A stretch of DNA of 64,000 nt from Yuukianura sp. NJ FZ-2021 (Eukaryota), in NCBI GenBank assembly GCA_046563655.1, contig CM102290.1, forward strand, positions 14,074,001 to 14,138,000, read 5' to 3'. Below the pieces are notes generated by a model, which was not told the DNA's origin, made no database searches, and was given only the letters and a program-made list of their open reading frames with translations. A program made the position numbers and the translations under genes. Shown here one piece after another: positions 1-64,000 of this stretch. The stretch's first letter is position 1. Each line of letters opens with the position of its first letter.

Positions 1-234
1 CATAGACACAACATAGTAACAACATAGTCACAACATAGCCACAACATAGGCAGAACATAGACACAACATAGTCACAACATAGCCACAACATAGGCAGAAC
101 ATAGACACAACATAGTAACAACATAGTCACAACATAGCCACAACATAGGCAGAACATAGACACAACATAGGCAGAACATAGACACAACATAGTAACAACA
201 TAGGCAGAACATAGTCGCAACATAGTCACAACAT
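1..234. repeat. 11-bp minisatellite (NNNNAACATAG) with higher-order organisation; runs off the window start
   Basis: About 21 units of five main variants (ACAC-, TAAC-, TCAC-, CCAC-, GCAG-AACATAG) read directly from the sequence. Confidence 0.95.
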
Positions 235-1659
235 TCGTGTATATATATTAATAGTAAAACATATATCACAGTTGTGAAATGAAAGTATCAAGTATTACAA
301 CATCAATAAGGTAATTTGCCGTAAAGTTCTAAGTAAGTAAGCTCTAAGTAAAAAGGTTATTAAATTCGTAACATCTTTGTGAACCACCTCTTTTTCTCAC
401 TTCCTCGCGGAGTTTACGGATTGGCCAACTTGAATGTGTTATAATATATTAAATTCAAATATTTTGTATTTATTTATTTATTTATTTTATATTATATCAT
501 TTCCTAGGCCTCAACTTGTGCCTGTGTGCCGTAACTGCCTGTGTAGAGGAATGGGAACCCATGAACCCTGGGTAAGGCCGTCTCACCTGTCAAGAATGAA
601 ATACTCCCTGCCCTTCCCTTCCTCTCATTGAAGAAGTTTGTGTTCAACTCCAACCCACGGCAAACTCCAAACAATTCAAAACTACCCTCCTTTAATAACT
701 TCTCCTTCCAAAATAAATTAATTCCAACGCTTAACATGGGGAACACTCATTTCAAATTCCCAGGAAAAAAGACTCCAGCAGAGATCACCATCAACTTCTC
801 AGTTCTCAGCCTCACAAAAACATATTCTCATTAACACAAAAACTAAATTTTCCAATTTGGGAAGAAAACATTTCATATCCTCTCAAAATTCTCATTTTTT
901 TCTTTACTCCAAACAACTCTTCCAATTATTTCGATATAATTACTTTTATTTTAACTTTTTTTTTTGTTGATACCAAATACATTTGTCATTACTCGAGAAA
1001 TTCGGATGCAGAACAGTCAAAACTCAACCTCAACTTTGAATAACTTTTGAAAAAAAGGAGTACGTGAACTTTTTTTGGTACTTTCACAACTTTTTTTTTT
1101 ATTAATTAGAATTACTTTAAGTTTTTGGTAAACAAGTCTCATATTCTAGGCTTTTTTAATGTTTTAGGAATATAAAAAGTAACCGCCGCTGATTTGATGT
1201 TTCTGAGTAATTACTTAATTAATTGCATAATTACCTAAGTAGTTAAGTGTAATTCAGTGTAATTCCACTTTCATGTCGATAAGGTGTACCACGGCGTGGG
1301 GTAATTGTTGGGATTTTACGGTACTCTTGAAATTTTGTCTCACACGGTGGAGGCGGGAAACCGCGAAATTTGAATTTGAAAATAATCATAACATAGCAGA
1401 AAAATTGAAAAAATAATGGAAATGTTAAAATCGGTTTCCAGTTCTCAGTGCTTCCAGTGTTTTGTACTAAAAAGTAATTCGTTTTTAGGTACTTTCGCGC
1501 TCGTTTGGAGAGGTCAAAGGTCAGAGGTACGGTTAACATTGTCGTTTTGTTGAGCTAATTAACCAATTAACGATTTACATTCACTGGCTTTTGTGTCTTG
1601 TTCGAAACATAGGTTTTTGGATATGACTTCTATCGTTTCCAATCTTGACGGCCTTGATC

Positions 1660-2911
1660 ATGCAGAACTTTGGCGGAAGTGAAATTTCGAGACTTGCTTG
1701 GCTAGAGTCCGAATTGAAGTTGAAGAATTTCGAATTGCAGAGAACGTCCCTGCTGCTTTTGGAATCGGAAGAGAAAGTGGTTGGTTTATCAAAAGACAAG
1801 GCCATCTTGGAAGAGAAACTACAAGTAACACATATGATTGTTGAGAAGTATTGCATTAATCAGGAAACTGTGTCATCTAACAAGTATTTTCTATCTGCAG
1901 ATTGTTAAGGAGGAGTACACAGTACTCAAATTAGAATCGGAGCACAAGCTTTCGCTACTGGATCGTCAAATCCAGGATCTCGGTGTCAAACTGAGTGTAT
2001 ACACTAAGCAGGAAGAAGATCTTGATGGAATCATCTTGGACAGCGCTACGTTGCCAGGTAACGAACAAAGAGCTGACGAGAGCCTCGGTGGTCAGCATCT
2101 AATAAACTTCGTCCAGGGAGGTAAATGGGTTGTGTGTTGTTCCTTTTCAGAATCCAGTTGTGCACAACGCCTAACTCTTGAATATGGTTCCAAAATTCCA
2201 ACAACTCCGCAAAGACGAATTCAGCAATCGGTGTCCTTAGCTCGGCAGTACGTTCTTTTTCAACTCTTTACTTTAGAACAGCACAATCTCATATTTTTTA
2301 ATCATAAACTAATTTTTAGGGTTCTGAGGTTAGAAAAACTGCACAATGACCTCAAGGCCACTCTGTTTGCAGAAAGAGACGAACGAAGGATTCTGGAAGA
2401 GGAGCTACATGAAGTCAAAGTAGCTCTCTCCCTGTCTGCATATCCGACTTGCGAACTGCTGGAACTGAATTGTCAGAAGGATCGCACCATTACCAAACTC
2501 CAGTCTCAACTGAAGAATGTCCAGGCCAAAGAAGCCAGTCTAAGAAGAGACGTGGCTATAATGAAACAGTACAAAGTGGATATCGAAAAGAGGCTTCAAG
2601 AGTGTATCAGTGCCAATGAAGCTTATCGTCGGTTCAAAGTTAAAAGTGATCGTGATCGTCGTCATTTCAAAACCAAAGTGAAATATGAAGTGGAAGGAGC
2701 AAGTCAACAAAATTCAGAAAATGTACGCAAGATTCAACTACCTTGGTCCATGACGTTACCTCGCACACAACTTTCGTCCGTTCTCAACGTCGACGATGTC
2801 AATAATGAGAGAAATGTCAATGTCAACGTCCACCACAACGTTCCTTCTGCTTTCAAAGTCAACCAGGCACTAACTCGTACAAAAATATTACCTCCACAAG
2901 TACCAAGTTAG
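1660..2911 (+). CDS. PIBF1: PIBF1/CEP90-like coiled-coil protein (C-terminal half only); exons ~1660-1823, 1901-2057, 2151-2247, 2320-2911
   Basis: Spliced product contains LEYGSKIPTTPQRRIQQSVSLAR(Q)VLRLEK, resembling PIBF1 [28 protein letters not shown], and ELKLKNFELQRTSLL resembling KLKSFESERVQLL; GT-AG sites; start codon uncertain. Confidence 0.7.
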
Positions 2912-3420
2912 TCAGCAATTTTCTAAGATATATTTTTAAATACCGCTTTGAATCAACTGAAATGATCTATATTTAAAAAAATATAAATCACAAATTTTTT
3001 TGAATATCACAAACGTTTTTGAAAACTAAAAATCGTACAATTTTCGTTTCTGTTAAGCTAACCTACGGAGTAGAGAATCTCAACTTAAAGAAAATAGAAA
3101 TGACAGTTGAGAAGAGATAACTTACTCCCTGTTTCCCTGTATGCAAATATTTGCAATTCTGCAAAGTTTTTCCTACTCAGAAACACATGACGTCACTTTA
3201 CGATTAGTGCAAAAAACGACAACTTGTCGACAGGGCCAAAACAAAAACGGAGTGTTTGGATTAGATCAGAGTTTTAGTTTCACTTTTGCAGTTTTGTGGT
3301 GACAGTTTGAATTTTTGTACACTCGGACGTTTTTCAGTAAGAACTTTAACTTTTTAAACTCTTTTTATACTTGAACACGTTTAATCCGATTTTTAATTAC
3401 TTTTTATTGTATTTTCAGAA

Positions 3421-4005
3421 ATGAGTGATCTACCATTTGAAACCAAGCGCTACGCAGTCGTTCGTGAAACGTGGCCACGGACTGGACATCACATTCTTGC
3501 CACTTACGACGACTCTAACATCATTGTCTACCAAGCATTCAACGATTCCATAGCAACCTATGCTGTTCAGAACCAAACCTTCATCAACTGTCCAGAGTAC
3601 AAGACAACTCGAATGACCTGGATCAAAACCAACTTCCTCTGGATGATGTATCGATCTGGATGGGCTACCAAGTCTAACCAAACTCAAATCCTTGCTATTA
3701 CGATCAAGAGGGACGGATTTGAGCAGATTCTGCGCCACGTTGCTCTGTCCAACGTTAGACTGCAATGGGATCCAGATCATGATCCAGTAGGAACAAATAA
3801 GCCCAGAAGAGCAATTCAACTTGGGATTAAAAACAAAATTCTGGATCGGTTTCTTACCGAGTGGATAGTGAAGATCGATAACATTACGCCTTTTGTGGTA
3901 GAACAGCGCCGGTTAATTAAAACTGATCGGCTGTTGGTTCCTTATGAGAAAGTTTATAACTTGAAAGACAAATCTCTGGCTAATGTTATTCAATTAACTA
4001 GATGA
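3421..4005 (+). CDS. DUF4291-family protein, uninterrupted CDS (194 aa)
   Basis: Family motifs IIVYQAF, RMTWIKTNFLWMMYRSGWATK, VRLQWDPDHD, RRAIQLG; probable 5'UTR intron 3337-3418 (GTAAGA...TTTTCAG). Confidence 0.85.
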   Translation: MSDLPFETKRYAVVRETWPRTGHHILATYDDSNIIVYQAFNDSIATYAVQNQTFINCPEYKTTRMTWIKTNFLWMMYRSGWATKSNQTQILAITIKRDGFEQILRHVALSNVRLQWDPDHDPVGTNKPRRAIQLGIKNKILDRFLTEWIVKIDNITPFVVEQRRLIKTDRLLVPYEKVYNLKDKSLANVIQLTR

Positions 4006-4390
4006 AAACATAACTGATGTATAATGAAATTCACCTTTACTAAACATAATCTAACATAGAATGAAAATAAGATATTTTATTTTGAAAACAGAATTTGAAC
4101 AGCGAAAAAGTTGAAACGACTATTTACATGATCAGCGACTGGTAGGGAATGTAAGGAATTTTTTTTCATGTACTCAACCTTTCCTGTAATGAAATTTTCA
4201 TGTAACGAAATTCTTGGAATCTTCGCGGAAAGACTGCATGTAACGAGATTCTTTCATGTAAGGGAATGTTTTGATGTAAGGATTTCATGAAACGCTATTT
4301 TTTACGTAAATGTCGATTTGCGTCGGATAATCGACATGAGAATTTCGAGAAACGTTATGTTAATGATATAAAGTAAAGAAGTAGATACAA

Positions 4391-5083
4391 TTAATTGACT
4401 AGATTGGCTTGTGGGATGAAGGGATTACTGCAATTAGGAGTGTTGATTGTCCGAGGTGCGAAGCAGTGAGGTAGGAGTTCTGCCAGCGATGTGACTCCGA
4501 TTGTCTTCGTATTTGGATTGTGCAAGTAGATTTTGATCTCTGGATTAAATTCTGCCAAAAATTGGCGACAGGCTCCACACGGAGAGGTGAGCGCTTCTCC
4601 CATGACGGCACTCACAGCGATCGCTTCAAATTCTTTATGCCCTTCGGATACAGCCTGAAACAAACAGGGGAAAACTGATAGGTTTTGGGTGCAATTCCAT
4701 GCAGTTAGATTAATCATGGTAATCAGTGAATTCTTAACCTTGACAACAGCAGTTCTTTCGGCACATATTGTGAGACCGAATGACAAGTTCTCAACGTTGC
4801 ATCCAGTGAAGACAGTTCCGTCTTTACACAGGAGTGCAGCTCCTACACGGAATTGACTGTATGCACAATACGCCATGGCTCGAGCAGCGTCACTTTGGGC
4901 TACCAAGGACTCAACGGTTGCGTCCCCTGCAAATAACAAAAATCAGAAACCAGTTGAAGATGGAATTAATCGAGTACCGTCACGTTATTAACGCAACAAT
5001 TCCTTACCAATTTCGGCCAACTTCGTTTCTAGCATTGCGGGTGAGTTTTGTGCAGGGGTGCAGACGATTGGCGAAGGCGGCAT
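4391..5083 (-). CDS. CDA: Cytidine deaminase (tetrameric type), ~175 aa; exons 5083-5008, 4926-4739, 4654-4391
   Basis: AYCAYSQFRVGAALL, GCNVEN, CAERTAV and zinc motif PCGACRQ; splice phases consistent. Confidence 0.93.
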
Positions 5084-6562
5084 TAGGATAAGGCTGCTGG
5101 CCTGAAATCAATGAAAATCGGTGGATAATTGGCAAAGTCGTAGTTATGTCGTATTTCAACTTTAGTAGAGCTTGCCTGTAGTAGCCTTTGGAAGTTCGGT
5201 TTGACCAGAGGGAGGGTAACTATGTCTTGAGCCAGTATTTATCGTTAAATTCCAGTTGAGAAATGGAGTAATCATAAGCCTTAATCCTCTTTACTTATTA
5301 ACGCCTGCTATTTATCTTGTTCAGTCCAAACTCCAAAGTATTTCCACATCCTCGACGGGAGATCTGTCCACAGTTTGAAGCTTAATCTAAAAATATGGCG
5401 TAGAATCATTTATGGAAACAAAAGGCTTTACTAGCTACGATGTTGTATCTGATCAAACAAAAAAACAAAACATCAGGCTTCCACAAACGACGAGTCAACA
5501 TCATGCAGGTAAGTAAAGTATTGCCCAAGGCCCCGAACAACATTAGGTAAATATCAATACTGCACTGCAACCGACGGCTAGCCATTAGGTACCACGTCTA
5601 AATATATGGCAAACACCATCATCGGGTTCAAATTTTTCAGGTAAATCGTTGAAAACGAATCACAAACGTCGACAAGGTGACGTCCGATCCAGGTGCACGC
5701 ATCTAAGCAAAAACGACGTATCAGGTTACATGTGATACTGATAAGTAGTGAAAACTTATACTAAACATTGTAATATTAGGTATTACAAGATTACAACTCC
5801 TACGCATTAAACTTACCACACAACAGACAGTTGCATTGCAGGTCCTACGCCTACCATACCAGAAACGGTTTCTAGACGTGTGAACCTACCGTACCAAAAA
5901 CGAATTCTGGACGTCGGTACCAGAAACGAGGACAGCTAGAGCTAATTACCATTTAACTTAAACTTAAATACCATAACAAAAAACAAACATTACTGTTTTG
6001 TTTACTAACCAAACTCTTGCAGAAACAGAGGCTCCAACCAAACGGAATCCGCGGTTTTTTCTTAAGAATTCTCTAGGATTCATGATATTTTCATGTATGT
6101 CGCAATTTTTGTTAAGAATTTTCTAGTAATCACGACATTTTTTGCATGATCTGTCGAGATTGTTTTAATTCCAGTCAAACACGATAGTAGTAGTACATAA
6201 TGATGTTAATTTAATAATGAAAATAACAAAAAATTAATTAAACAGAACAGAACTGACGAAAAAACTATACAGGAAGTTGTATTGTAATTTTGAAATTGAA
6301 GATTTTGAAAATGAAGATGTAAAAACCAAAAAATTAAAAATGATTTTGTTTCGTTGATTACGGCACATGCGTTTTTGAGAACACTTTGTTCACAACTTTG
6401 AACTGAACTGTTTCCATTTTGTTCCATGACTATAAGATGGTAGTGATTGTATGAGTATATAAGTAATGTAGTTGCACTTAAAATGTATACAAAAATAATT
6501 AAATCGATTATAACAAGAATATAAATCTTTTGACAAGTTCCATTTAAGCTTCCAGTTTTGTT

Positions 6563-8116
6563 TCAATTTGAGGCAAGATTTGTTAACTTGGCGGCAGTCG
6601 ATGAGAGTCCAGACTTAGAGTGATCTCTGAAACAGTCCGTGTTTGATCCAGGATGAAGTGGACTTCCGTAGCTTTGCCACAACGCAACGGCTTCATTCAC
6701 AACCAACTCAAATGTGGCATCAGTCAACTGGAAATCACAAATCAAAATAGGAATTTTTTCAAAATTTCGAAACCGAATTCTCGGAGTTTTACGGAAACTC
6801 ACCTGCTTTGTACATTCAATCAGTTTTTGAACCGAAGTGAGTTGGAAGATTGAGTTTCGGATTTTGTGCAGGAGACAGAGCATGACAAAGATCATGTAAA
6901 TTGACGATCCACCAATCAATTTATCCCAGACGCTGTGACAAATCAAGTCAAAACAAAATTTCATTTGATGATGTAAAAATTCGTATTTTTTGACAATTTT
7001 CATTAGTTACCGCTGAAGAGCGATTCCAGGGAGCAAAGCCAGCAGTGCATTTTCGTACCACGTCTCCAGGGGCAACTTGCTCCAAATGTCATTGTCTACC
7101 AGGTACCTGGAGAAGTTCAAATCATCAATTAACTCCAGTAATCCAATTAATTGTGACTAAAATTAGTTGTCCAGGGTGTTGGACAAAAGAGAAGTAAAAA
7201 TAGACGTACTGATGGAGCTTCTCATCTTCTTTCAGCAGCACTTTGTCCGTGTAAGTAGCTAAAGTCTTGAGGAAGGGCCTGAAGGACAGAACGAGGTCAA
7301 AGAAGCCTTTGCTGATCCAGTACAAGTCGGCCTCCGACTCGGATGCCATGCAAAACAGGGCTTCACAGATTCTCATGAAGATCAAACTGTCGTGGCTTTC
7401 CAACTGCAACACAAGAAAAAAACGTCTAGAAAACTGACAAAGAATTTCAAAAAGTTGTTTTTGCTGACTTTGAACTTGAACTGATCTTGAATCTCTAACT
7501 TTACACTCGCTTGTGTTTCAACCAAGAATAACGGAATGATTGTGCTTTTTCAAAACTTTGTTTGGCAAAATGCCAGAAACACGAACGCTGACTGGTTAAT
7601 TAGTTAAAGGCTGATTAATTAGGTTGTCTCACTTGTTTCTGGTAATTGAGCTTCAGATGTCCATTTTCCAGTGCACGCATGAGAACAAAAATTTGAGACT
7701 TGGTAAACAATTGGGGGTTGTACAGTTGGAGGAGGCGCAGGTTGTAGACTAGATCATCAAAAACTTCCTTGCGTTGTTCCTCTACGAAGTCCCACATTTG
7801 ACGAATTGTTGGCAAAACATCTAGAAATGAACAAACAATTGATTAGTTATGTTAATTAAGCTAAACTAATTCCATAACTTATGATTAACTAGTGGCGTCC
7901 ATCCAAATCCAGAAAGTTATGCTAACCTAGTAGAATGGAGTAGATCACTTTTCGGTAAGTATTCGGCACAGTGAATCTCAGCGTAAAGTGTGTCAACTTC
8001 TTCTTGTCAATTGGACTCTCCTTGAACAGAATCTCCAGTGACTTTTTTTCCTCCACGGCCCGAAATCCAACTTTTTCGTAATAGTAAGACCGAAAGTTCC
8101 TGTTTTTGTCCTCCAT
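6563..8116 (-). CDS. TBC1D7: TBC1 domain family member 7 (TSC complex subunit); ~6 exons
   Basis: N-terminus RNFRSYYYEKVGFRAVEEKKSLEIL is diagnostic; VWDKLIGGS; exons ~8116-7927, 7820-7633, 7403-7210, 7106-7011, 6933-6802, 6727-6563. Confidence 0.92.
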
Positions 8117-8913
8117 CTTCCATGCTCTCTTGGATCCTCCTTGTTCCTAGAAACAACAAATTAAAAGTTCAGTCTCCATAAGTTTATATGATTAATTGAG
8201 TAAATCAATTACAAACTGCATTGGCATGACACGCCCAGGCCTTGTTTCTCCCAAATTCTGCATCTAGGGTGTACAAAATACAACAAATTATTAGTCAAAT
8301 GACCTTGGATTGGCAAATTATGGTCAGGATTAAGGAACAACAATTGAAAAGTTGTTCCTGAGCAGGAATACTGTCCTTCCTAAGGAGAAGTTGAATTGGT
8401 TCTACCTTGTTCCAGAAAGTTGACGACATCCTCGTCTACTTTGGTGTCAAAAATCATTACTACCTCAAATTAATGACGATCAGTTAATCAATACTACCAA
8501 AATAACTCTTGTTTACCTTCGTCTACAAGTAGTCGTTGCCTTCATGTCACCACTTCCACTCTCACTTCATGTTTTTGGAAACTTCCCCAAAATTAATTAA
8601 AAACTAACAGAAAACGTTTGTCTATGCCGAAAATCCTGATCCATCGATCAGGTCCTTCTGAGTTCTGATACGTTAATCGTAAAAGGAGTGTAACATTACG
8701 CTGGGCGATACTAAAACGGTACCATCCGATTGGATTTGAAAGAATTCCAATGTCTCATACTATCCAATTTTTTCCTGGAACTTGACCAAAACCGAATTCC
8801 TGACAACGGGGAGACGAATCCAAAAATAAAAAACCGAATCAGATGACTTGGAAATGTGGCTCCTCTAGTCAAACGAGCGCTGTTCTAAATTCTGTTCTAA
8901 AACTTGTTAAAAA

Positions 8914-8974
8914 CTTACCGCCAGTATCTCACAGTCTTACCGCCAGTATCTCACAGTCTTACCGTCAGTATCTC
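8914..8974. repeat. 22-bp tandem repeat, ~2.8 copies (CTTACCGCCAGTATCTCACAGT)
   Basis: Direct reading; each unit carries a minus-strand G|GTAAG donor. Confidence 0.9.
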
Positions 8975-11584
8975 TTAGATGATCACAGTCAATTGTCAAA
9001 TTAGCACCAAATTGGAGGAAGTGATTGGAGGATTTCGTTGTGTCGACGACCGCAGAACAGATTTGAGTTACGTCGTCCGTCGTCACTTGTCCAGTTGCAG
9101 CTACTACGACAAATGGAGTACTAGTATCTGTTCTGTCGTGTGGTGACGGATCGGTTGTCAGTGGCCCATTGTGTGAAGAAGTAGTTGGTGACACGGGTCA
9201 TGGGCAGGGTCACTGACAGTTGTTGGGGGAACTGGAAACTGATCTCACCCGACGGACGGAGGGGAACAGCGGGTGAGCTCCGTCTTTTCCTTCACTCTAA
9301 CTTAAGCCTAGTAAAAGCACAAGATCAATTCAATTACTTTGCCACACAACATAGTACGAGTAACAAATTGGGATAGGAAATTGTTTCCAACTTGCTCAAA
9401 CCGTGGCACAAAAGTAGCGATAGTTAGATACATAAGATGGGTTAGTTTAAGTACACGACGTAATAATGTCAATTCCTTCTCTGAAAATTGTAACATTGAT
9501 TTATAATTAATATAATCACTTACTGTAAGGTTCAGAACAACAGAATAGTCTGTAACTTATGAAATGGGCAAAATACAATACAAATTACAATTGCATAAAA
9601 GGCGGGAAATTCCAGTCCTAACGCGTCGTATATTTTATAATAAGTATAAACCCGGCATTTTTTGAAGTTGCGTATGGTTTACACAATTTATTTATTATTA
9701 GTTTTTTATATTCTAAGCTAAAAATTATTATTTCTACTCCCGTTTGTACAATATCCATTTGTTTTGTATTTTGCTCATTTTATAAGTTACAAACTCTTCT
9801 TCAATGGCAATTTGTGAATTATTTTCAAAGGTTAAAAAAAAACACGACGACGGCCGGACAGACAGACTGACAGAGCGATGTGATTTCATTAAATGTACTT
9901 CTTGAGCAATTTGGGAGCACGTGGTTGTTAAGTGGTGGCATGAGGAGGTGGACAATGGACCTTCTCAACCGCATAGTACGCTACTCCATGGACACAGGAA
10001 TCATTGTTTGACCTCAATTCAATTAACATAACCAACCTAACCTAAAATTAGCCTAATCAACATCATACCTACTTACGTTTTTACGGCCTAAAACCACAAT
10101 TCATCCACACCTAAACTTAAGCAGTATCGGATTCAATTGAAATGTAAACTGTTTCCAGTACATTTTTTTATGTTAGGTACGTTTCAGTTGCAGTTTTCAG
10201 TTAACCGCTGCAGCAATTGTCACTTGCACTTTATGTCCATTGTTCACAATTTTAACTAGTAAATCAATCAATTGACGCAATTTGTAAAACATCATTTTTC
10301 ATGAAATGGTGATAAAAGTTCCGTTTTTCAAGTATTATCTCCGTCACTAACCAATTCAAAGTGGAATTTAGTTTCCGCAGTATACATAACAGTAGAGTTA
10401 GCATAAAACCTAACCTAATGTTGCCAGAAATCAAGTTAGGTGAGGCGCCAGCGGAACTTTTCTCAATTAATTTTAACCATAATTAACTTTAATTTGACTT
10501 TAATTGACGATTAGTCAAACTTTATTACTAACCAGCGCATGAACCACCATGACCTAGCAAAAAACGAGACAATCGACGCAGTATAGAAACCGATTAGTTA
10601 AGCAAAAAAAATCAGCGTTGGAGTCAATATTTACTTTACAATTTCAATTCAAACTTTCCAAAAAGGATTGTTTGCATTTAAAACGATTTTTTTTGCGTCT
10701 GACTCTGATTATTTTTGAAAGCGTTTCCAACTGGATCAATTTTACACACGATTTTCCATTTTCATTTTTTTTTATTTCCAACTTTCATTTTGTGTCAACA
10801 GGACGTCAAACGTTGAGATTAGATTAAAACGTATTGTTTGCATTACGTGTAGTACTACACGTATTTTTAGAAATTCATACAAAATACTTTCGTATTTTGA
10901 AAAACGCAGTTTCAAAAAAAAAATTAGATTTTTGATCTTGTCTAATTTGGTAAACATTTGTTGCTGTTTATGATAATTTCAAAAGTGAAATTATTGTTGT
11001 TTGTTTAGGCAAAATTTTTCTAAAAACGGCACATTCGGCCTCTGTCAAGTTTAAAACTTTCACTTTTTTCAAAAATTTTGTTTTGATGTTTCGACATTGA
11101 AGGTTGTTGGGCGTGGAAAATCTTGAGAGAGAGTTTGAGGAAATTGGTTTGAAATTTGAAATTTTGAGATTTCGTCATTTTCTAATTTGTACTTTGAACT
11201 AAATGCGCATCAAAATTTGGAAGTTAACGACATCGTATTTTGATTAAAGTTTTGATCGGCGTTAATCCCATGACATTTATCATTTTGATGAGGATGAGAC
11301 GCCTGTTATAGGACGTCATAAAAAGTGTCATAAAAATTCCACTTGAAAGTTAAAATTGAGCAAATATGAAATGAAATTCATCGAAAAAGTAAAAAATGAC
11401 ACTGACCAAACTTCCTGGACTTTTCTCGGAAATTAACTTATCTCTGACCTTGCGCAACTTCTACCTTAACCCCAATTCGTCACAAACCTGACCTTGACAT
11501 AATTCTCAATTTGTACTAACCTAGCTTAACCAAAAGTACGCCTTACATATCTTTACGTAACTTTGTATCTTAGCAGGCCATAAG

Positions 11585-11746
11585 TAGAGATGCCAAAAAT
11601 ATTTAGCTTCCATGCCTCTAGTCTTAACAGAATCAATATTTCGGCTCTATTTGTTACTAAATATTTATTTATTTACCCCTGTCCTTAATATATTGTATTT
11701 ACTTAAATATTTCGCTGGTTTTTAGTAAATATTTTTGGCATGTCTC
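11585..11746. mobile_element. Short hAT-like MITE (family A, copy 1)
   Basis: ~20-bp terminal inverted repeat AGAGATGCCAAAAATATTTA / TAAATATTTTTGGCATGTCT (1 mismatch); ends resemble those of 57774-58068. Confidence 0.7.
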
Positions 11747-11752
11747 GTCATA

Positions 11753-11865
11753 ACCGACAATCCAATAAGCGACAATCAGAAACCGCCAATTTCAAAAACC
11801 GACAATCCAATAAGCGACAATCAGAAACCGCCAATTTCAAAAACCGACAATCCAATAAGCGCCAA
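11753..11865. repeat. 45-bp tandem repeat (~2.5 copies) built from ~15-bp subunits
   Basis: ACCGACAATCCAATAAGCGACAATCAGAAACCGCCAATTTCAAAA repeated. Confidence 0.9.
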
Positions 11866-12909
11866 TGCTAAGAAAACACAATTTCAAAAATCTACAATCC
11901 TAAAATCGACAATTTCAAAATCTTTAGAAAACAAAAATAATTTTTTTTAATACAAAATTAAAGCGCCCGCGAAATCTGGAACGACGTGACCTCTTGACCT
12001 TTGAATCACTTTTCTCTTGTAGATTTATTACTTTCTGTGTCGGCTACGCCTTAAAACCTCTGAGTAACTAGTGTGTGAGTTATGGTCATATGAGGTTAGG
12101 TTAAAGTTGCGTGGATTTTCCAGACAAAGTAAAACGTTATAGTCTACACCCTAACGTTAGTCACAATCTTCCCGCCCTTCATCCTGTCCAGAAACTTTTC
12201 CGTTCTGGAGCTAAAGTGGACTCAGCATATGCACATTATCACTTTGACGTTGACATGATATGAAAAATGATGCACTGACATGACCCGTCCCGTTGACAGG
12301 TTAGGACTTTTTTCTAGCTAGTTGCGTCATATGGAGATTAACTTAACGACTTCGCACTCTATTAACTTGTTTCAACTCTTTTTAATATCAATCGGCACGT
12401 ACTCTCCATTTACCAAAGAAAAAATTGCGAAAGTTTCACAAAAAAGTTGCAAAAATGACATTTTCGTTATGTGGAAAACGTTCAAAAAACTGTTTAACTT
12501 AAAAAAATGACATGCACGGAGTAACACGGAATGCAAAAATTGCATACAAAAAATCTATTTGCAAAAATTGCATTTTGTGCAGTTTGCATCTTTTTTTTTT
12601 GTTTCTGCAAATCGCGTCCAATCTTGTGTTAGAGTGACACGCTTTTTGCAAATTGCAAACTCGCCTTCCTCATCCTCCCTTATTTGCATGATTTTTTTTG
12701 CACAGTTCATTGTTGCAAACCCAGTTTCTGCGAATCCATTTTTGCACAGAGACCTAGATCTACATTTGGCAAGGTCAATGAACTCAGGAAGCACAATGGA
12801 TAAGGTTGATCTGACAACCAATGTTAACGTAGTAGTAGGTCACGTGACCTCATTTGGTTTAAGGTCAACGCAGAGGAGTGGGTTTCTGGTCTGTGCAAAA
12901 CCAAGAGTC

Positions 12910-13166
12910 TAAGGTTTGTTGACTTTTTATTTTCTTTAACAGGTTGAGTAATACCTCATCTTTTCTCGATTTTGCAAAAAAAAAGCATCTTTTCATTTTG
13001 CGGCATCGTAGTCATAACAATATAGCTATTTTTTTTAAATTTTGCATACGAATTGGCACAAACTTTTTGGATTAACCTATATTTTTTCCGTTTTCTTGTC
13101 AACAAGCGAGGTAGTACCCAACCTGTTAAAGAAAATGTTAAAAGTTTTCGTTGTCAAGGAACCTTC
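12910..13166. mobile_element. MITE (family B, copy 1) upstream of UAP1
   Basis: Sub-terminal inverted repeat TTTTCTTTAACAGGTTGAGTAATACCTC / GAGGTAGTACCCAACCTGTTAAAGAAAA; ends AAGGTT...AACCTT; imperfect 8-bp flanking duplication CAAGAGTC/CAAGAGCC; second copy at 16324. Confidence 0.85.
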
Positions 13167-13664
13167 CAAGAGCCAGTCTGTTTGTGTCTAGTGTGAGTCT
13201 GCATCAAGTTGCAAATAATTTGCACATTGGAAATTGGAGTTTGCAAAATTTTGTAAAAAGGAGATTAGTTTGTTGCAAATTCCATCCGGATCTGGCGTCA
13301 TACCTGTCCAAGGTCATCAGAGGTCAATTGAAGTTAGTCTGATGATGTGAATTTGACGTATTTGCGATAAGTTTAGAGTTGTCGGTGGTTACTTTTCAGT
13401 GGTTACTATAAAGGAAGAAGGTTACGGGTGTTGGTGGTTACTGTTTGTGGTTCTGGCTGTACATTTGCCACCTTCAACTGTACTTTCATCCAAATCCCTC
13501 TCGTTGGCTTTACTCCTGTCATTTGGATTTGGGGTGGCGTCGAGTCAACATCAACCTAACATTTGTCCATACGTTATTGTTCTGGATTAGTGTATCACTT
13601 ATTACGCCAGTAGTACCCTGTCAATCCTAACGGTTAACCTAATTGTAAACCTAACGCAGAGACG

Positions 13665-16600
13665 ATGGACATTTCAAAGTTGGCGCAAGAGTTGAAACAA
13701 TACGGCCAGGAACATCTTCTCCAGTTCTGGCCAACGCTCAGTCCTGCAGAACAGGAGGAGCTCTACCGTGACATCACAGAGTAAGTCAAACATTCATTTC
13801 AACAAAAAGTTAGCCCAATGTTAGCCTAATCCTAACTTAACAATAACGTACTTTTTCAGTTTAACTTTTTACAAATTAAGGTGATTCAAAGTCAGATGCG
13901 TTGGGACTTTCAAAGTGAGTGGTTTGCTGGCTTTCAAAGTCAGATGCGTTAGATTTGGTGACTTTGAAAGTGAGTGACTTTGAGACTTTGGTGATGTTTT
14001 GAGTTAGACCTTGTAAGGTTAGTTTGTTAGTTTATGAGAAAGGTAGTGAAATGAGGAAGATGGTTGAGGAAATGAAAGATTGAGGGTTGAATGGATTGTG
14101 TGGATTCCGTATGTTAATGATCTGCATTTTGTCGTTTGTTTAGATTGAACTTGGAGGAGGTGGGCAAATTCTTTGCAGAAACGAGGGACAGTTTAAAAGA
14201 CGAGCAGAGCAAGTTGGATGACCGCCTGGAGCCAATTCCTGACGACATTCACGGATCAGTCGTTCGCACCAACAAGGCAACACTCCAACACTACGAGAAT
14301 CTCGGTAAATACTCAATCAAAAACACAAACAGTGTAGTAGTTTCAAAAAAAACGATAGTTTTTGAAAAAAAAATGACTCTAGTTTTCCAAAAAAAAAGCT
14401 CCATAGTTGTTTAAAACAAAAAACACGGTGGTTTTTGCAAAAAAAAAAAAAATCGCGATAGTTGTTGAAAAAAAACACACGGTAGTTTTTGCAAAAAACG
14501 CACCGTAGTTTTTGAAAAAAACGCACGGTAGTTTTGGAATTGTAAAAGAAAACAGAAATAGATGGGAAGATAGAAACAAAAGAAAAGCGTCTTCCATTGT
14601 TCTGAAAACAATCCAGGTCGTTTCCTAGTTTCCTATTTTGGGACACACGGTACATTTCGAAAGTTAATTGGATTGAAACATAGGGTATGTTTTTTTGGGC
14701 GTTGGTTGTTCCTTACTTTTTCTTTCCTCCTAAGAAAAAAAAATCTAGGAGCAAAAAAAAATGTTTTTCTAACGGTTTCTGGCCGCCGGTTTACTAAATT
14801 TAGATTTGTGAAAAATTGTTGCTTCTGCCAAGTTTTCGTGCTCTTGAATAATTTGTTGTCAACACTTTTTGAATTTTGAAATTTGAATTTTCTTTGGAAA
14901 ATTTCTGGAAATTTGAATTCTCAGCAGTGATTCATCTTGGGCTAAAAATTTCCTTAGTTTGCCTGTAGAGTTTGCACATAAACTTTTTTTTTCTCAAAAT
15001 TTTGCATTTTTGTTGGTCTTTGTTTAAAAATTTAATAACTTGAAAGTTTGTAGTTTGTTGGTTGCTTGGCAACAAATGTAACTTTCGTTTTGAAATTTTA
15101 GAAATGATGGCGTGTGTTGCATGTGAAACTTTTTGAAAATTAAATTTTAGAGCTCTACCGGATTTTAGTAGCAGCAGATTTGCCTAGTCATGAATTTTAG
15201 TACTCAAAATTGTCATTTTTTGTGTAGCGTAAAATATTTTCCTTATTGCACTTTTTTGGTATTGATAGGAAATAGTCGTTAGGTTTTTTTTTAAACCAAT
15301 TTGTTTTTCATGGTTAAAGCTTAAGAGATAATGGAGGCAATAAGACAAAATGTACAGGATGTTCCATAATAACGTTCAAAAATAAAATGTTACGTCTTCT
15401 CATCATGCAACCTTCAAAAGTTAGGCGTCAAAAACTACAACTCTGCAGATCCCAAAATTTGATTTTTCGAAATCCACTTTCAGATTATTTGTCAAAATTG
15501 ACATTTTAGCTAAGATTTTTAAAAATGAAAACTACAAAAGTGGGAATGACCTTTGACCTTGAAAAACCTAACACTATGCTTAACGTTATGTTTGTTTTAC
15601 ATTAGGTTTGGAGCATGTTGCTGATGGTAAAGTTGGTGTGTTGCTATTGGCTGGAGGTCAGGGAACACGACTGGGCGTGCCCTATCCAAAGGGAATGTAC
15701 AACGTGGGCCTTCCGTCGGGAAAAACTTTGTATCAACTTCAGGCTGAACGGATTCGACGGCTTGAGCACTTGGCGCATGTGCAAACCGGGCGACAGGGAT
15801 GCGTGACCTGGTAAACATAGAAAACCAAACAAGATGGCAGGTCAAAGGTCACCAAATTCTAAAATTTTTTTTGGCTCATCAGGTACATCATGACGAGTGA
15901 ACATACGCGTGAACCGACACTCGAGTTTTTCCGGAACCATTCGTACTTTGGCTTACGTGAGCAGAATGTGGTCGTGTTTGAACAGGGAATGCTTCCCGCC
16001 TTTACTTTTGACGGAAAAATCATCCTCGAAGCCAAACACAAAATTGCAAAAGCTCCTGGTCAGTTTTCAAAAAAAAATTGAAGAATCACTTTTTTGAAAA
16101 CTCTTTTGAGAATGTTTTACAATAATTTAGATGGAAACGGTGGACTGTACAGAGCTTTGAAGCAGAAAGGAATTCTGGCTGACCTGGAAAGCAGAGGCAT
16201 CGAGTCCGTTCATGTCTACTGCGTTGACAACATTTTGGTCAAAATGGCTGATCCAGTCTTCATTGGCTACTGTCTGGACAAGGGAGTTGAGTGCGGAGCA
16301 AAGGTCAGTTCAAAAGTTGATCTCAAGGTTTGTTGACTTTTGATTTTCTTTAACAGGTTGGGTAATACCTCATGTTTTTTTCGATTTTGCAAAAAAAAAA
16401 AATTTTTTTTTGGATTGGTACTAAATTGATAGTATTTGTTTTTCGTTTTTTTTTGTCAATAAGCGAGGTAGTACCCAACCTGTTAAAGAAAATTAACTTT
16501 TCGTTGCCAAGGAACCTTGTTTTGATCTGAAGTTGATGTTTTGATACAAAGTTGGCCCATATTGATCTTAACTTTTGAATTGCTTAGGTTGTTGAGAAGG

Positions 16601-17886
16601 CGTTTCCAACGGAGGCAGTGGGCGTCGTGTGTCGTGTGGACGGAAGTTACCAAGTCGTGGAGTACTCGGAAATTACGCTGGAGACTGCGCAGAAGCGAAA
16701 TGTGGAGGATGGGCGCTTGACGTTCAGCGCTGGAAGTATTTGCAACCACTACTTTACTACTGACTTCCTCAAGCGTGTCGTCTAGTAAGACTGAAATTTT
16801 AAATTTTTCAGAATTTTGGATTTTTTAAAAAATTTGGATTTTATTTCCTTAATTTTGAATTTTTTCTGTTTAGTCATGATGAATCGAAGCTGAAGCATCA
16901 CATTGCCGAGAAGAAAATACCGTACGTGTCTTCGAGCGGAGAAATTTTGAAACCCGACCGTCCAAATGGAATCAAATTGGAAAAATTTGTGTTCGACGTC
17001 TTCCAGTGTGCCAAAAAGTTTGCAGTTTGGGAGGTTTTGCGAGAAGATGAGTTCAGCCCACTGAAAAACGCTGATGGCGCTGCCAAGGACACGCCCACTA
17101 CTGCCAGACATGCGCTCTTCTCGCTTCATCAGCGATACATTCTGGCTGCTGGTGGTCGCTTCATTGACGACGCTGGAACGACCATTCCACTCATCCCAAG
17201 GTAAACAAAACAACATAACTATGGTCTGCGCTGATTCAGACCATAATGGTCTGCGTACATTCAGACCATCTAAATGGTCTGCATAACACAAAAGCAACCG
17301 ATTGGTCTGTGCAGACATAAAAGCGTAAAAAAAGCACTGCGCAGAACTCAATTTTTCTTCATCTGCGCATCTTCCTCCCTGTTCTAACTTTACTATTTTT
17401 CTTCATTTTCAAAATTAACAAATTTTTGTATTGTGTTTTTTGTTATAATTTTTGCTTATGTTTTGTTTGGTTCCATTTTTTTAGTATATTGAATAACAAC
17501 TCAATTCAACTGGAGACAAACAACAATGAAATGTAAGATTTTTTTTTAGTTTATGTTTTTTAACACTTTTCTGGCGCCATCTTTCGCTTTTTGAACTAAA
17601 AGTTAAAGAAGTTGTTTAGAGTTTAGTAAAAAGTTGACCTCTGACCTCTGTTTTTTTTTGCAGCCAAAAGTCGAGCATGAGCTACAAAACGCCGATTGTG
17701 GTTGAACTGTCACCGCTCCTGTCCTACGCTGGAGAAAACCTGGAAAGCGTCGCTGGAAAAGACTTCCAGCCTCCAGTGGCTCTGTTCTCATCGCTGGAAT
17801 CGCTGCCATCCACTCCACCTTCACTCCATTCCGTGGACGTCCCATCCAGCGATGCCTCTCCAGTCAAGTGTTTGGTGTTGCACTGA
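13665..17886 (+). CDS. UAP1: UDP-N-acetylhexosamine pyrophosphorylase (mummy/UAP1); exons ~13665-13780, 14144-14304, 15606-15810, 15883-16058, 16131-16303, 16588-16784, 16873-17200, [17485-17532], 17664-17886
   Basis: [83 protein letters not shown]. Confidence 0.97.
14315..14540. repeat. Degenerate ~21-bp quasi-palindromic tandem repeat in UAP1 intron 2
   Basis: Repeated AAAAAAC(A/G)C(A)CGGTAGTTTTTG-like units. Confidence 0.7.
16324..16519. mobile_element. MITE (family B, copy 2) in a UAP1 intron
   Basis: Both ends near-identical to 12910-13166; termini CAAGG...CCTTG; TTGATCT on both flanks. Confidence 0.85.
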
Positions 17887-17903
17887 AACAAGGACCATGC
17901 GCA

Positions 17904-17961
17904 ATCATCATCATCATCATCACGCATCATCAAGTATCATCATCATCATCATCATCATCAC
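17904..17961 (+). repeat. Interrupted (CAT)n microsatellite in UAP1 3'UTR
   Basis: Direct reading. Confidence 0.9.
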
Positions 17962-18769
17962 GAAACTGGTTTCATTTAGTAATGGAAAAACGCAACTCCG
18001 ATGATGTTCCAAAAACGGCGTCTTATTTTCATAAAAAATGCAATAACCCTGGCGGGAACTTTGCCGCCATTTTATTTTGATAACTCTGTGCCCCGATTTT
18101 TTTAAAAAAAGTTTTTTTGAAAAATCGTAAACTCAATAATCCCATTCTAACGTTTTTTTAATGGCTAAGTTTTAATATGGTAAGACGACAATAAGGATTT
18201 GTTCTGTTTCCAGGTTTGAAACTTGGATGCAAGTTCTAGGGAGGATATTCGTTTCAAAATTTTGAAAGTTCAAAAAAATGGAGTTTTTGAAATGTTTTGA
18301 AAGATTGCCTCCATCAAACTTTTTCATTACTTAGGTATTGTACTACTAATTAAACTTACTTTAATCCAAATTTTCAATGGAAAATTTGCAGTTTTAGCTA
18401 AAGGGACTTTCATAATTTCGTACTGTGAAAAATCCCCCACTTTTTGTAAAATTTGTAATTCGAAATCCCAGGGTAGGAAAAAATTTGGAAAAAAGGAAAG
18501 AATTCGAAACAAAAACTTCAAAACAAACTAAAAATTACAAAAAGAAGTGTTTTTGAGTCAATAATGAAACGAATTAAAATTGTGATTTAAAAAAAAATAT
18601 CAGAATTTTTTTCTCCTGGAAGTATTTTTTCATGTTTATATAGTTTCTAAGCAATGGATTAGCTTAACACTAGGTAAATCAAAACCAAGAAAACTAGAAT
18701 TTCTATTTCATAAATTTAAATTTTCTGTTGGAAAAATTATGTAAAATGTAAATACATTGTAAACGTATG

Positions 18770-18841
18770 CAATGCTAGGGAAAAGTCAAATCCATTTGCA
18801 AATCTCAATGCTAGGGAAAAGTAAAATCCATTTGCAAATCT
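18770..18841. repeat. 36-bp tandem duplication
   Basis: CAATGCTAGGGAAAAGT(C/A)AAATCCATTTGCAAATCT x2. Confidence 0.9.
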
Positions 18842-19282
18842 TGTGATCCGCGAGGTTACAAGTTTTTAGCAAAATTATGAATTTTAGCAAGATGCTAAAA
18901 TGCTGTTTTGCGTGGGTGATGTAGGACGCCATGACAGTTTTCTTGGAGGGAAAAGGAGCCTTCGTCCCGTCAGAGGCAGACAAGCAGCAGAGTAAGAAGG
19001 ACGCTTCCAGTGTCACTCTCGGAAGACAAGGTCAAAGGTCAAGGTCACACCACTGGAGGTCAAGTGTACATCTAACTCCTATTGACTGGACATCAGCTCA
19101 GCTTTGGACAATTTATTGTTGGAGTCAGCAAATAGGTATAAAATACGAATTTTTTGCTCAAAGTGAAGGTTATAACTCACTACGAAAATTATGTCATATA
19201 TTATGAAAATTATGTACGAAACACATAGTCATAATGGTTGTTTTGTTTTGTTTAGGTTCTAAAAGAACCGTGTTGAGACAAC

Positions 19283-20248
19283 ATGGCTGACAAAAGGTCA
19301 GAGGTCACTGCATCTGGAAACAAATACGAATGTCACAAATGTCACAAACACTTCAAAAATGCAAACACGTTACGTGGACATTCCGTAGTTCACTTGGATG
19401 TTCGGCCATTCAGTTGCTCAAGATGCCCAAAAACATTCAACCGGAGACGTGAACTTATACGACACATGAAAGGTCACACGTACGAGGGATTAGTCGAATG
19501 CAGTTCCTGCAAAAACAAATTCAAATCAAACTCAGAACTCAAGAGACACCTCATCATTCACACAAATGTAAGCAAATTCACATGCACAGTCTGCAACTAT
19601 GCTGCACAGACACAGAGGAATTTGGACGACCATGTTGCAACACACACAAATGAACGTCGTTTCCAGTGCACGGAGTGCCACAAGAGATTCACAAAAGAAT
19701 GCAATCTCAAGATGCATCTGAGAATCCACGCTGGAGACAAGCGATTCCAGTGCAACTTCTGTACATACGCAGCCATAGAGAAGCAAACACTGGAAGTCCA
19801 CATGCGACAACACACGAATGAGAAACCATTTGCATGTGTGTTGTGCACAGCCACATTCAAGTCACACAATGTGTTGAAGTACCACATTGGGACACACACT
19901 GGTGAGAAACCACACCCATGCAAGGAATGCGGCAAGGAATTCAGTAGTTCCACTGGGTTGAAGTATCATGTGAAGATGCACGAAGGAGTGAAGGATTTCG
20001 AGTGCACAGTGTGCCACAAGAAGTTCACACAAAAACCAAACCTCACTACACATGCGCGTGTCCATTCCGGAGAGAGGCCATTTGCATGTAAGTTCTGTGA
20101 CAAAGCATTTGCAAAGAGGTGTAATTTGACCCGCCACCTTCGGATCCACTTGAATGAGAAGCCGTTTAGTTGTGGGAGTTGCCAGGCAGAGTTCAGATAC
20201 AAACGCAATTTGTTGCGTCACCGGGAACAATGCTGCGTCGAAGCATAA
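19283..20248 (+). CDS. C2H2 zinc-finger protein, 11 tandem fingers (last is C2HC), single coding exon
   Basis: Regular CxxC-x12-HxxxH repeats with TGEKP-type linkers; in-frame stop just upstream of the ATG. Confidence 0.95.
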   Translation: MADKRSEVTASGNKYECHKCHKHFKNANTLRGHSVVHLDVRPFSCSRCPKTFNRRRELIRHMKGHTYEGLVECSSCKNKFKSNSELKRHLIIHTNVSKFTCTVCNYAAQTQRNLDDHVATHTNERRFQCTECHKRFTKECNLKMHLRIHAGDKRFQCNFCTYAAIEKQTLEVHMRQHTNEKPFACVLCTATFKSHNVLKYHIGTHTGEKPHPCKECGKEFSSSTGLKYHVKMHEGVKDFECTVCHKKFTQKPNLTTHARVHSGERPFACKFCDKAFAKRCNLTRHLRIHLNEKPFSCGSCQAEFRYKRNLLRHREQCCVEA

Positions 20249-20800
20249 TAACTTACAAAATTCCAATTCTGTCCAATCAAATCACCTCATTTTGTTAGTA
20301 GGTTACTCCAATAACGCAGTAGTAAAATTACATTACTGGCTTAATTTGTTACTTTAGCTTACCTAAGGTCTGTAAAATCTCAATTCTGAAATGTTAATTG
20401 TTAAGTTATGATTCCTTCCGTTGGATTCTAAAATTAGCACATAACTTTTGCACTTTCTTTTTCTGTTTCAATTTGATTAGTTAATTTGTTGTTTAGTTAA
20501 TGTTGTTGTAGGAATAATTGAATTTAGTAGTTTTAGTCCACTGACATCCTTCACTCAAGTATTCTCGTGTAATTTGTGTTTTGAGGTCATTGACCTCTAG
20601 ACTCCAAATCCACTTCAAAATGTAAATAAAAATTCAAATTCTTTGCATCAAATGAAAATTACGTTTTGTTTTGTGGTTTCAAATTATTTCAAACACTTTG
20701 AATAATTTCCAAATTAGATTTCTGTTTCCTGAAATTTCTGTTTTTGGATCGTAATGTAATCGTAATGTAATCCTTGACATAAGCGTAAAGAGTAATTAGC

Positions 20801-23800
20801 TTAGAATATGGACGGGGCGAGTTGGATAGTTGAGAAAATGCTTCTGGGCATGGACAGATGCTGCGCAGAGGTCACATCGGGGTCACTCGGTATAATTTCT
20901 GCCGCTTTTTGTTTCAAATCCGACCGCCCGATGTCTCCACGCAGACTCAGCAGAGCCATCAGTTGCTCTCTCGTCATATCAGGATAGTGTTTGACAAAAG
21001 AGTGAAGTTCCAGCGACAGCACATCCAGGTCCTCAACTTTCAGAATTTCAGCGATAGCCTCTACAGCATCAAACGGATTTTCAGGACGATTGGCTCCAGT
21101 GACAGCATTCCCAGCGATTGTACTGTCCATGACGTCAAAGAGACTGCGCATTTGGGCCGCTTCACGCAGCAACTTCTCAGAAGCTTCTTTCCTTTCGGCA
21201 GTATTCTTCAGTGATATTTTCCGAGACATCAGCGCTAACAAAAACTTCTTGGCCACGAGCGTCTTGGCTTGGAACATAACGTAGTCGAGGTTCCTGGGTT
21301 TCAAGTAATTGTAATCCTGGCAACAAAATGACAATTAATTAATTAAAATATATTAATTAGTTTTAATATAATGTTAAAGGTCATACATGAAAGTAGTCGT
21401 TGAGTGTGACACAGATTGTTTCAACTTCGACTGTGCTCTTGAGCCAGTTCCTTGTCAGTTTTTGGAAATACGGTTCAAGGTCCAGAAAGGCTTCGTCCAG
21501 GAGGTAAATCGCCGCTCGATCTCGTAACGCCTTGAGAATTTTTCAGAATTCATAAAAATCGAATCATTTCAAAAATTCAAAATTTTCACTTTTTCGAAAA
21601 AAAAAAAAAGTACCTCAAATGTTTGAATAAGTGCTTCGAAACTAGTAGGCAGTTTGCTGTCACCAACGGCAGATTTCCAGTATCGATCTTTGATTTGCTG
21701 CGCAAGTTCAATACACAGCAGGCAGTTGTTCACAATAGCAATCATGTACTCCGTGAACCTCTTGACCTGCAACTCATAATCAATCATGCGCAAACACGCC
21801 AAGTTGGACAGACAGACGGACAAACATGAACAACTTCACATTATATGTAAAGCTACATTACATCTTCATAATATATTATAATAATTTTTTAATATATTAA
21901 ATTATACACATTCATTTTTAACTACCTGACTCCTGTCTTCAAAGTACTTTTCCTTGAACGTCTTCACTTCCTCGTCATAGGCCAAGCCATACTCCCGAAT
22001 CATGTCCAAGCTCAATACAAGCATTTCCTGCACCAGCCCTTGACTAAAAACATAACAAAACGTATTTATAATACATTAATTGAATGAATTATACAAATTA
22101 ATTGACACTAAACATAAGTTACTCACCTAACAGTCTTGGCTACTTGCATATTTTCATCCACCATTTGGTAGATGAGAATTGGGGCCTCGGTGTGAAAGTG
22201 CGAGTGGCTGTCGGACTGTGGCGAGCAATTTGTCCACCATTCCTCAACTTCTTTGGCCAACGTCTTCTGCCTCCAGGATCGATAGTTGTTACCGATAGTC
22301 TGAAAAAAGACAAGGTCAGTCAAACAGGACATACCGGGCGGGTCAAAGGTCAACCCGTCAACAATATTGGGCAGGTCAACACTGTCCTTACCTCCAGGTA
22401 ACTGTCCTTGAGTTCTCTGATGGTTTCGTTGTCCAGAAGGTTGGACGGGTATGAGTCTGGGTCAAGACCAAGTTCTGGACTCTCCAGCACTTCTCGGTAG
22501 GTGTTCAGCACCCACCCAAGGAGAGACACAAACTCATTCCCTTCCAGGCCATTGGCTATCACATCTTGGAGCTACAGGAAATAAAAACAAGAATTTAAAA
22601 AAAGTTTAGTTTGTTTAGCGAATTTCGTTCAAAAGTTGCAAAACTTACGATTTTGGATAAGCAGGAGTGGTACATGGCTACATATCGGTTGAGTATGGAG
22701 TAGTGTGGTGGAAAGCATGGAACGTAGAGAGACTTCACGACGAGTAGATTTTGGATAATTTTCATTCTCAGTATTTCCAAGTATCGAATTAACCATGTCT
22801 TATTCTCCGCTCTACTCTCAATTTGACAAGCATCCAACTCTTCTGTCACTGAATTCTCAAGTATCAGCAGTGCAGCGGCTTTCCATTTCTTTGGTCGGCC
22901 TGGAGGAAGGAATCCAGTGGCTTCAAATTTCTGAAATTTTAAAAAAATTCCAATTTGGATTAAACCGGTATAGTCAACTGTAATTCTTTTGAAGATATGT
23001 AAAAGAGATAATAAGATAAGAGATAGAATGTTTGAGATAAGAAGATAACAGAAGGTTCCAAATTTGAGTCAAATCAGGACAGTAAAGGAATTATTTTGAA
23101 GATAAGTAAAATTTGAGATAAGATAAGAGATAGTTACGGATAAAGCAGCAGCATCTGCCTTCTCCTCTCGTTCGATAATTCTGAGAGAACTGACTAGAAC
23201 AGTGGAGTTCCTTTGGGCAACGTTGATGGCACGTTTGAGATGAACCGATAACTGTTTCCAAAGATCATCTGACAGATCCTTGACACCAGAGAAGTAGTCA
23301 AGCAGCATCGTCTGTTCCGCTTTGTTACCAACGCGAAGCAGTTCGTCTCGAGATGCTTCCAGTTCCGATAATCGCTGAAATTTCAAACACCGTAAACGTA
23401 AGCTAATCTAAATAAGTTTAAAAGTAATTTGACTTTACAATGTGAGCTCGCAGCAAGTTTCCATCATTGACAAGAGTTTGGGCCGCTTCCAGATTTTTCC
23501 CAATACTGAAAATGTTGCTCATGTTTTCCATGGTCATTGCGTACTGCGAATGACGAGAACTTTCTTCCCGAACTTCTTCCAACTCTTGAGCCAAACTGGG
23601 AACGATAGTTGCACATTTTTGGATTTCAGTTGAACTGTTGGAAATACAAGCAAATCAATCAATTTTTGACTTAAATTAACTAATTACTAATTGGTTGTTT
23701 TAGAAACGTGTACCAGGATCTTACTATTGAGCAACTGTTTGAACGTCCTGTCTAGCCTGTAGCAAAATCTCCAGTCCGGCCCTGACTCCGTCGAGTTGAA

Positions 23801-24047
23801 GCTGCAGAGCACTTTTGAGTAACGTTTCCTTGGATGCCTTTTTTCTTGATTCTCGTTTCTTGTACTCGTCTACCTGTAGAAAATACGTCAATCAAATTAA
23901 CTCAAAGAAAAATCCAAAAATTAATTTAAAAAATTACTAAATTACTTTTTCAAGTTGATCTGGTCTTTGAATGATCTTGGAAATACGATCCAAGGCTTTG
24001 GCACGTGCTGCCGCTTCCTTTGCACCAACTACTTCGATTCTGTTCAT
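20801..24047 (-). CDS. EXOC3: Exocyst complex component 3 (Sec6), ~11 exons
   Basis: N-terminus ...KIIQRPDQLEKVDEYKKRE, LRIIEREE, VPCFPPHYSIL, MIAIVNNC, CVTLNDYF, LLSLRGD. Confidence 0.93.
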
Positions 24048-25012
24048 TTTCTTACAATTTCTTCCCTAGTAATTGATTGCAGGACAACTGCTTGCTGGCT
24101 TTTGTTACTTATGAATTAGAAATACTAAATACGACTACTTAACTACAATAATTAAAGCTTTGTTTGTTTGTCAAATGCCAAAATAATTGAACTAATTGTA
24201 CCATAACACAAACCGGCACCGGCAGCACCTTAATGGTGGGCGTTGTTTGTTAAATTAAGATCAGCTGTCAATTTTTGACGTAGCCTTAATTAGATCTCTG
24301 ACTTTTTGCTTTGTTTAAAATAGTCCTCCCTAGTTTTAATTTGTGTTTGCCGGTAAGTAGTTATAACAAACGTAATTAGACTACTGTAATCTTCAGCAGT
24401 TAAGTTAAAACTCTTCATTCATTTAAAATTAAACTTTATATTTTAGAATTAACAATGAGAATGAATTAAAATCCTTGTTTTGGAATAAAATTTGCATCAA
24501 TTAGAAGGATTGAAGTTTTGAATAATGTGTTTGGCGGTAAAAAATTCATAAACAAGAATTTGAAAAATGAAGCGGGAAGGGAAATGCATTAAGCAAAATA
24601 CGTTTGAGCAAAATACGAATTCAAATATTAATGCAAAATATATGTACTAAAAAATAAACACTTCACAACTGACTAATTAGCACTAACTGAGTAGATAATT
24701 TCAAGGGTGGAAATGTTTTAGGATGACTTGTAATAACGTTACTGTTAAATTTACAGGTCATTGCCCATATAATAAAAAATACGCAATTTTTATTTTCATT
24801 TGCAATGGCATTTGCACGTTGTAATGCCATTTCGTAGTTGTCGTGCTTTTAATATTTTAAAAAAATGTCAAAAGTCATTGCCCTTTTTTAAAAATTCCAG
24901 CGTCTCGGATAATTATTTACCGTTATAAAATCATAATTAAATTCAACTAATTAATTAATTGTTATTCGGTTGTTGGTGATACGTCGAGTAAAAGGCAACT
25001 GAAGTGATTGAA

Positions 25013-28000
25013 ATGGACAGGATTGGTACGACGAGCTCTGAAGTTGCGGATCCCTCCACTTGTTGCAAATCCATGGAATTCTATCGAAAGCTAATTACTA
25101 ATTACATTGAACAGGTAACTTCTCAATAAATCGTCAAACACACATTCAAACTAATTAACTCAGAATCCGGTTGATGAATCGTTGTCTCACTACTTTTCTT
25201 AGCTCCGAAGACGGCAGAACATGGCTAAACTTTATCATTCATGAATAATTCTTAACATGACATTTTTTCCTTTCCTTCCAGCATGAATATACTTCGGCAA
25301 TATTTTGGGCGGATAAGCTAATTACTCTGTCAGTAGAACAGGATCAAGATATCTACTTACTAGCGCAGTGCTACTACTACAGTGGACAGTTCCAACGTGG
25401 CGCTTCCCTCCTCCTGTCACGCAAATTCGATCGCTGTAACCTCCATTTCAGATGTCTAACGGCCAAATGCCTTTATGCCGCTAAAGACTACATCAAGGCC
25501 CTGGACGTTCTGGATTTATCCAACTCTAGTCTCGTTCCGGGTTACAAGTTTCGGGAATCCACTTGGACTCCACCCGGCATCACAACTGCTGCTGTCACAG
25601 CACAAATATTTCTGCTACGCGGGAAGGTGTATGAAGCCCTCATGAACCGGATCCTGGCTGCTCAAAATTACAAAGATGCTCTCCATAGTGACATTTACTG
25701 TTTCGAAGCCTTTCAACTCCTTACACAACATCACATGTTATCTTTTGCAGAGGAGACTGATTTGTTTGAAGTACTTCCGTTTGACAAAGACTGTGTGAAT
25801 GGGGACGTTGAATTTGTCAAGTACTTGTATTCTATCCATATCAAAAAATATTCAACTGTAACTACTGCTCTCAGTCCCGTCCAATTTGCTGTGATGCGGA
25901 AAAATCTGGATGTGCTGACAGGGGATGCTGAGCGGTTGTACTACAACGGTGACTTTCTTCAAGCCTACAAAGTCTGTACAAGGTACTTAACTTTATAAGT
26001 ACAAACTAACTTTTCTGAACTCCAAACTTTTTTGAACTTCAAAAAAGTTAAAATTTTTGAAAGTTCGAAATTTTGAAAGTTTTCACTTGTTGCAGAGTGA
26101 TGACTGAAGATCCGCTGCATCTCGGCTGTTTTCCAGTGTACATTGCCTGTTTAGTAGAACTGAAGAAAGTTACGGGTAATTTTTAGTTTTTAGTTTACTG
26201 AGTGTCGAAATGTATGAAACTAATTAATTTCCTGATTGATTGTTTCAGAACTGTTCAAAGTGTCCCATAAATTAGTCGAAGCGATACCGAATACCGCTTT
26301 AGGCTGGTACGCCGTAGGCAGTTACTACTTTGCCATAGGAAAGCAGGACATGGCTAGACGGAATCTCAACAAATCGATGTGCATTGACCCGGTCTTTGGC
26401 CCGTCATGGCTGCTCTTTGGTCACTCATTTGCTCAGGAAGGGGAACATGACCAGGCTATGGCAGCATACTTCAAGGCGACACAACTCATGAAGGGGTAAG
26501 TTCAAGCGTTTAGAAAGTTTCTGAAACGACATTTTGAAAATTTTGAAAATTAATTTTGATTTCCACCATTTTCTGTCCATTTCAGATGCCATCTTCCTCT
26601 GTTGCATGTCGGCATGGAATGTGGAATTAGCAACAATCCGCAACTTGCTATGAAGTTTCTTCAAGACGCTTTGACTCTTGCTCCAAAAGATCCAACGATT
26701 CATCATGAAATGGGCGTCATTAAGTTTAATGAAAAGAGGTAACTAAATCACTTGCCAAGATTTTCCCAGTACCTCCAGCATTACATTTTTCATCTGAGCA
26801 AAAGTTTATGCAATACAAGCAGATTGCAAAAGTTTCGTTCATTGCATCAGAAACTTTTACAATTTCGTTAAAAACTTCAAGTTTAAATTGAAATTCAAAT
26901 CGAAATGTTGTCTTTTGCTCAGATAATTTCTGTTGTTGCGGCGTAATCAGCTTCAGTCAAACTCTAAACTGAAGCTAAAGATTATGTACAAGCACAACAC
27001 AAAAAATCATAAAAATTTTGTTTTCGTTTCATTTCCTACTTGGTTGTCTGTCAGCAAACGAAAAGGATGAAGCCTATGAATTGACAATCCTAAGATAAAT
27101 GCAACAGTTTTACCTTAAGTAGTTTCATTTTTAACAATAGTTTTTATGAGTCTACAGTAACCGACAGGGTACATGGATATTTTTAAAAAAAATGATCTTA
27201 CAAGGTCAAAATTTCAAAATTTTGAATTGTTTTTCAGGTATCCTGAATCACATGCCCATTTTTCAGAAGCTTTGACACTCGTAGAGAAACCGCATATGCA
27301 ACATTTTCAGAAAAAATGGGAACCTTTGTACAATAACCTGGGCCATGTTTGTCGAAAACTGAAAAAGTACAACGAAGCTTATGCATTTCATCAGAAGGTA
27401 ATAGTCCCTACAGCCAAATTCTCGAAATTTTTTTTTTCAAAATTTCGGATTTCGAAATCCAATTAGCATAACTTCGTGTATAGATAACACGAGTGTTATC
27501 TCTGCACTGCACTCAGTTTCGGAGTGAGCAGAGTTTGAATTACATTCCTGGAATTCCTTGGTTTTGTATTGACCCGCCCATCCTACCCTACCCGCCCGCT
27601 TTATACCCGCCCTTAAATTAACTTTAAACTTAAATTGATTTCAAGGTAAACTAAGGTTTTCTTTAATGTTTTGTAGGCTCTACTACTGAAACCAACAATG
27701 GCTTCTACCCATTCTGCCATAGGAGTTCTACATGCCATCAAGTGGAAAACTAATTTAGCAGTGGATGCGTTCCATAAAGCTCTGTCACTGCAAAGAGACG
27801 ATGCTTTTAGTAACACGATGTTGAGACAAGTTATCGACAAATTAGTAGAAGATTGCAAAGACGGTAAGGATTAGAGCACAGGAATTCGCCAATTAAGTCT
27901 CAAGTTAGCTTATCGGACCACCCTCCAAGTAAAAACAGAGGGGGAGGGAGTTATGCTGATAGCGACCTGCTTAAAACTGCTTGCTTGTGCTGTCCAACTT

Positions 28001-28644
28001 GTTTGTTATACAAGTGAGACGTATTTCTTACATTGGGTTGGCCTAAGGCGAAATTGCAACAGTTGTAACCACCTACATCGTATATATGCTCCCGCTACCT
28101 AAATAGTATTCTAATTTGGTGGTTAAAGACCTTATCATAGTATTCGTATATAATTTATATATTATATATAGGTATATATAATGCGTATAACCACCGAGAC
28201 CGAATTAGAATACTATGTATAAAGGTAGCTTTTTTCATTTACATAGGAAAACCTCGCCGGTACGCACTACTAAAACGTGTGTGACGTCTGTAACTATTGT
28301 GGTGAATTGTTACTATAAAAATCGCATAACGATACTAACAAAATCAATCAAAAATGCAACCAAACCGTCCATTTTATGAACAGCCACTCGGTGTACTGTA
28401 CAAGTTTACTGTTGCTTTTGCAACACCGCGGGGTTACACCTGATGCAACGTATCCTTACCCCAACCACATTCTGTTTTAGGATCGAACGTAACTTTGATG
28501 TTTCCTTTTTGTATGATAGATTCAAGGGCTGGGAAGGTCATATGCTTGGACAAACAGGAGAGTGAAGACGATGGAGGGTCAGAAGATTCTACAACGGATG
28601 AGAGCGAAGCAGAGACGCTACTTGCCCCATTTCCATTCGCTTGA
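25013..28644 (+). CDS. CDC16: Anaphase-promoting complex subunit 6 (TPR); exons ~25013-25114, 25282-25982, 26097-26175, 26250-26495, 26586-26738, 27238-27397, 27677-27864, 28520-28644
   Basis: SAIFWADKL, LLRGKVYEAL, YCFEAF, WYAVGSYY, FGHSFAQEGEHDQAMAAY, WEPLYNNLGHVCRKLKKY; last acidic exon inferred from splice phase. Confidence 0.93.
28103..28216. mobile_element. Small inverted-repeat element (MITE remnant) in the last CDC16 intron
   Basis: ATAGTATTCTAATTTGGT / ACCGAATTAGAATACTAT (1 mismatch). Confidence 0.55.
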
Positions 28645-29264
28645 TTAACTACCTGTACGGTGGTACGGTACATGTCAAGTTTAGAGTTTAGTTTGTGTAT
28701 TCAACAACACAAAAGACAGAACTGGACAGAGGAAACACAAACTAAAACACAGGAAGGGGATCAACACATTGAAGTCAGGGGATTAACTTAATTTGAATCA
28801 AGTCAATTCCTTACAAAAAGCGTTGGGTTGGCTCATTTCGAAGTATCCGGAGTCCATTTCAGGTACGGAAAAGTTCCTTGAAGTGGAGGAGGGAGGATAT
28901 AATAAAAGCAGCGTCCTGGACGAGAGTCAGTTCCACTTGCACGACGACCTCGGACCAGTCTTCATCCTTCAACTTTGTGTGAACACTGCATTTGACTTGT
29001 TATTTAGTTAGTTGCTGTCACTACTTGTGTAGATACATTTCAAAACATTGGCCAAAACAAAACGTTTTTCTTTCGTTTTCATTCCCCCGTAGTAGTTCTA
29101 TAAGGAGGGAGGAAAGCATTAGATTTCCGGAAGGATTTTAATCTCTTGTTGCTGCTCTAATTATTCGAAAAGTAGTTGAAATTTTTAAAGAGAACGGTAA
29201 CACCTCTTGTTAGTTTAGATTTCTTTAGTTTAGTTTTTTTGATTGATTTTAAAACTGAAAAACT

Positions 29265-31817
29265 ATGCCGGTGGGCGGAGCGTCAAAGTTTGCTCATCTG
29301 TGGAAAGATGAGTCATCTCAGTCGCCATGTTCGTCTGACTCGTCAATGGACGACAGTAAGGAAGACCCCTTGAAAGTGACGATGGGATTTCTCAAGTCGA
29401 TGGACAAGGAGTCACTGGACTACCTTCGAAGGGAGCAAGATTCGGCCGGGGGAGCTCTTGGAGGGTCATCACTGGATTATCTTCGACGAGACTGTGACAC
29501 GACTGACCTGTTTGCATCCTTTGGGTATGATACAAGTTTTGGCGCAGTGACGTCCCACTCATCGCAGACTCCGAAAATGGACATGTCACCGATTTCGTCG
29601 ACGTCTCCAGGACGATCTACGCAGAAGTATGGCGTTGCTGAACGAGCTTTCGGAGCAATAACGTCCTCAGGTACGACTTGGCCGTCAGAGTCCGAAAATG
29701 CTGCTGGTGGAAGTCCATTGTATCGGAACGTCCCAGATGGGAGCGGTATGAGGTATGACCTGAAGTTTGACACTCAATTAATCGTAAGTAGCTAATTAAT
29801 CGCCTGATTGTTGTGATATTTGTAGTGCTCTTGTCAACTGTTCACCATTTGTGCCAGCATCAGTATCTAATCATGCTGCTGGAAATGACCTCTGCCGCAC
29901 CTTCACCACCCCACGGAAGTCTGACGACCTTATCGGAGCCTTGGGAGGAATGGGTTGTCAAGGTCAGCTGTTGTCAACTCCTGCTTCCAATGGACTAATA
30001 CCATTTGAACCCAAGTATGGGTCAGGCAACTCTTTGACAGGACTTGATGCACCACTTACGTCGTCGCCAGTGTCCACTTCTTCAGTTGACACTGATACGT
30101 CCGGGTTCAACGGCAGCAATCATGGAGCCAACTCTTTCGCTCTAGGTGGACCGTACGGTTCCCTGACTCAATCACTTACGTACATCGCCTGTCAGTTGGT
30201 AAATATTGTTAAATAACAATATTTGACGTAGATGGGCGAGTGGCGAACGTAATCGTAACGTTCTTACTAACATTCTTAGGCTGATCTTGGATTTGACTCT
30301 GCTCAGGGAGATACTTCTCCTCGTAGTCCTTGGAACGCCAACCGAGTTTCAGGGTTTGCCAACATGAGTCAAGAGACAATGCAGAAGTGGATACGCGTAA
30401 GGTCACAAGTTTTTAGAAAAGTGAATGTTGTAGTAGTTGCTATCATGACGTTTATTCTATTTTCAGATACTGCGGAACATTCAAGATACGCTGCTGATGA
30501 ACACGAATGACGCTGATCCGGGTCAAAAAGCTCAAATGCTCGAACTGAGCTGTACACTCCAGAAACAGCTTCTGTACAAAATAGTCGAACATGATTCGTC
30601 AGCCAAGATCACATCGCACTTTGGCAATGGAGCTCCGTCGTTTGACTTTGTCAACGAAAGTCACATTCAGGCTGCTAAGTTTCTCCGAGAACATGCAGGT
30701 CAGCTGGAAGAATTTGAAATTTTCATTTTCTTAAGAACGATTTTCAAGAATTAGAAAACGTTTTTTTTCCCCTTAGGATTTCTTCCACAAGAGCCGTACT
30801 TGTGGAGAGGAACGCTGCCGCGCCGTGACTACCAAAATGCTGTCTTTTCTTGCAAAGTTTTTCTGGGTGGACTACCTTATGACATGACGGAGCTTGGTAT
30901 GATCCAGGCTTTCAAGCCTTTTGGAAATGTAACGGTTGAGTGGCCTGGAAAACTTGAGAATCCCCTGCAGCACAAGGGCTACGCCTACATTATTTTTGAA
31001 AATGAGAAGCAGGTGAGGTCAAACGTTATAAACAACGGATTTGACATATTTGTGGCTGAAATTTTGAATGTTTTTGTTGTTCAAGGTCAACATCATGCTG
31101 CAACATTGCACTGTGGACTACAACCAAGATGGGAAATGGTTTTGCAAAATGTCGTCACGACGCGTGCGTATGAAACTTGTTGAAGTAATTCCATGGGCAC
31201 TTTCGGACAGTAACTTCGCTGTACGCCCAACGTCAAAACTGGAATCTCATCTCACAATTTTTGTTGGCGCGCTTCATGGAATGCTCAACGCTGAAGGCCT
31301 GGCAATGGTCATGGAGGATCTTTTCGGCAGAGTTGTTCACGCTGGTGAGTCTTATTTTTCGAATTTGACGGTAACTGTGCCAAATACATACAAAAAATTC
31401 TCAGCGTCAGAAATGTATCACTTGGTTTCATTTTTTTTCGCAGGAATTGACACAGACAAGAACAAGTACCCGATCGGTTCTGGACGTGTGAGCTTCGATG
31501 ACTTTGAATCCTACTTTACCGCAATCAACGCTGCTTTTGTGGAAATCAAGTCTTCCAAGTTTTCAAAAGTTGTTCAAATGGATCCATACCTTCAAGATGC
31601 CAACTGCAGTCAGTGCAGCTTACAGCAAGCTCCATACTTTTGTCGCAGTTTCACTTGTTTCCGCTACTACTGTCTCACATGCTTCGAGTTGGCTCATGCC
31701 TCGGAAGCATTTCGTTCACATCGTCGAATGATGCGCAGTCCAAACAAGAAGTCGCAGAGCAGTGGATTCACCTCGCCATGTCCACCGTACAAGGTCAATT
31801 ACCGCACACTTAATTAA
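29265..31817 (+). CDS. CPEB1: Cytoplasmic polyadenylation element-binding protein 1 (orb-type): 2 RRMs plus ZZ finger, long Ser-rich N-terminus
   Basis: SCKVFLGGLP, VEVIPW, TIFVGALHGMLNAEGL, AGIDTDKNKYPIGSGRV, QMDPYL and C-x2-C...C-x4-C...C-x2-C-x4-H; 5' exons less certain. Confidence 0.93.
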
Positions 31818-33010
31818 TTCTCCTAACGAACTATGAGTTATTAACGGGCCAACGGCCAACCAACTTTCCCTAAAGTTTCTAACATTCGTTTTTTTTTGTT
31901 CGATTAAGTTAATCATTGTTTTGCGCCAGACTCAAACCGACTTTAAATCTCGGTGGTAATATGTTTTTATGTCCAGTGTCCAAAATTTAATAAGTTTCAA
32001 CCAACGATTCCGAAAATGTTATGCAAAAATGGTGACCTCTGTGACCCTCCTCACCTCTTTTTCTTGACGTGATCTTTGGATCTAAGTTTAACATTGTAGG
32101 ATCAAAGTTTGTAGGTTGTTAGTTTAATTCCCCAATTAGTTAAAAGTAGTTAACTAAAACCAAGGTCAGAGGTCAAGTACTATTGAACCTCACATTTTAT
32201 TAGCGTTATGTTAGTATCTCAGGTGACCCGAGCTTAACCCGTTTGGCACGGATCCAAATTTTCAAGTTGAAAAAAAAGGCACTAAGTCATAAGTGAAAAG
32301 TTAAGGAGAAGCGATTAAGAGCTTCCAGCAGGGCTAATTTCAATTTAATTTGTCACTTTTCGATTAATAGGAAGAATAAATTTTTGAGTTTAAAGTAATT
32401 GAGGAGTTTAACAGTTAACGTATTTCCTGAGAATAGGACAGGACCTTAAATTTAAAACAAATATTTTCAATTTATCTACTAAATTCACTGAGATTCTAAT
32501 AGAAACTAGTAAATAAAAATTATTTGCCTAGATGACCAAAATTGTGGTGGTTGTGAAAAGAGAGACTTTACTGTAACTGACACAACCAACGTAACATTTG
32601 TCGAACGTGGAACGTTGGAATTTAAACATTTCATAGTATTCGGTGTGTCAACATCAGCGATCAGTGTATCAGCATCAGCACTTTCCTTATATTGTCGTTT
32701 GTACAACGTTCTGGTCAGCTGACCTTGACTTACCGTCGGATCTCGTGTTTTGCTCATCCGGTCTCTGGACACAGCAGGTAATAAGTTATACTTTGTCTAT
32801 TTTTGAACTAATCGATTGATTAATAATTGAATGTGTGAATTCCAGGTGACTGGGAGCCTATTTTACTCTGGAAAATGTAAACATAACGTTAAGGTTGCCT
32901 GGAACAACCCTCCGCTTCTACAGTGCTATCTGGTCAGTCAAGTTCTGCTGGAAGTTCCAGTCTGGAATCCTACTACGGGTAAAGGTCAACGTCAATTTGT
33001 GACCGTAGCA

Positions 33011-34773
33011 ATGTCATTCAGATGCTGGAGTCGAATGCTGAGTGAAACTATGAAGAAACATGCGGGGTCTCAACAAGGATTGATTACGAAATCATTTTCT
33101 CAGTCACAAAGACATCTTCAGGCAGCTCAGGGACAAGGACTTACGGAATTCAATCCCAAGAAAGTACTCATTCTTACGAAGTTGTCACGATTTGATTTTG
33201 AAAAGTTGCGACATTCAACACTTACTGAAATACAACTGGAATCGACTCTAAAGAAACGTGGATCCGACTATAACACACTTTTGTACCATCATTACATCCA
33301 TAAAGTAAGAATATCAATTAAGATTTTTATGATTAATCATAACTTTATAAGTTAATTAGATGCAATGTGGGATTTCTTGTTGTTGTAGGGATGTGAAGCT
33401 CGTGTACTGGAATGTCTACAGTCGTTTGGAGTAGAAACGCGGATTGTAAATCGATTTGAATACACACAGGTATGAATTAGATTTGAATCGATTACTGTTG
33501 AATTTCAATTGCAACTAATTAGGTTACTGGTAATTGGTTTTAGGAAAACATTGATTGGGCTGATGTAATTGTGACTACAGGAGGAGACGGAACTTTTCTA
33601 ATGGCTGCATGTAGAATTCAAGATCGTGAGAAACCGGTAATCGGATTCAATACAGATCCGACACGATCCGAAGGGTACCTCTGCCTTCCCAAAAAATATT
33701 CCATTAACATTAGAGAAGCTGTTCGCAAGTTATTTGAGGTAAGCTATAATTAGTACAAAGTTAGTTAATTGGAACTAAATTTTAATTTAACTCTTGCAGG
33801 GTAAATTCCGATGGACATTTCGAAAGAGAATTCGAATTACACTAACGGGAGAAAAAGTTTTCCAGCCCCCAGTTGAGCTGCATGATCAACAATTACAACA
33901 TCCAGAGTATAGGTGACCAAAATTTTTGGATTTCTTAGCATTTTGAAAGCTTAAAATTTCGAAAAATTATTTTCGAACTAATCGATCATGAAATATTTCA
34001 GGTTCTTTGACTGCCTCCAGGAACAACTCAAATCTGCTGGCAGACGACATATTATAGAGAATCCTCAACGGAGAGTTCTTCCTGCGCTGGCGCTAAATGA
34101 AGTAAGATTAATCAAATCTAATTTAAGAAAATCTATGCAAGTTGTTCTAAAAGTGCCACATTTTGTAGGTTTACTTTGGTGAATGTGTTTCCGCGAGAGT
34201 CTCATACTTTGAAGTATCAATCAACGATGGTGAGCGAATCAAATCTAAGAATGCTGGACTTTGTGCTTCGACTGGAACCGGGTCCACGTCATGGTCGTAC
34301 AACATTAGCAAAATTTCTCCTCAAACGACAGAAGCCCTTTGTGAAATCCTTGGGCGTGAAGAGGGAATTGATGTCTCTGGACTCAACAAATTGATGATTG
34401 ATCGTATCACGAGAGAGTATAACAATAACTTAATTTTTCATTCAGGTAAATACACATGCTTCAAAATTATATATGCCAAAATACTTCAAAATACGTTTTT
34501 GAACGTTTTTTTTTTGAAATTTCAGAAGTGAACAAAATGTTATACACCATAAGGGATCCCATTTCGTCCTACACGCTTCCTTACGCCCTTGAAGTCCCCC
34601 CGAGGGGCTATGCAACCAAAATGGAAGTGCGTTCGCGTTGCTTCGATGCCTGTTTGGTCATAGACGGAGGTCTGTCGTTTGCCTTCAATGATGGAACCAT
34701 AGCGGTTCTGGAAGTACACGACTGTGACTCACTCCGGACCGTCAGCGACGTATTTGAAGACGACGAAGAGTAG
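33011..34773 (+). CDS. NADK2: NAD kinase 2, mitochondrial, ~7 exons
   Basis: Basic presequence-like N-terminus, VLILTKLSRFDFEK, GGDGT motif, NTDPTRSEGYL, ALNEVYFGE, STGTGSTSW, VIDGG...FNDG. Confidence 0.93.
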
Positions 34774-34983
34774 ATGCTGCCAACATCATGCTGGAGGGAT
34801 GTTGCTGCTGGATCCAGCAGCATTAGCGGGGAGATGAGGAACAAACATATCCTTTTAGTTGTAAACTTTGACTTAGCCAATTAGTAATTAATTAGTTAAT
34901 GTATAACTTTTCGGTGATATTTTATGAATTCCTAGTACGATATACCTTCGATCAATCCATAATTAGACTTAAGTAGAACAAGC

Positions 34984-35599
34984 GACTCGCCGACAGAAGT
35001 GGACAGACAAAAGTGGATTCTTACAAAAGTGGATATTTTACAAATCCTACTTTACAAATGCGGACCCTTCAAAAGTGGATACCTACAAAAGTGGATCCTT
35101 ACAGAAGTGGATTCCTACAAAAGTGGACCCTTACAAAAGAGGATCCATACAAAAGAGTATATGTTCCGGGGTTGTCCAACCTAGCATAACGTACGTTAGT
35201 TTACGTAGCATAACCTAGCCTAACTTAATTTAACTTAAATCAGCATTACTGAAGATCAAAAAAACCTAACTTTAACATGAACCAAAGTCATTAACAATAG
35301 AATACGTAACCTAACCTAACCTAGGAAATTAGAAACAGAAATAAAATAATTATAAGTGCTATAAAAGGTTGTTCTCAAATCCAGAATCACAAAACTGCTA
35401 ACCAAAATTAAAATATTTTAGTATCCACTTTTGTCGGAATCCTCTTTTGTAAGGATCTTCTTTTGTAAGGATCCACTTCTGTAAGGATCCACTTTTGTAG
35501 GTATCCACTTTTGAAGGGTCCGCATTTGTAAAGTAGGATTTGTAAAATATCCACTTTTGTAAGAGTCCACTTTTGTCTATCCACTTCTGTCGGCGGACC
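34984..35599. mobile_element. Non-autonomous foldback element with ~135-bp TIRs made of 16-bp subrepeats and a perfect 8-bp TSD
   Basis: Arms 34988-~35125 and ~35460-35595 are near-perfect reverse complements (ACAAAAGTGGATCCTT units); GAACAAGC at 34976-34983 and 35600-35607. Confidence 0.92.
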
Positions 35600-35814
35600 G
35601 AACAAGCAAATGTAATCAACTACATCGCGCAGCGCTACACAAAACGAAGGCTGACGATGAAAGTGATTGGGACTGATTTAATTAATTAAATCAATTAATT
35701 AATATAGCTAATTAATTAATGATAATTAATTAGCTTTTGATTGCCGTATGTTCATTTCAAATGTAGGTCAGCGAGTTTACCCATCGCTGGACGCTGATCG
35801 TTGTTTAGTTGACG

Positions 35815-36029
35815 TAAGGATTAACGACAGTCATTGTACCCGCACAGTGTTGCCACTCTGGCCATGTTTTGTGGTAGCAATAGGCGACTACACGTTCGCG
35901 GGAACTTTTGTAGCCACTTTAAGGTAACTTAACATAAAGCGACAACATAAGTTGCCGCATGGTGTAGCCATCTACTGTACCCACAAAGAGGCTACACATC
36001 GTGGTTACAACGACGGTCGTTAAGCCTTA
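35815..36029. mobile_element. MITE with TAAGG...CCTTA ends
   Basis: Imperfect ~29-bp TIR: TAAGGATTAACGACAGTCATTGTACCCGC versus reverse complement TAAGGCTTAACGACCGTCGTTGTAACCAC. Confidence 0.7.
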
Positions 36030-36327
36030 CGCCAACTCAGTGTTCTGGACAGGTATCCTCACATGCCAAAAGCCACCATCTCCCTCCTTTACTCGGTTTC
36101 CCTCTCATTTCTCCTCACACCTTTGGTTTTTCACTCCCTCCCTTGCCTTTGTTTTGTGGAGTGGGATTTTGTTCGGATCAGCATGTTTACCCTTTACCAC
36201 AATTTTAATCACGATTAACTAAGTAATTTATCATCAATTGATTGACGTCTTCTATCGTGATTATCGACTTCTAGTTACTTCAGCTCACAATAGGCCTTGA
36301 CACTACTTTACATCCTGTGTCACCATC

Positions 36328-38787
36328 ATGTCAACCAAATCAACCAGTAAACCAAAGTCGGAGGAAGTCTGTAAGTCAGAAACCTTTTTCTCATTGCACA
36401 TTGTACAATTTTAATAGTAGTAACATAGTTAGCCACAGTGTTTTTATCAATTAGCAATTAATGGTAATGGTTATGAAGTTACAATGATGATCATATAATT
36501 ACGAGATGAAGCCTAAAAATAACAAAAGTGGACTTGAAATATGTTGCTAAGACTTAGTTTTAGATTACTCCAGTTGAACCATGATGTAATGTTTCTGAAC
36601 TTTATAGATCCTGATGCCTTGTTCCTGAAAAACGAACGTGTCTTCTGTTTTCATGGGGCTATGATGTATGAGGGCAAAATACTTCTAGTAGAGAAGCTGG
36701 ACGAGAAGACAGACGAGGGGGACAGCTATCAGTACCTCATCCATTATGCTGGATGGAGCAAAAAGTGAGTCTGGATCTTACTAAACTCGACATTTAAGAA
36801 CTTCAAATTGAATTTAAATTGGGTGGGGTCATTTCAATTGCTAGATGGGACGAGCGTGTTCCGGAATCCAGAGTGCTCAAGTACAACGAAGAGAATATTG
36901 CTATCCAGAAAAAACAAAACGAGGAACAAAAGAAAGGCGGTGTAGCAGGAAAGAAGTACTGTGACCCATAAGTATCATTCGATACACAAGAATCCTCATT
37001 AATTTTAGTACGTTTTTGTTCTGGTTTGGTATTCAGGCGGGGAAAGGGAGGTGCAGGCAAGGGAGGTCCGGGAAGCAAGCGACTGGCAACAGCTGATTCG
37101 GTTCTTGCTTCTACCCCAACTGGCTCTGGCCCTACTACTCCGACACATGGACGGTATGACCCCTTTCACTTCTTCACTCCACTTAGTAACGTGGATGCCT
37201 CCGACAAAAGTTCGTCACTGCTCGACCTTGACACGACGCCAGAATCGAAGGAGCCCAGCTCCCATGCAGAGTCACGGCCAGAATCACCGGTACAAGATAA
37301 CGAAGGACCTTCTGATGGAACTTCCATCGCAGCTCCGGAATTGACTCTTTACGGGGACAGTGAACGGTTGAGTATCACTACGAAAGACAAAAAGGCTGAG
37401 TCTGAACAAGGTCAAGAAGGTGAACCGGCTCCTGCAGCATCTACTCCCAAGGAAACTGAAGATGATTTCTATGCTGACAGGGAAGTAGCTGGAGTGGATT
37501 GGGACGCAACGTTTCTCGTCGTAAGTCGAACCAATATAATACAAATCAGTAGAATCATACAGTGCAATCATAGCGGAGATTAAGATTGAGAAGTCAAATG
37601 CTTATGACATAACATAACACAGTCTTAACATAATGTAATTGAAGGATTTTTCGATTTTTGTTGTTTTTACAGAACAATTCTGACCATGATCAGGAGAATT
37701 CCGCCGAACCTGTGAGAACTAAGACTTTGTCGCAACGTTTAAACTACGAAGCAAAGATTCCTGTCACCCGATTGGACGAAATGGAGTTCGAGGACCTTGT
37801 TCCCGAAAAACTTCAGCGCTTGCTGGTTCGTGACTACTGTGGCATTAATCTCCAGAAGCTGGTAATTTAGAACCATAACTAATCAATTTACTTACTTACA
37901 ATTACTACCAACCAAATAGTACACTGATTTTTTTTCTTGTAGCTCTCAATTGCTCCATGTCGGTACTCGGTGAACAGAATCCTTGATGAATATCTTAAGA
38001 CTGTCAATCAACTGCCCATCATCAAGCGAATCCACTGCCAAGAGTTCATTAGAGGGCTCAAAGTCAACTTCAGTCGTGAGATGGCCGAGGGTACTTCTCT
38101 TGTCTACCAACCTGAGTACGATCAATACCGTGTCGTAAGTAAACCGAAATCAATTAAGTTACTTAGCCACTTATTAAATTGATTGGTTCAATTAATTACA
38201 ACATTCGTTTTATTCCTGATAGCTCTTGGAGCATATGCACCGGGAGGTGACCGCTTCAGCTGATGTTGAGGCACTCATTCTGGAGGTCTTCGGTCTCCGT
38301 CACCTCTTACGGTTTTGCTGTAAGATATTTTCTGAACCATATTTTGTTTCAAAGCAGGAATTTAGAGCGTTTCTTAAAAAACTTTTCAAAAAAGTGCTTA
38401 TGTTAATGAATTGTGATTTGTGTGTATCATTTTCAAGAAGTAGTTTTAACATTTCAGGCAAGTTCGCTTCTTACGTCAATAATCGCCGTGGGGAGGAGGA
38501 ACTACAAGAGAATTTGCTCAAGGAGTGTCTCGTTCATTTGTATTCGTAAGTGTATCTAAATTCTATAATATTTACGACTACTGCTTTTGTAACGTAGTGT
38601 TATTTTTCAATCGCAGTGATAGTATCCGATTATAGAATCCGATTGTTATGGTTTCAGGTTTCTGGACGAGAAAGCGGACAAGTTCTACGAGGACGTTGAA
38701 GAGGATCCAAACGACCTTAAGTTCCGCTACTTTTTGCACGAGCAGAACATGGCTAAATCGAAGGCGTCGCTTGGATTGCCACCTTAA
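36328..38787 (+). CDS. MRG-family chromo-barrel plus MRG-domain protein (MRG15/MSL3-like, divergent), ~9 exons
   Basis: [16 protein letters not shown]...[25 protein letters not shown]; degenerate MRG motifs [29 protein letters not shown]. Confidence 0.85.
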
Positions 38788-39998
38788 ACTCGTCCTGGAT
38801 GTCTCACTTAACTCATGAATGTTATTCTGAACAGTACTAATTTAGCTTGACAAGTATTTGGATGGTTGAGGTTTGAAAGGTATTCTCATATTTAAGAAGT
38901 CGGTGATTGATGAAACCAGTGTTATAGAGGGGCACGGGATCCTGCTGTTTATGTCATACATCAAGTTCAGAACTTAAGTTGAGGGGATGTTTATTTTGAT
39001 AAGGCACGTCTCCCTCCAGTAATTAGCTTAACTCGGATCAACTCATAAGGCAATTAGCAAGTTAAATTTTTACTATAACGGTTAATTTGGAATTGTAATC
39101 CCAGTTATTATGTTAAACCTGCTTGTGAATACTTTGAGACTGAGCGATCTTCAGTGAAGACTCGTCATTTTTTCTCATGTTTATAACGTTACAGAGTTTT
39201 GAACCTAACAGAGTTTGTATAAGGAAGATGGTGCTCCGGCCTGCGTTCCAACTACTATACTATAATTGTGCTTTAAGTTATTCAGTTGTTAATTAGTTCA
39301 GTTCTATTAGATCAATTAGCGTACCAGTGCCGATTCTTTGCCAGTCTTCTATTACTTTTTACATGAGTGACAGTTACTAAGTTTAGGAACTTGAGTCAAG
39401 GTTGGGGCGTTGTGCAATTGAGAAGTTAATCTGATTTTGATTGATTCAAGTGAGAGTTTTGATTTTTTTAGGGTAATTCAGTATAATTTAATTAATTTGT
39501 TACATTTATTTTTGTTGTGTATTTGGTATGTATGCAAGTAAATGTTTTAACTGTTGTGGAATATACTTGGAGGCTGAGATTTTTTTAAACGTGTAGATTC
39601 TAATAGTATGTTTGCGAGGGAAGTTTATTTACAATTTTTTTTTCAAAAGGGATAAAGTTGTTGCTTTTGAGTAATTTCGGAAGTTTGAAGGTTGATTGAT
39701 TGATGATTGATTTGTGTCTGGGACTGTGCTAAGTACTGGATTAATTGAAGAATTTTTTAATTTGATTAATTCGGTGTGAGGAAACGAATCAATGGCGTAT
39801 TCATTGTGACTAGGAAGGTAAGGACAAGGAGAGCTCTAGTATTTAAGGATTTTAGATCGATTAATGCCAATTAATGATCACTTTATGATAAGTTCTTTGG
39901 CATTTACTTGTGTACTTAACATGCTAAGCCTTAGAATTTAGGTGTATGACACTCGCGATTACTAATTGAATATTTTAATTGATTAACTTAGGAGGAAT

Positions 39999-42078
39999 AT
40001 GAGTGTAAAGGACAAGGGCCACCATCCTCCAAACAGAAGACTGGCGGCCGTATCGTTTCTCAACAGCATTTCCTTGAATGGTTCCTATCGAGATGGATGC
40101 TGGCCTTTAGAGAGTGATAAATTGGAACAAGGACTCAACGTACCTTCGATTACTTCACTCAATTCAAGTGAAGCTGAAAACCAAAAGTTACTTGGACCAC
40201 GGGACGATCACCGAAACAATGCAGATAAGCAACGAAGTTCGTCAGCTGCTCTCAGAGAGAATCAACCGGTTAATCGAACAAGGTAGGTCAAGATAATCAA
40301 AAATTACTAACATTTTTACTGAATTGACCAAAATTTTTGTTTAGATCGAATACGGGGAGCTTTGGACGAACTGACGGACTCACACATCATACGAAACATG
40401 CTCGTTTCAGTAGTTCAGAGAGTCTGGATCACGGTAACTCAGAGTTAATCGATTAATGAATGATTTTGAACAGTTATTTAATGTAATGTCCTTGTTTATC
40501 TAGGCAATGCTTCAGACTCTTCGGTCCACTTGGAAAAAACGACAGTCGTCAACATGACGTCAGACTCTTTACCATCAATCAAGAACGAGCGCTTAGTTAT
40601 CCTCGTGTCACATCGAAGTCCGTTGGTTGTGTTCTCTTCCTTGCCGTATTCCAGAGACAGTCGAATCAACAAGTAAGTTTTGGATCAAAAGTATTTTCAA
40701 TTGTCTCATGACGAGGTGTAAGGTTCAGATCTTTGTATCCAGAGCTGTTGATCGTCCTGAACTGATTCGTCGGACTCGAAATGCTTCTGGAAGTCGTCCA
40801 ATCTCTACCCTGAGTGATCCGGATCCGCTGGAACAGTTGGTCCACTTTCAACAAGAGGAGGAGGTAAGCTATGGCTATCTTCTTCACCCAACCAAAGCTT
40901 TCCATGATGTGGACAATCACGGTGGGCCAGGAGTCGGTGGGGACGAAACGGACCACCATCTCATTCCATCCGCCGTTTCCACCAGGTCTCACTTTTCTTC
41001 TTTGTAGACAACAGTAGCAGCAGTGTTGATGGATGGATAAAATATTTCTTCCACTCCCCTCGGAAGTGGTGGATTTATCCGGAGTTTTTTGGTTTCTTCC
41101 GGACGAAACTCAATTTCGTCCATCGGAAACTGGATTTCATCCGGATTTATCCATTTATCCAGTGGATATATCCTGGACGAAATGCTAAAAAAGTGGTATC
41201 CACCAACACTGAGCAGCAGTATGTAGTTTGATTGTTGTTACAAAGTTAATTACTCTTCTTATCCACCATGATTAACTGTTCCTCTCTTTTTTGTTATAGT
41301 TGTCACGTTCAGGATGGCCTGCCAAATGGAACAAGGAATCCAGAAACAGTGTCTCTTCCAGATGCCACTGACACCCATGGGATTGCTGGACACAAGTGTA
41401 CTATGTCTGCCTACTCACCGCATATGCTGGATGACCCTGAGTTTCGTGCTGGAAAACACAGAACTCTCCTAACGTTTCCTTCCTATATTACTTCTGTGAT
41501 AGACTACTGCAAGGCCTCGGATATGAAAAAAGAACTCAACGATAAGTTCAAAGACAGATTTCCACATATACATCTCACGCTGAGTAAACTAAGAAGGTAA
41601 TTCATTAACTAATCAAACATGATTAACCTAAACATTTAACAATTTGACTTTGTTGCAGTTTGAAACGAGAAATGCGTCGAGTGGCCAAAGCAGAGTGTAA
41701 CGTTGACCTTTTGACCGTGGCTCAAGCTTACGTTTACTTTGAGAAACTCATCCTGGGGTCATTTGTTACCAAGTACAATCGGAAGTTCTGTGCTGGCGCG
41801 TGTCTTCTCCTGTCTGCTAAGTTGAATGACGTCAAAGGAATTCATCTCCATAACCTCTTTGATGTAAATACATTCAAATATGCACAAAGTAATTAGAACT
41901 TTCCAATTAACCAATTACTTTTGGTTTTCATTTCCAGATGATAGAGAAAACATTTCGGGTGAATCGAAGAGAGCTACTTAACTTTGAGTTTGGAGTGCTC
42001 GTCGCTCTGGAATTTACGCTTCATCTGCCTACTTGGGAAGTATTTCCACATTACCAGCGTCTCCTGTATGAGTCATAG
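39999..42078 (+). CDS. CABLES: CDK5 and ABL1 enzyme substrate (CABLES), C-terminal cyclin box
   Basis: [72 protein letters not shown]. Confidence 0.93.
41021..41211. mobile_element. hAT-like MITE in a CABLES intron
   Basis: TIR CAGTGTTGATGGAT / ATCCACCAACACTG; 8-bp TSD AGTAGCAG / AGCAGCAG; internal TGGAT/ATCCA subrepeats. Confidence 0.8.
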
Positions 42079-42702
42079 CATTTAGCTTCATCGCTGTTTG
42101 TTCAGCAGCGTCGTACCAGCTTACCATATTCTCATATTCAGCGATTCGTTGTGATAAGCAATAAGGCTAGTAAGTTAGATTTCAGAGTCTCAGTGCACGT
42201 TAGAAAACGAGTATAGTTGAGTCTTGGAGCCCGATAGCCCGTGAAGCATGTGCAGTGCACATTTAGAACAGATAATGCAATAATACTAGTCGAGAAACAT
42301 AATTTCCTAAGATAAAAATGAATTTTGGTAGATAAGTACAAATACTATCCTAAGATAACGGAGAATCGAAAAAAAAAAAAAATTTTTTTTTTGGGGCAAT
42401 GTGCGATTTAGCGAAAAACTCCAGCGCAACGTGTTTAGTTTATTTTTAAGTTCCATTCGTTAAAATTTGTACAAGTTACAAGTAAAAGTCGTGCGTTTTT
42501 CTCTTCCATGTTAATCTAAACAATTTTTTGGAAGTAAGTTTTCTAAGTTAGCCTAACCTGTCGCAGGTTGGGGTAATCTGTCACAGGTCAACTTTGTTTC
42601 TCACCCAGTAAGTAAAACTATTATTTGGTTCCATTTTTTCACACCAAGTAAATTTTAAGCACATTATAAACCAATTGATGAAACGTTGAACTTACGTTTA
42701 GC

Positions 42703-45700
42703 TTATACCAACAGAAATTCACGTTCAGTCTCATCTCCGCCTTCTTCTTGTTGAACATGCAGTTGTGAAGTGGGCAACAATCTTCCAGAAGAACTTCCTT
42801 TCCCGCCACCAAGCGAAGTTCCCGAAAACGTTCGACTGTTCAAACTGGCCAGAGATAGACGAGATCTGGACACTCCAAGGTCATCAATGCCCCGATGAAT
42901 TGAAATGTCATCCAAGTCCCAAACGACGTTTTCATCTGCGACGACGACATCTCGACGTTTCAAGTACTCCATTGTCGTTAGGGTAGCTTTGGTAGGCTTT
43001 TTATACAATTTGAGAAGAAGTGAAGAACAAACGACTGATACTGAACTCATGGCCATTGCCGCTGACCCCATCCACGGTTGGATCATCAAGTGCCAGTAGC
43101 TGAATACTCCAGCAGCCAATGGAATTCCGATTAGGTTGTACACACTGGCCAGCAGAAAGTTGAGTCGGATTCTTTGAACAGTCGTTCGGCTCAAGTCGAG
43201 ACATCCAATGACATCCAGAAGATCGTTTCGAATTAGAACCACATCAGCTGCTTCTACTGCTACGTCTGTTCCAGAAGCAATGGCGATACCGACATCAGCT
43301 TGAGCTAGAGCCGGTGAGTCGTTGATTCCGTCTCCAACCATAGCAACACGATGGCCCATTCCTTGGATTCTTCGGATTTTTTCTACTTTGTGTGACGGTA
43401 GAACTTCGGCAAACACGTGATGAATTCCGACTTGACGAGCGATGGCTGAAGCTGTTTTCTTGTTGTCTCCTGTGAGCAGAATGACGTTGATTCCACGTTT
43501 CTGTAGAGTGTATACTGCCAAATGTGCTTCCGGTTTGACACTGTCAGCAACTGACATCATTGCACTCAATACTCCATCAACGGCACACAAAATGACAGTT
43601 TGACCTTCCTCTTCCAACTTTTCCATTTTGTCATCAACAATTCCCGGCACGGTAATTCCATTTCGACGCATCCACTCTCTATTGCCAACCAGAACTTGGT
43701 ACTTCCGAATTTTTTCATTGCTGTTGTCATCCACACCGACTAAATTGGCCTCTTCATCTTTGGTCCCTGGAGCTACAACGGACATGTCTGACTCCAGCCT
43801 CAATTTCATGGAACAATCTACAGTGACTTGGGACAGCATCAGATAGTCATGATAGTGTCCTTGTCCAACAGCAGGAGCCATGGCTTGATTCTTGAATTGC
43901 CCCATCGTACTTGAGTCATTGACGAGTTGAAGGAGACTGTCAATGTGAGACACTGTAGCCTTGAGACCACAACCAGGAACAGTCTGAAAGTCTTCACACT
44001 TTCCCCCAACTTCGTTCGTTCCGATAAGTTCTTTGACAAACTTGACAATGGCTGTTCCAATTGGATGCTCACTGTTCGACTCCGCTACGCCCATGATGAC
44101 CAGGATCTTCGGAAGAGCCAAGACAACGTCGCTGGAGAAGATTGCAATTCGAGTGAGCATTGGAACTCCGTAGGTGAGGGTTCCAGTCTTGTCAAACACG
44201 ACAGTCTTGACTTTATGTGCATTTTCTAAGGGCTCGGCCCCTTTGATAAGAATTCCATTCAAAGCTCCCACTCCTGTTCCGACCATGACGGCAGTTGGAG
44301 TTGCCAGACCCAAGGAACATGGACAGGCAATTGCCAGTACTGTGAGAGCATAACGAAAAGCATACTGAAACACGATTTCAGGCGGAGTGAATCGTTCTCG
44401 GTCGTAGGGCTACAAAAAGGGCCAAGATTAGTTCGTCTAGAATTTCAAAAACTTCATATGAAGTGAAATTTTTTAAGCTTACTTTGACATTTAGGGCTTC
44501 AAAATTGACGAAACCAACGATAATCCATCCAATGAGAGTGGCACAGGCGACTCCAACGACGATTGGAACAAAGTAACCCGCAATTTTGTCAGCCAATTGC
44601 TGAATTGGTGCTTTGGAAGTTTGGGCCTCTTCAACCAACTTGACAATTTGGGCTAAAGTTGTGTCATCTCCGACTTGTGTGGCCTTGACTAGAAGAACAC
44701 CGTTGATATTCACTGAACCACCAATCACCATTGAGTCTGGAAATGACAAAGTTATGATGTTAAGGTAAAATAACATAATCGATTAACTTAAAAATATTTC
44801 TATGAATATAAGAACGTTAAGTTACCATTCTTCTTGACCACCGGCATGGATTCTCCCGTGATCAGTGACTCGTCACACATAGAATTGCCATGAACAACTT
44901 TGCCATCCACGGGAACTTTTGAGCCAGGTACAATCTAAATTTAAAAATTCCAAATTTTGAATTTTGAACATAACTTCAGCTTCATTCTGAAAATGTTTAA
45001 CAATTGAAATTGTAGATTACCTTGAGGATATCACTCCGCTGGACGAGATCCACTGAGATCTTTCTTTCCGATAAGATTTCAAAGTCTTTGGACACGGTAA
45101 CGATAACAGCCTCGGTAGCTTTGAGCGACAGAAGTTTCGCTAGTGCTTCTGACGTTTTTCCCTGGAAACAAGCATTACAGTCACATTAACTCACAGCTGA
45201 TTTGCTACTAGCAAAAATACTTTTAGCTAGAACTTACCTTTGCAATGTGTTCCAGCCAGCGACCAAGAGAGACGAAGAGAAGTAACATCGGCGGCGTGTC
45301 AAAGAAGGTCATCGGACTTGGGTCATGAGCCAAAATCACAGCAGCTAAGAGAACAACGAGGGAGTAGACGTAGGAAATGGTCGTGGCCAGCATAATCAAC
45401 ACGTCCATGTTCGTAGAGTGGTGCTTGAGGGCCTTCCAAGCTGCGACGTAGAAGTGCCTCCCGCCAATAAACTGTTTTCAGGCAAAGTTATGTTAGTGTT
45501 GCATTACTTTAGGTAAAACCCACAATCATGTACGAGTGTTGAACAGAGATACGCACTTGTACTGGAGTAGCCAAGAGGAAGAGAAGGAAGTTTTCCAGCG
45601 AGAGACCCGGGATGATACAGAGCGGAAGTTCGCATTTTGGAATATGATGACCATGGTGGTCCATGTCCATAGTCATCATAAAGTACATCATAATTGCCAT

Positions 45701-46601
45701 ACTCGGGACTCCAAAGATAAGTGAGACGATGAAGGAGTTTCGCCACTTCCGTGTCATGTCTCTGTGGTCTAAGTGATGATCGTCTCGATTATTCTGCAAC
45801 GAGGCTTCGAATCCCATATCCTGGAAGCATACAATAGCAATAAGAATGTCATTCTTCAAAAGTCCATAACTCCAGTAACTAATTGAACGTGTTCCACTTA
45901 CACAAATGATATCAATGATGTCTCTTGGTCCAGTGATTTCTGGATCATACTTGAAGTGGCCTAGGCTCAGTGATAAGCTAATACTGGCAAATGTGATCCC
46001 ATCTTCTTTCAATACTCGTTTTTCGATTGTATTTACACAAGAGGAACAGGTCATTCCCTTGATCTAGAAAAACCAAAGATAGTTTCCGATTACCCCAAAA
46101 CATATCAACATTGATTGATTAAGGTAAAGTTAGATTAGCCAATTACTAGAATTTTAACTTCTCCTTTTCCAGCACTTGGATCATCAATTACTTCCGAAGG
46201 GAATCCCATGTCTGTAATGGCTTCAGCGATTTCAGCTGGTTGGATCTTGGAAGTTTCATATTTCACATCCGCTTTGGCCGCCATTAGAGCCACAGCAATA
46301 TCCACAACTCCTGCACAAATTAAAATCAATTCAATTAGTTTTCCCCAGACGTCACTCATCTCATTACCCATTCATTTCTCTGCTACTTAACTCAAGTCCT
46401 GGCGTTCGTAAATCGTCATAATACACCCAAATTATTCCATAAATCATGACGTATCTTTTAATTAGTCTTACCATCCAGTTTCCTTGCTCTCTTTTCAATG
46501 GCAGCGACACACGAGGCACAGGTCATGCCCGTGACCCTAATGATACACTGGCCCATTCCCACAAGCGCCTTGTATTCCTCTCCGTCCTTCTTCTTATCCA
46601 T
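42703..46601 (-). CDS. ATP7: Copper-transporting P1B-type ATPase, ~9 exons
   Basis: GMTCASC and [56 protein letters not shown]-terminal EREFLL dileucine motif; a short 5' extension is possible. Confidence 0.97.
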
Positions 46602-47496
46602 GATTGATTTCCTGGTTGAGGACCAATCAGCTGTTCCGTCTCTTCTAACTTCTGGAAGATTCTTACTAAACGACTAATCAACGATTTGTCGATTAAGGTC
46701 ACAGGTCGCCCACCATTTGGTTATGTTAGTAGATGACGAGTGACAATGACGAATGTTGACCTTCCAAATTGGAAACAATATGGTTGGCAATGAAAAGTTA
46801 AATTTAGACTTGAATCACGGAGTTGAATGTTAGTGATTTCTTTTGTCTTCTCCTCCTCTCCTCTCAATTTACTAAGTACTTAATAAACTAATCTCCAATT
46901 AACTCTTTGGAGGTGTTACTTGTGCTATAATCCTCTAAAAGAAGAGAACAATAGACGTGACACCTCGCGTGTGAACACTAAAGAGTGCAGCTTATAGTGT
47001 CCGTGTGAGATGTGAAGTGGGGCACCCATACAGCACAGAATGGCACAGGAATCTCGTCTTATTTTTGTCACTTCCACTTCTCTCCCGCCGCCCACCACTG
47101 GATCCCTGGCTAAATTGACTAAATTGACGTCATCAAAGCGTTTATCCAGCGCTACGGCTCCAGAATCCTGGACATGTTGCTGACCGGAAGTTGATCTGGA
47201 CGGGACACTGTAGCTTGACTTTGACTGGAAGTTGACATGACTATGAACCGGAGACTGAAGAGACTATAAATATCAGGATGTACCGGAAGGAGGCCTTATG
47301 AATTGCTCTGGAAAAATTATTCAAATTTAATAAATCCTGTGGTGATAAAATTAAGTAACAGTAGGAAACATAAAAAAGATCAGTCTGGATCTCTAAGTAA
47401 GTGGACAGTATTTTAAGTAAGGATGGTTGTCTGGATTTTGTTTTAGGACAGGTTCAGATCGCTGATAAACTTTGTTGTATTGGTGCATGCAATTCA

Positions 47497-50400
47497 TTAC
47501 TGAAGCGTCTCTTCGTCCGAACTGGGCTCGGAGATTTCAAACTGGTCGCCATCATCGTTTTCCTCCTCGTCGTCGTCGCCTGGTTCCTCTCCGTCTCCGT
47601 CGTTGTCTCCCGCTGCTACCTCGGTCTTTCGTTTCTTACAAGATCGATCGTTCGGATCCAGTTTGTTAGCTTGAGCCACCGTCAGATGTTTCATGAACGC
47701 TGTTAGACTTTGTTTCACTCGATTGTTGGAACAAACCTAACAAAATTCAAGTCAAACATTAAATTCTGATTCCATTTAGGCTTAATTCGTTTTATTCTTC
47801 GTCAACTTAGCTTCAAATTACTTACACGCAAGAGACGATTGACTTTCTTGATTATGACTTCCAGTTCATTGGCTCCCAGTCCACTCAAATTGATAAACTT
47901 GAGGCTCTTGGCAAGAGTAGCCACTTCTGGAGAAGGAGTCAATCGGTCCATCTCGACCAAGATGTTGTCAGCCAACAACGCATGAATGTTCTGCAAATAA
48001 AAAAAAGTTGCGTATTTCATGTCTTAAACTCTCGGACTCCAACAACAATCGAGACACAACTTACTTCCGGATTTTCAACAAACGTCGTCAACGCTACAGC
48101 GCTGGTGGCAGAAGCAACGAATTTAGCAAGTGCCTCAGCCGATGCATCGGCCAGCGGCGATTCTCTTCCAGCATACATTAGCTTTCTCATTCTAAAATGT
48201 CAAACAGCAAATTGATTAATTCAATCACCCGCTAACTACGAAACCAAACTTAAAGTAGTTTCACTTACGCAGGAACAAATGCATCAGCTATCATGGACGC
48301 TCTCTCATGACTAAGCTTGGCATAAACTGGCACCCAAATGTTCATCCGGTTGAAGATCCTCGAATGAGCTATATCACCACAAGTAAAAAAAATTAACAAA
48401 ATTATGACCACTCCACATCCGTATAAAGTTTTAGTATACTTTTAAAACTATTTTTTGAAAAATCACAAAGTCGACATGGACATGAGGATCTTACCGTACA
48501 CTGGATTGCTCCACATCGTCAAGATCCTGGTAACGAACGAGGCGGAACCAAAATGCTGCATGGTGGCCAATTTCATGAGTCCTTCGGCTGCTGTTCTCAC
48601 CATGTCCTGGTTCTGAAAATTCACATCAAGATGTTAGCATAGTTATTATAATACTGTATAATAATATTATATACTTATAAGAAATTAAAGGTGACAACTC
48701 TCAAAATGTTTAGCTTCAAACCACGGTTTGTGCTAAAATTTAAGAAGTACTGCAACTTCCACAGTCATGAAAAACTAAATTCCAACGTATTGTTTTTAAA
48801 AAACCCCATCACACCTTCCAACTTTCTAACGTATTACTTTTTTTAAAAAGTGCTGGTCAGGCTAGAAATCTATGACGATTGAACTGGCCTGGGGCGAAGT
48901 CCCAGTACGCTCGTATAATAAATAATAATTAAATTACGTTTGAATTTAGTTGATTGATTAGATGCTGCATCAAACTGGTTCCTCCCTCCTCCAATAAGGA
49001 ATTGTTGAAGCTTTCTCTACAGTTAGTACTCCCCTTTCCGGCCAACAACTGCTCAATCTTGGCATCTATACATTATTTTTTAATTTAAAACAAAAAAACA
49101 TTGCTTTAGAAATGACTGAATCCCAAAACTGCTTTTGAAAAAATTGAATACTTCAAACTTACCCTCGAAAACTTTGAATCCATACACCATCAACATGTCA
49201 AACATGGCCCGCAGTCCTGTAAGTGCAATTTTTTCGGCATCATGCAACAACGCCTGTAATAAAAAACATAAAAAAGTTAGACCCTTCAAAAACGTTTCTG
49301 AAATTCCAAAAAAATCAAGTTTTTCACCAATTGAAATACTGTCAAGAGTACCTGAAGACAAACATGCATGCTTTTGGGCGCCTCTGCTGAGCAAAGTGAA
49401 CCAACTGCTCCCATGATATGAATCACAAGACGCCGCACTTCGATGGTATCGGACTGGAAATAAGCAAAAGTTAGGTTAGTTTCCTAAAATTTGTGTTAGA
49501 TTAGGTTAGTTTTCTTACCAAAAGTGAGCGCGGAACATAAGTCTCGTAGAACGTGCGGATCATTGGAGTAATTCTCTTGGTTCTGATGATGTGTTCCAGA
49601 AATGACGCCAGTGCAAACTGAAGTATAGCTGGTAAGTAGCTGCTAGGATCCATGATAACGCCTTCTTCCTCATCCTCTTCATTTTCATTGGTTGGTGCAG
49701 AACTGGGTATCTGCGCAGCGCGAGAAGTAGAAGGGCCGGGATTGGCCTGTTCTTGAACCGCCAGAGCATGTGCCTCCGAGAGTCTTTTTGGACGCAAAGA
49801 GTCTGTTTTGGCCGTAAGTTGCTCAATCTGCGTCTGGAGTTCTGCTGCCAACAGATAGTCGTTCTTCAACAAAGCCTCGGCCTTTTGTCCAATCAGTTTG
49901 TGTTTCTTATGGATCAACATGCCAAACTAAACAAAAAACACAAACATTAGTTCAACTCAACCCATAATTTTATGAAACAACAGTAAGAAGTTGGTCAAAC
50001 TGACGAAATTTGAAACAACTCACCTGTAGTTTCTTCTCAGGCGAATCGTTGACATCTTCCGGTGACGATGGTGATTGTGGCTCCTCTGTGACAGTTTCGT
50101 CTTGGTTGTTTTGTAGTGAGTTCAACAGAAGCGGATCATTCCTGCCATCGTACAACATTTTATCCATCAAGTTGAAGAAGAAGGCCTCTCGCTTCTTCTC
50201 ATCCGGCAAAAGTGTTTGTTGCAAATCCATGATCACTCGAACATGAACCGTGTCAATGTACACAAAATTCACCGTTTGAACCAGCACTGAGAGGAGTTCT
50301 TTCCTAAATACATACAAATTAATTAACTTAACTAATCAATTAATCAACAAAAAACTAATCAATAGACTTGGTTCCAATTACCGTCCACCTTCTTCCAATC

Positions 50401-52454
50401 GCGCAGCAGCATAACGCAGAATGGCGATCAGTTGTTCTAAAACTTCGGGTCCATGAATACCAATATAGTTGTCTGGATACTTCTCGTAGTACCTTATGTT
50501 GAAAATGACAAAAAATTAAAACTTCATCCAAACTAAAAAATTTTTCAAACATTTAAAAAAAAAAGTTACTCACCGTTTTAGATATGTGCACATATCATGG
50601 ACTTCAGGCAAAATGACTTGAGCACAGATCGGATATTCACGGAATTTCAACATGACGTATCTCCAGTACACGGCGACTTCGTTCGACAGTTTCTTTAGCG
50701 GAATCAGCTTCTTGTCACCCCACAGACATAGGTCCACTTTACGAAATCGTTCAGTGACAGTTCCCTCACTAAACAAAAAAAAAACGTTTAAAAACGACTT
50801 TTCAAAAACATAAAAAAAAAATGCTAAAAACTTACTCATAAATTGCGTCCATAGCCAAGTAACAGACTTTCCTCCCTACGACAACATCAAGTTTCGATAG
50901 AAGCCGAATAACATTGTCACCACTTTGGGCCAACCAAGCATGGACGACCTTCCGACCAGCAGCTTTGATCTTCTCTGTAACAATTACAAAATTATTATTA
51001 AAAATCAACTTCTTTAGTTTACTAGTTTAGTTTAACTTTTAAAAAAAACTTGATTTTTGTTTTTAAAAAGTTACTTGGCTTATCAATGTCCAGTCCAGAC
51101 AGGATAACGTATTCCCGATTGTCAATCGTCAGTTTGTCGATAGGCACATTTTCAGCAACATAGTTCAAGGCAGCTTCGCGAACAGTTTCATCTGCGTCAC
51201 CCACTCGTTTCAGAATCGCTTCCATTGTAACATCGTTGAAATTGAGTGATTCGAGAGCAGCTTTACGAGCGACAGGGTTTGGATCCTTGGCAGCCCAGAG
51301 CTGTAACCCTAAAAACGTAACAACAATTTAAATTTAATTTAGTTACACACTTTCTCATTAGAATTTGAATTTGAAATTTTACATTTCGTGGCTTCGCAAA
51401 CTCTGGGATTCTCGTCTAATTGGAAATGCTTGAGACCTTTAATCGCTGGAATTCTTACACTGGGCTCAAGATCCTGCAAAAATCAAAAAGCCAATCAGGA
51501 ATGGAGATAATTTTAATTAATTTATAATTAAAATGATTATATTTTATTCATTATGATTGGCATACCCTGCAACGGTGAAGGTACATGAACTCTAGACCCT
51601 CTAAGATACCTTCAGGTAATTCCTCAACACTACTGATCGAATCCAGAAGTCTATTACATACGGTCACCAATCGCTCACGTACGATAGTCTCCTCGTCGAA
51701 ATTGTACTAAAAAGAAGAAGTATAAATAAATACAAATTATACATAAATAAATATAAAAATAAAAAAAGCAATCCCTTACTCCGATGAAGCTCGTGAACAC
51801 CTCATTTCGAAATTCCTCCTTCTTCTTCTGCTCATCCGATTCATCCTGTGGAGATTTTGCCAGTTGGTAAAAAAAGCAGTCTTCCAGATTACGCCTAATT
51901 TCAGCACAGTTGCGCTTCCGCGTTTGGATCCAAGTTTGTCTCATTACAACCAACAAGCATTCAGTGAATACATCCAGGGGATACTGTAAGAACAAAAATA
52001 GAGTTAATTAGTCACTATCAAAGTCAATCGAGAGTTACCAAGGAAAACACAATACCTTGTCACGCAATTCCTTCAATTCTCCGAGTATCTTCCTACTTTC
52101 TGTGCTCCCTCCACAACGTTTTCCGGTGTTAAACTCAACACACTGTGCGTCGCTCATAATGTTCGCAATTTCTCCCTTAATGCCGGCTAGGAAATTCCAG
52201 TCCCAGTTCTTGCGGACATAGTCACCTGTAGCCTTTTCATAGGCAGTTGGACCTTTCGATTGAGCCTGCATTGCTGATCGAGATGTCCCAGCTACTTCTG
52301 CTTTCCGTTGGGCTGGTGGCTTTGCAGGGACGGAACGGCGTAATAAGGATCCGCGTCCAGGGTTGACATTCCTTCCTCGGGATGATGACGACGACGAGGC
52401 TTCCGAAGTTCGGCTGGACTCCGGTGCAGCAAATTTGGACAAAGTGGGAGGCAT
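47497..52454 (-). CDS. NCAPG: Condensin I subunit G (CAP-G), divergent, ~16 exons
   Basis: HEAT segment KDPNPVARKAAL...ILKRVGDADETVREAAL...LTIDNREYVILSGL; LRAMFDMLMVYG; VRTAAEGLMKL...RILTMWSNP; acidic tail. Confidence 0.8.
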
Positions 52455-53815
52455 TCTTCGATTCTTCTAACCTGCATAAAATCACAAATGTAAATAACCA
52501 TCGAATATGCTTATCTTAAGGGTCAATTGACGTAAAGGCCCATTTTCAAAGAAGTTAACCGATTTTTTAAAAATCCAACGTCAAAAACGAAACTGTGTCG
52601 AATCAATCGTTAACTTACTTCAATCCTACAGCAGGACGTCACGTAGGCATCAACTAACGTTAGAGTAGAGAAGATACCTAGTTTTAGCTTTGTGAAGGGT
52701 TCAATTGACCTCTTTTCAATTGAAGGGTGATTGGGCAATTGACCTCTGCCAGAATCGGCTTATTAGAATTGTACAGATAGGACAGTGTAGATATATAAGT
52801 TGTCTCTTACCGGTGATGGAAGTGACGGAGGCTCAGGTTAGATTAATTGAGTTAATCAATTAACTTGACGTCAGTAAATTGATCAGAAACAATTGTTCAA
52901 CGTTGAATTGAGTCGTAGCAGGTCAAAAAAGAGCAATCAAAGAAGGAGTAGTTCCAGCTCAAGATCCAAAAAAGGACTAAGCAGCAAGATGGCCGGACAA
53001 GTAGACAAAGGGCGGTCCGATGTCATGTGTCCAGTGCGGGAGGAATTCCGTGGGAAATTCAAATTCAAAAAAATTTTGAAGTTCAAGACACGGATACCGA
53101 ACGAAAACTACGAAATAAACAAAGCAAAATAAACTAAAAACTGACAGCTGAATTAAAAAACCGCCAAAACTTTTGAACATCACCCGCCAAATCTAGCACC
53201 CTCTCAACCACAGCTGGGCAAATACAACGATAAGGAGTTATAAGAATTAAGTTAATTAACTAACTTCACTTTAATTAACTCAACTAAATACTAATTAGAA
53301 AAGCTTTTCATAGATTACTTTAGTTTAATCTACATCAACTAATTTTCGTCATTTTTCCTGGACCTCATCAGTACCTCATTTGGTTAACATGTGATGCCTA
53401 ATTTTGGATTTAATTGTTCAATTGTCCACTAAATGTTATAATATTGTGCACTATCATCATCAAATCGATAGTCAATTTGTGTTTAAGGTGAGACATCAGG
53501 TCAATAAAAATAACGCTAAAAAACGCTCTGTAGACATAGCAACGGCTGAGAATTGAGAATTAACACATTACGCAATCATACAAAACCCCGAACGGGTGGA
53601 TTCTCTACGATTGAAATTTGCTTGAAACTCATGCTAACTCGCGAATCACTGCGTTGGATTTCAAATTTGTGGATCATTCGCGGGTTTTTCTCAATGAACA
53701 TGGCGAAGTGGATGAGCCACTTCTGATACTCAATTCTCAAGTCGCCCCAACTCTTAGTGACGTAATACGAAATTGTAATTTGTAAACACGAAATTCGTGA
53801 ACTCTGACCCAATCG

Positions 53816-54128
53816 TAAGGTGCATCGCCTGTATGATTGGTTAGGCGCTCAAAAAGCTACGACCACACTTTTCGCATTAGCATACGCTGCTCCACATCGC
53901 AAAAGTTTGCGATCTAACGAATCTTCGACTGTTTCGCCGTAAAAAGCAAAGGAAGGCAGAAATCCGAGGATTTCTGAAACGTCTTCCAGAAAACCTATGT
54001 TTTCTGGACGAAGGGTCCTGTTTTCGTCAGATCGCAAAGTTTTGCGTTGTGGAGCAGTGTATGCTAATGCGAAAAGTGTGGTCGTAGTTTTTTGAGCGCC
54101 TAACCAGTCATAGACGCGATGCACCTTA
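53816..54128. mobile_element. MITE with ~110-bp TIRs, TA-flanked
   Basis: TAAGGTGCATCGC...GACCACACTTTTCGCATTAGCATAC... mirrored at ~54020-54128. Confidence 0.9.
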
Positions 54129-54549
54129 AGTCTTATGGGAAATTGCGTATAAGCGAATCTGTAAATCGCCTCATTAACTTTAATAATAAAAAGTTAACTC
54201 ATAATTAGGATTAGTATTAAAATTGGAAATTAATTGAGAGACACGACCTTAGGCGCCGGGGGCCTCATATACGAAGTTTTACGGTAGTATTTGGAGTAGA
54301 GAGGCGATGGTTTTTCAAACAGCTTGTGGCGGGATTCACATTTTTGAAATTTCAAGTGAAAAAACAGCTGTTCGGGCCTTTCCTATTCCTTGTGAGAGAA
54401 AGGGAATTGGTAAACTGATTGTTTTCTAATTTAAGTTACATAATTAATTAAGAATTGGTTAATCAAACTAACGATTAACGTTAACTTTTAACTGGCAAAC
54501 TATAGTAAGAATCTGGTTTTGCTAAAGTTGATTACCTCATACAACTATT

Positions 54550-54886
54550 ATGGAAGTGGTTGACACAAGTTCCGTTGCAGTATCTCGTATCGATATAAAC
54601 TCTGTAAGTAAATTGTCTCACGTAAATACCTCTCAATGGACCTTTCCTCAATTACTTAACTTGATCTCTAATTAATGGAATTGTTTGTTTTTAGGTGGAG
54701 GCATTAGAACACAAGAGACTGGCTAGTTTTGTAAATCACTTCATCACATCCACTGTTTCCTTCCTCAATACTTTTTCTAGGGACTGTGAAGAAAAGTTAG
54801 AGAAGATGCACTACCGTATCCAAGCTATCGACACACAACTAACCATTCTAGAATGTAAACTAAAGTCACCACAGTCAACTAATTAA
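54550..54886 (+). CDS. WASHC3: WASH complex subunit 3 (CCDC53), short 81-aa form; exons 54550-54603, 54695-54886
   Basis: IDINSVEALEHKRLASFVNHFITSTVSFLNTFSRDCEEKL...RIQAIDTQLTILECKL resembles the CCDC53 N-terminal coiled coil; AATAAA at ~54938. Confidence 0.88.
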
Positions 54887-55189
54887 ACTACAGTAATCCG
54901 ATAATCATGGATACGCCAATGTCAAGTTTTGTAAAAGAAATAAATCACGCGATCATTCATGAATTACCATATTGACCTTACTGCAACTATTATTTAGTTA
55001 ACCCACGATTAGAGAGCCAAGTAATCACTTGGCTCTCTAATCGTTCCTGTAAACTTTAGCGTTAAAATAACGAAATTGGAACTGAAGACAGACGGAATTT
55101 GGTGTCAATAAAAACCCAAAATGTAAACTTTATTGAAGTATCTCTATTCGAGTAACGAATAAAATGACGAATAGTACAAAGAGGATTCC

Positions 55190-55853
55190 TTAGAACTGGA
55201 TCATCTGGCCCTGTAACACAGAGAAGGGAGGATTTAGCTCAATGATTAACGTTATTCAAGATTAATGGCGATGTTAACGATTGATCTTACCTTCCTCTTC
55301 TTGTCACCTCCCAATTCAAAGTGCTTGCACCGTTTGAGTGGAACTTGTTTTCTGTATTTGCATTCAGAACATTCCATTCTTAGGACGATCTTCTTTGTAG
55401 TCTTAGCCTGAAATCAGCAATTCAGAACGATTTTATTAGACATTGATTATGAGAACGTTGATATCCAAAAGTTTTACTTTGCAATCATTAGCTTCAATTG
55501 GATCTGAATAATTGAGTTCCTAGTTAGTTGAGCTGTACCGATCAGTATCTGAACTAAATTAGTGATTTACCTTTTTACGGAAGATGGGTTTCGTTTGACC
55601 ACCATAACCTTGCTGTTTCCTGTCGTATCGCCGTCGTCCCTGGGCAGCACTACGCTCTTTGGACTTTTTATACTGCGTTACTTTGTGCAATTTGTGGACT
55701 TTGCACTTTTTGCAGAACGTTTTCCGCTGCTTCGGTATGTTTACCTAGGGAAATAGAAAACGTTTCAATTAAATGACCGTCCAATGTCAAATCCTGTCCA
55801 TTTTGGTCAATTCTGACCTCTTAGAAGTGACTCTACCTAGGTCAACTTACCAT
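55190..55853 (-). CDS. RpL36A: 60S ribosomal protein L36a (eL42); exons 55853-55851, 55745-55571, 55407-55290, 55210-55190
   Basis: [28 protein letters not shown]...[24 protein letters not shown]...[21 protein letters not shown]; not captured by the ORF track. Confidence 0.98.
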
Positions 55854-55957
55854 TTTGGTTAAACCGGTGAACAGAAACTGCTCGAATGACTGAATTAGTA
55901 ATTGACAATACACAGTCCAATAATTTACCAAGAGAGACACACTGCAGACAACCACAT

Positions 55958-55968
55958 GAAGAAAAGAG
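55958..55968 (-). promoter_or_regulatory. TCT initiator / 5'TOP tract of RpL36A
   Basis: Minus strand CTCTTTTCTTC starting a short non-coding exon that ends at G|GTAAAT (~55929). Confidence 0.75.
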
Positions 55969-56549
55969 TGTAGAGGGCCGGCGTGCTCCTCCGTGGTATC
56001 CTTGACAACCGTGGGCGGAGCATCGTTGTCAGGAGAAGGGGCTGGCTAAACCAGTCAATGCTTTGCGCAGGCGCAAATCTCACACGCAGAGCTTTTCTCC
56101 CTTTACTTTTCATAGACTCTCAAACCCCTGCTTTTCATCAAAAGTTAACCTGAAGCTCGTTAATTAAACGTTAATTCAAAAAATGAGTTTGGCAGAACGA
56201 CTGAGCAGGTCAAATGACAGGTCGATCCGGAGTTTGAGGTCAGGTCACCATGACCATTTTTTTGACTATGTCCATGGAGGGGGAGTGCGTCCTCTCCTCT
56301 ACTGCACGAGCTCTGGCAGAGAACAGAGACAGGCATTGGACGAAGCGGGTTCTTTTCTGCTCTTCAGTCGTCAGTTGCCCGTTGACAGAGTCAGAACCGA
56401 CAACCGCTCCGGAACTTCGTCACACGCGTCCAAACACTACCGCTCTACTACGGTAACTCCATACACAACACAGGCTCAAGCGTCCCGTGCCGGCGACATT
56501 CTAGGATTTGGACAGTGTTCCAGTCACTACTCACCTCTATCGATTCATC

Positions 56550-59061
56550 ATGAGTTCGAATAATGACAAGTCTGACGTAGCTGTCGATAAGGTAGAAGCT
56601 AACGATAACAATAAGTCTCCCGACACCAAAACACCGGAGAAAGGAGCCAAGAGACCTTCCGAGGTAAGTTGAATGTCAGCTCAAGGTTTTTAGCACGACG
56701 AATCGCGACGGCACGGTTTGCGGTGTTTTTGGTTATACTGTATTGTCGGCTTATTGTTCAAACAATTTTGGCGCGCGAATTGAAAAATGGGACGCTTTCG
56801 TGTTAACTTGTCAGTACCTAGCCAATGAGTTTGAGTTATTCCAAAAAGTTAATTTATGTTAGATTATACTACTGTAACATTATTATTTCATTTGAATCAT
56901 TTCATTAGTGTCCATTTTTGTCTAAAGAGAGGACCGTGGTCGAGGTTTTGAGTTGTAGAGGTAGCGGAATCGGCGTATTCCATTCTCCAATATAACTTGG
57001 AGCCAAGAACGGCGGAAACCAAAAAGCCGGATAAAAAGCTGAGAGGGAGGGAAGCAGCGGCGTCGGTGTAGAAGAGGCCGCTGGCCGGCCGGTAGATGTA
57101 GATGACTGACGAACGGCCATTCTAGTCACGGTTGAAGTGTGACGAACCAGGTCGTATGTTGTATACGAGCTGGTTCATCAGCATGGCCATTCGGCAGCAT
57201 CGGCTTTTTTGCATGGGCCGGACAGACGCGCTTCTCTCTGTATAGGGAGGAGGGGAGAGAAAGCCAGAGCGGGCTGGCAGTTGGATGGAAACCGGCTTGT
57301 TTCGATAGGAACGAGCCAGAGACGCGCGGGGAATTTGTTAACCCGCCGGGAGTGTCGGAAACCCAGAGCATAAGAGTAGGGTAGACCTATACTTACTCTA
57401 GAGTTGAACACTTACAAGCACTTCCAACGATCTGCCATCATGGATTCAACCACTAGACTTTACAGATTCCCCTTCCTTAAACGCTTGCTTCATAGAACCT
57501 TCTTTTTCGTAGCCTCAAACCATAGAACATTGAGCAATGCCTCTCTGCACTTCAACCGCCGTCACAAAAAAAAATCCATCGCAGCTTTCCATCCAACCGT
57601 ACACCTTTCCTTTCGTATATACACTATAGCCGTAATATTTCTTTTCCAAAAAGTCCAAATTTCAATCACTTTCTACTCTTCCGCTAGTCTATCATTTTGT
57701 AGGTTCGTTGGCTACCCGCTCATGAATTATGTCCAACGTCCTCTGTTGCTGCGTTACGTTTTAGCGTTATTATCAGGGTTGCCAAAAATATGTGCTAAAA
57801 ATACCGGCAGTAATTAATAAACTAAAAATATTTTTTAAAAAGATCGCCCAAATATTTACTTATTTAACATTAAGGCCATGGGTAAATTTATCTATTTATT
57901 TGCCCATGCCCTTAATATTTATAAATAAATATTTAATCAATTTATTTATAAATATTTTATAAATAAATTTATTTACAAATAAATACCTATTTAGTAACGA
58001 AAAATCGGCAAATATTTTTTATTAACATTACGGGGGGGAATGGAGACTAAATATTTTTGACATCCCTGATTCCTACTCGTCAATGGCTTACTACATGTTT
58101 TTAAGGAATGAGGATAAGCAAAGCGTGAGCGGGGAGGAGGGGGAGTAACTATATAAAAAACAAAACGCTCTCCTGACTCCTTTCACAATTTTTCCCGCCA
58201 AGATTTTTGCCTGTTTAGAAGTCAAGGTCTTCTGTGTTTTTTTCCTACTCCAAAAAAAAGCCGGTTCAAAGAACTTGTCTCCATCACCAACACTTACCCC
58301 TGTCTTTTTAAGACGTCCAAATATAGGAGCCATTACCTTTTACCTACTCACAGTTCATAATGCCCTAATACGTTTCTGCTCAGGATGTGAATCTCAAGTT
58401 TTTTGGGAGTCTGGTATGATATTACACTGCAAAAAAATTACTCTTGAATCATTTGGACTCAAGAGTCAAGATCATGAGAGCGTTTAGATTTTGCAATCTT
58501 AATCTCATACAATTCATTGGCTCCAACACGCTCTTTTTCTGAATCTGACCATAAAGTTCGAGACTTTTCTGGAACAGAGTACGAGAGGCATGCGAAAGTC
58601 TTTTTCGTTAGGTTTTAGGCATAACTACTGTTAACTGTTTGGTTTTAGTTCAGCGCCGGCGCGGGAGAATAGCCAAGTCGTTTATGAAACGTTTGATTGT
58701 CGTTTATTTTTTTTGTTTTGCAAAGTGCTAATTCTGTTATTGTTTGTGCAGGATAAAGGAGCGGAACCACCTAAGAAGGCCAAGACGGAAGAGAACGGAG
58801 AGGATGAAAATGTTGAAGATGACGAAGAGGACGTAGACGAAGAAGAGGAGGAGGATGAAGAAGATCTCGGAGGAGAAGGTATGTCACCAACTGGAATCTT
58901 CTGCTAAATCTACTTGTTTTTTCAAAAGTGCAAAGTTTTTGAAAAAGTCGTCATTAGACTTTTGAGTGACTAATTTTTGGTTGTTTTTGTTTTCAGAGGA
59001 AGAAGAAGAGGAGGATGGTGAGGGGGATGGAGATGGGGACGAAGATGAAGATGATGCATAA
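56550..59061 (+). CDS. Small, highly acidic prothymosin-alpha-like nuclear protein, 101 aa; exons 56550-56663, 58752-58878, 58997-59061
   Basis: MSSNNDKSDVAVDKVEANDNNKSPDTKTPEKGAKRPSE|DKGAEPPKKAKTEENGEDENVEDDEE...EDDA; strong splice sites, consistent phases, bipartite NLS-like KR...KKAK, no aromatic residues or Cys. Confidence 0.85.
56766..56779. promoter_or_regulatory. E2F-type site (TTTTGGCGCGCGAA) at the start of intron 1 of the prothymosin-like gene
   Basis: Matches the TTTSSCGC consensus; motif only. Confidence 0.45.
56927..57744 (+). ncRNA. Candidate large structured intronic RNA (unassigned family)
   Basis: GC-rich island with at least 8 hand-identified helices, G-U pairs favouring the + strand, outer closing stems and two perfect 11-12-bp long-range pairings. 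Confidence 0.55.
57774..58068. mobile_element. hAT-like MITE (family A, copy 2, opposite orientation)
   Basis: TIR CAGGGTTGCCAAAAATAT / ATATTTTTGACATCCCTG; AT-rich core; ends resemble 11585-11746; TSD not recognisable. Confidence 0.8.
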
Positions 59062-60526
59062 AGTTCCCGGGCATCTCCTCCCACAAACCAACCCGAAACC
59101 CTTACTATAAACGACGTTTAGTTGTAATTAACTTAAAATAAATTTAAATTTAAAGCAGGTTAAGTAATAATAACTATAAATTACAGTGGTTCACATGATC
59201 GGCAGCCCAATTTAACACGTCCGCGTACAAACTTTGAGTTGGACAGGGGCCGTACCTTTAAATTTAAAAAGAAAAACAAGTTTAGACTTAAGAAAAAAAA
59301 ATGAAAAAGTATTTTCTCCATGTCTCTCCCCCTAAAGGAAAAAAGAGGAATTTAATTTAATTCGTCAAAAGATACATTTTTTGGTACATTCTAAATTTAA
59401 TGAACCGGCTGTTTATTATTACTTTCTTTGTTTTGTTTTTATTTAAAAGACCTCAATTCTCATTTGTTATTTACACTTACAAAAGTTTATTGTTATTATT
59501 ATAATTTTAAACAGCACAAAATCATCACACTTTTTCCAAATTTTGATTATTCCTCATTCTTTCCTTTTTCTCTTATTTTAAACAAAAAGCATGTTAGACT
59601 GGTAGACAATTTCAATTGGTCTCTTTTCTATTCAAAAATGACAGGAAAAATACAATGTAAATGCAGATTACGATGTGAATTTTTAATTTTTATTAAACTT
59701 CATAGTATATCTCTTAACTACTGAACTTACAAAAAAAGAACGACGATTGATACATTCAGTCGTCGTTTTTTAAAACAAGTGGTCGAGTTCTCCCTTCCCT
59801 GTTTTGTACGCCTAGATTTTAAGAATTTTATCCTTAGCTATTATTATGGAGTTTTATTGTAGAAAAAAGTCTTTTTAGAAAATTGATTTGTTTTTGTTTA
59901 AAAAAAATTCCTAACTGTTACTTTTAGAGAGGAAATGAAAGAGGCATGTTGATCAGTAAAGGTTTTCCAGAAGAAAAAGAAGATTTCATATAATTTATTT
60001 CATAATATTCAATAACACCTTCAACAACGAATGTTTTTTAGAATTTTTCTTTCAGTTTGAAAAGCTCAGAATGTAAAATCTCATGTTCTAAAACAATCGT
60101 GAATTTTTTTATTCAACTCGCGCCGCGAAATTTTGACGTATAAATGCCGTGTACGAGTATATGTCTTGTTTGTCAAAAACCGAAACAACAAAATTTGAAT
60201 TAGCAATTTTGGCACTCATTTCATACACTTTTTAGCTTCGACATGCTGAAGAAGACTATTGATACGATTTTGTCTGTCTATCCGTCACGTTTTTTTTTTC
60301 ATTTTATATTGATACGACTTTGTCTGTCTGTCTGTCCGTCACGTTTCTTTCATTTTAAGACAATCAAGCGTCCTTTTGTGCGGAATATACTCGAAGAATG
60401 TAAAGTTCTAACAATGATTTTATTGAAAATAGTAAAACTGTTAAATATTTCTTCGTAAACTTTTTGTTTTTGCATTAACTCTTAAATCAATTTAGTAATG
60501 CAACTTTGATTGGGTTTAACTGTTGG

Positions 60527-63500
60527 TTAATTTGCCGTAGCAGCAGCTGTAGTTGGAGGTGGCTGAAGTCCTTGAACATAGACGAGCTGCGTAGTCGCAA
60601 ATTCCGCCTTGGCGCGCACATTCCTATTTTCATCATTGACAGCCTTTTGAAACGTTATTTGGAGTTGCGGCAGGAATGCTCGCAGATTGGGTCCGACCTA
60701 GTACAAAGTGAAAGTCACGTCAAAAATTAGTTTTTGTCAAGATCTATCAGAACGGTGACCTCTGACCTTTGGAAGTAGAATGGCAATGGCGTCCAGTACA
60801 GCGACTTTGACGTCGGGAGCATAACGGTCTCCTAGGATACGAATGAGCGGTCCAGTGACATGGATGACTGAAGGTTTGAGTGCTTCGGCATTGGCCAGCA
60901 CGACCAGTTCGCTCATCCCATTGGCTCCCTGCTCCTTCACTTCGGGCGGCCCATTCAAAATGGCTTCTCTGAACACTCCAAGCAGCGCTTTCACCGCCTA
61001 CAACAAAAACCAAACCATGTTTAAACACACTCCACGTACCATTTTCAAAATTGTCCACTCATTTTCAAAATTATAGGTTCAAAATTTTAATTTGTAATGC
61101 CATTGCATTAATTCGCGTAACACTACAAGTTCAACATGTTTCACTTGTTTAGTAAATCGATAATCGACTAAAAATCAACAACGCCTAAACTATGCATGTA
61201 CTCCACATTCATAAAAGTACACATGAAAACCAAACTTTTTAACACACTTTGTGGTCGTTCACGCTCCTTTCAAGTATTTTGACGTTAAAAAGAAACTTAC
61301 TTTGACGGAGGTGAGTCCCGGCAACTCAGTCTTGTCTTTCAAGTCACTCCGAGCAAACCGAATTGCTTGACGAATGTCTTCAACGTGGTCCATTTGATCT
61401 TCTCTCCCAACATGCTTAAATCAGCCAAAAAACAAAACATTAATTAATTTAATTAATTTGCATTTCGATTAATGACACACGCTCCAGTTTAGCCTTTGGT
61501 ACTTTCACCCCTTGCAGCAATGTTACATCCAAAGTCCAAATGCTCCCAGCATAAAAATCAATACAAATCAATATTTAAAATACAGGGAGAGGGAACGCCC
61601 AAACGCCCGGCCTGTTTCCACACTCCCGGCTCTAGACAAATAGTCTTTCACTTCATGCTTTTGATGTAAGCTTTTGTTAAGGATAGAGCTTAGATCGATT
61701 TAAGGTAGGTTTATAGTAAGGTTAACCTTAGTTAGGCTAATTGCGGTAAAGTTAGGGCAGGTTACGTTAGTAGTTTTCTGGGTTGGGACAAACCAAGAGT
61801 GCATCGGATGTAACCACCGTGTGGTTACAATGAAAAGGTCAGTTTTTTTTAATTGTTTGACCAATTAATGATTGCAACCACTTATAGAAGCAATAATCAC
61901 TTGGCGGTTATGAAAATGGTGATGGTGGTTACAGCGTGTGGTCGCAACCGATATACAGCTTGGTTTACATCCATCATCTCCCGGGTTGGTACATACTATA
62001 GAAGGTTATGTCAAAGTTAAGGCTAACTTAACGTCAAGATTAAGTCTACATTAATGTTGAGGTTAAGTTTAGATTAACTTTAAGGCTAAGTTTAGTTTAA
62101 CTTTGTTTACCTTGAGTACTGACGGAATAGCATCAGCTGTTGCATTGATAACTACTGGTTCTGGATCAATCATGAGTAGGATAAGAGCTCTTAGCAGAGT
62201 GCCAACATGTGGTTTGATATCAGCCTTTGTCTTGGCCAAAAAGCTCGACAGCAGTAGGACTCCAGGAACACGGTTGCCCTTCTTGACATGCTTACAACAA
62301 TCCAGTAGATCTTCAATTACCAGCCTCACTCCTAATTCATCTTCAACCGACAACAAAACGTTTTCGCAGTGACTCAGATCAGCGTCAAACGTTGAAGTCT
62401 CCAGTGACTTCTTCAAAGTAGCCACCAGTACTGGAAAGATCTTTGGCAGTTGACGTGACAAAGCCTCTCCAGCCACTGAGCACAGGATTCCAAGTGCCTT
62501 TAAGTTGGCTGGAGGTGCAATCAGCTGTGGAATCAAGTAGGGCATGACAGCCTTTGATTTGGCTTGAAGCACTTGACACAGTCCATCCAGAGCATAACTT
62601 CCCTCTTCCTCATCTTCCAACTTCTTCAACAGAAACGGCAGTATTTCATCCAGTGCTCGTGTTCCCACTGTAGTATGGAGACTTCCGAACGTTTGAGCAG
62701 CAGCACGTCGTACGAAAACGACTGGATCACAAAGTGCCTTTCGTAAAGTCGGGACCAAATTTTCAACAAAAGCTAAAACCATTTCCTTGCTCGTTGCTGC
62801 CATAATTTCTGACAATCCAATGCAAACTCCTTGTCTCTCTTCTGGTCTTGGACATTCCAGGCCCTTCTCCAGTATCGGTATAATTTCTGGAAGAATCTTC
62901 TCTCCTAACTTCCTCACGAGATCACCCAGTGTCCTGGCTGCTACATGTCTTTTGTCATGTGATCCACTTGCCAAGAAGTTGAGGATAAGCGAAAACAGAG
63001 TTGGCAGAATTTCTCTCAGAGTCTTTGGTGTATTGGCCACAATGACTTTCCAGACGTGAAGGGCCGCTTGACGAACCATAAGAGCAACATCGGATCGACC
63101 AAGATACAATCCCGCCAGAATTTGATCTCTTCGTTCTTGTCCCAGTTTTTCAATAATCAGAGTTTGTGAGCCTTCCGTTCCAAAGTTGTCATCATCTCCA
63201 GCTGATTCTGTGCTCATCTTTCCAGAAACTCCGGAGATTTTGTAGAGAAGATCACCGAGAAGTTGTACCGAAGAGTACCGAATTCTCCAGTTATCGTCAA
63301 AGATTCCTTGGCGTAGTTGTGGCAGCAGAAGAAGGATGGCAGTATCAGCATATCCAGTGACAATACGTTGTCCAGCACGCAGAGCCGTCTCTCTCACAAA
63401 CTCATTTTCATCTGCTAGAGCCTTTAGAATTGGATTGATAATTTCACCAATGTAGGGCACAAAGTCATTTTCAAACACCGTTGGCATGTAGATAAACATC

Positions 63501-64000
63501 ATCATGTAACCATCTCTCACATGAGGTGGTATATCATCAGAATCTGCTTTTCGGATAATTTCTACACACAAAAACACACAAAATTAAGATATTTTCTAAA
63601 ACACTTTTCTGAAAAAAAGTTTTTCCAAATTCTAAAAAGTTGTCTAACCTGGCATGAATCGCTCCAATTTGTCTACTCCAAGAGCACCAATGACTTCAGA
63701 GAGACCTTGAGCTGCTCCAGATCTATCCACAGAGTTAGTTTCAGAAACAAGAGTCTTCATCAACCATGGCAACAGATCGTCATAACTCTTTTCGCCCATT
63801 CCGCGAGTCATTGATCCCAGAGCCTTCGCCGCTACCGTCCGAACTTCCGGTACTGGATCGAGTAGTGAAGCACGAATTCCTGGCATCACATTTTTCAAAT
63901 ACGGCGCCAAATCTTTGTGATCCGTCAAAGAAAACATGTTTCCAATAATTTGACACGCGAGTCTCCTGTTCTCCGTAGATCGATCCAGAAAAGCTCTTTC
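60527..64000 (-). CDS. GCN1: eIF2-alpha kinase activator GCN1, 3' part (5' end outside window); last exons ~64000-63648, 63550-62111, 61415-61301, 60997-60767, 60696-60527
   Basis: LLDPVPEVRTVAAKALG, VDRSGAAQGLSEV, ALADENEFVRETAL, DDNWRIRYSSVQLLGDLL, WKVIVANTPKTLREILP, TGPLIRILGDR, FLPQLQITFQKA. Confidence 0.97.
61790..61966. mobile_element. Degenerate MITE in a GCN1 intron
   Basis: Imperfect ~28-bp TIR: AAACCAAGAGTGCATCGGATGTAACCAC versus reverse complement AAACCAAGCTGTATATCGGTTGCGACCAC. Confidence 0.55.

Follow-up and report, generated by a model that had tools for sequence, protein, structure and literature searches.

A GC-rich, partly structured non-coding island in intron 1 of an arthropod gene, possibly derived from an old insertion

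Introduction

Described systems close to the locus studied here include RNase P RNA genes that moved between introns in arthropods (Manivannan et al. 2015, PMC4287351) and the telomerase RNA of Caenorhabditis, which is hosted in an intron of nmy-2 (PMC12921731). We analyzed a stretch of 64,000 nt of DNA (the window), in which an initial annotation had proposed a closed, highly structured RNA element of about 820 nt in intron 1 of a prothymosin-like gene.

The GC-rich part of this element (the island) resembles the intron-embedded RNase P RNA of insects and crustaceans (RF00009; PMC4287351) in being non-coding, structured, rich in GC, and a few hundred nucleotides long. It also resembles that RNA in lying, perhaps in sense orientation, in the intron of a probably broadly expressed Pol II gene of an arthropod and in having no evident Pol III promoter. 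The position within a Pol II gene intron is clear, and the strand preference is split, since two domains favor the plus strand and the main junction slightly favors the minus strand. The island differs from RNase P RNA in having no RF00009 match, no CR-I or CR-V words, and no P1-like terminal helix above chance. With the Caenorhabditis telomerase RNA (PMC12921731), it shares the setting of a large structured sequence in an intron of exceptional length for its gene. It differs from telomerase RNA in that it holds no template of at least 8 nt for TTAGG, TTAGGG, TCAGG, or TGAGG, although the host repeat may differ, and in that no H/ACA double hairpin was found in it by a crude scan of low power.

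Results

The host gene and its first intron were read from the sequence and its reading frames, and the reported unit was divided into an island and a tail.

56550-56663, plus strand: coding part of exon 1 of the host gene
56664-58751, plus strand: intron 1 of the host gene, GT...AG, 2088 nt
58752-58878, plus strand: exon 2
58997-59061, plus strand: coding part of exon 3
56927-57470, plus strand: GC-rich, G-skewed non-coding island, the one portion of the reported unit where secondary structure is in excess
57471-57744, plus strand: pyrimidine-rich (C-skewed) tail, unstructured, counted in the unit by the initial annotation

Intron 2 is 118 nt long. The predicted product is small and acidic, and a Pfam search of exons 1 and 2 returned no family, so that the label "prothymosin-like" reflects the composition of the protein. 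A gene for ribosomal protein eL42/RpL36A is arranged head-to-head with the host, which looks like a housekeeping-type gene. Intron 1 of mammalian prothymosin carries a Myc E-box; a counterpart in the host intron was considered and dismissed, as CACGTG is absent there and all four matches in the window lie elsewhere. No inverted repeat joining the two ends of intron 1 was found, which leaves the suggestion of a cis element controlling splicing unsupported.

The island stands out by its composition. Its GC content is 0.51 to 0.56, its GC skew is +0.21 to +0.27, and its CpG observed/expected ratio is about 1.0 to 1.14 versus 0.89 overall. The segment 57001-57300, at a GC of 0.56, tops all 300-nt segments (step 100) of the 64 kb, and the island exceeds every coding exon of the window in GC. 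The adjacent intron sequence at 56750-56950 reaches 0.31 to 0.36, so a GC-rich island within an AT-rich intron is present as described. The description as non-repetitive also stands: the island is single-copy in the 64-kb window, and tandem repeats reported by TRF are absent from it (all five rows fall in 57916-57985). The tail 57471-57744 has a GC skew of -0.43 to -0.51.

No coding function was evident. Stop-free frames in the GC-rich core are at most 89 amino acids (aa) long, and a Pfam search of all 25 stop-free segments of at least 30 aa in 56880-58460 gave no family above cut-off, the sole row being Orexin (E 0.015, below its cut-off). The same 25 segments showed no remnants of a reverse transcriptase, endonuclease, or transposase. 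For an 86-aa minus-strand frame, no candidate was found in the searched protein collections, and none of the 16 candidates scored for a 145-aa plus-strand frame reached E <= 0.01. An 82-aa plus-strand frame compared with 1.84 billion representatives yielded three matches, to a five-fold chlorophyll a/b-binding polyprotein, an SdrD-repeat protein, and a multi-domain protein; all three were rejected as inflated by internal repeats of unrelated proteins. The island is thus non-coding, as had been proposed.

We then compared predicted folding energies with those of dinucleotide shuffles. The 818-nt stretch reached -276.8 kcal/mol on the plus strand versus -239.2 +/- 8.0 for 20 shuffles (z -4.7), and the minus strand gave z -3.2. 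The unit therefore folds better than expected from its composition. This excess is confined to 56927-57470, for which z was -5.0 and -6.5 on the plus strand (60 shuffles each) and -5.6 on the minus strand. The tail yielded z +1.5, and every sliding 150-nt segment from 57401 to 57750 scored between +0.4 and +2.1, so that about 40% of the reported unit is unstructured and the claim of a highly structured element of about 820 nt fails at its 3' part. These data indicated that the unit is not a single folded RNA: its first 540 nt form a GC-rich non-coding island, and the pyrimidine-rich remainder is unstructured.

Within the island, the excess is unevenly distributed. When the three-way junction described below was removed, the remaining flanks scored z -2.4 (1 of 100 shuffles) and -2.0 (6 of 100) on the plus strand and -1.6 and -1.7 on the minus strand. 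Most of the excess structure thus lies in one three-way junction and one 10-bp hairpin, and what is left of the island scores z about -2. Against the 64-kb background, in which 15 of 639 150-nt segments reach z <= -4 on either strand, the mean z of five consecutive segments over the island ranks 8th, after overlapping sets from two inverted-repeat loci at 53.5-55.2 kb; its structure is high for this region, not unique. The other strongly structured loci of the window are plain inverted repeats.

The elements that carry or modify the predicted fold are as follows.

57106-57197, no strand assigned: three-way junction, made of an outer 15-bp stem (13 pairs, 2 mismatches) and two hairpins
57125-57143: junction hairpin of 5-6 bp
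57144-57176: junction hairpin of 14 bp (13 pairs, 1 mismatch)
57205-57210: T6 run 3' of the junction
57294-57317, plus strand: 10-bp hairpin GGCTTGTTTC-GATA-GGAACGAGCC with two G-U pairs, pair probability 1.00
56944-57004, plus strand: weak 14-bp hairpin with five G-U pairs, which displaces CTCCAA/TTGGAG in the predicted fold

The initial annotation had listed many helices recognized by eye. All 12 of its word pairs occur at their coordinates, and stable pairing was predicted for four of them: the long outer stem, GTCAC/GTGAC, GAACCAG.../...CTGGTTC, and GGCTTGTTTC/GGAACGAGCC had pair probabilities of 0.85 or more in the 818-nt fold as well as in the 544-nt fold. The other eight fell short of this, among them CTCCAA/TTGGAG (0.00 to 0.09) and TAGCGGAA/TTCCGCTA (0.04). 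A GC island that appears rich in helices by eye can therefore owe nearly all its statistical signal to one nested palindrome. The junction, folded as 57100-57203, reached -49.8 kcal/mol (z -7.3) on the plus strand and -50.5 kcal/mol (z -8.3) on the minus strand. None of 200 shuffles equaled it on either strand, the minimum free energy (MFE) structure had a frequency of 0.23, and pair probabilities were 0.85 to 1.00 in both fold contexts. Since it is about equally stable on the two strands, the junction behaves like an inverted repeat or palindrome at the DNA level. The 10-bp hairpin (57288-57323) scored z -4.9 on the plus strand (0 of 200 shuffles) versus -2.4 on the minus strand (3 of 200), and the segment 56927-57040 scored -2.4 (3 of 200) versus -0.4 (65 of 200). 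The proposal that G-U pairs point to the sense strand of the host thus applies to these two segments and not to the dominant junction, which is slightly better on the minus strand.

For the outer stems said to close the unit, P is about 0.06, close to chance. Among 2,000 shuffles, 5.7% had an 8-mer and another 7-mer linking the end zones, and the energy gained by joining both halves was equaled by 2 of 40 shuffled 3' halves. Closing stems picked by eye can be chance matches, a limit of that method. The reverse-complement alignment of the two arms was not significant, as 23 of 300 and 50 of 200 shuffles scored equally high, and an ancient inverted duplication of the two halves was discarded on this ground. 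A hammerhead-like CUGACGA at the junction was likewise set aside: the junction strands mismatch the motif, and Rfam was negative.

Searches for known RNA families and motifs agreed with the earlier statement that none is present. At gathering score, Rfam (15) had no match in the whole window. At E <= 10, the regions 56600-58800 and 56880-57480 gave chance rows only (DUF805b, MIR1223, sR10, TP53TG1_1, PyrR205, and flavivirus xrRNA, with MIR8706 in the MITE described below), all at less than half of the gathering score except DUF805b (18.3 of 35.6 bits, a 27-nt hairpin). RNase MRP RNA, 7SK, SRP, snRNAs, and known self-cleaving ribozymes had no covariance-model match in Rfam 15, and RNase P RNA (RF00009) produced no row even at E <= 10 in either region. 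The words CR-I (GNAANNUCNGNG) and CR-V (ACNNNANNNNGNNUA) together form P4 of RNase P. With this consensus, CR-I words occurred 10 times in the window and never within 56000-59000, and CR-V words did not occur within 56000-59000, which bears out the reported absence of RNase P/MRP P4 motifs from the island.

A telomerase template was also absent, as previously stated: 56927-57744 contains no 8-mer of (CCTAA)n, (CCTCA)n, or (CCTGA)n and no 9-mer of (CCCTAA)n, with the proviso that the host's own repeat may differ. The sole TTAGG-type 8-mer lies outside the island, at 58607-58614 on the minus strand. No C box (RTGATGA) was present on either strand of 56664-58751. A crude scan for the H/ACA layout (hairpin-ANANNA-hairpin-ACA) gave none on either strand of 56880-57800, with low power because 15 shuffles also gave none, and a tRNA scan of the window found no genes. 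Exact 33-nt and 24-nt hairpin patterns had no match in metagenome contigs, nor had a degenerate hairpin pattern in prokaryote genome contigs. As the sequence beats its shuffles and matches no Rfam family, the idea of a structured RNA survives by the initial annotation's own criteria.

A pair of direct repeats and a MITE-like element were found in the same intron.

56885-56902, plus strand: 5' copy of an 18-nt direct repeat, candidate target-site duplication
58431-58454, plus strand: 3' copy of the repeat (58437-58454) with an adjoining A7 run (58431-58437)
57772-58070, no strand assigned: AT-rich MITE-like insertion bounded by 20-nt terminal inverted repeats; it lies in the bracketed block and outside the island

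The two repeat copies are identical at 15 of 18 positions, with an exact core of 11 nt. They form the sole pair of at least 15/18 in intron 1 and bracket a block of 1.53 kb (56903-58436), at whose 5' end the island sits. Such a pair is expected by chance at 0.41 per shuffled intron; a pair with an adjacent run of at least six A's occurred in 2 of 300 dinucleotide shuffles of the intron, in a test devised post hoc. AATAAA was not seen in the last 40 nt of the block. A candidate target-site duplication together with a 3' A run gives the block a retroposition-like appearance, as judged from a post hoc test and a short tail. In its repeat, A run, sense orientation, lack of an ORF, and composition foreign to the intron, the block resembles retroposed copies of non-coding RNAs and non-autonomous non-LTR retroposons (SINE-like insertions, processed pseudogenes). 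It differs from these in having only seven A's, an imperfect repeat, a single copy in 64 kb, and no head resembling tRNA, 7SL, or 5S RNA.

The two arms of the MITE, at 57772-57791 and at 58051-58070, show 90% complementarity. The MITE has a related copy near 11586-11741, and its region folds at z -5.8 and -9.3. The island itself was rejected as a DNA transposon or MITE: its termini have only AGAGGAC/GTCCTCT in common, its flanks (...CTAAAG and GTTGCT...) are not duplicated, and its arms are not significantly alike. A second MITE (58156-58176/58472-58492) was likewise rejected, because its 10-nt exact core is at the estimated chance level for 2.3 kb and its interior is unstructured.

Discussion

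We propose, with a probability of about 0.4, that the island is an insertion-derived intronic sequence. On this reading, intron 1 would have received the block 56903-58436 long ago, most likely by retroposition, in sense orientation, of a copy made from either a GC-rich non-coding RNA or a non-autonomous retroelement. Target-primed reverse transcription would have left the 18-nt target-site duplication and the short A tail, intron 1 would have grown from about 540 nt to 2.09 kb, and the MITE would have entered the block later. The block would now be transcribed passively as part of the pre-mRNA and spliced out. Two of its features, the 92-nt three-way junction and the 10-bp stem, may be inherited from the inserted sequence, and such stable hairpins would need no role in the host gene.

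Several observations point to this origin. The sole repeat pair of its quality in the intron brackets the block, with A7 placed before the 3' copy. Intron 1 has already received one element, the MITE with a relative at about 11.6 kb, and the island, at a GC of 0.56, is foreign to its surroundings. The structural excess is concentrated in one nested, nearly perfect palindrome whose stability is equal on either strand, and no known RNA family or motif fits. The mismatches of the junction (3 in about 34 pairs) would suit unconstrained decay, compared with 3 in 18 between the repeats. Against an insertion stand the brevity of the A run, the missing AATAAA, the post hoc nature of the repeat test, the lack of transposon enzyme remnants in all 25 segments, and the lack of a second copy in 64 kb. 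Undepleted CpG and the highest GC of the window would also be expected of a constrained structural RNA gene in an AT-rich genome, and on the sense strand two domains have the better fold. Even an inserted sequence may have a function: RNase P RNA genes of arthropods have moved between introns (PMC4287351).

The island could instead be a new, lineage-restricted structured RNA that is released from the spliced intron, which we consider unlikely. Such an RNA might span about 270 nt (56.93-57.21 kb, to the T6 run) or about 540 nt, with the junction as a putative protein-binding core, and its processing might mimic that of arthropod RNase P RNA or Caenorhabditis telomerase RNA in well-expressed genes. 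This would fit the GC-richest spot of the window lying inside an AT-rich intron, the 544 nt at z -5 to -6.5 with a well-defined junction (MFE frequency 0.23), the G-U pairs of two domains that favor the host sense strand, the absence of a fitting ORF, and the housekeeping-like host head-to-head with eL42/RpL36A. Large intron-hosted RNAs have precedents (PMC4287351, PMC12921731). The same island, however, has a structural excess of z about -2 beyond the junction, a junction that is slightly better on the antisense strand, no terminal helix closing the unit above chance, and no family match, P4 motif, C box, H/ACA layout, or template, and its flanking repeat and A run suggest insertion. The picture of a closed RNA of about 820 nt is weakened further by closing stems near chance and a 40% unstructured share. 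The fuller proposal, that the island encodes an undescribed lineage-specific RNA of about 270 to 540 nt around the 92-nt junction, cut from intron 1 and perhaps brought there by retroposition, appears quite unlikely; if true, it would add another class to the large intron-hosted RNAs of arthropods, next to RNase P RNA.

An intronic origin, if real, would place such an RNA beside sisRNAs and intronic snoRNAs or scaRNAs, and its hairpins could shield it from exonucleases. It differs from intronic snoRNAs and scaRNAs in that intron 1 has no C box (RUGAUGA), H/ACA layout, or snoRNA family match. If the island does give rise to a processed RNA, arthropods would be known to carry a second large structured RNA, besides RNase P RNA, in an intron of a Pol II gene, and the island would offer a handle on the movement of such genes between introns.

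It is also doubtful that the island is a regulatory sequence acting at the DNA level, be it an intronic enhancer, a promoter-proximal G-skewed region, or an internal alternative promoter, with palindromes as putative protein sites and an incidental RNA fold. A junction equally stable on either strand suits a DNA palindrome, and the island lies about 0.55 to 1.1 kb downstream of the likely host start (TCT-like and Inr-like motifs, 56350-56376), with GC and CpG equal to those of the promoter block 56201-56600. Promoter and enhancer motifs were compared with consensus sequences rather than a motif library, and the matches are short. They include a palindromic E2F-like site (56767-56779) and a CCAAT box (56822-56826) just upstream, an Inr-like TCATTA (56902-56907) with a DPE-like GGACC at +28 (56931-56935), and frequent purine runs of the GAGAG type. 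Besides the shortness of these matches and the missing E-box, a GC content above that of all coding exons of the window would be unusual for an enhancer, and neither an in-frame ATG nor a good splice donor linking an alternative first exon to exon 2 was seen.

The island is very unlikely to belong to an unannotated transcript, as a non-coding exon or within an antisense RNA, rather than to an excised intron product: exon-like GC, two minus-strand consensus donors GTAAGT (57390-57395 and 57410-57415), and a plus-strand pyrimidine tract with AG just before 56928 would fit such a transcript, but 6-nt splice-site words are common by chance, no ORF on either strand has a family match, and three frames resemble no protein in the searched collections.

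Two minor observations concern the source of the DNA. Words of the sequence were found at fractions of 0.89 to 0.99 in four DNA sequencing runs of one sample, possibly the source, and at 0.11 in one run with another organism label, the latter figure carrying no evidential weight. A GCN1 exon in the window had spiders and beetles (64%) and Artemia (63%) as its best named relatives, with 68 to 70% for the best unnamed ones, which points to an arthropod without a close relative in the searched collection.

Structural signal of a proposed intronic RNA is confined to a GC-rich island

The island (56927–57470, 544 nt) lies in the first intron of a plus-strand gene.

Host gene, as read from sequence and frames, and its divergent neighbor
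56550–56663, plus: exon 1 (coding), 114 nt
56664–58751, plus: intron 1, 2,088 nt, GT...AG
58752–58878, plus: exon 2
directly after exon 2, plus: intron 2, 118 nt
ending at 59061, plus: last exon, acidic
55150–55870, minus: eL42 (RpL36A) gene, divergent from the host gene

Since a Pfam search of exons 1 and 2 returned no family, the term "prothymosin-like" used for the host in the initial annotation describes its composition only. The island itself is indeed GC-rich: 57001–57300 has a GC content of 0.56, the maximum among all 300-nt windows of the 64 kb, and every other window with GC of 0.50 or more coincides with a long open frame or with the promoter block at 56.2–56.6 kb. CpG is undepleted in the island, and GC skew is strongly positive to ~57400 and strongly negative beyond. 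The island was also correctly described as non-repetitive, with no further copy within the 64-kb window and no tandem repeats, and as non-coding: the longest open frame in its core is at most 89 aa, none of 25 stop-free segments (at least 30 aa, 56880–58460) had a Pfam match above the cut-off, and three of its frames gave nothing credible against large protein collections.

A single structured RNA of ~820 nt (56927–57744) had been proposed. All 12 of its complementary word pairs were located at the coordinates given, and the 818 nt had a lower minimum free energy (MFE) than any of 20 dinucleotide shuffles, both on plus (z −4.7) and on minus (z −3.2). In 150-nt sliding windows, however, all of the excess was found at ~56900–57400, whereas each window in 57401–57750 scored +0.4 to +2.1. 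Tested alone, the island gave z −5.0 and −6.5 (two runs, 60 shuffles each) and the tail (57471–57744) +1.5. Most of the structural signal is borne by a three-way junction (57106–57197), which, folded as 57100–57203, gave z −7.3 on the plus and −8.3 on the minus strand and was equaled by 0/200 shuffles. Its predicted fold has an outer stem of 15 bp, interrupted by two mismatches, and two hairpins, one short and the other of 14 bp with a single mismatch; the MFE structure makes up 23% of the ensemble. Without the junction, the island flanks scored −2.4 and −2.0 (plus) and −1.6 and −1.7 (minus). The 10-bp hairpin at 57294–57317 reached −4.9 on the plus versus −2.4 on the minus strand, and the five remaining sub-domains ranged from +0.4 to −2.4 on the plus strand. 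Of the 12 helices, only 4 were predicted with high pair probability whether 818 nt or 544 nt were folded. G-U pairs favor the sense strand, as had been argued, for 56927–57040 and 57288–57323, but not for the junction, which has none and gains one wobble pair on the minus strand.

The outer stems said to close the unit did not hold up. An 8-mer plus a further 7-mer between the end zones occurred in 5.7% of 2000 shuffles; the stem TAGCGGAA/TTCCGCTA had a pair probability of 0.04; folding the 3′ half together with the island gained −45.4 kcal/mol versus −35.9 ± 4.7 for shuffled 3′ halves (2/40 match); and the two arms gave no significant reverse-complement alignment. On these grounds closure of the unit is not demonstrated, and the 270 nt at its 3′ end should be left out of it. 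What the stretch does contain is a genuine GC island in which one three-way junction is very stable and one hairpin is good, rather than an 820-nt closed RNA of many helices.

Folding scores across the window

Across the 64 kb, 639 windows of 150 nt yielded z ≤−4 on either strand in 15, the best island window among them, and z ≤−3 in 36. By plus-strand five-window mean the island ranked 8th, after overlapping sets from two loci at 53.5–55.2 kb, namely the 106-nt inverted repeat and the 18-bp hairpin given below.

Other strongly folding features
53816–53921 / 54023–54128: inverted repeat, 106 nt, 92% complementary, 101-nt spacer; z −6.0, −6.9
55005–55044: perfect 18-bp hairpin, 4-nt loop; 55001–55150, z −8.4 (plus), −4.7 (minus)
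57772–58070: MITE-like element in intron 1, AT-rich, ~300 nt, 20-nt terminal inverted repeats (90%); z −5.8 and −9.3

Strong z-scores in this genome mostly mark DNA inverted repeats; 53816–54128 resembles a foldback or a MITE-like element and lies in upstream intergenic DNA. No sense-biased signal in the window is stronger than that of the hairpin at 55005–55044, which lies past the end of a small plus-strand gene, close to the eL42 3′ end. A partly similar relative of the intronic MITE (74–91% over pieces) is found in opposite orientation at ~11.6 kb (~11586–11741).

Origin of the island

From sequence features, we tentatively favor, at a probability of roughly 0.4, an insertion-derived, passively transcribed island. 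The pair 56885–56902/58437–58454 is the sole direct repeat of at least 15/18 in intron 1, and an A7 run (58431–58437) abuts its downstream copy. Repeat pairs of any kind occurred at 0.41 per shuffled intron, and a pair with an adjacent run of at least 6 A in 2/300, a figure that flatters the signature because the test was devised after the pair was seen. If the repeats represent a target-site duplication, with A7 as the tail, they would bracket a block (56903–58436) with the island at its 5′ end; the MITE would have landed in it afterwards, and intron 1 minus the block would measure ~540 nt. Against insertion stand the short tail, with no evident polyadenylation signal, and the lack of a reverse-transcriptase remnant and of a second copy within the window.

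A new intron-hosted RNA appears unlikely. Insects and crustaceans do carry RNase P RNA genes in introns, located via Infernal, according to one report (PMC4287351), which bears out the premise of the proposal. As it had also stated, the region lacks the RNase P/MRP P4 motifs, the consensus words CR-I and CR-V being absent, and the island holds no template of at least 8 nt for TTAGG-type repeats. Rfam gave no family at gathering score in the window or at E ≤10 in the intron and island; no C box was found in intron 1, a crude scan revealed no H/ACA layout, and ARAGORN found no tRNA genes. Caenorhabditis telomerase RNA, carried inside an intron of nmy-2, has both a template and H/ACA boxes (PMC12921731). 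A T6 run (57205–57210, plus), 8 nt past the closing stem of the junction, or an A9 run (57568–57576; T9 on minus) inside the pyrimidine-rich tail could be a candidate Pol III terminator; no TATA or PSE-like word was seen at a fitting distance upstream. The sole 8-mer in 56–59 kb able to template TTAGG repeats, AACCTAAC (58607–58614, minus), lies outside the island on the strand opposite the host gene and is probably a chance match.

We likewise hold it improbable that the island acts at the DNA level, as regulatory DNA or an internal promoter of the host gene. Consistent with such a role are what we take to be a palindromic E2F-like site, TTTGGCGCGCGAA (56767–56779), and a putative CCAAT box (56822–56826), both toward the 5′ end of intron 1 and 100–160 nt upstream of the island, and a presumed Inr-like word (56902–56907) with a DPE-like word at +28 (56931–56935), all candidate matches to consensus sequences. 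Intron 1 contains no CACGTG. An unannotated exon, possibly antisense, is very doubtful, two minus-strand GTAAGT words at 57390–57415 being points in favor of an antisense one.

Genomic neighborhood

The ribosomal protein gene eL42/RpL36A and the host gene stand head to head and have in common a GC-rich stretch at 55.9–56.5 kb. What is presumably a TCT-like pyrimidine initiator word, TTCTTTTC (56350–56357), lies ahead of the host 5′ UTR. The window is eukaryotic, and the organism is evidently an arthropod with no close relative among the collections searched: a GCN1 exon has its best named matches in spiders and beetles (64% identity) and Artemia (63%), the closest matches overall reaching only 68–70%.
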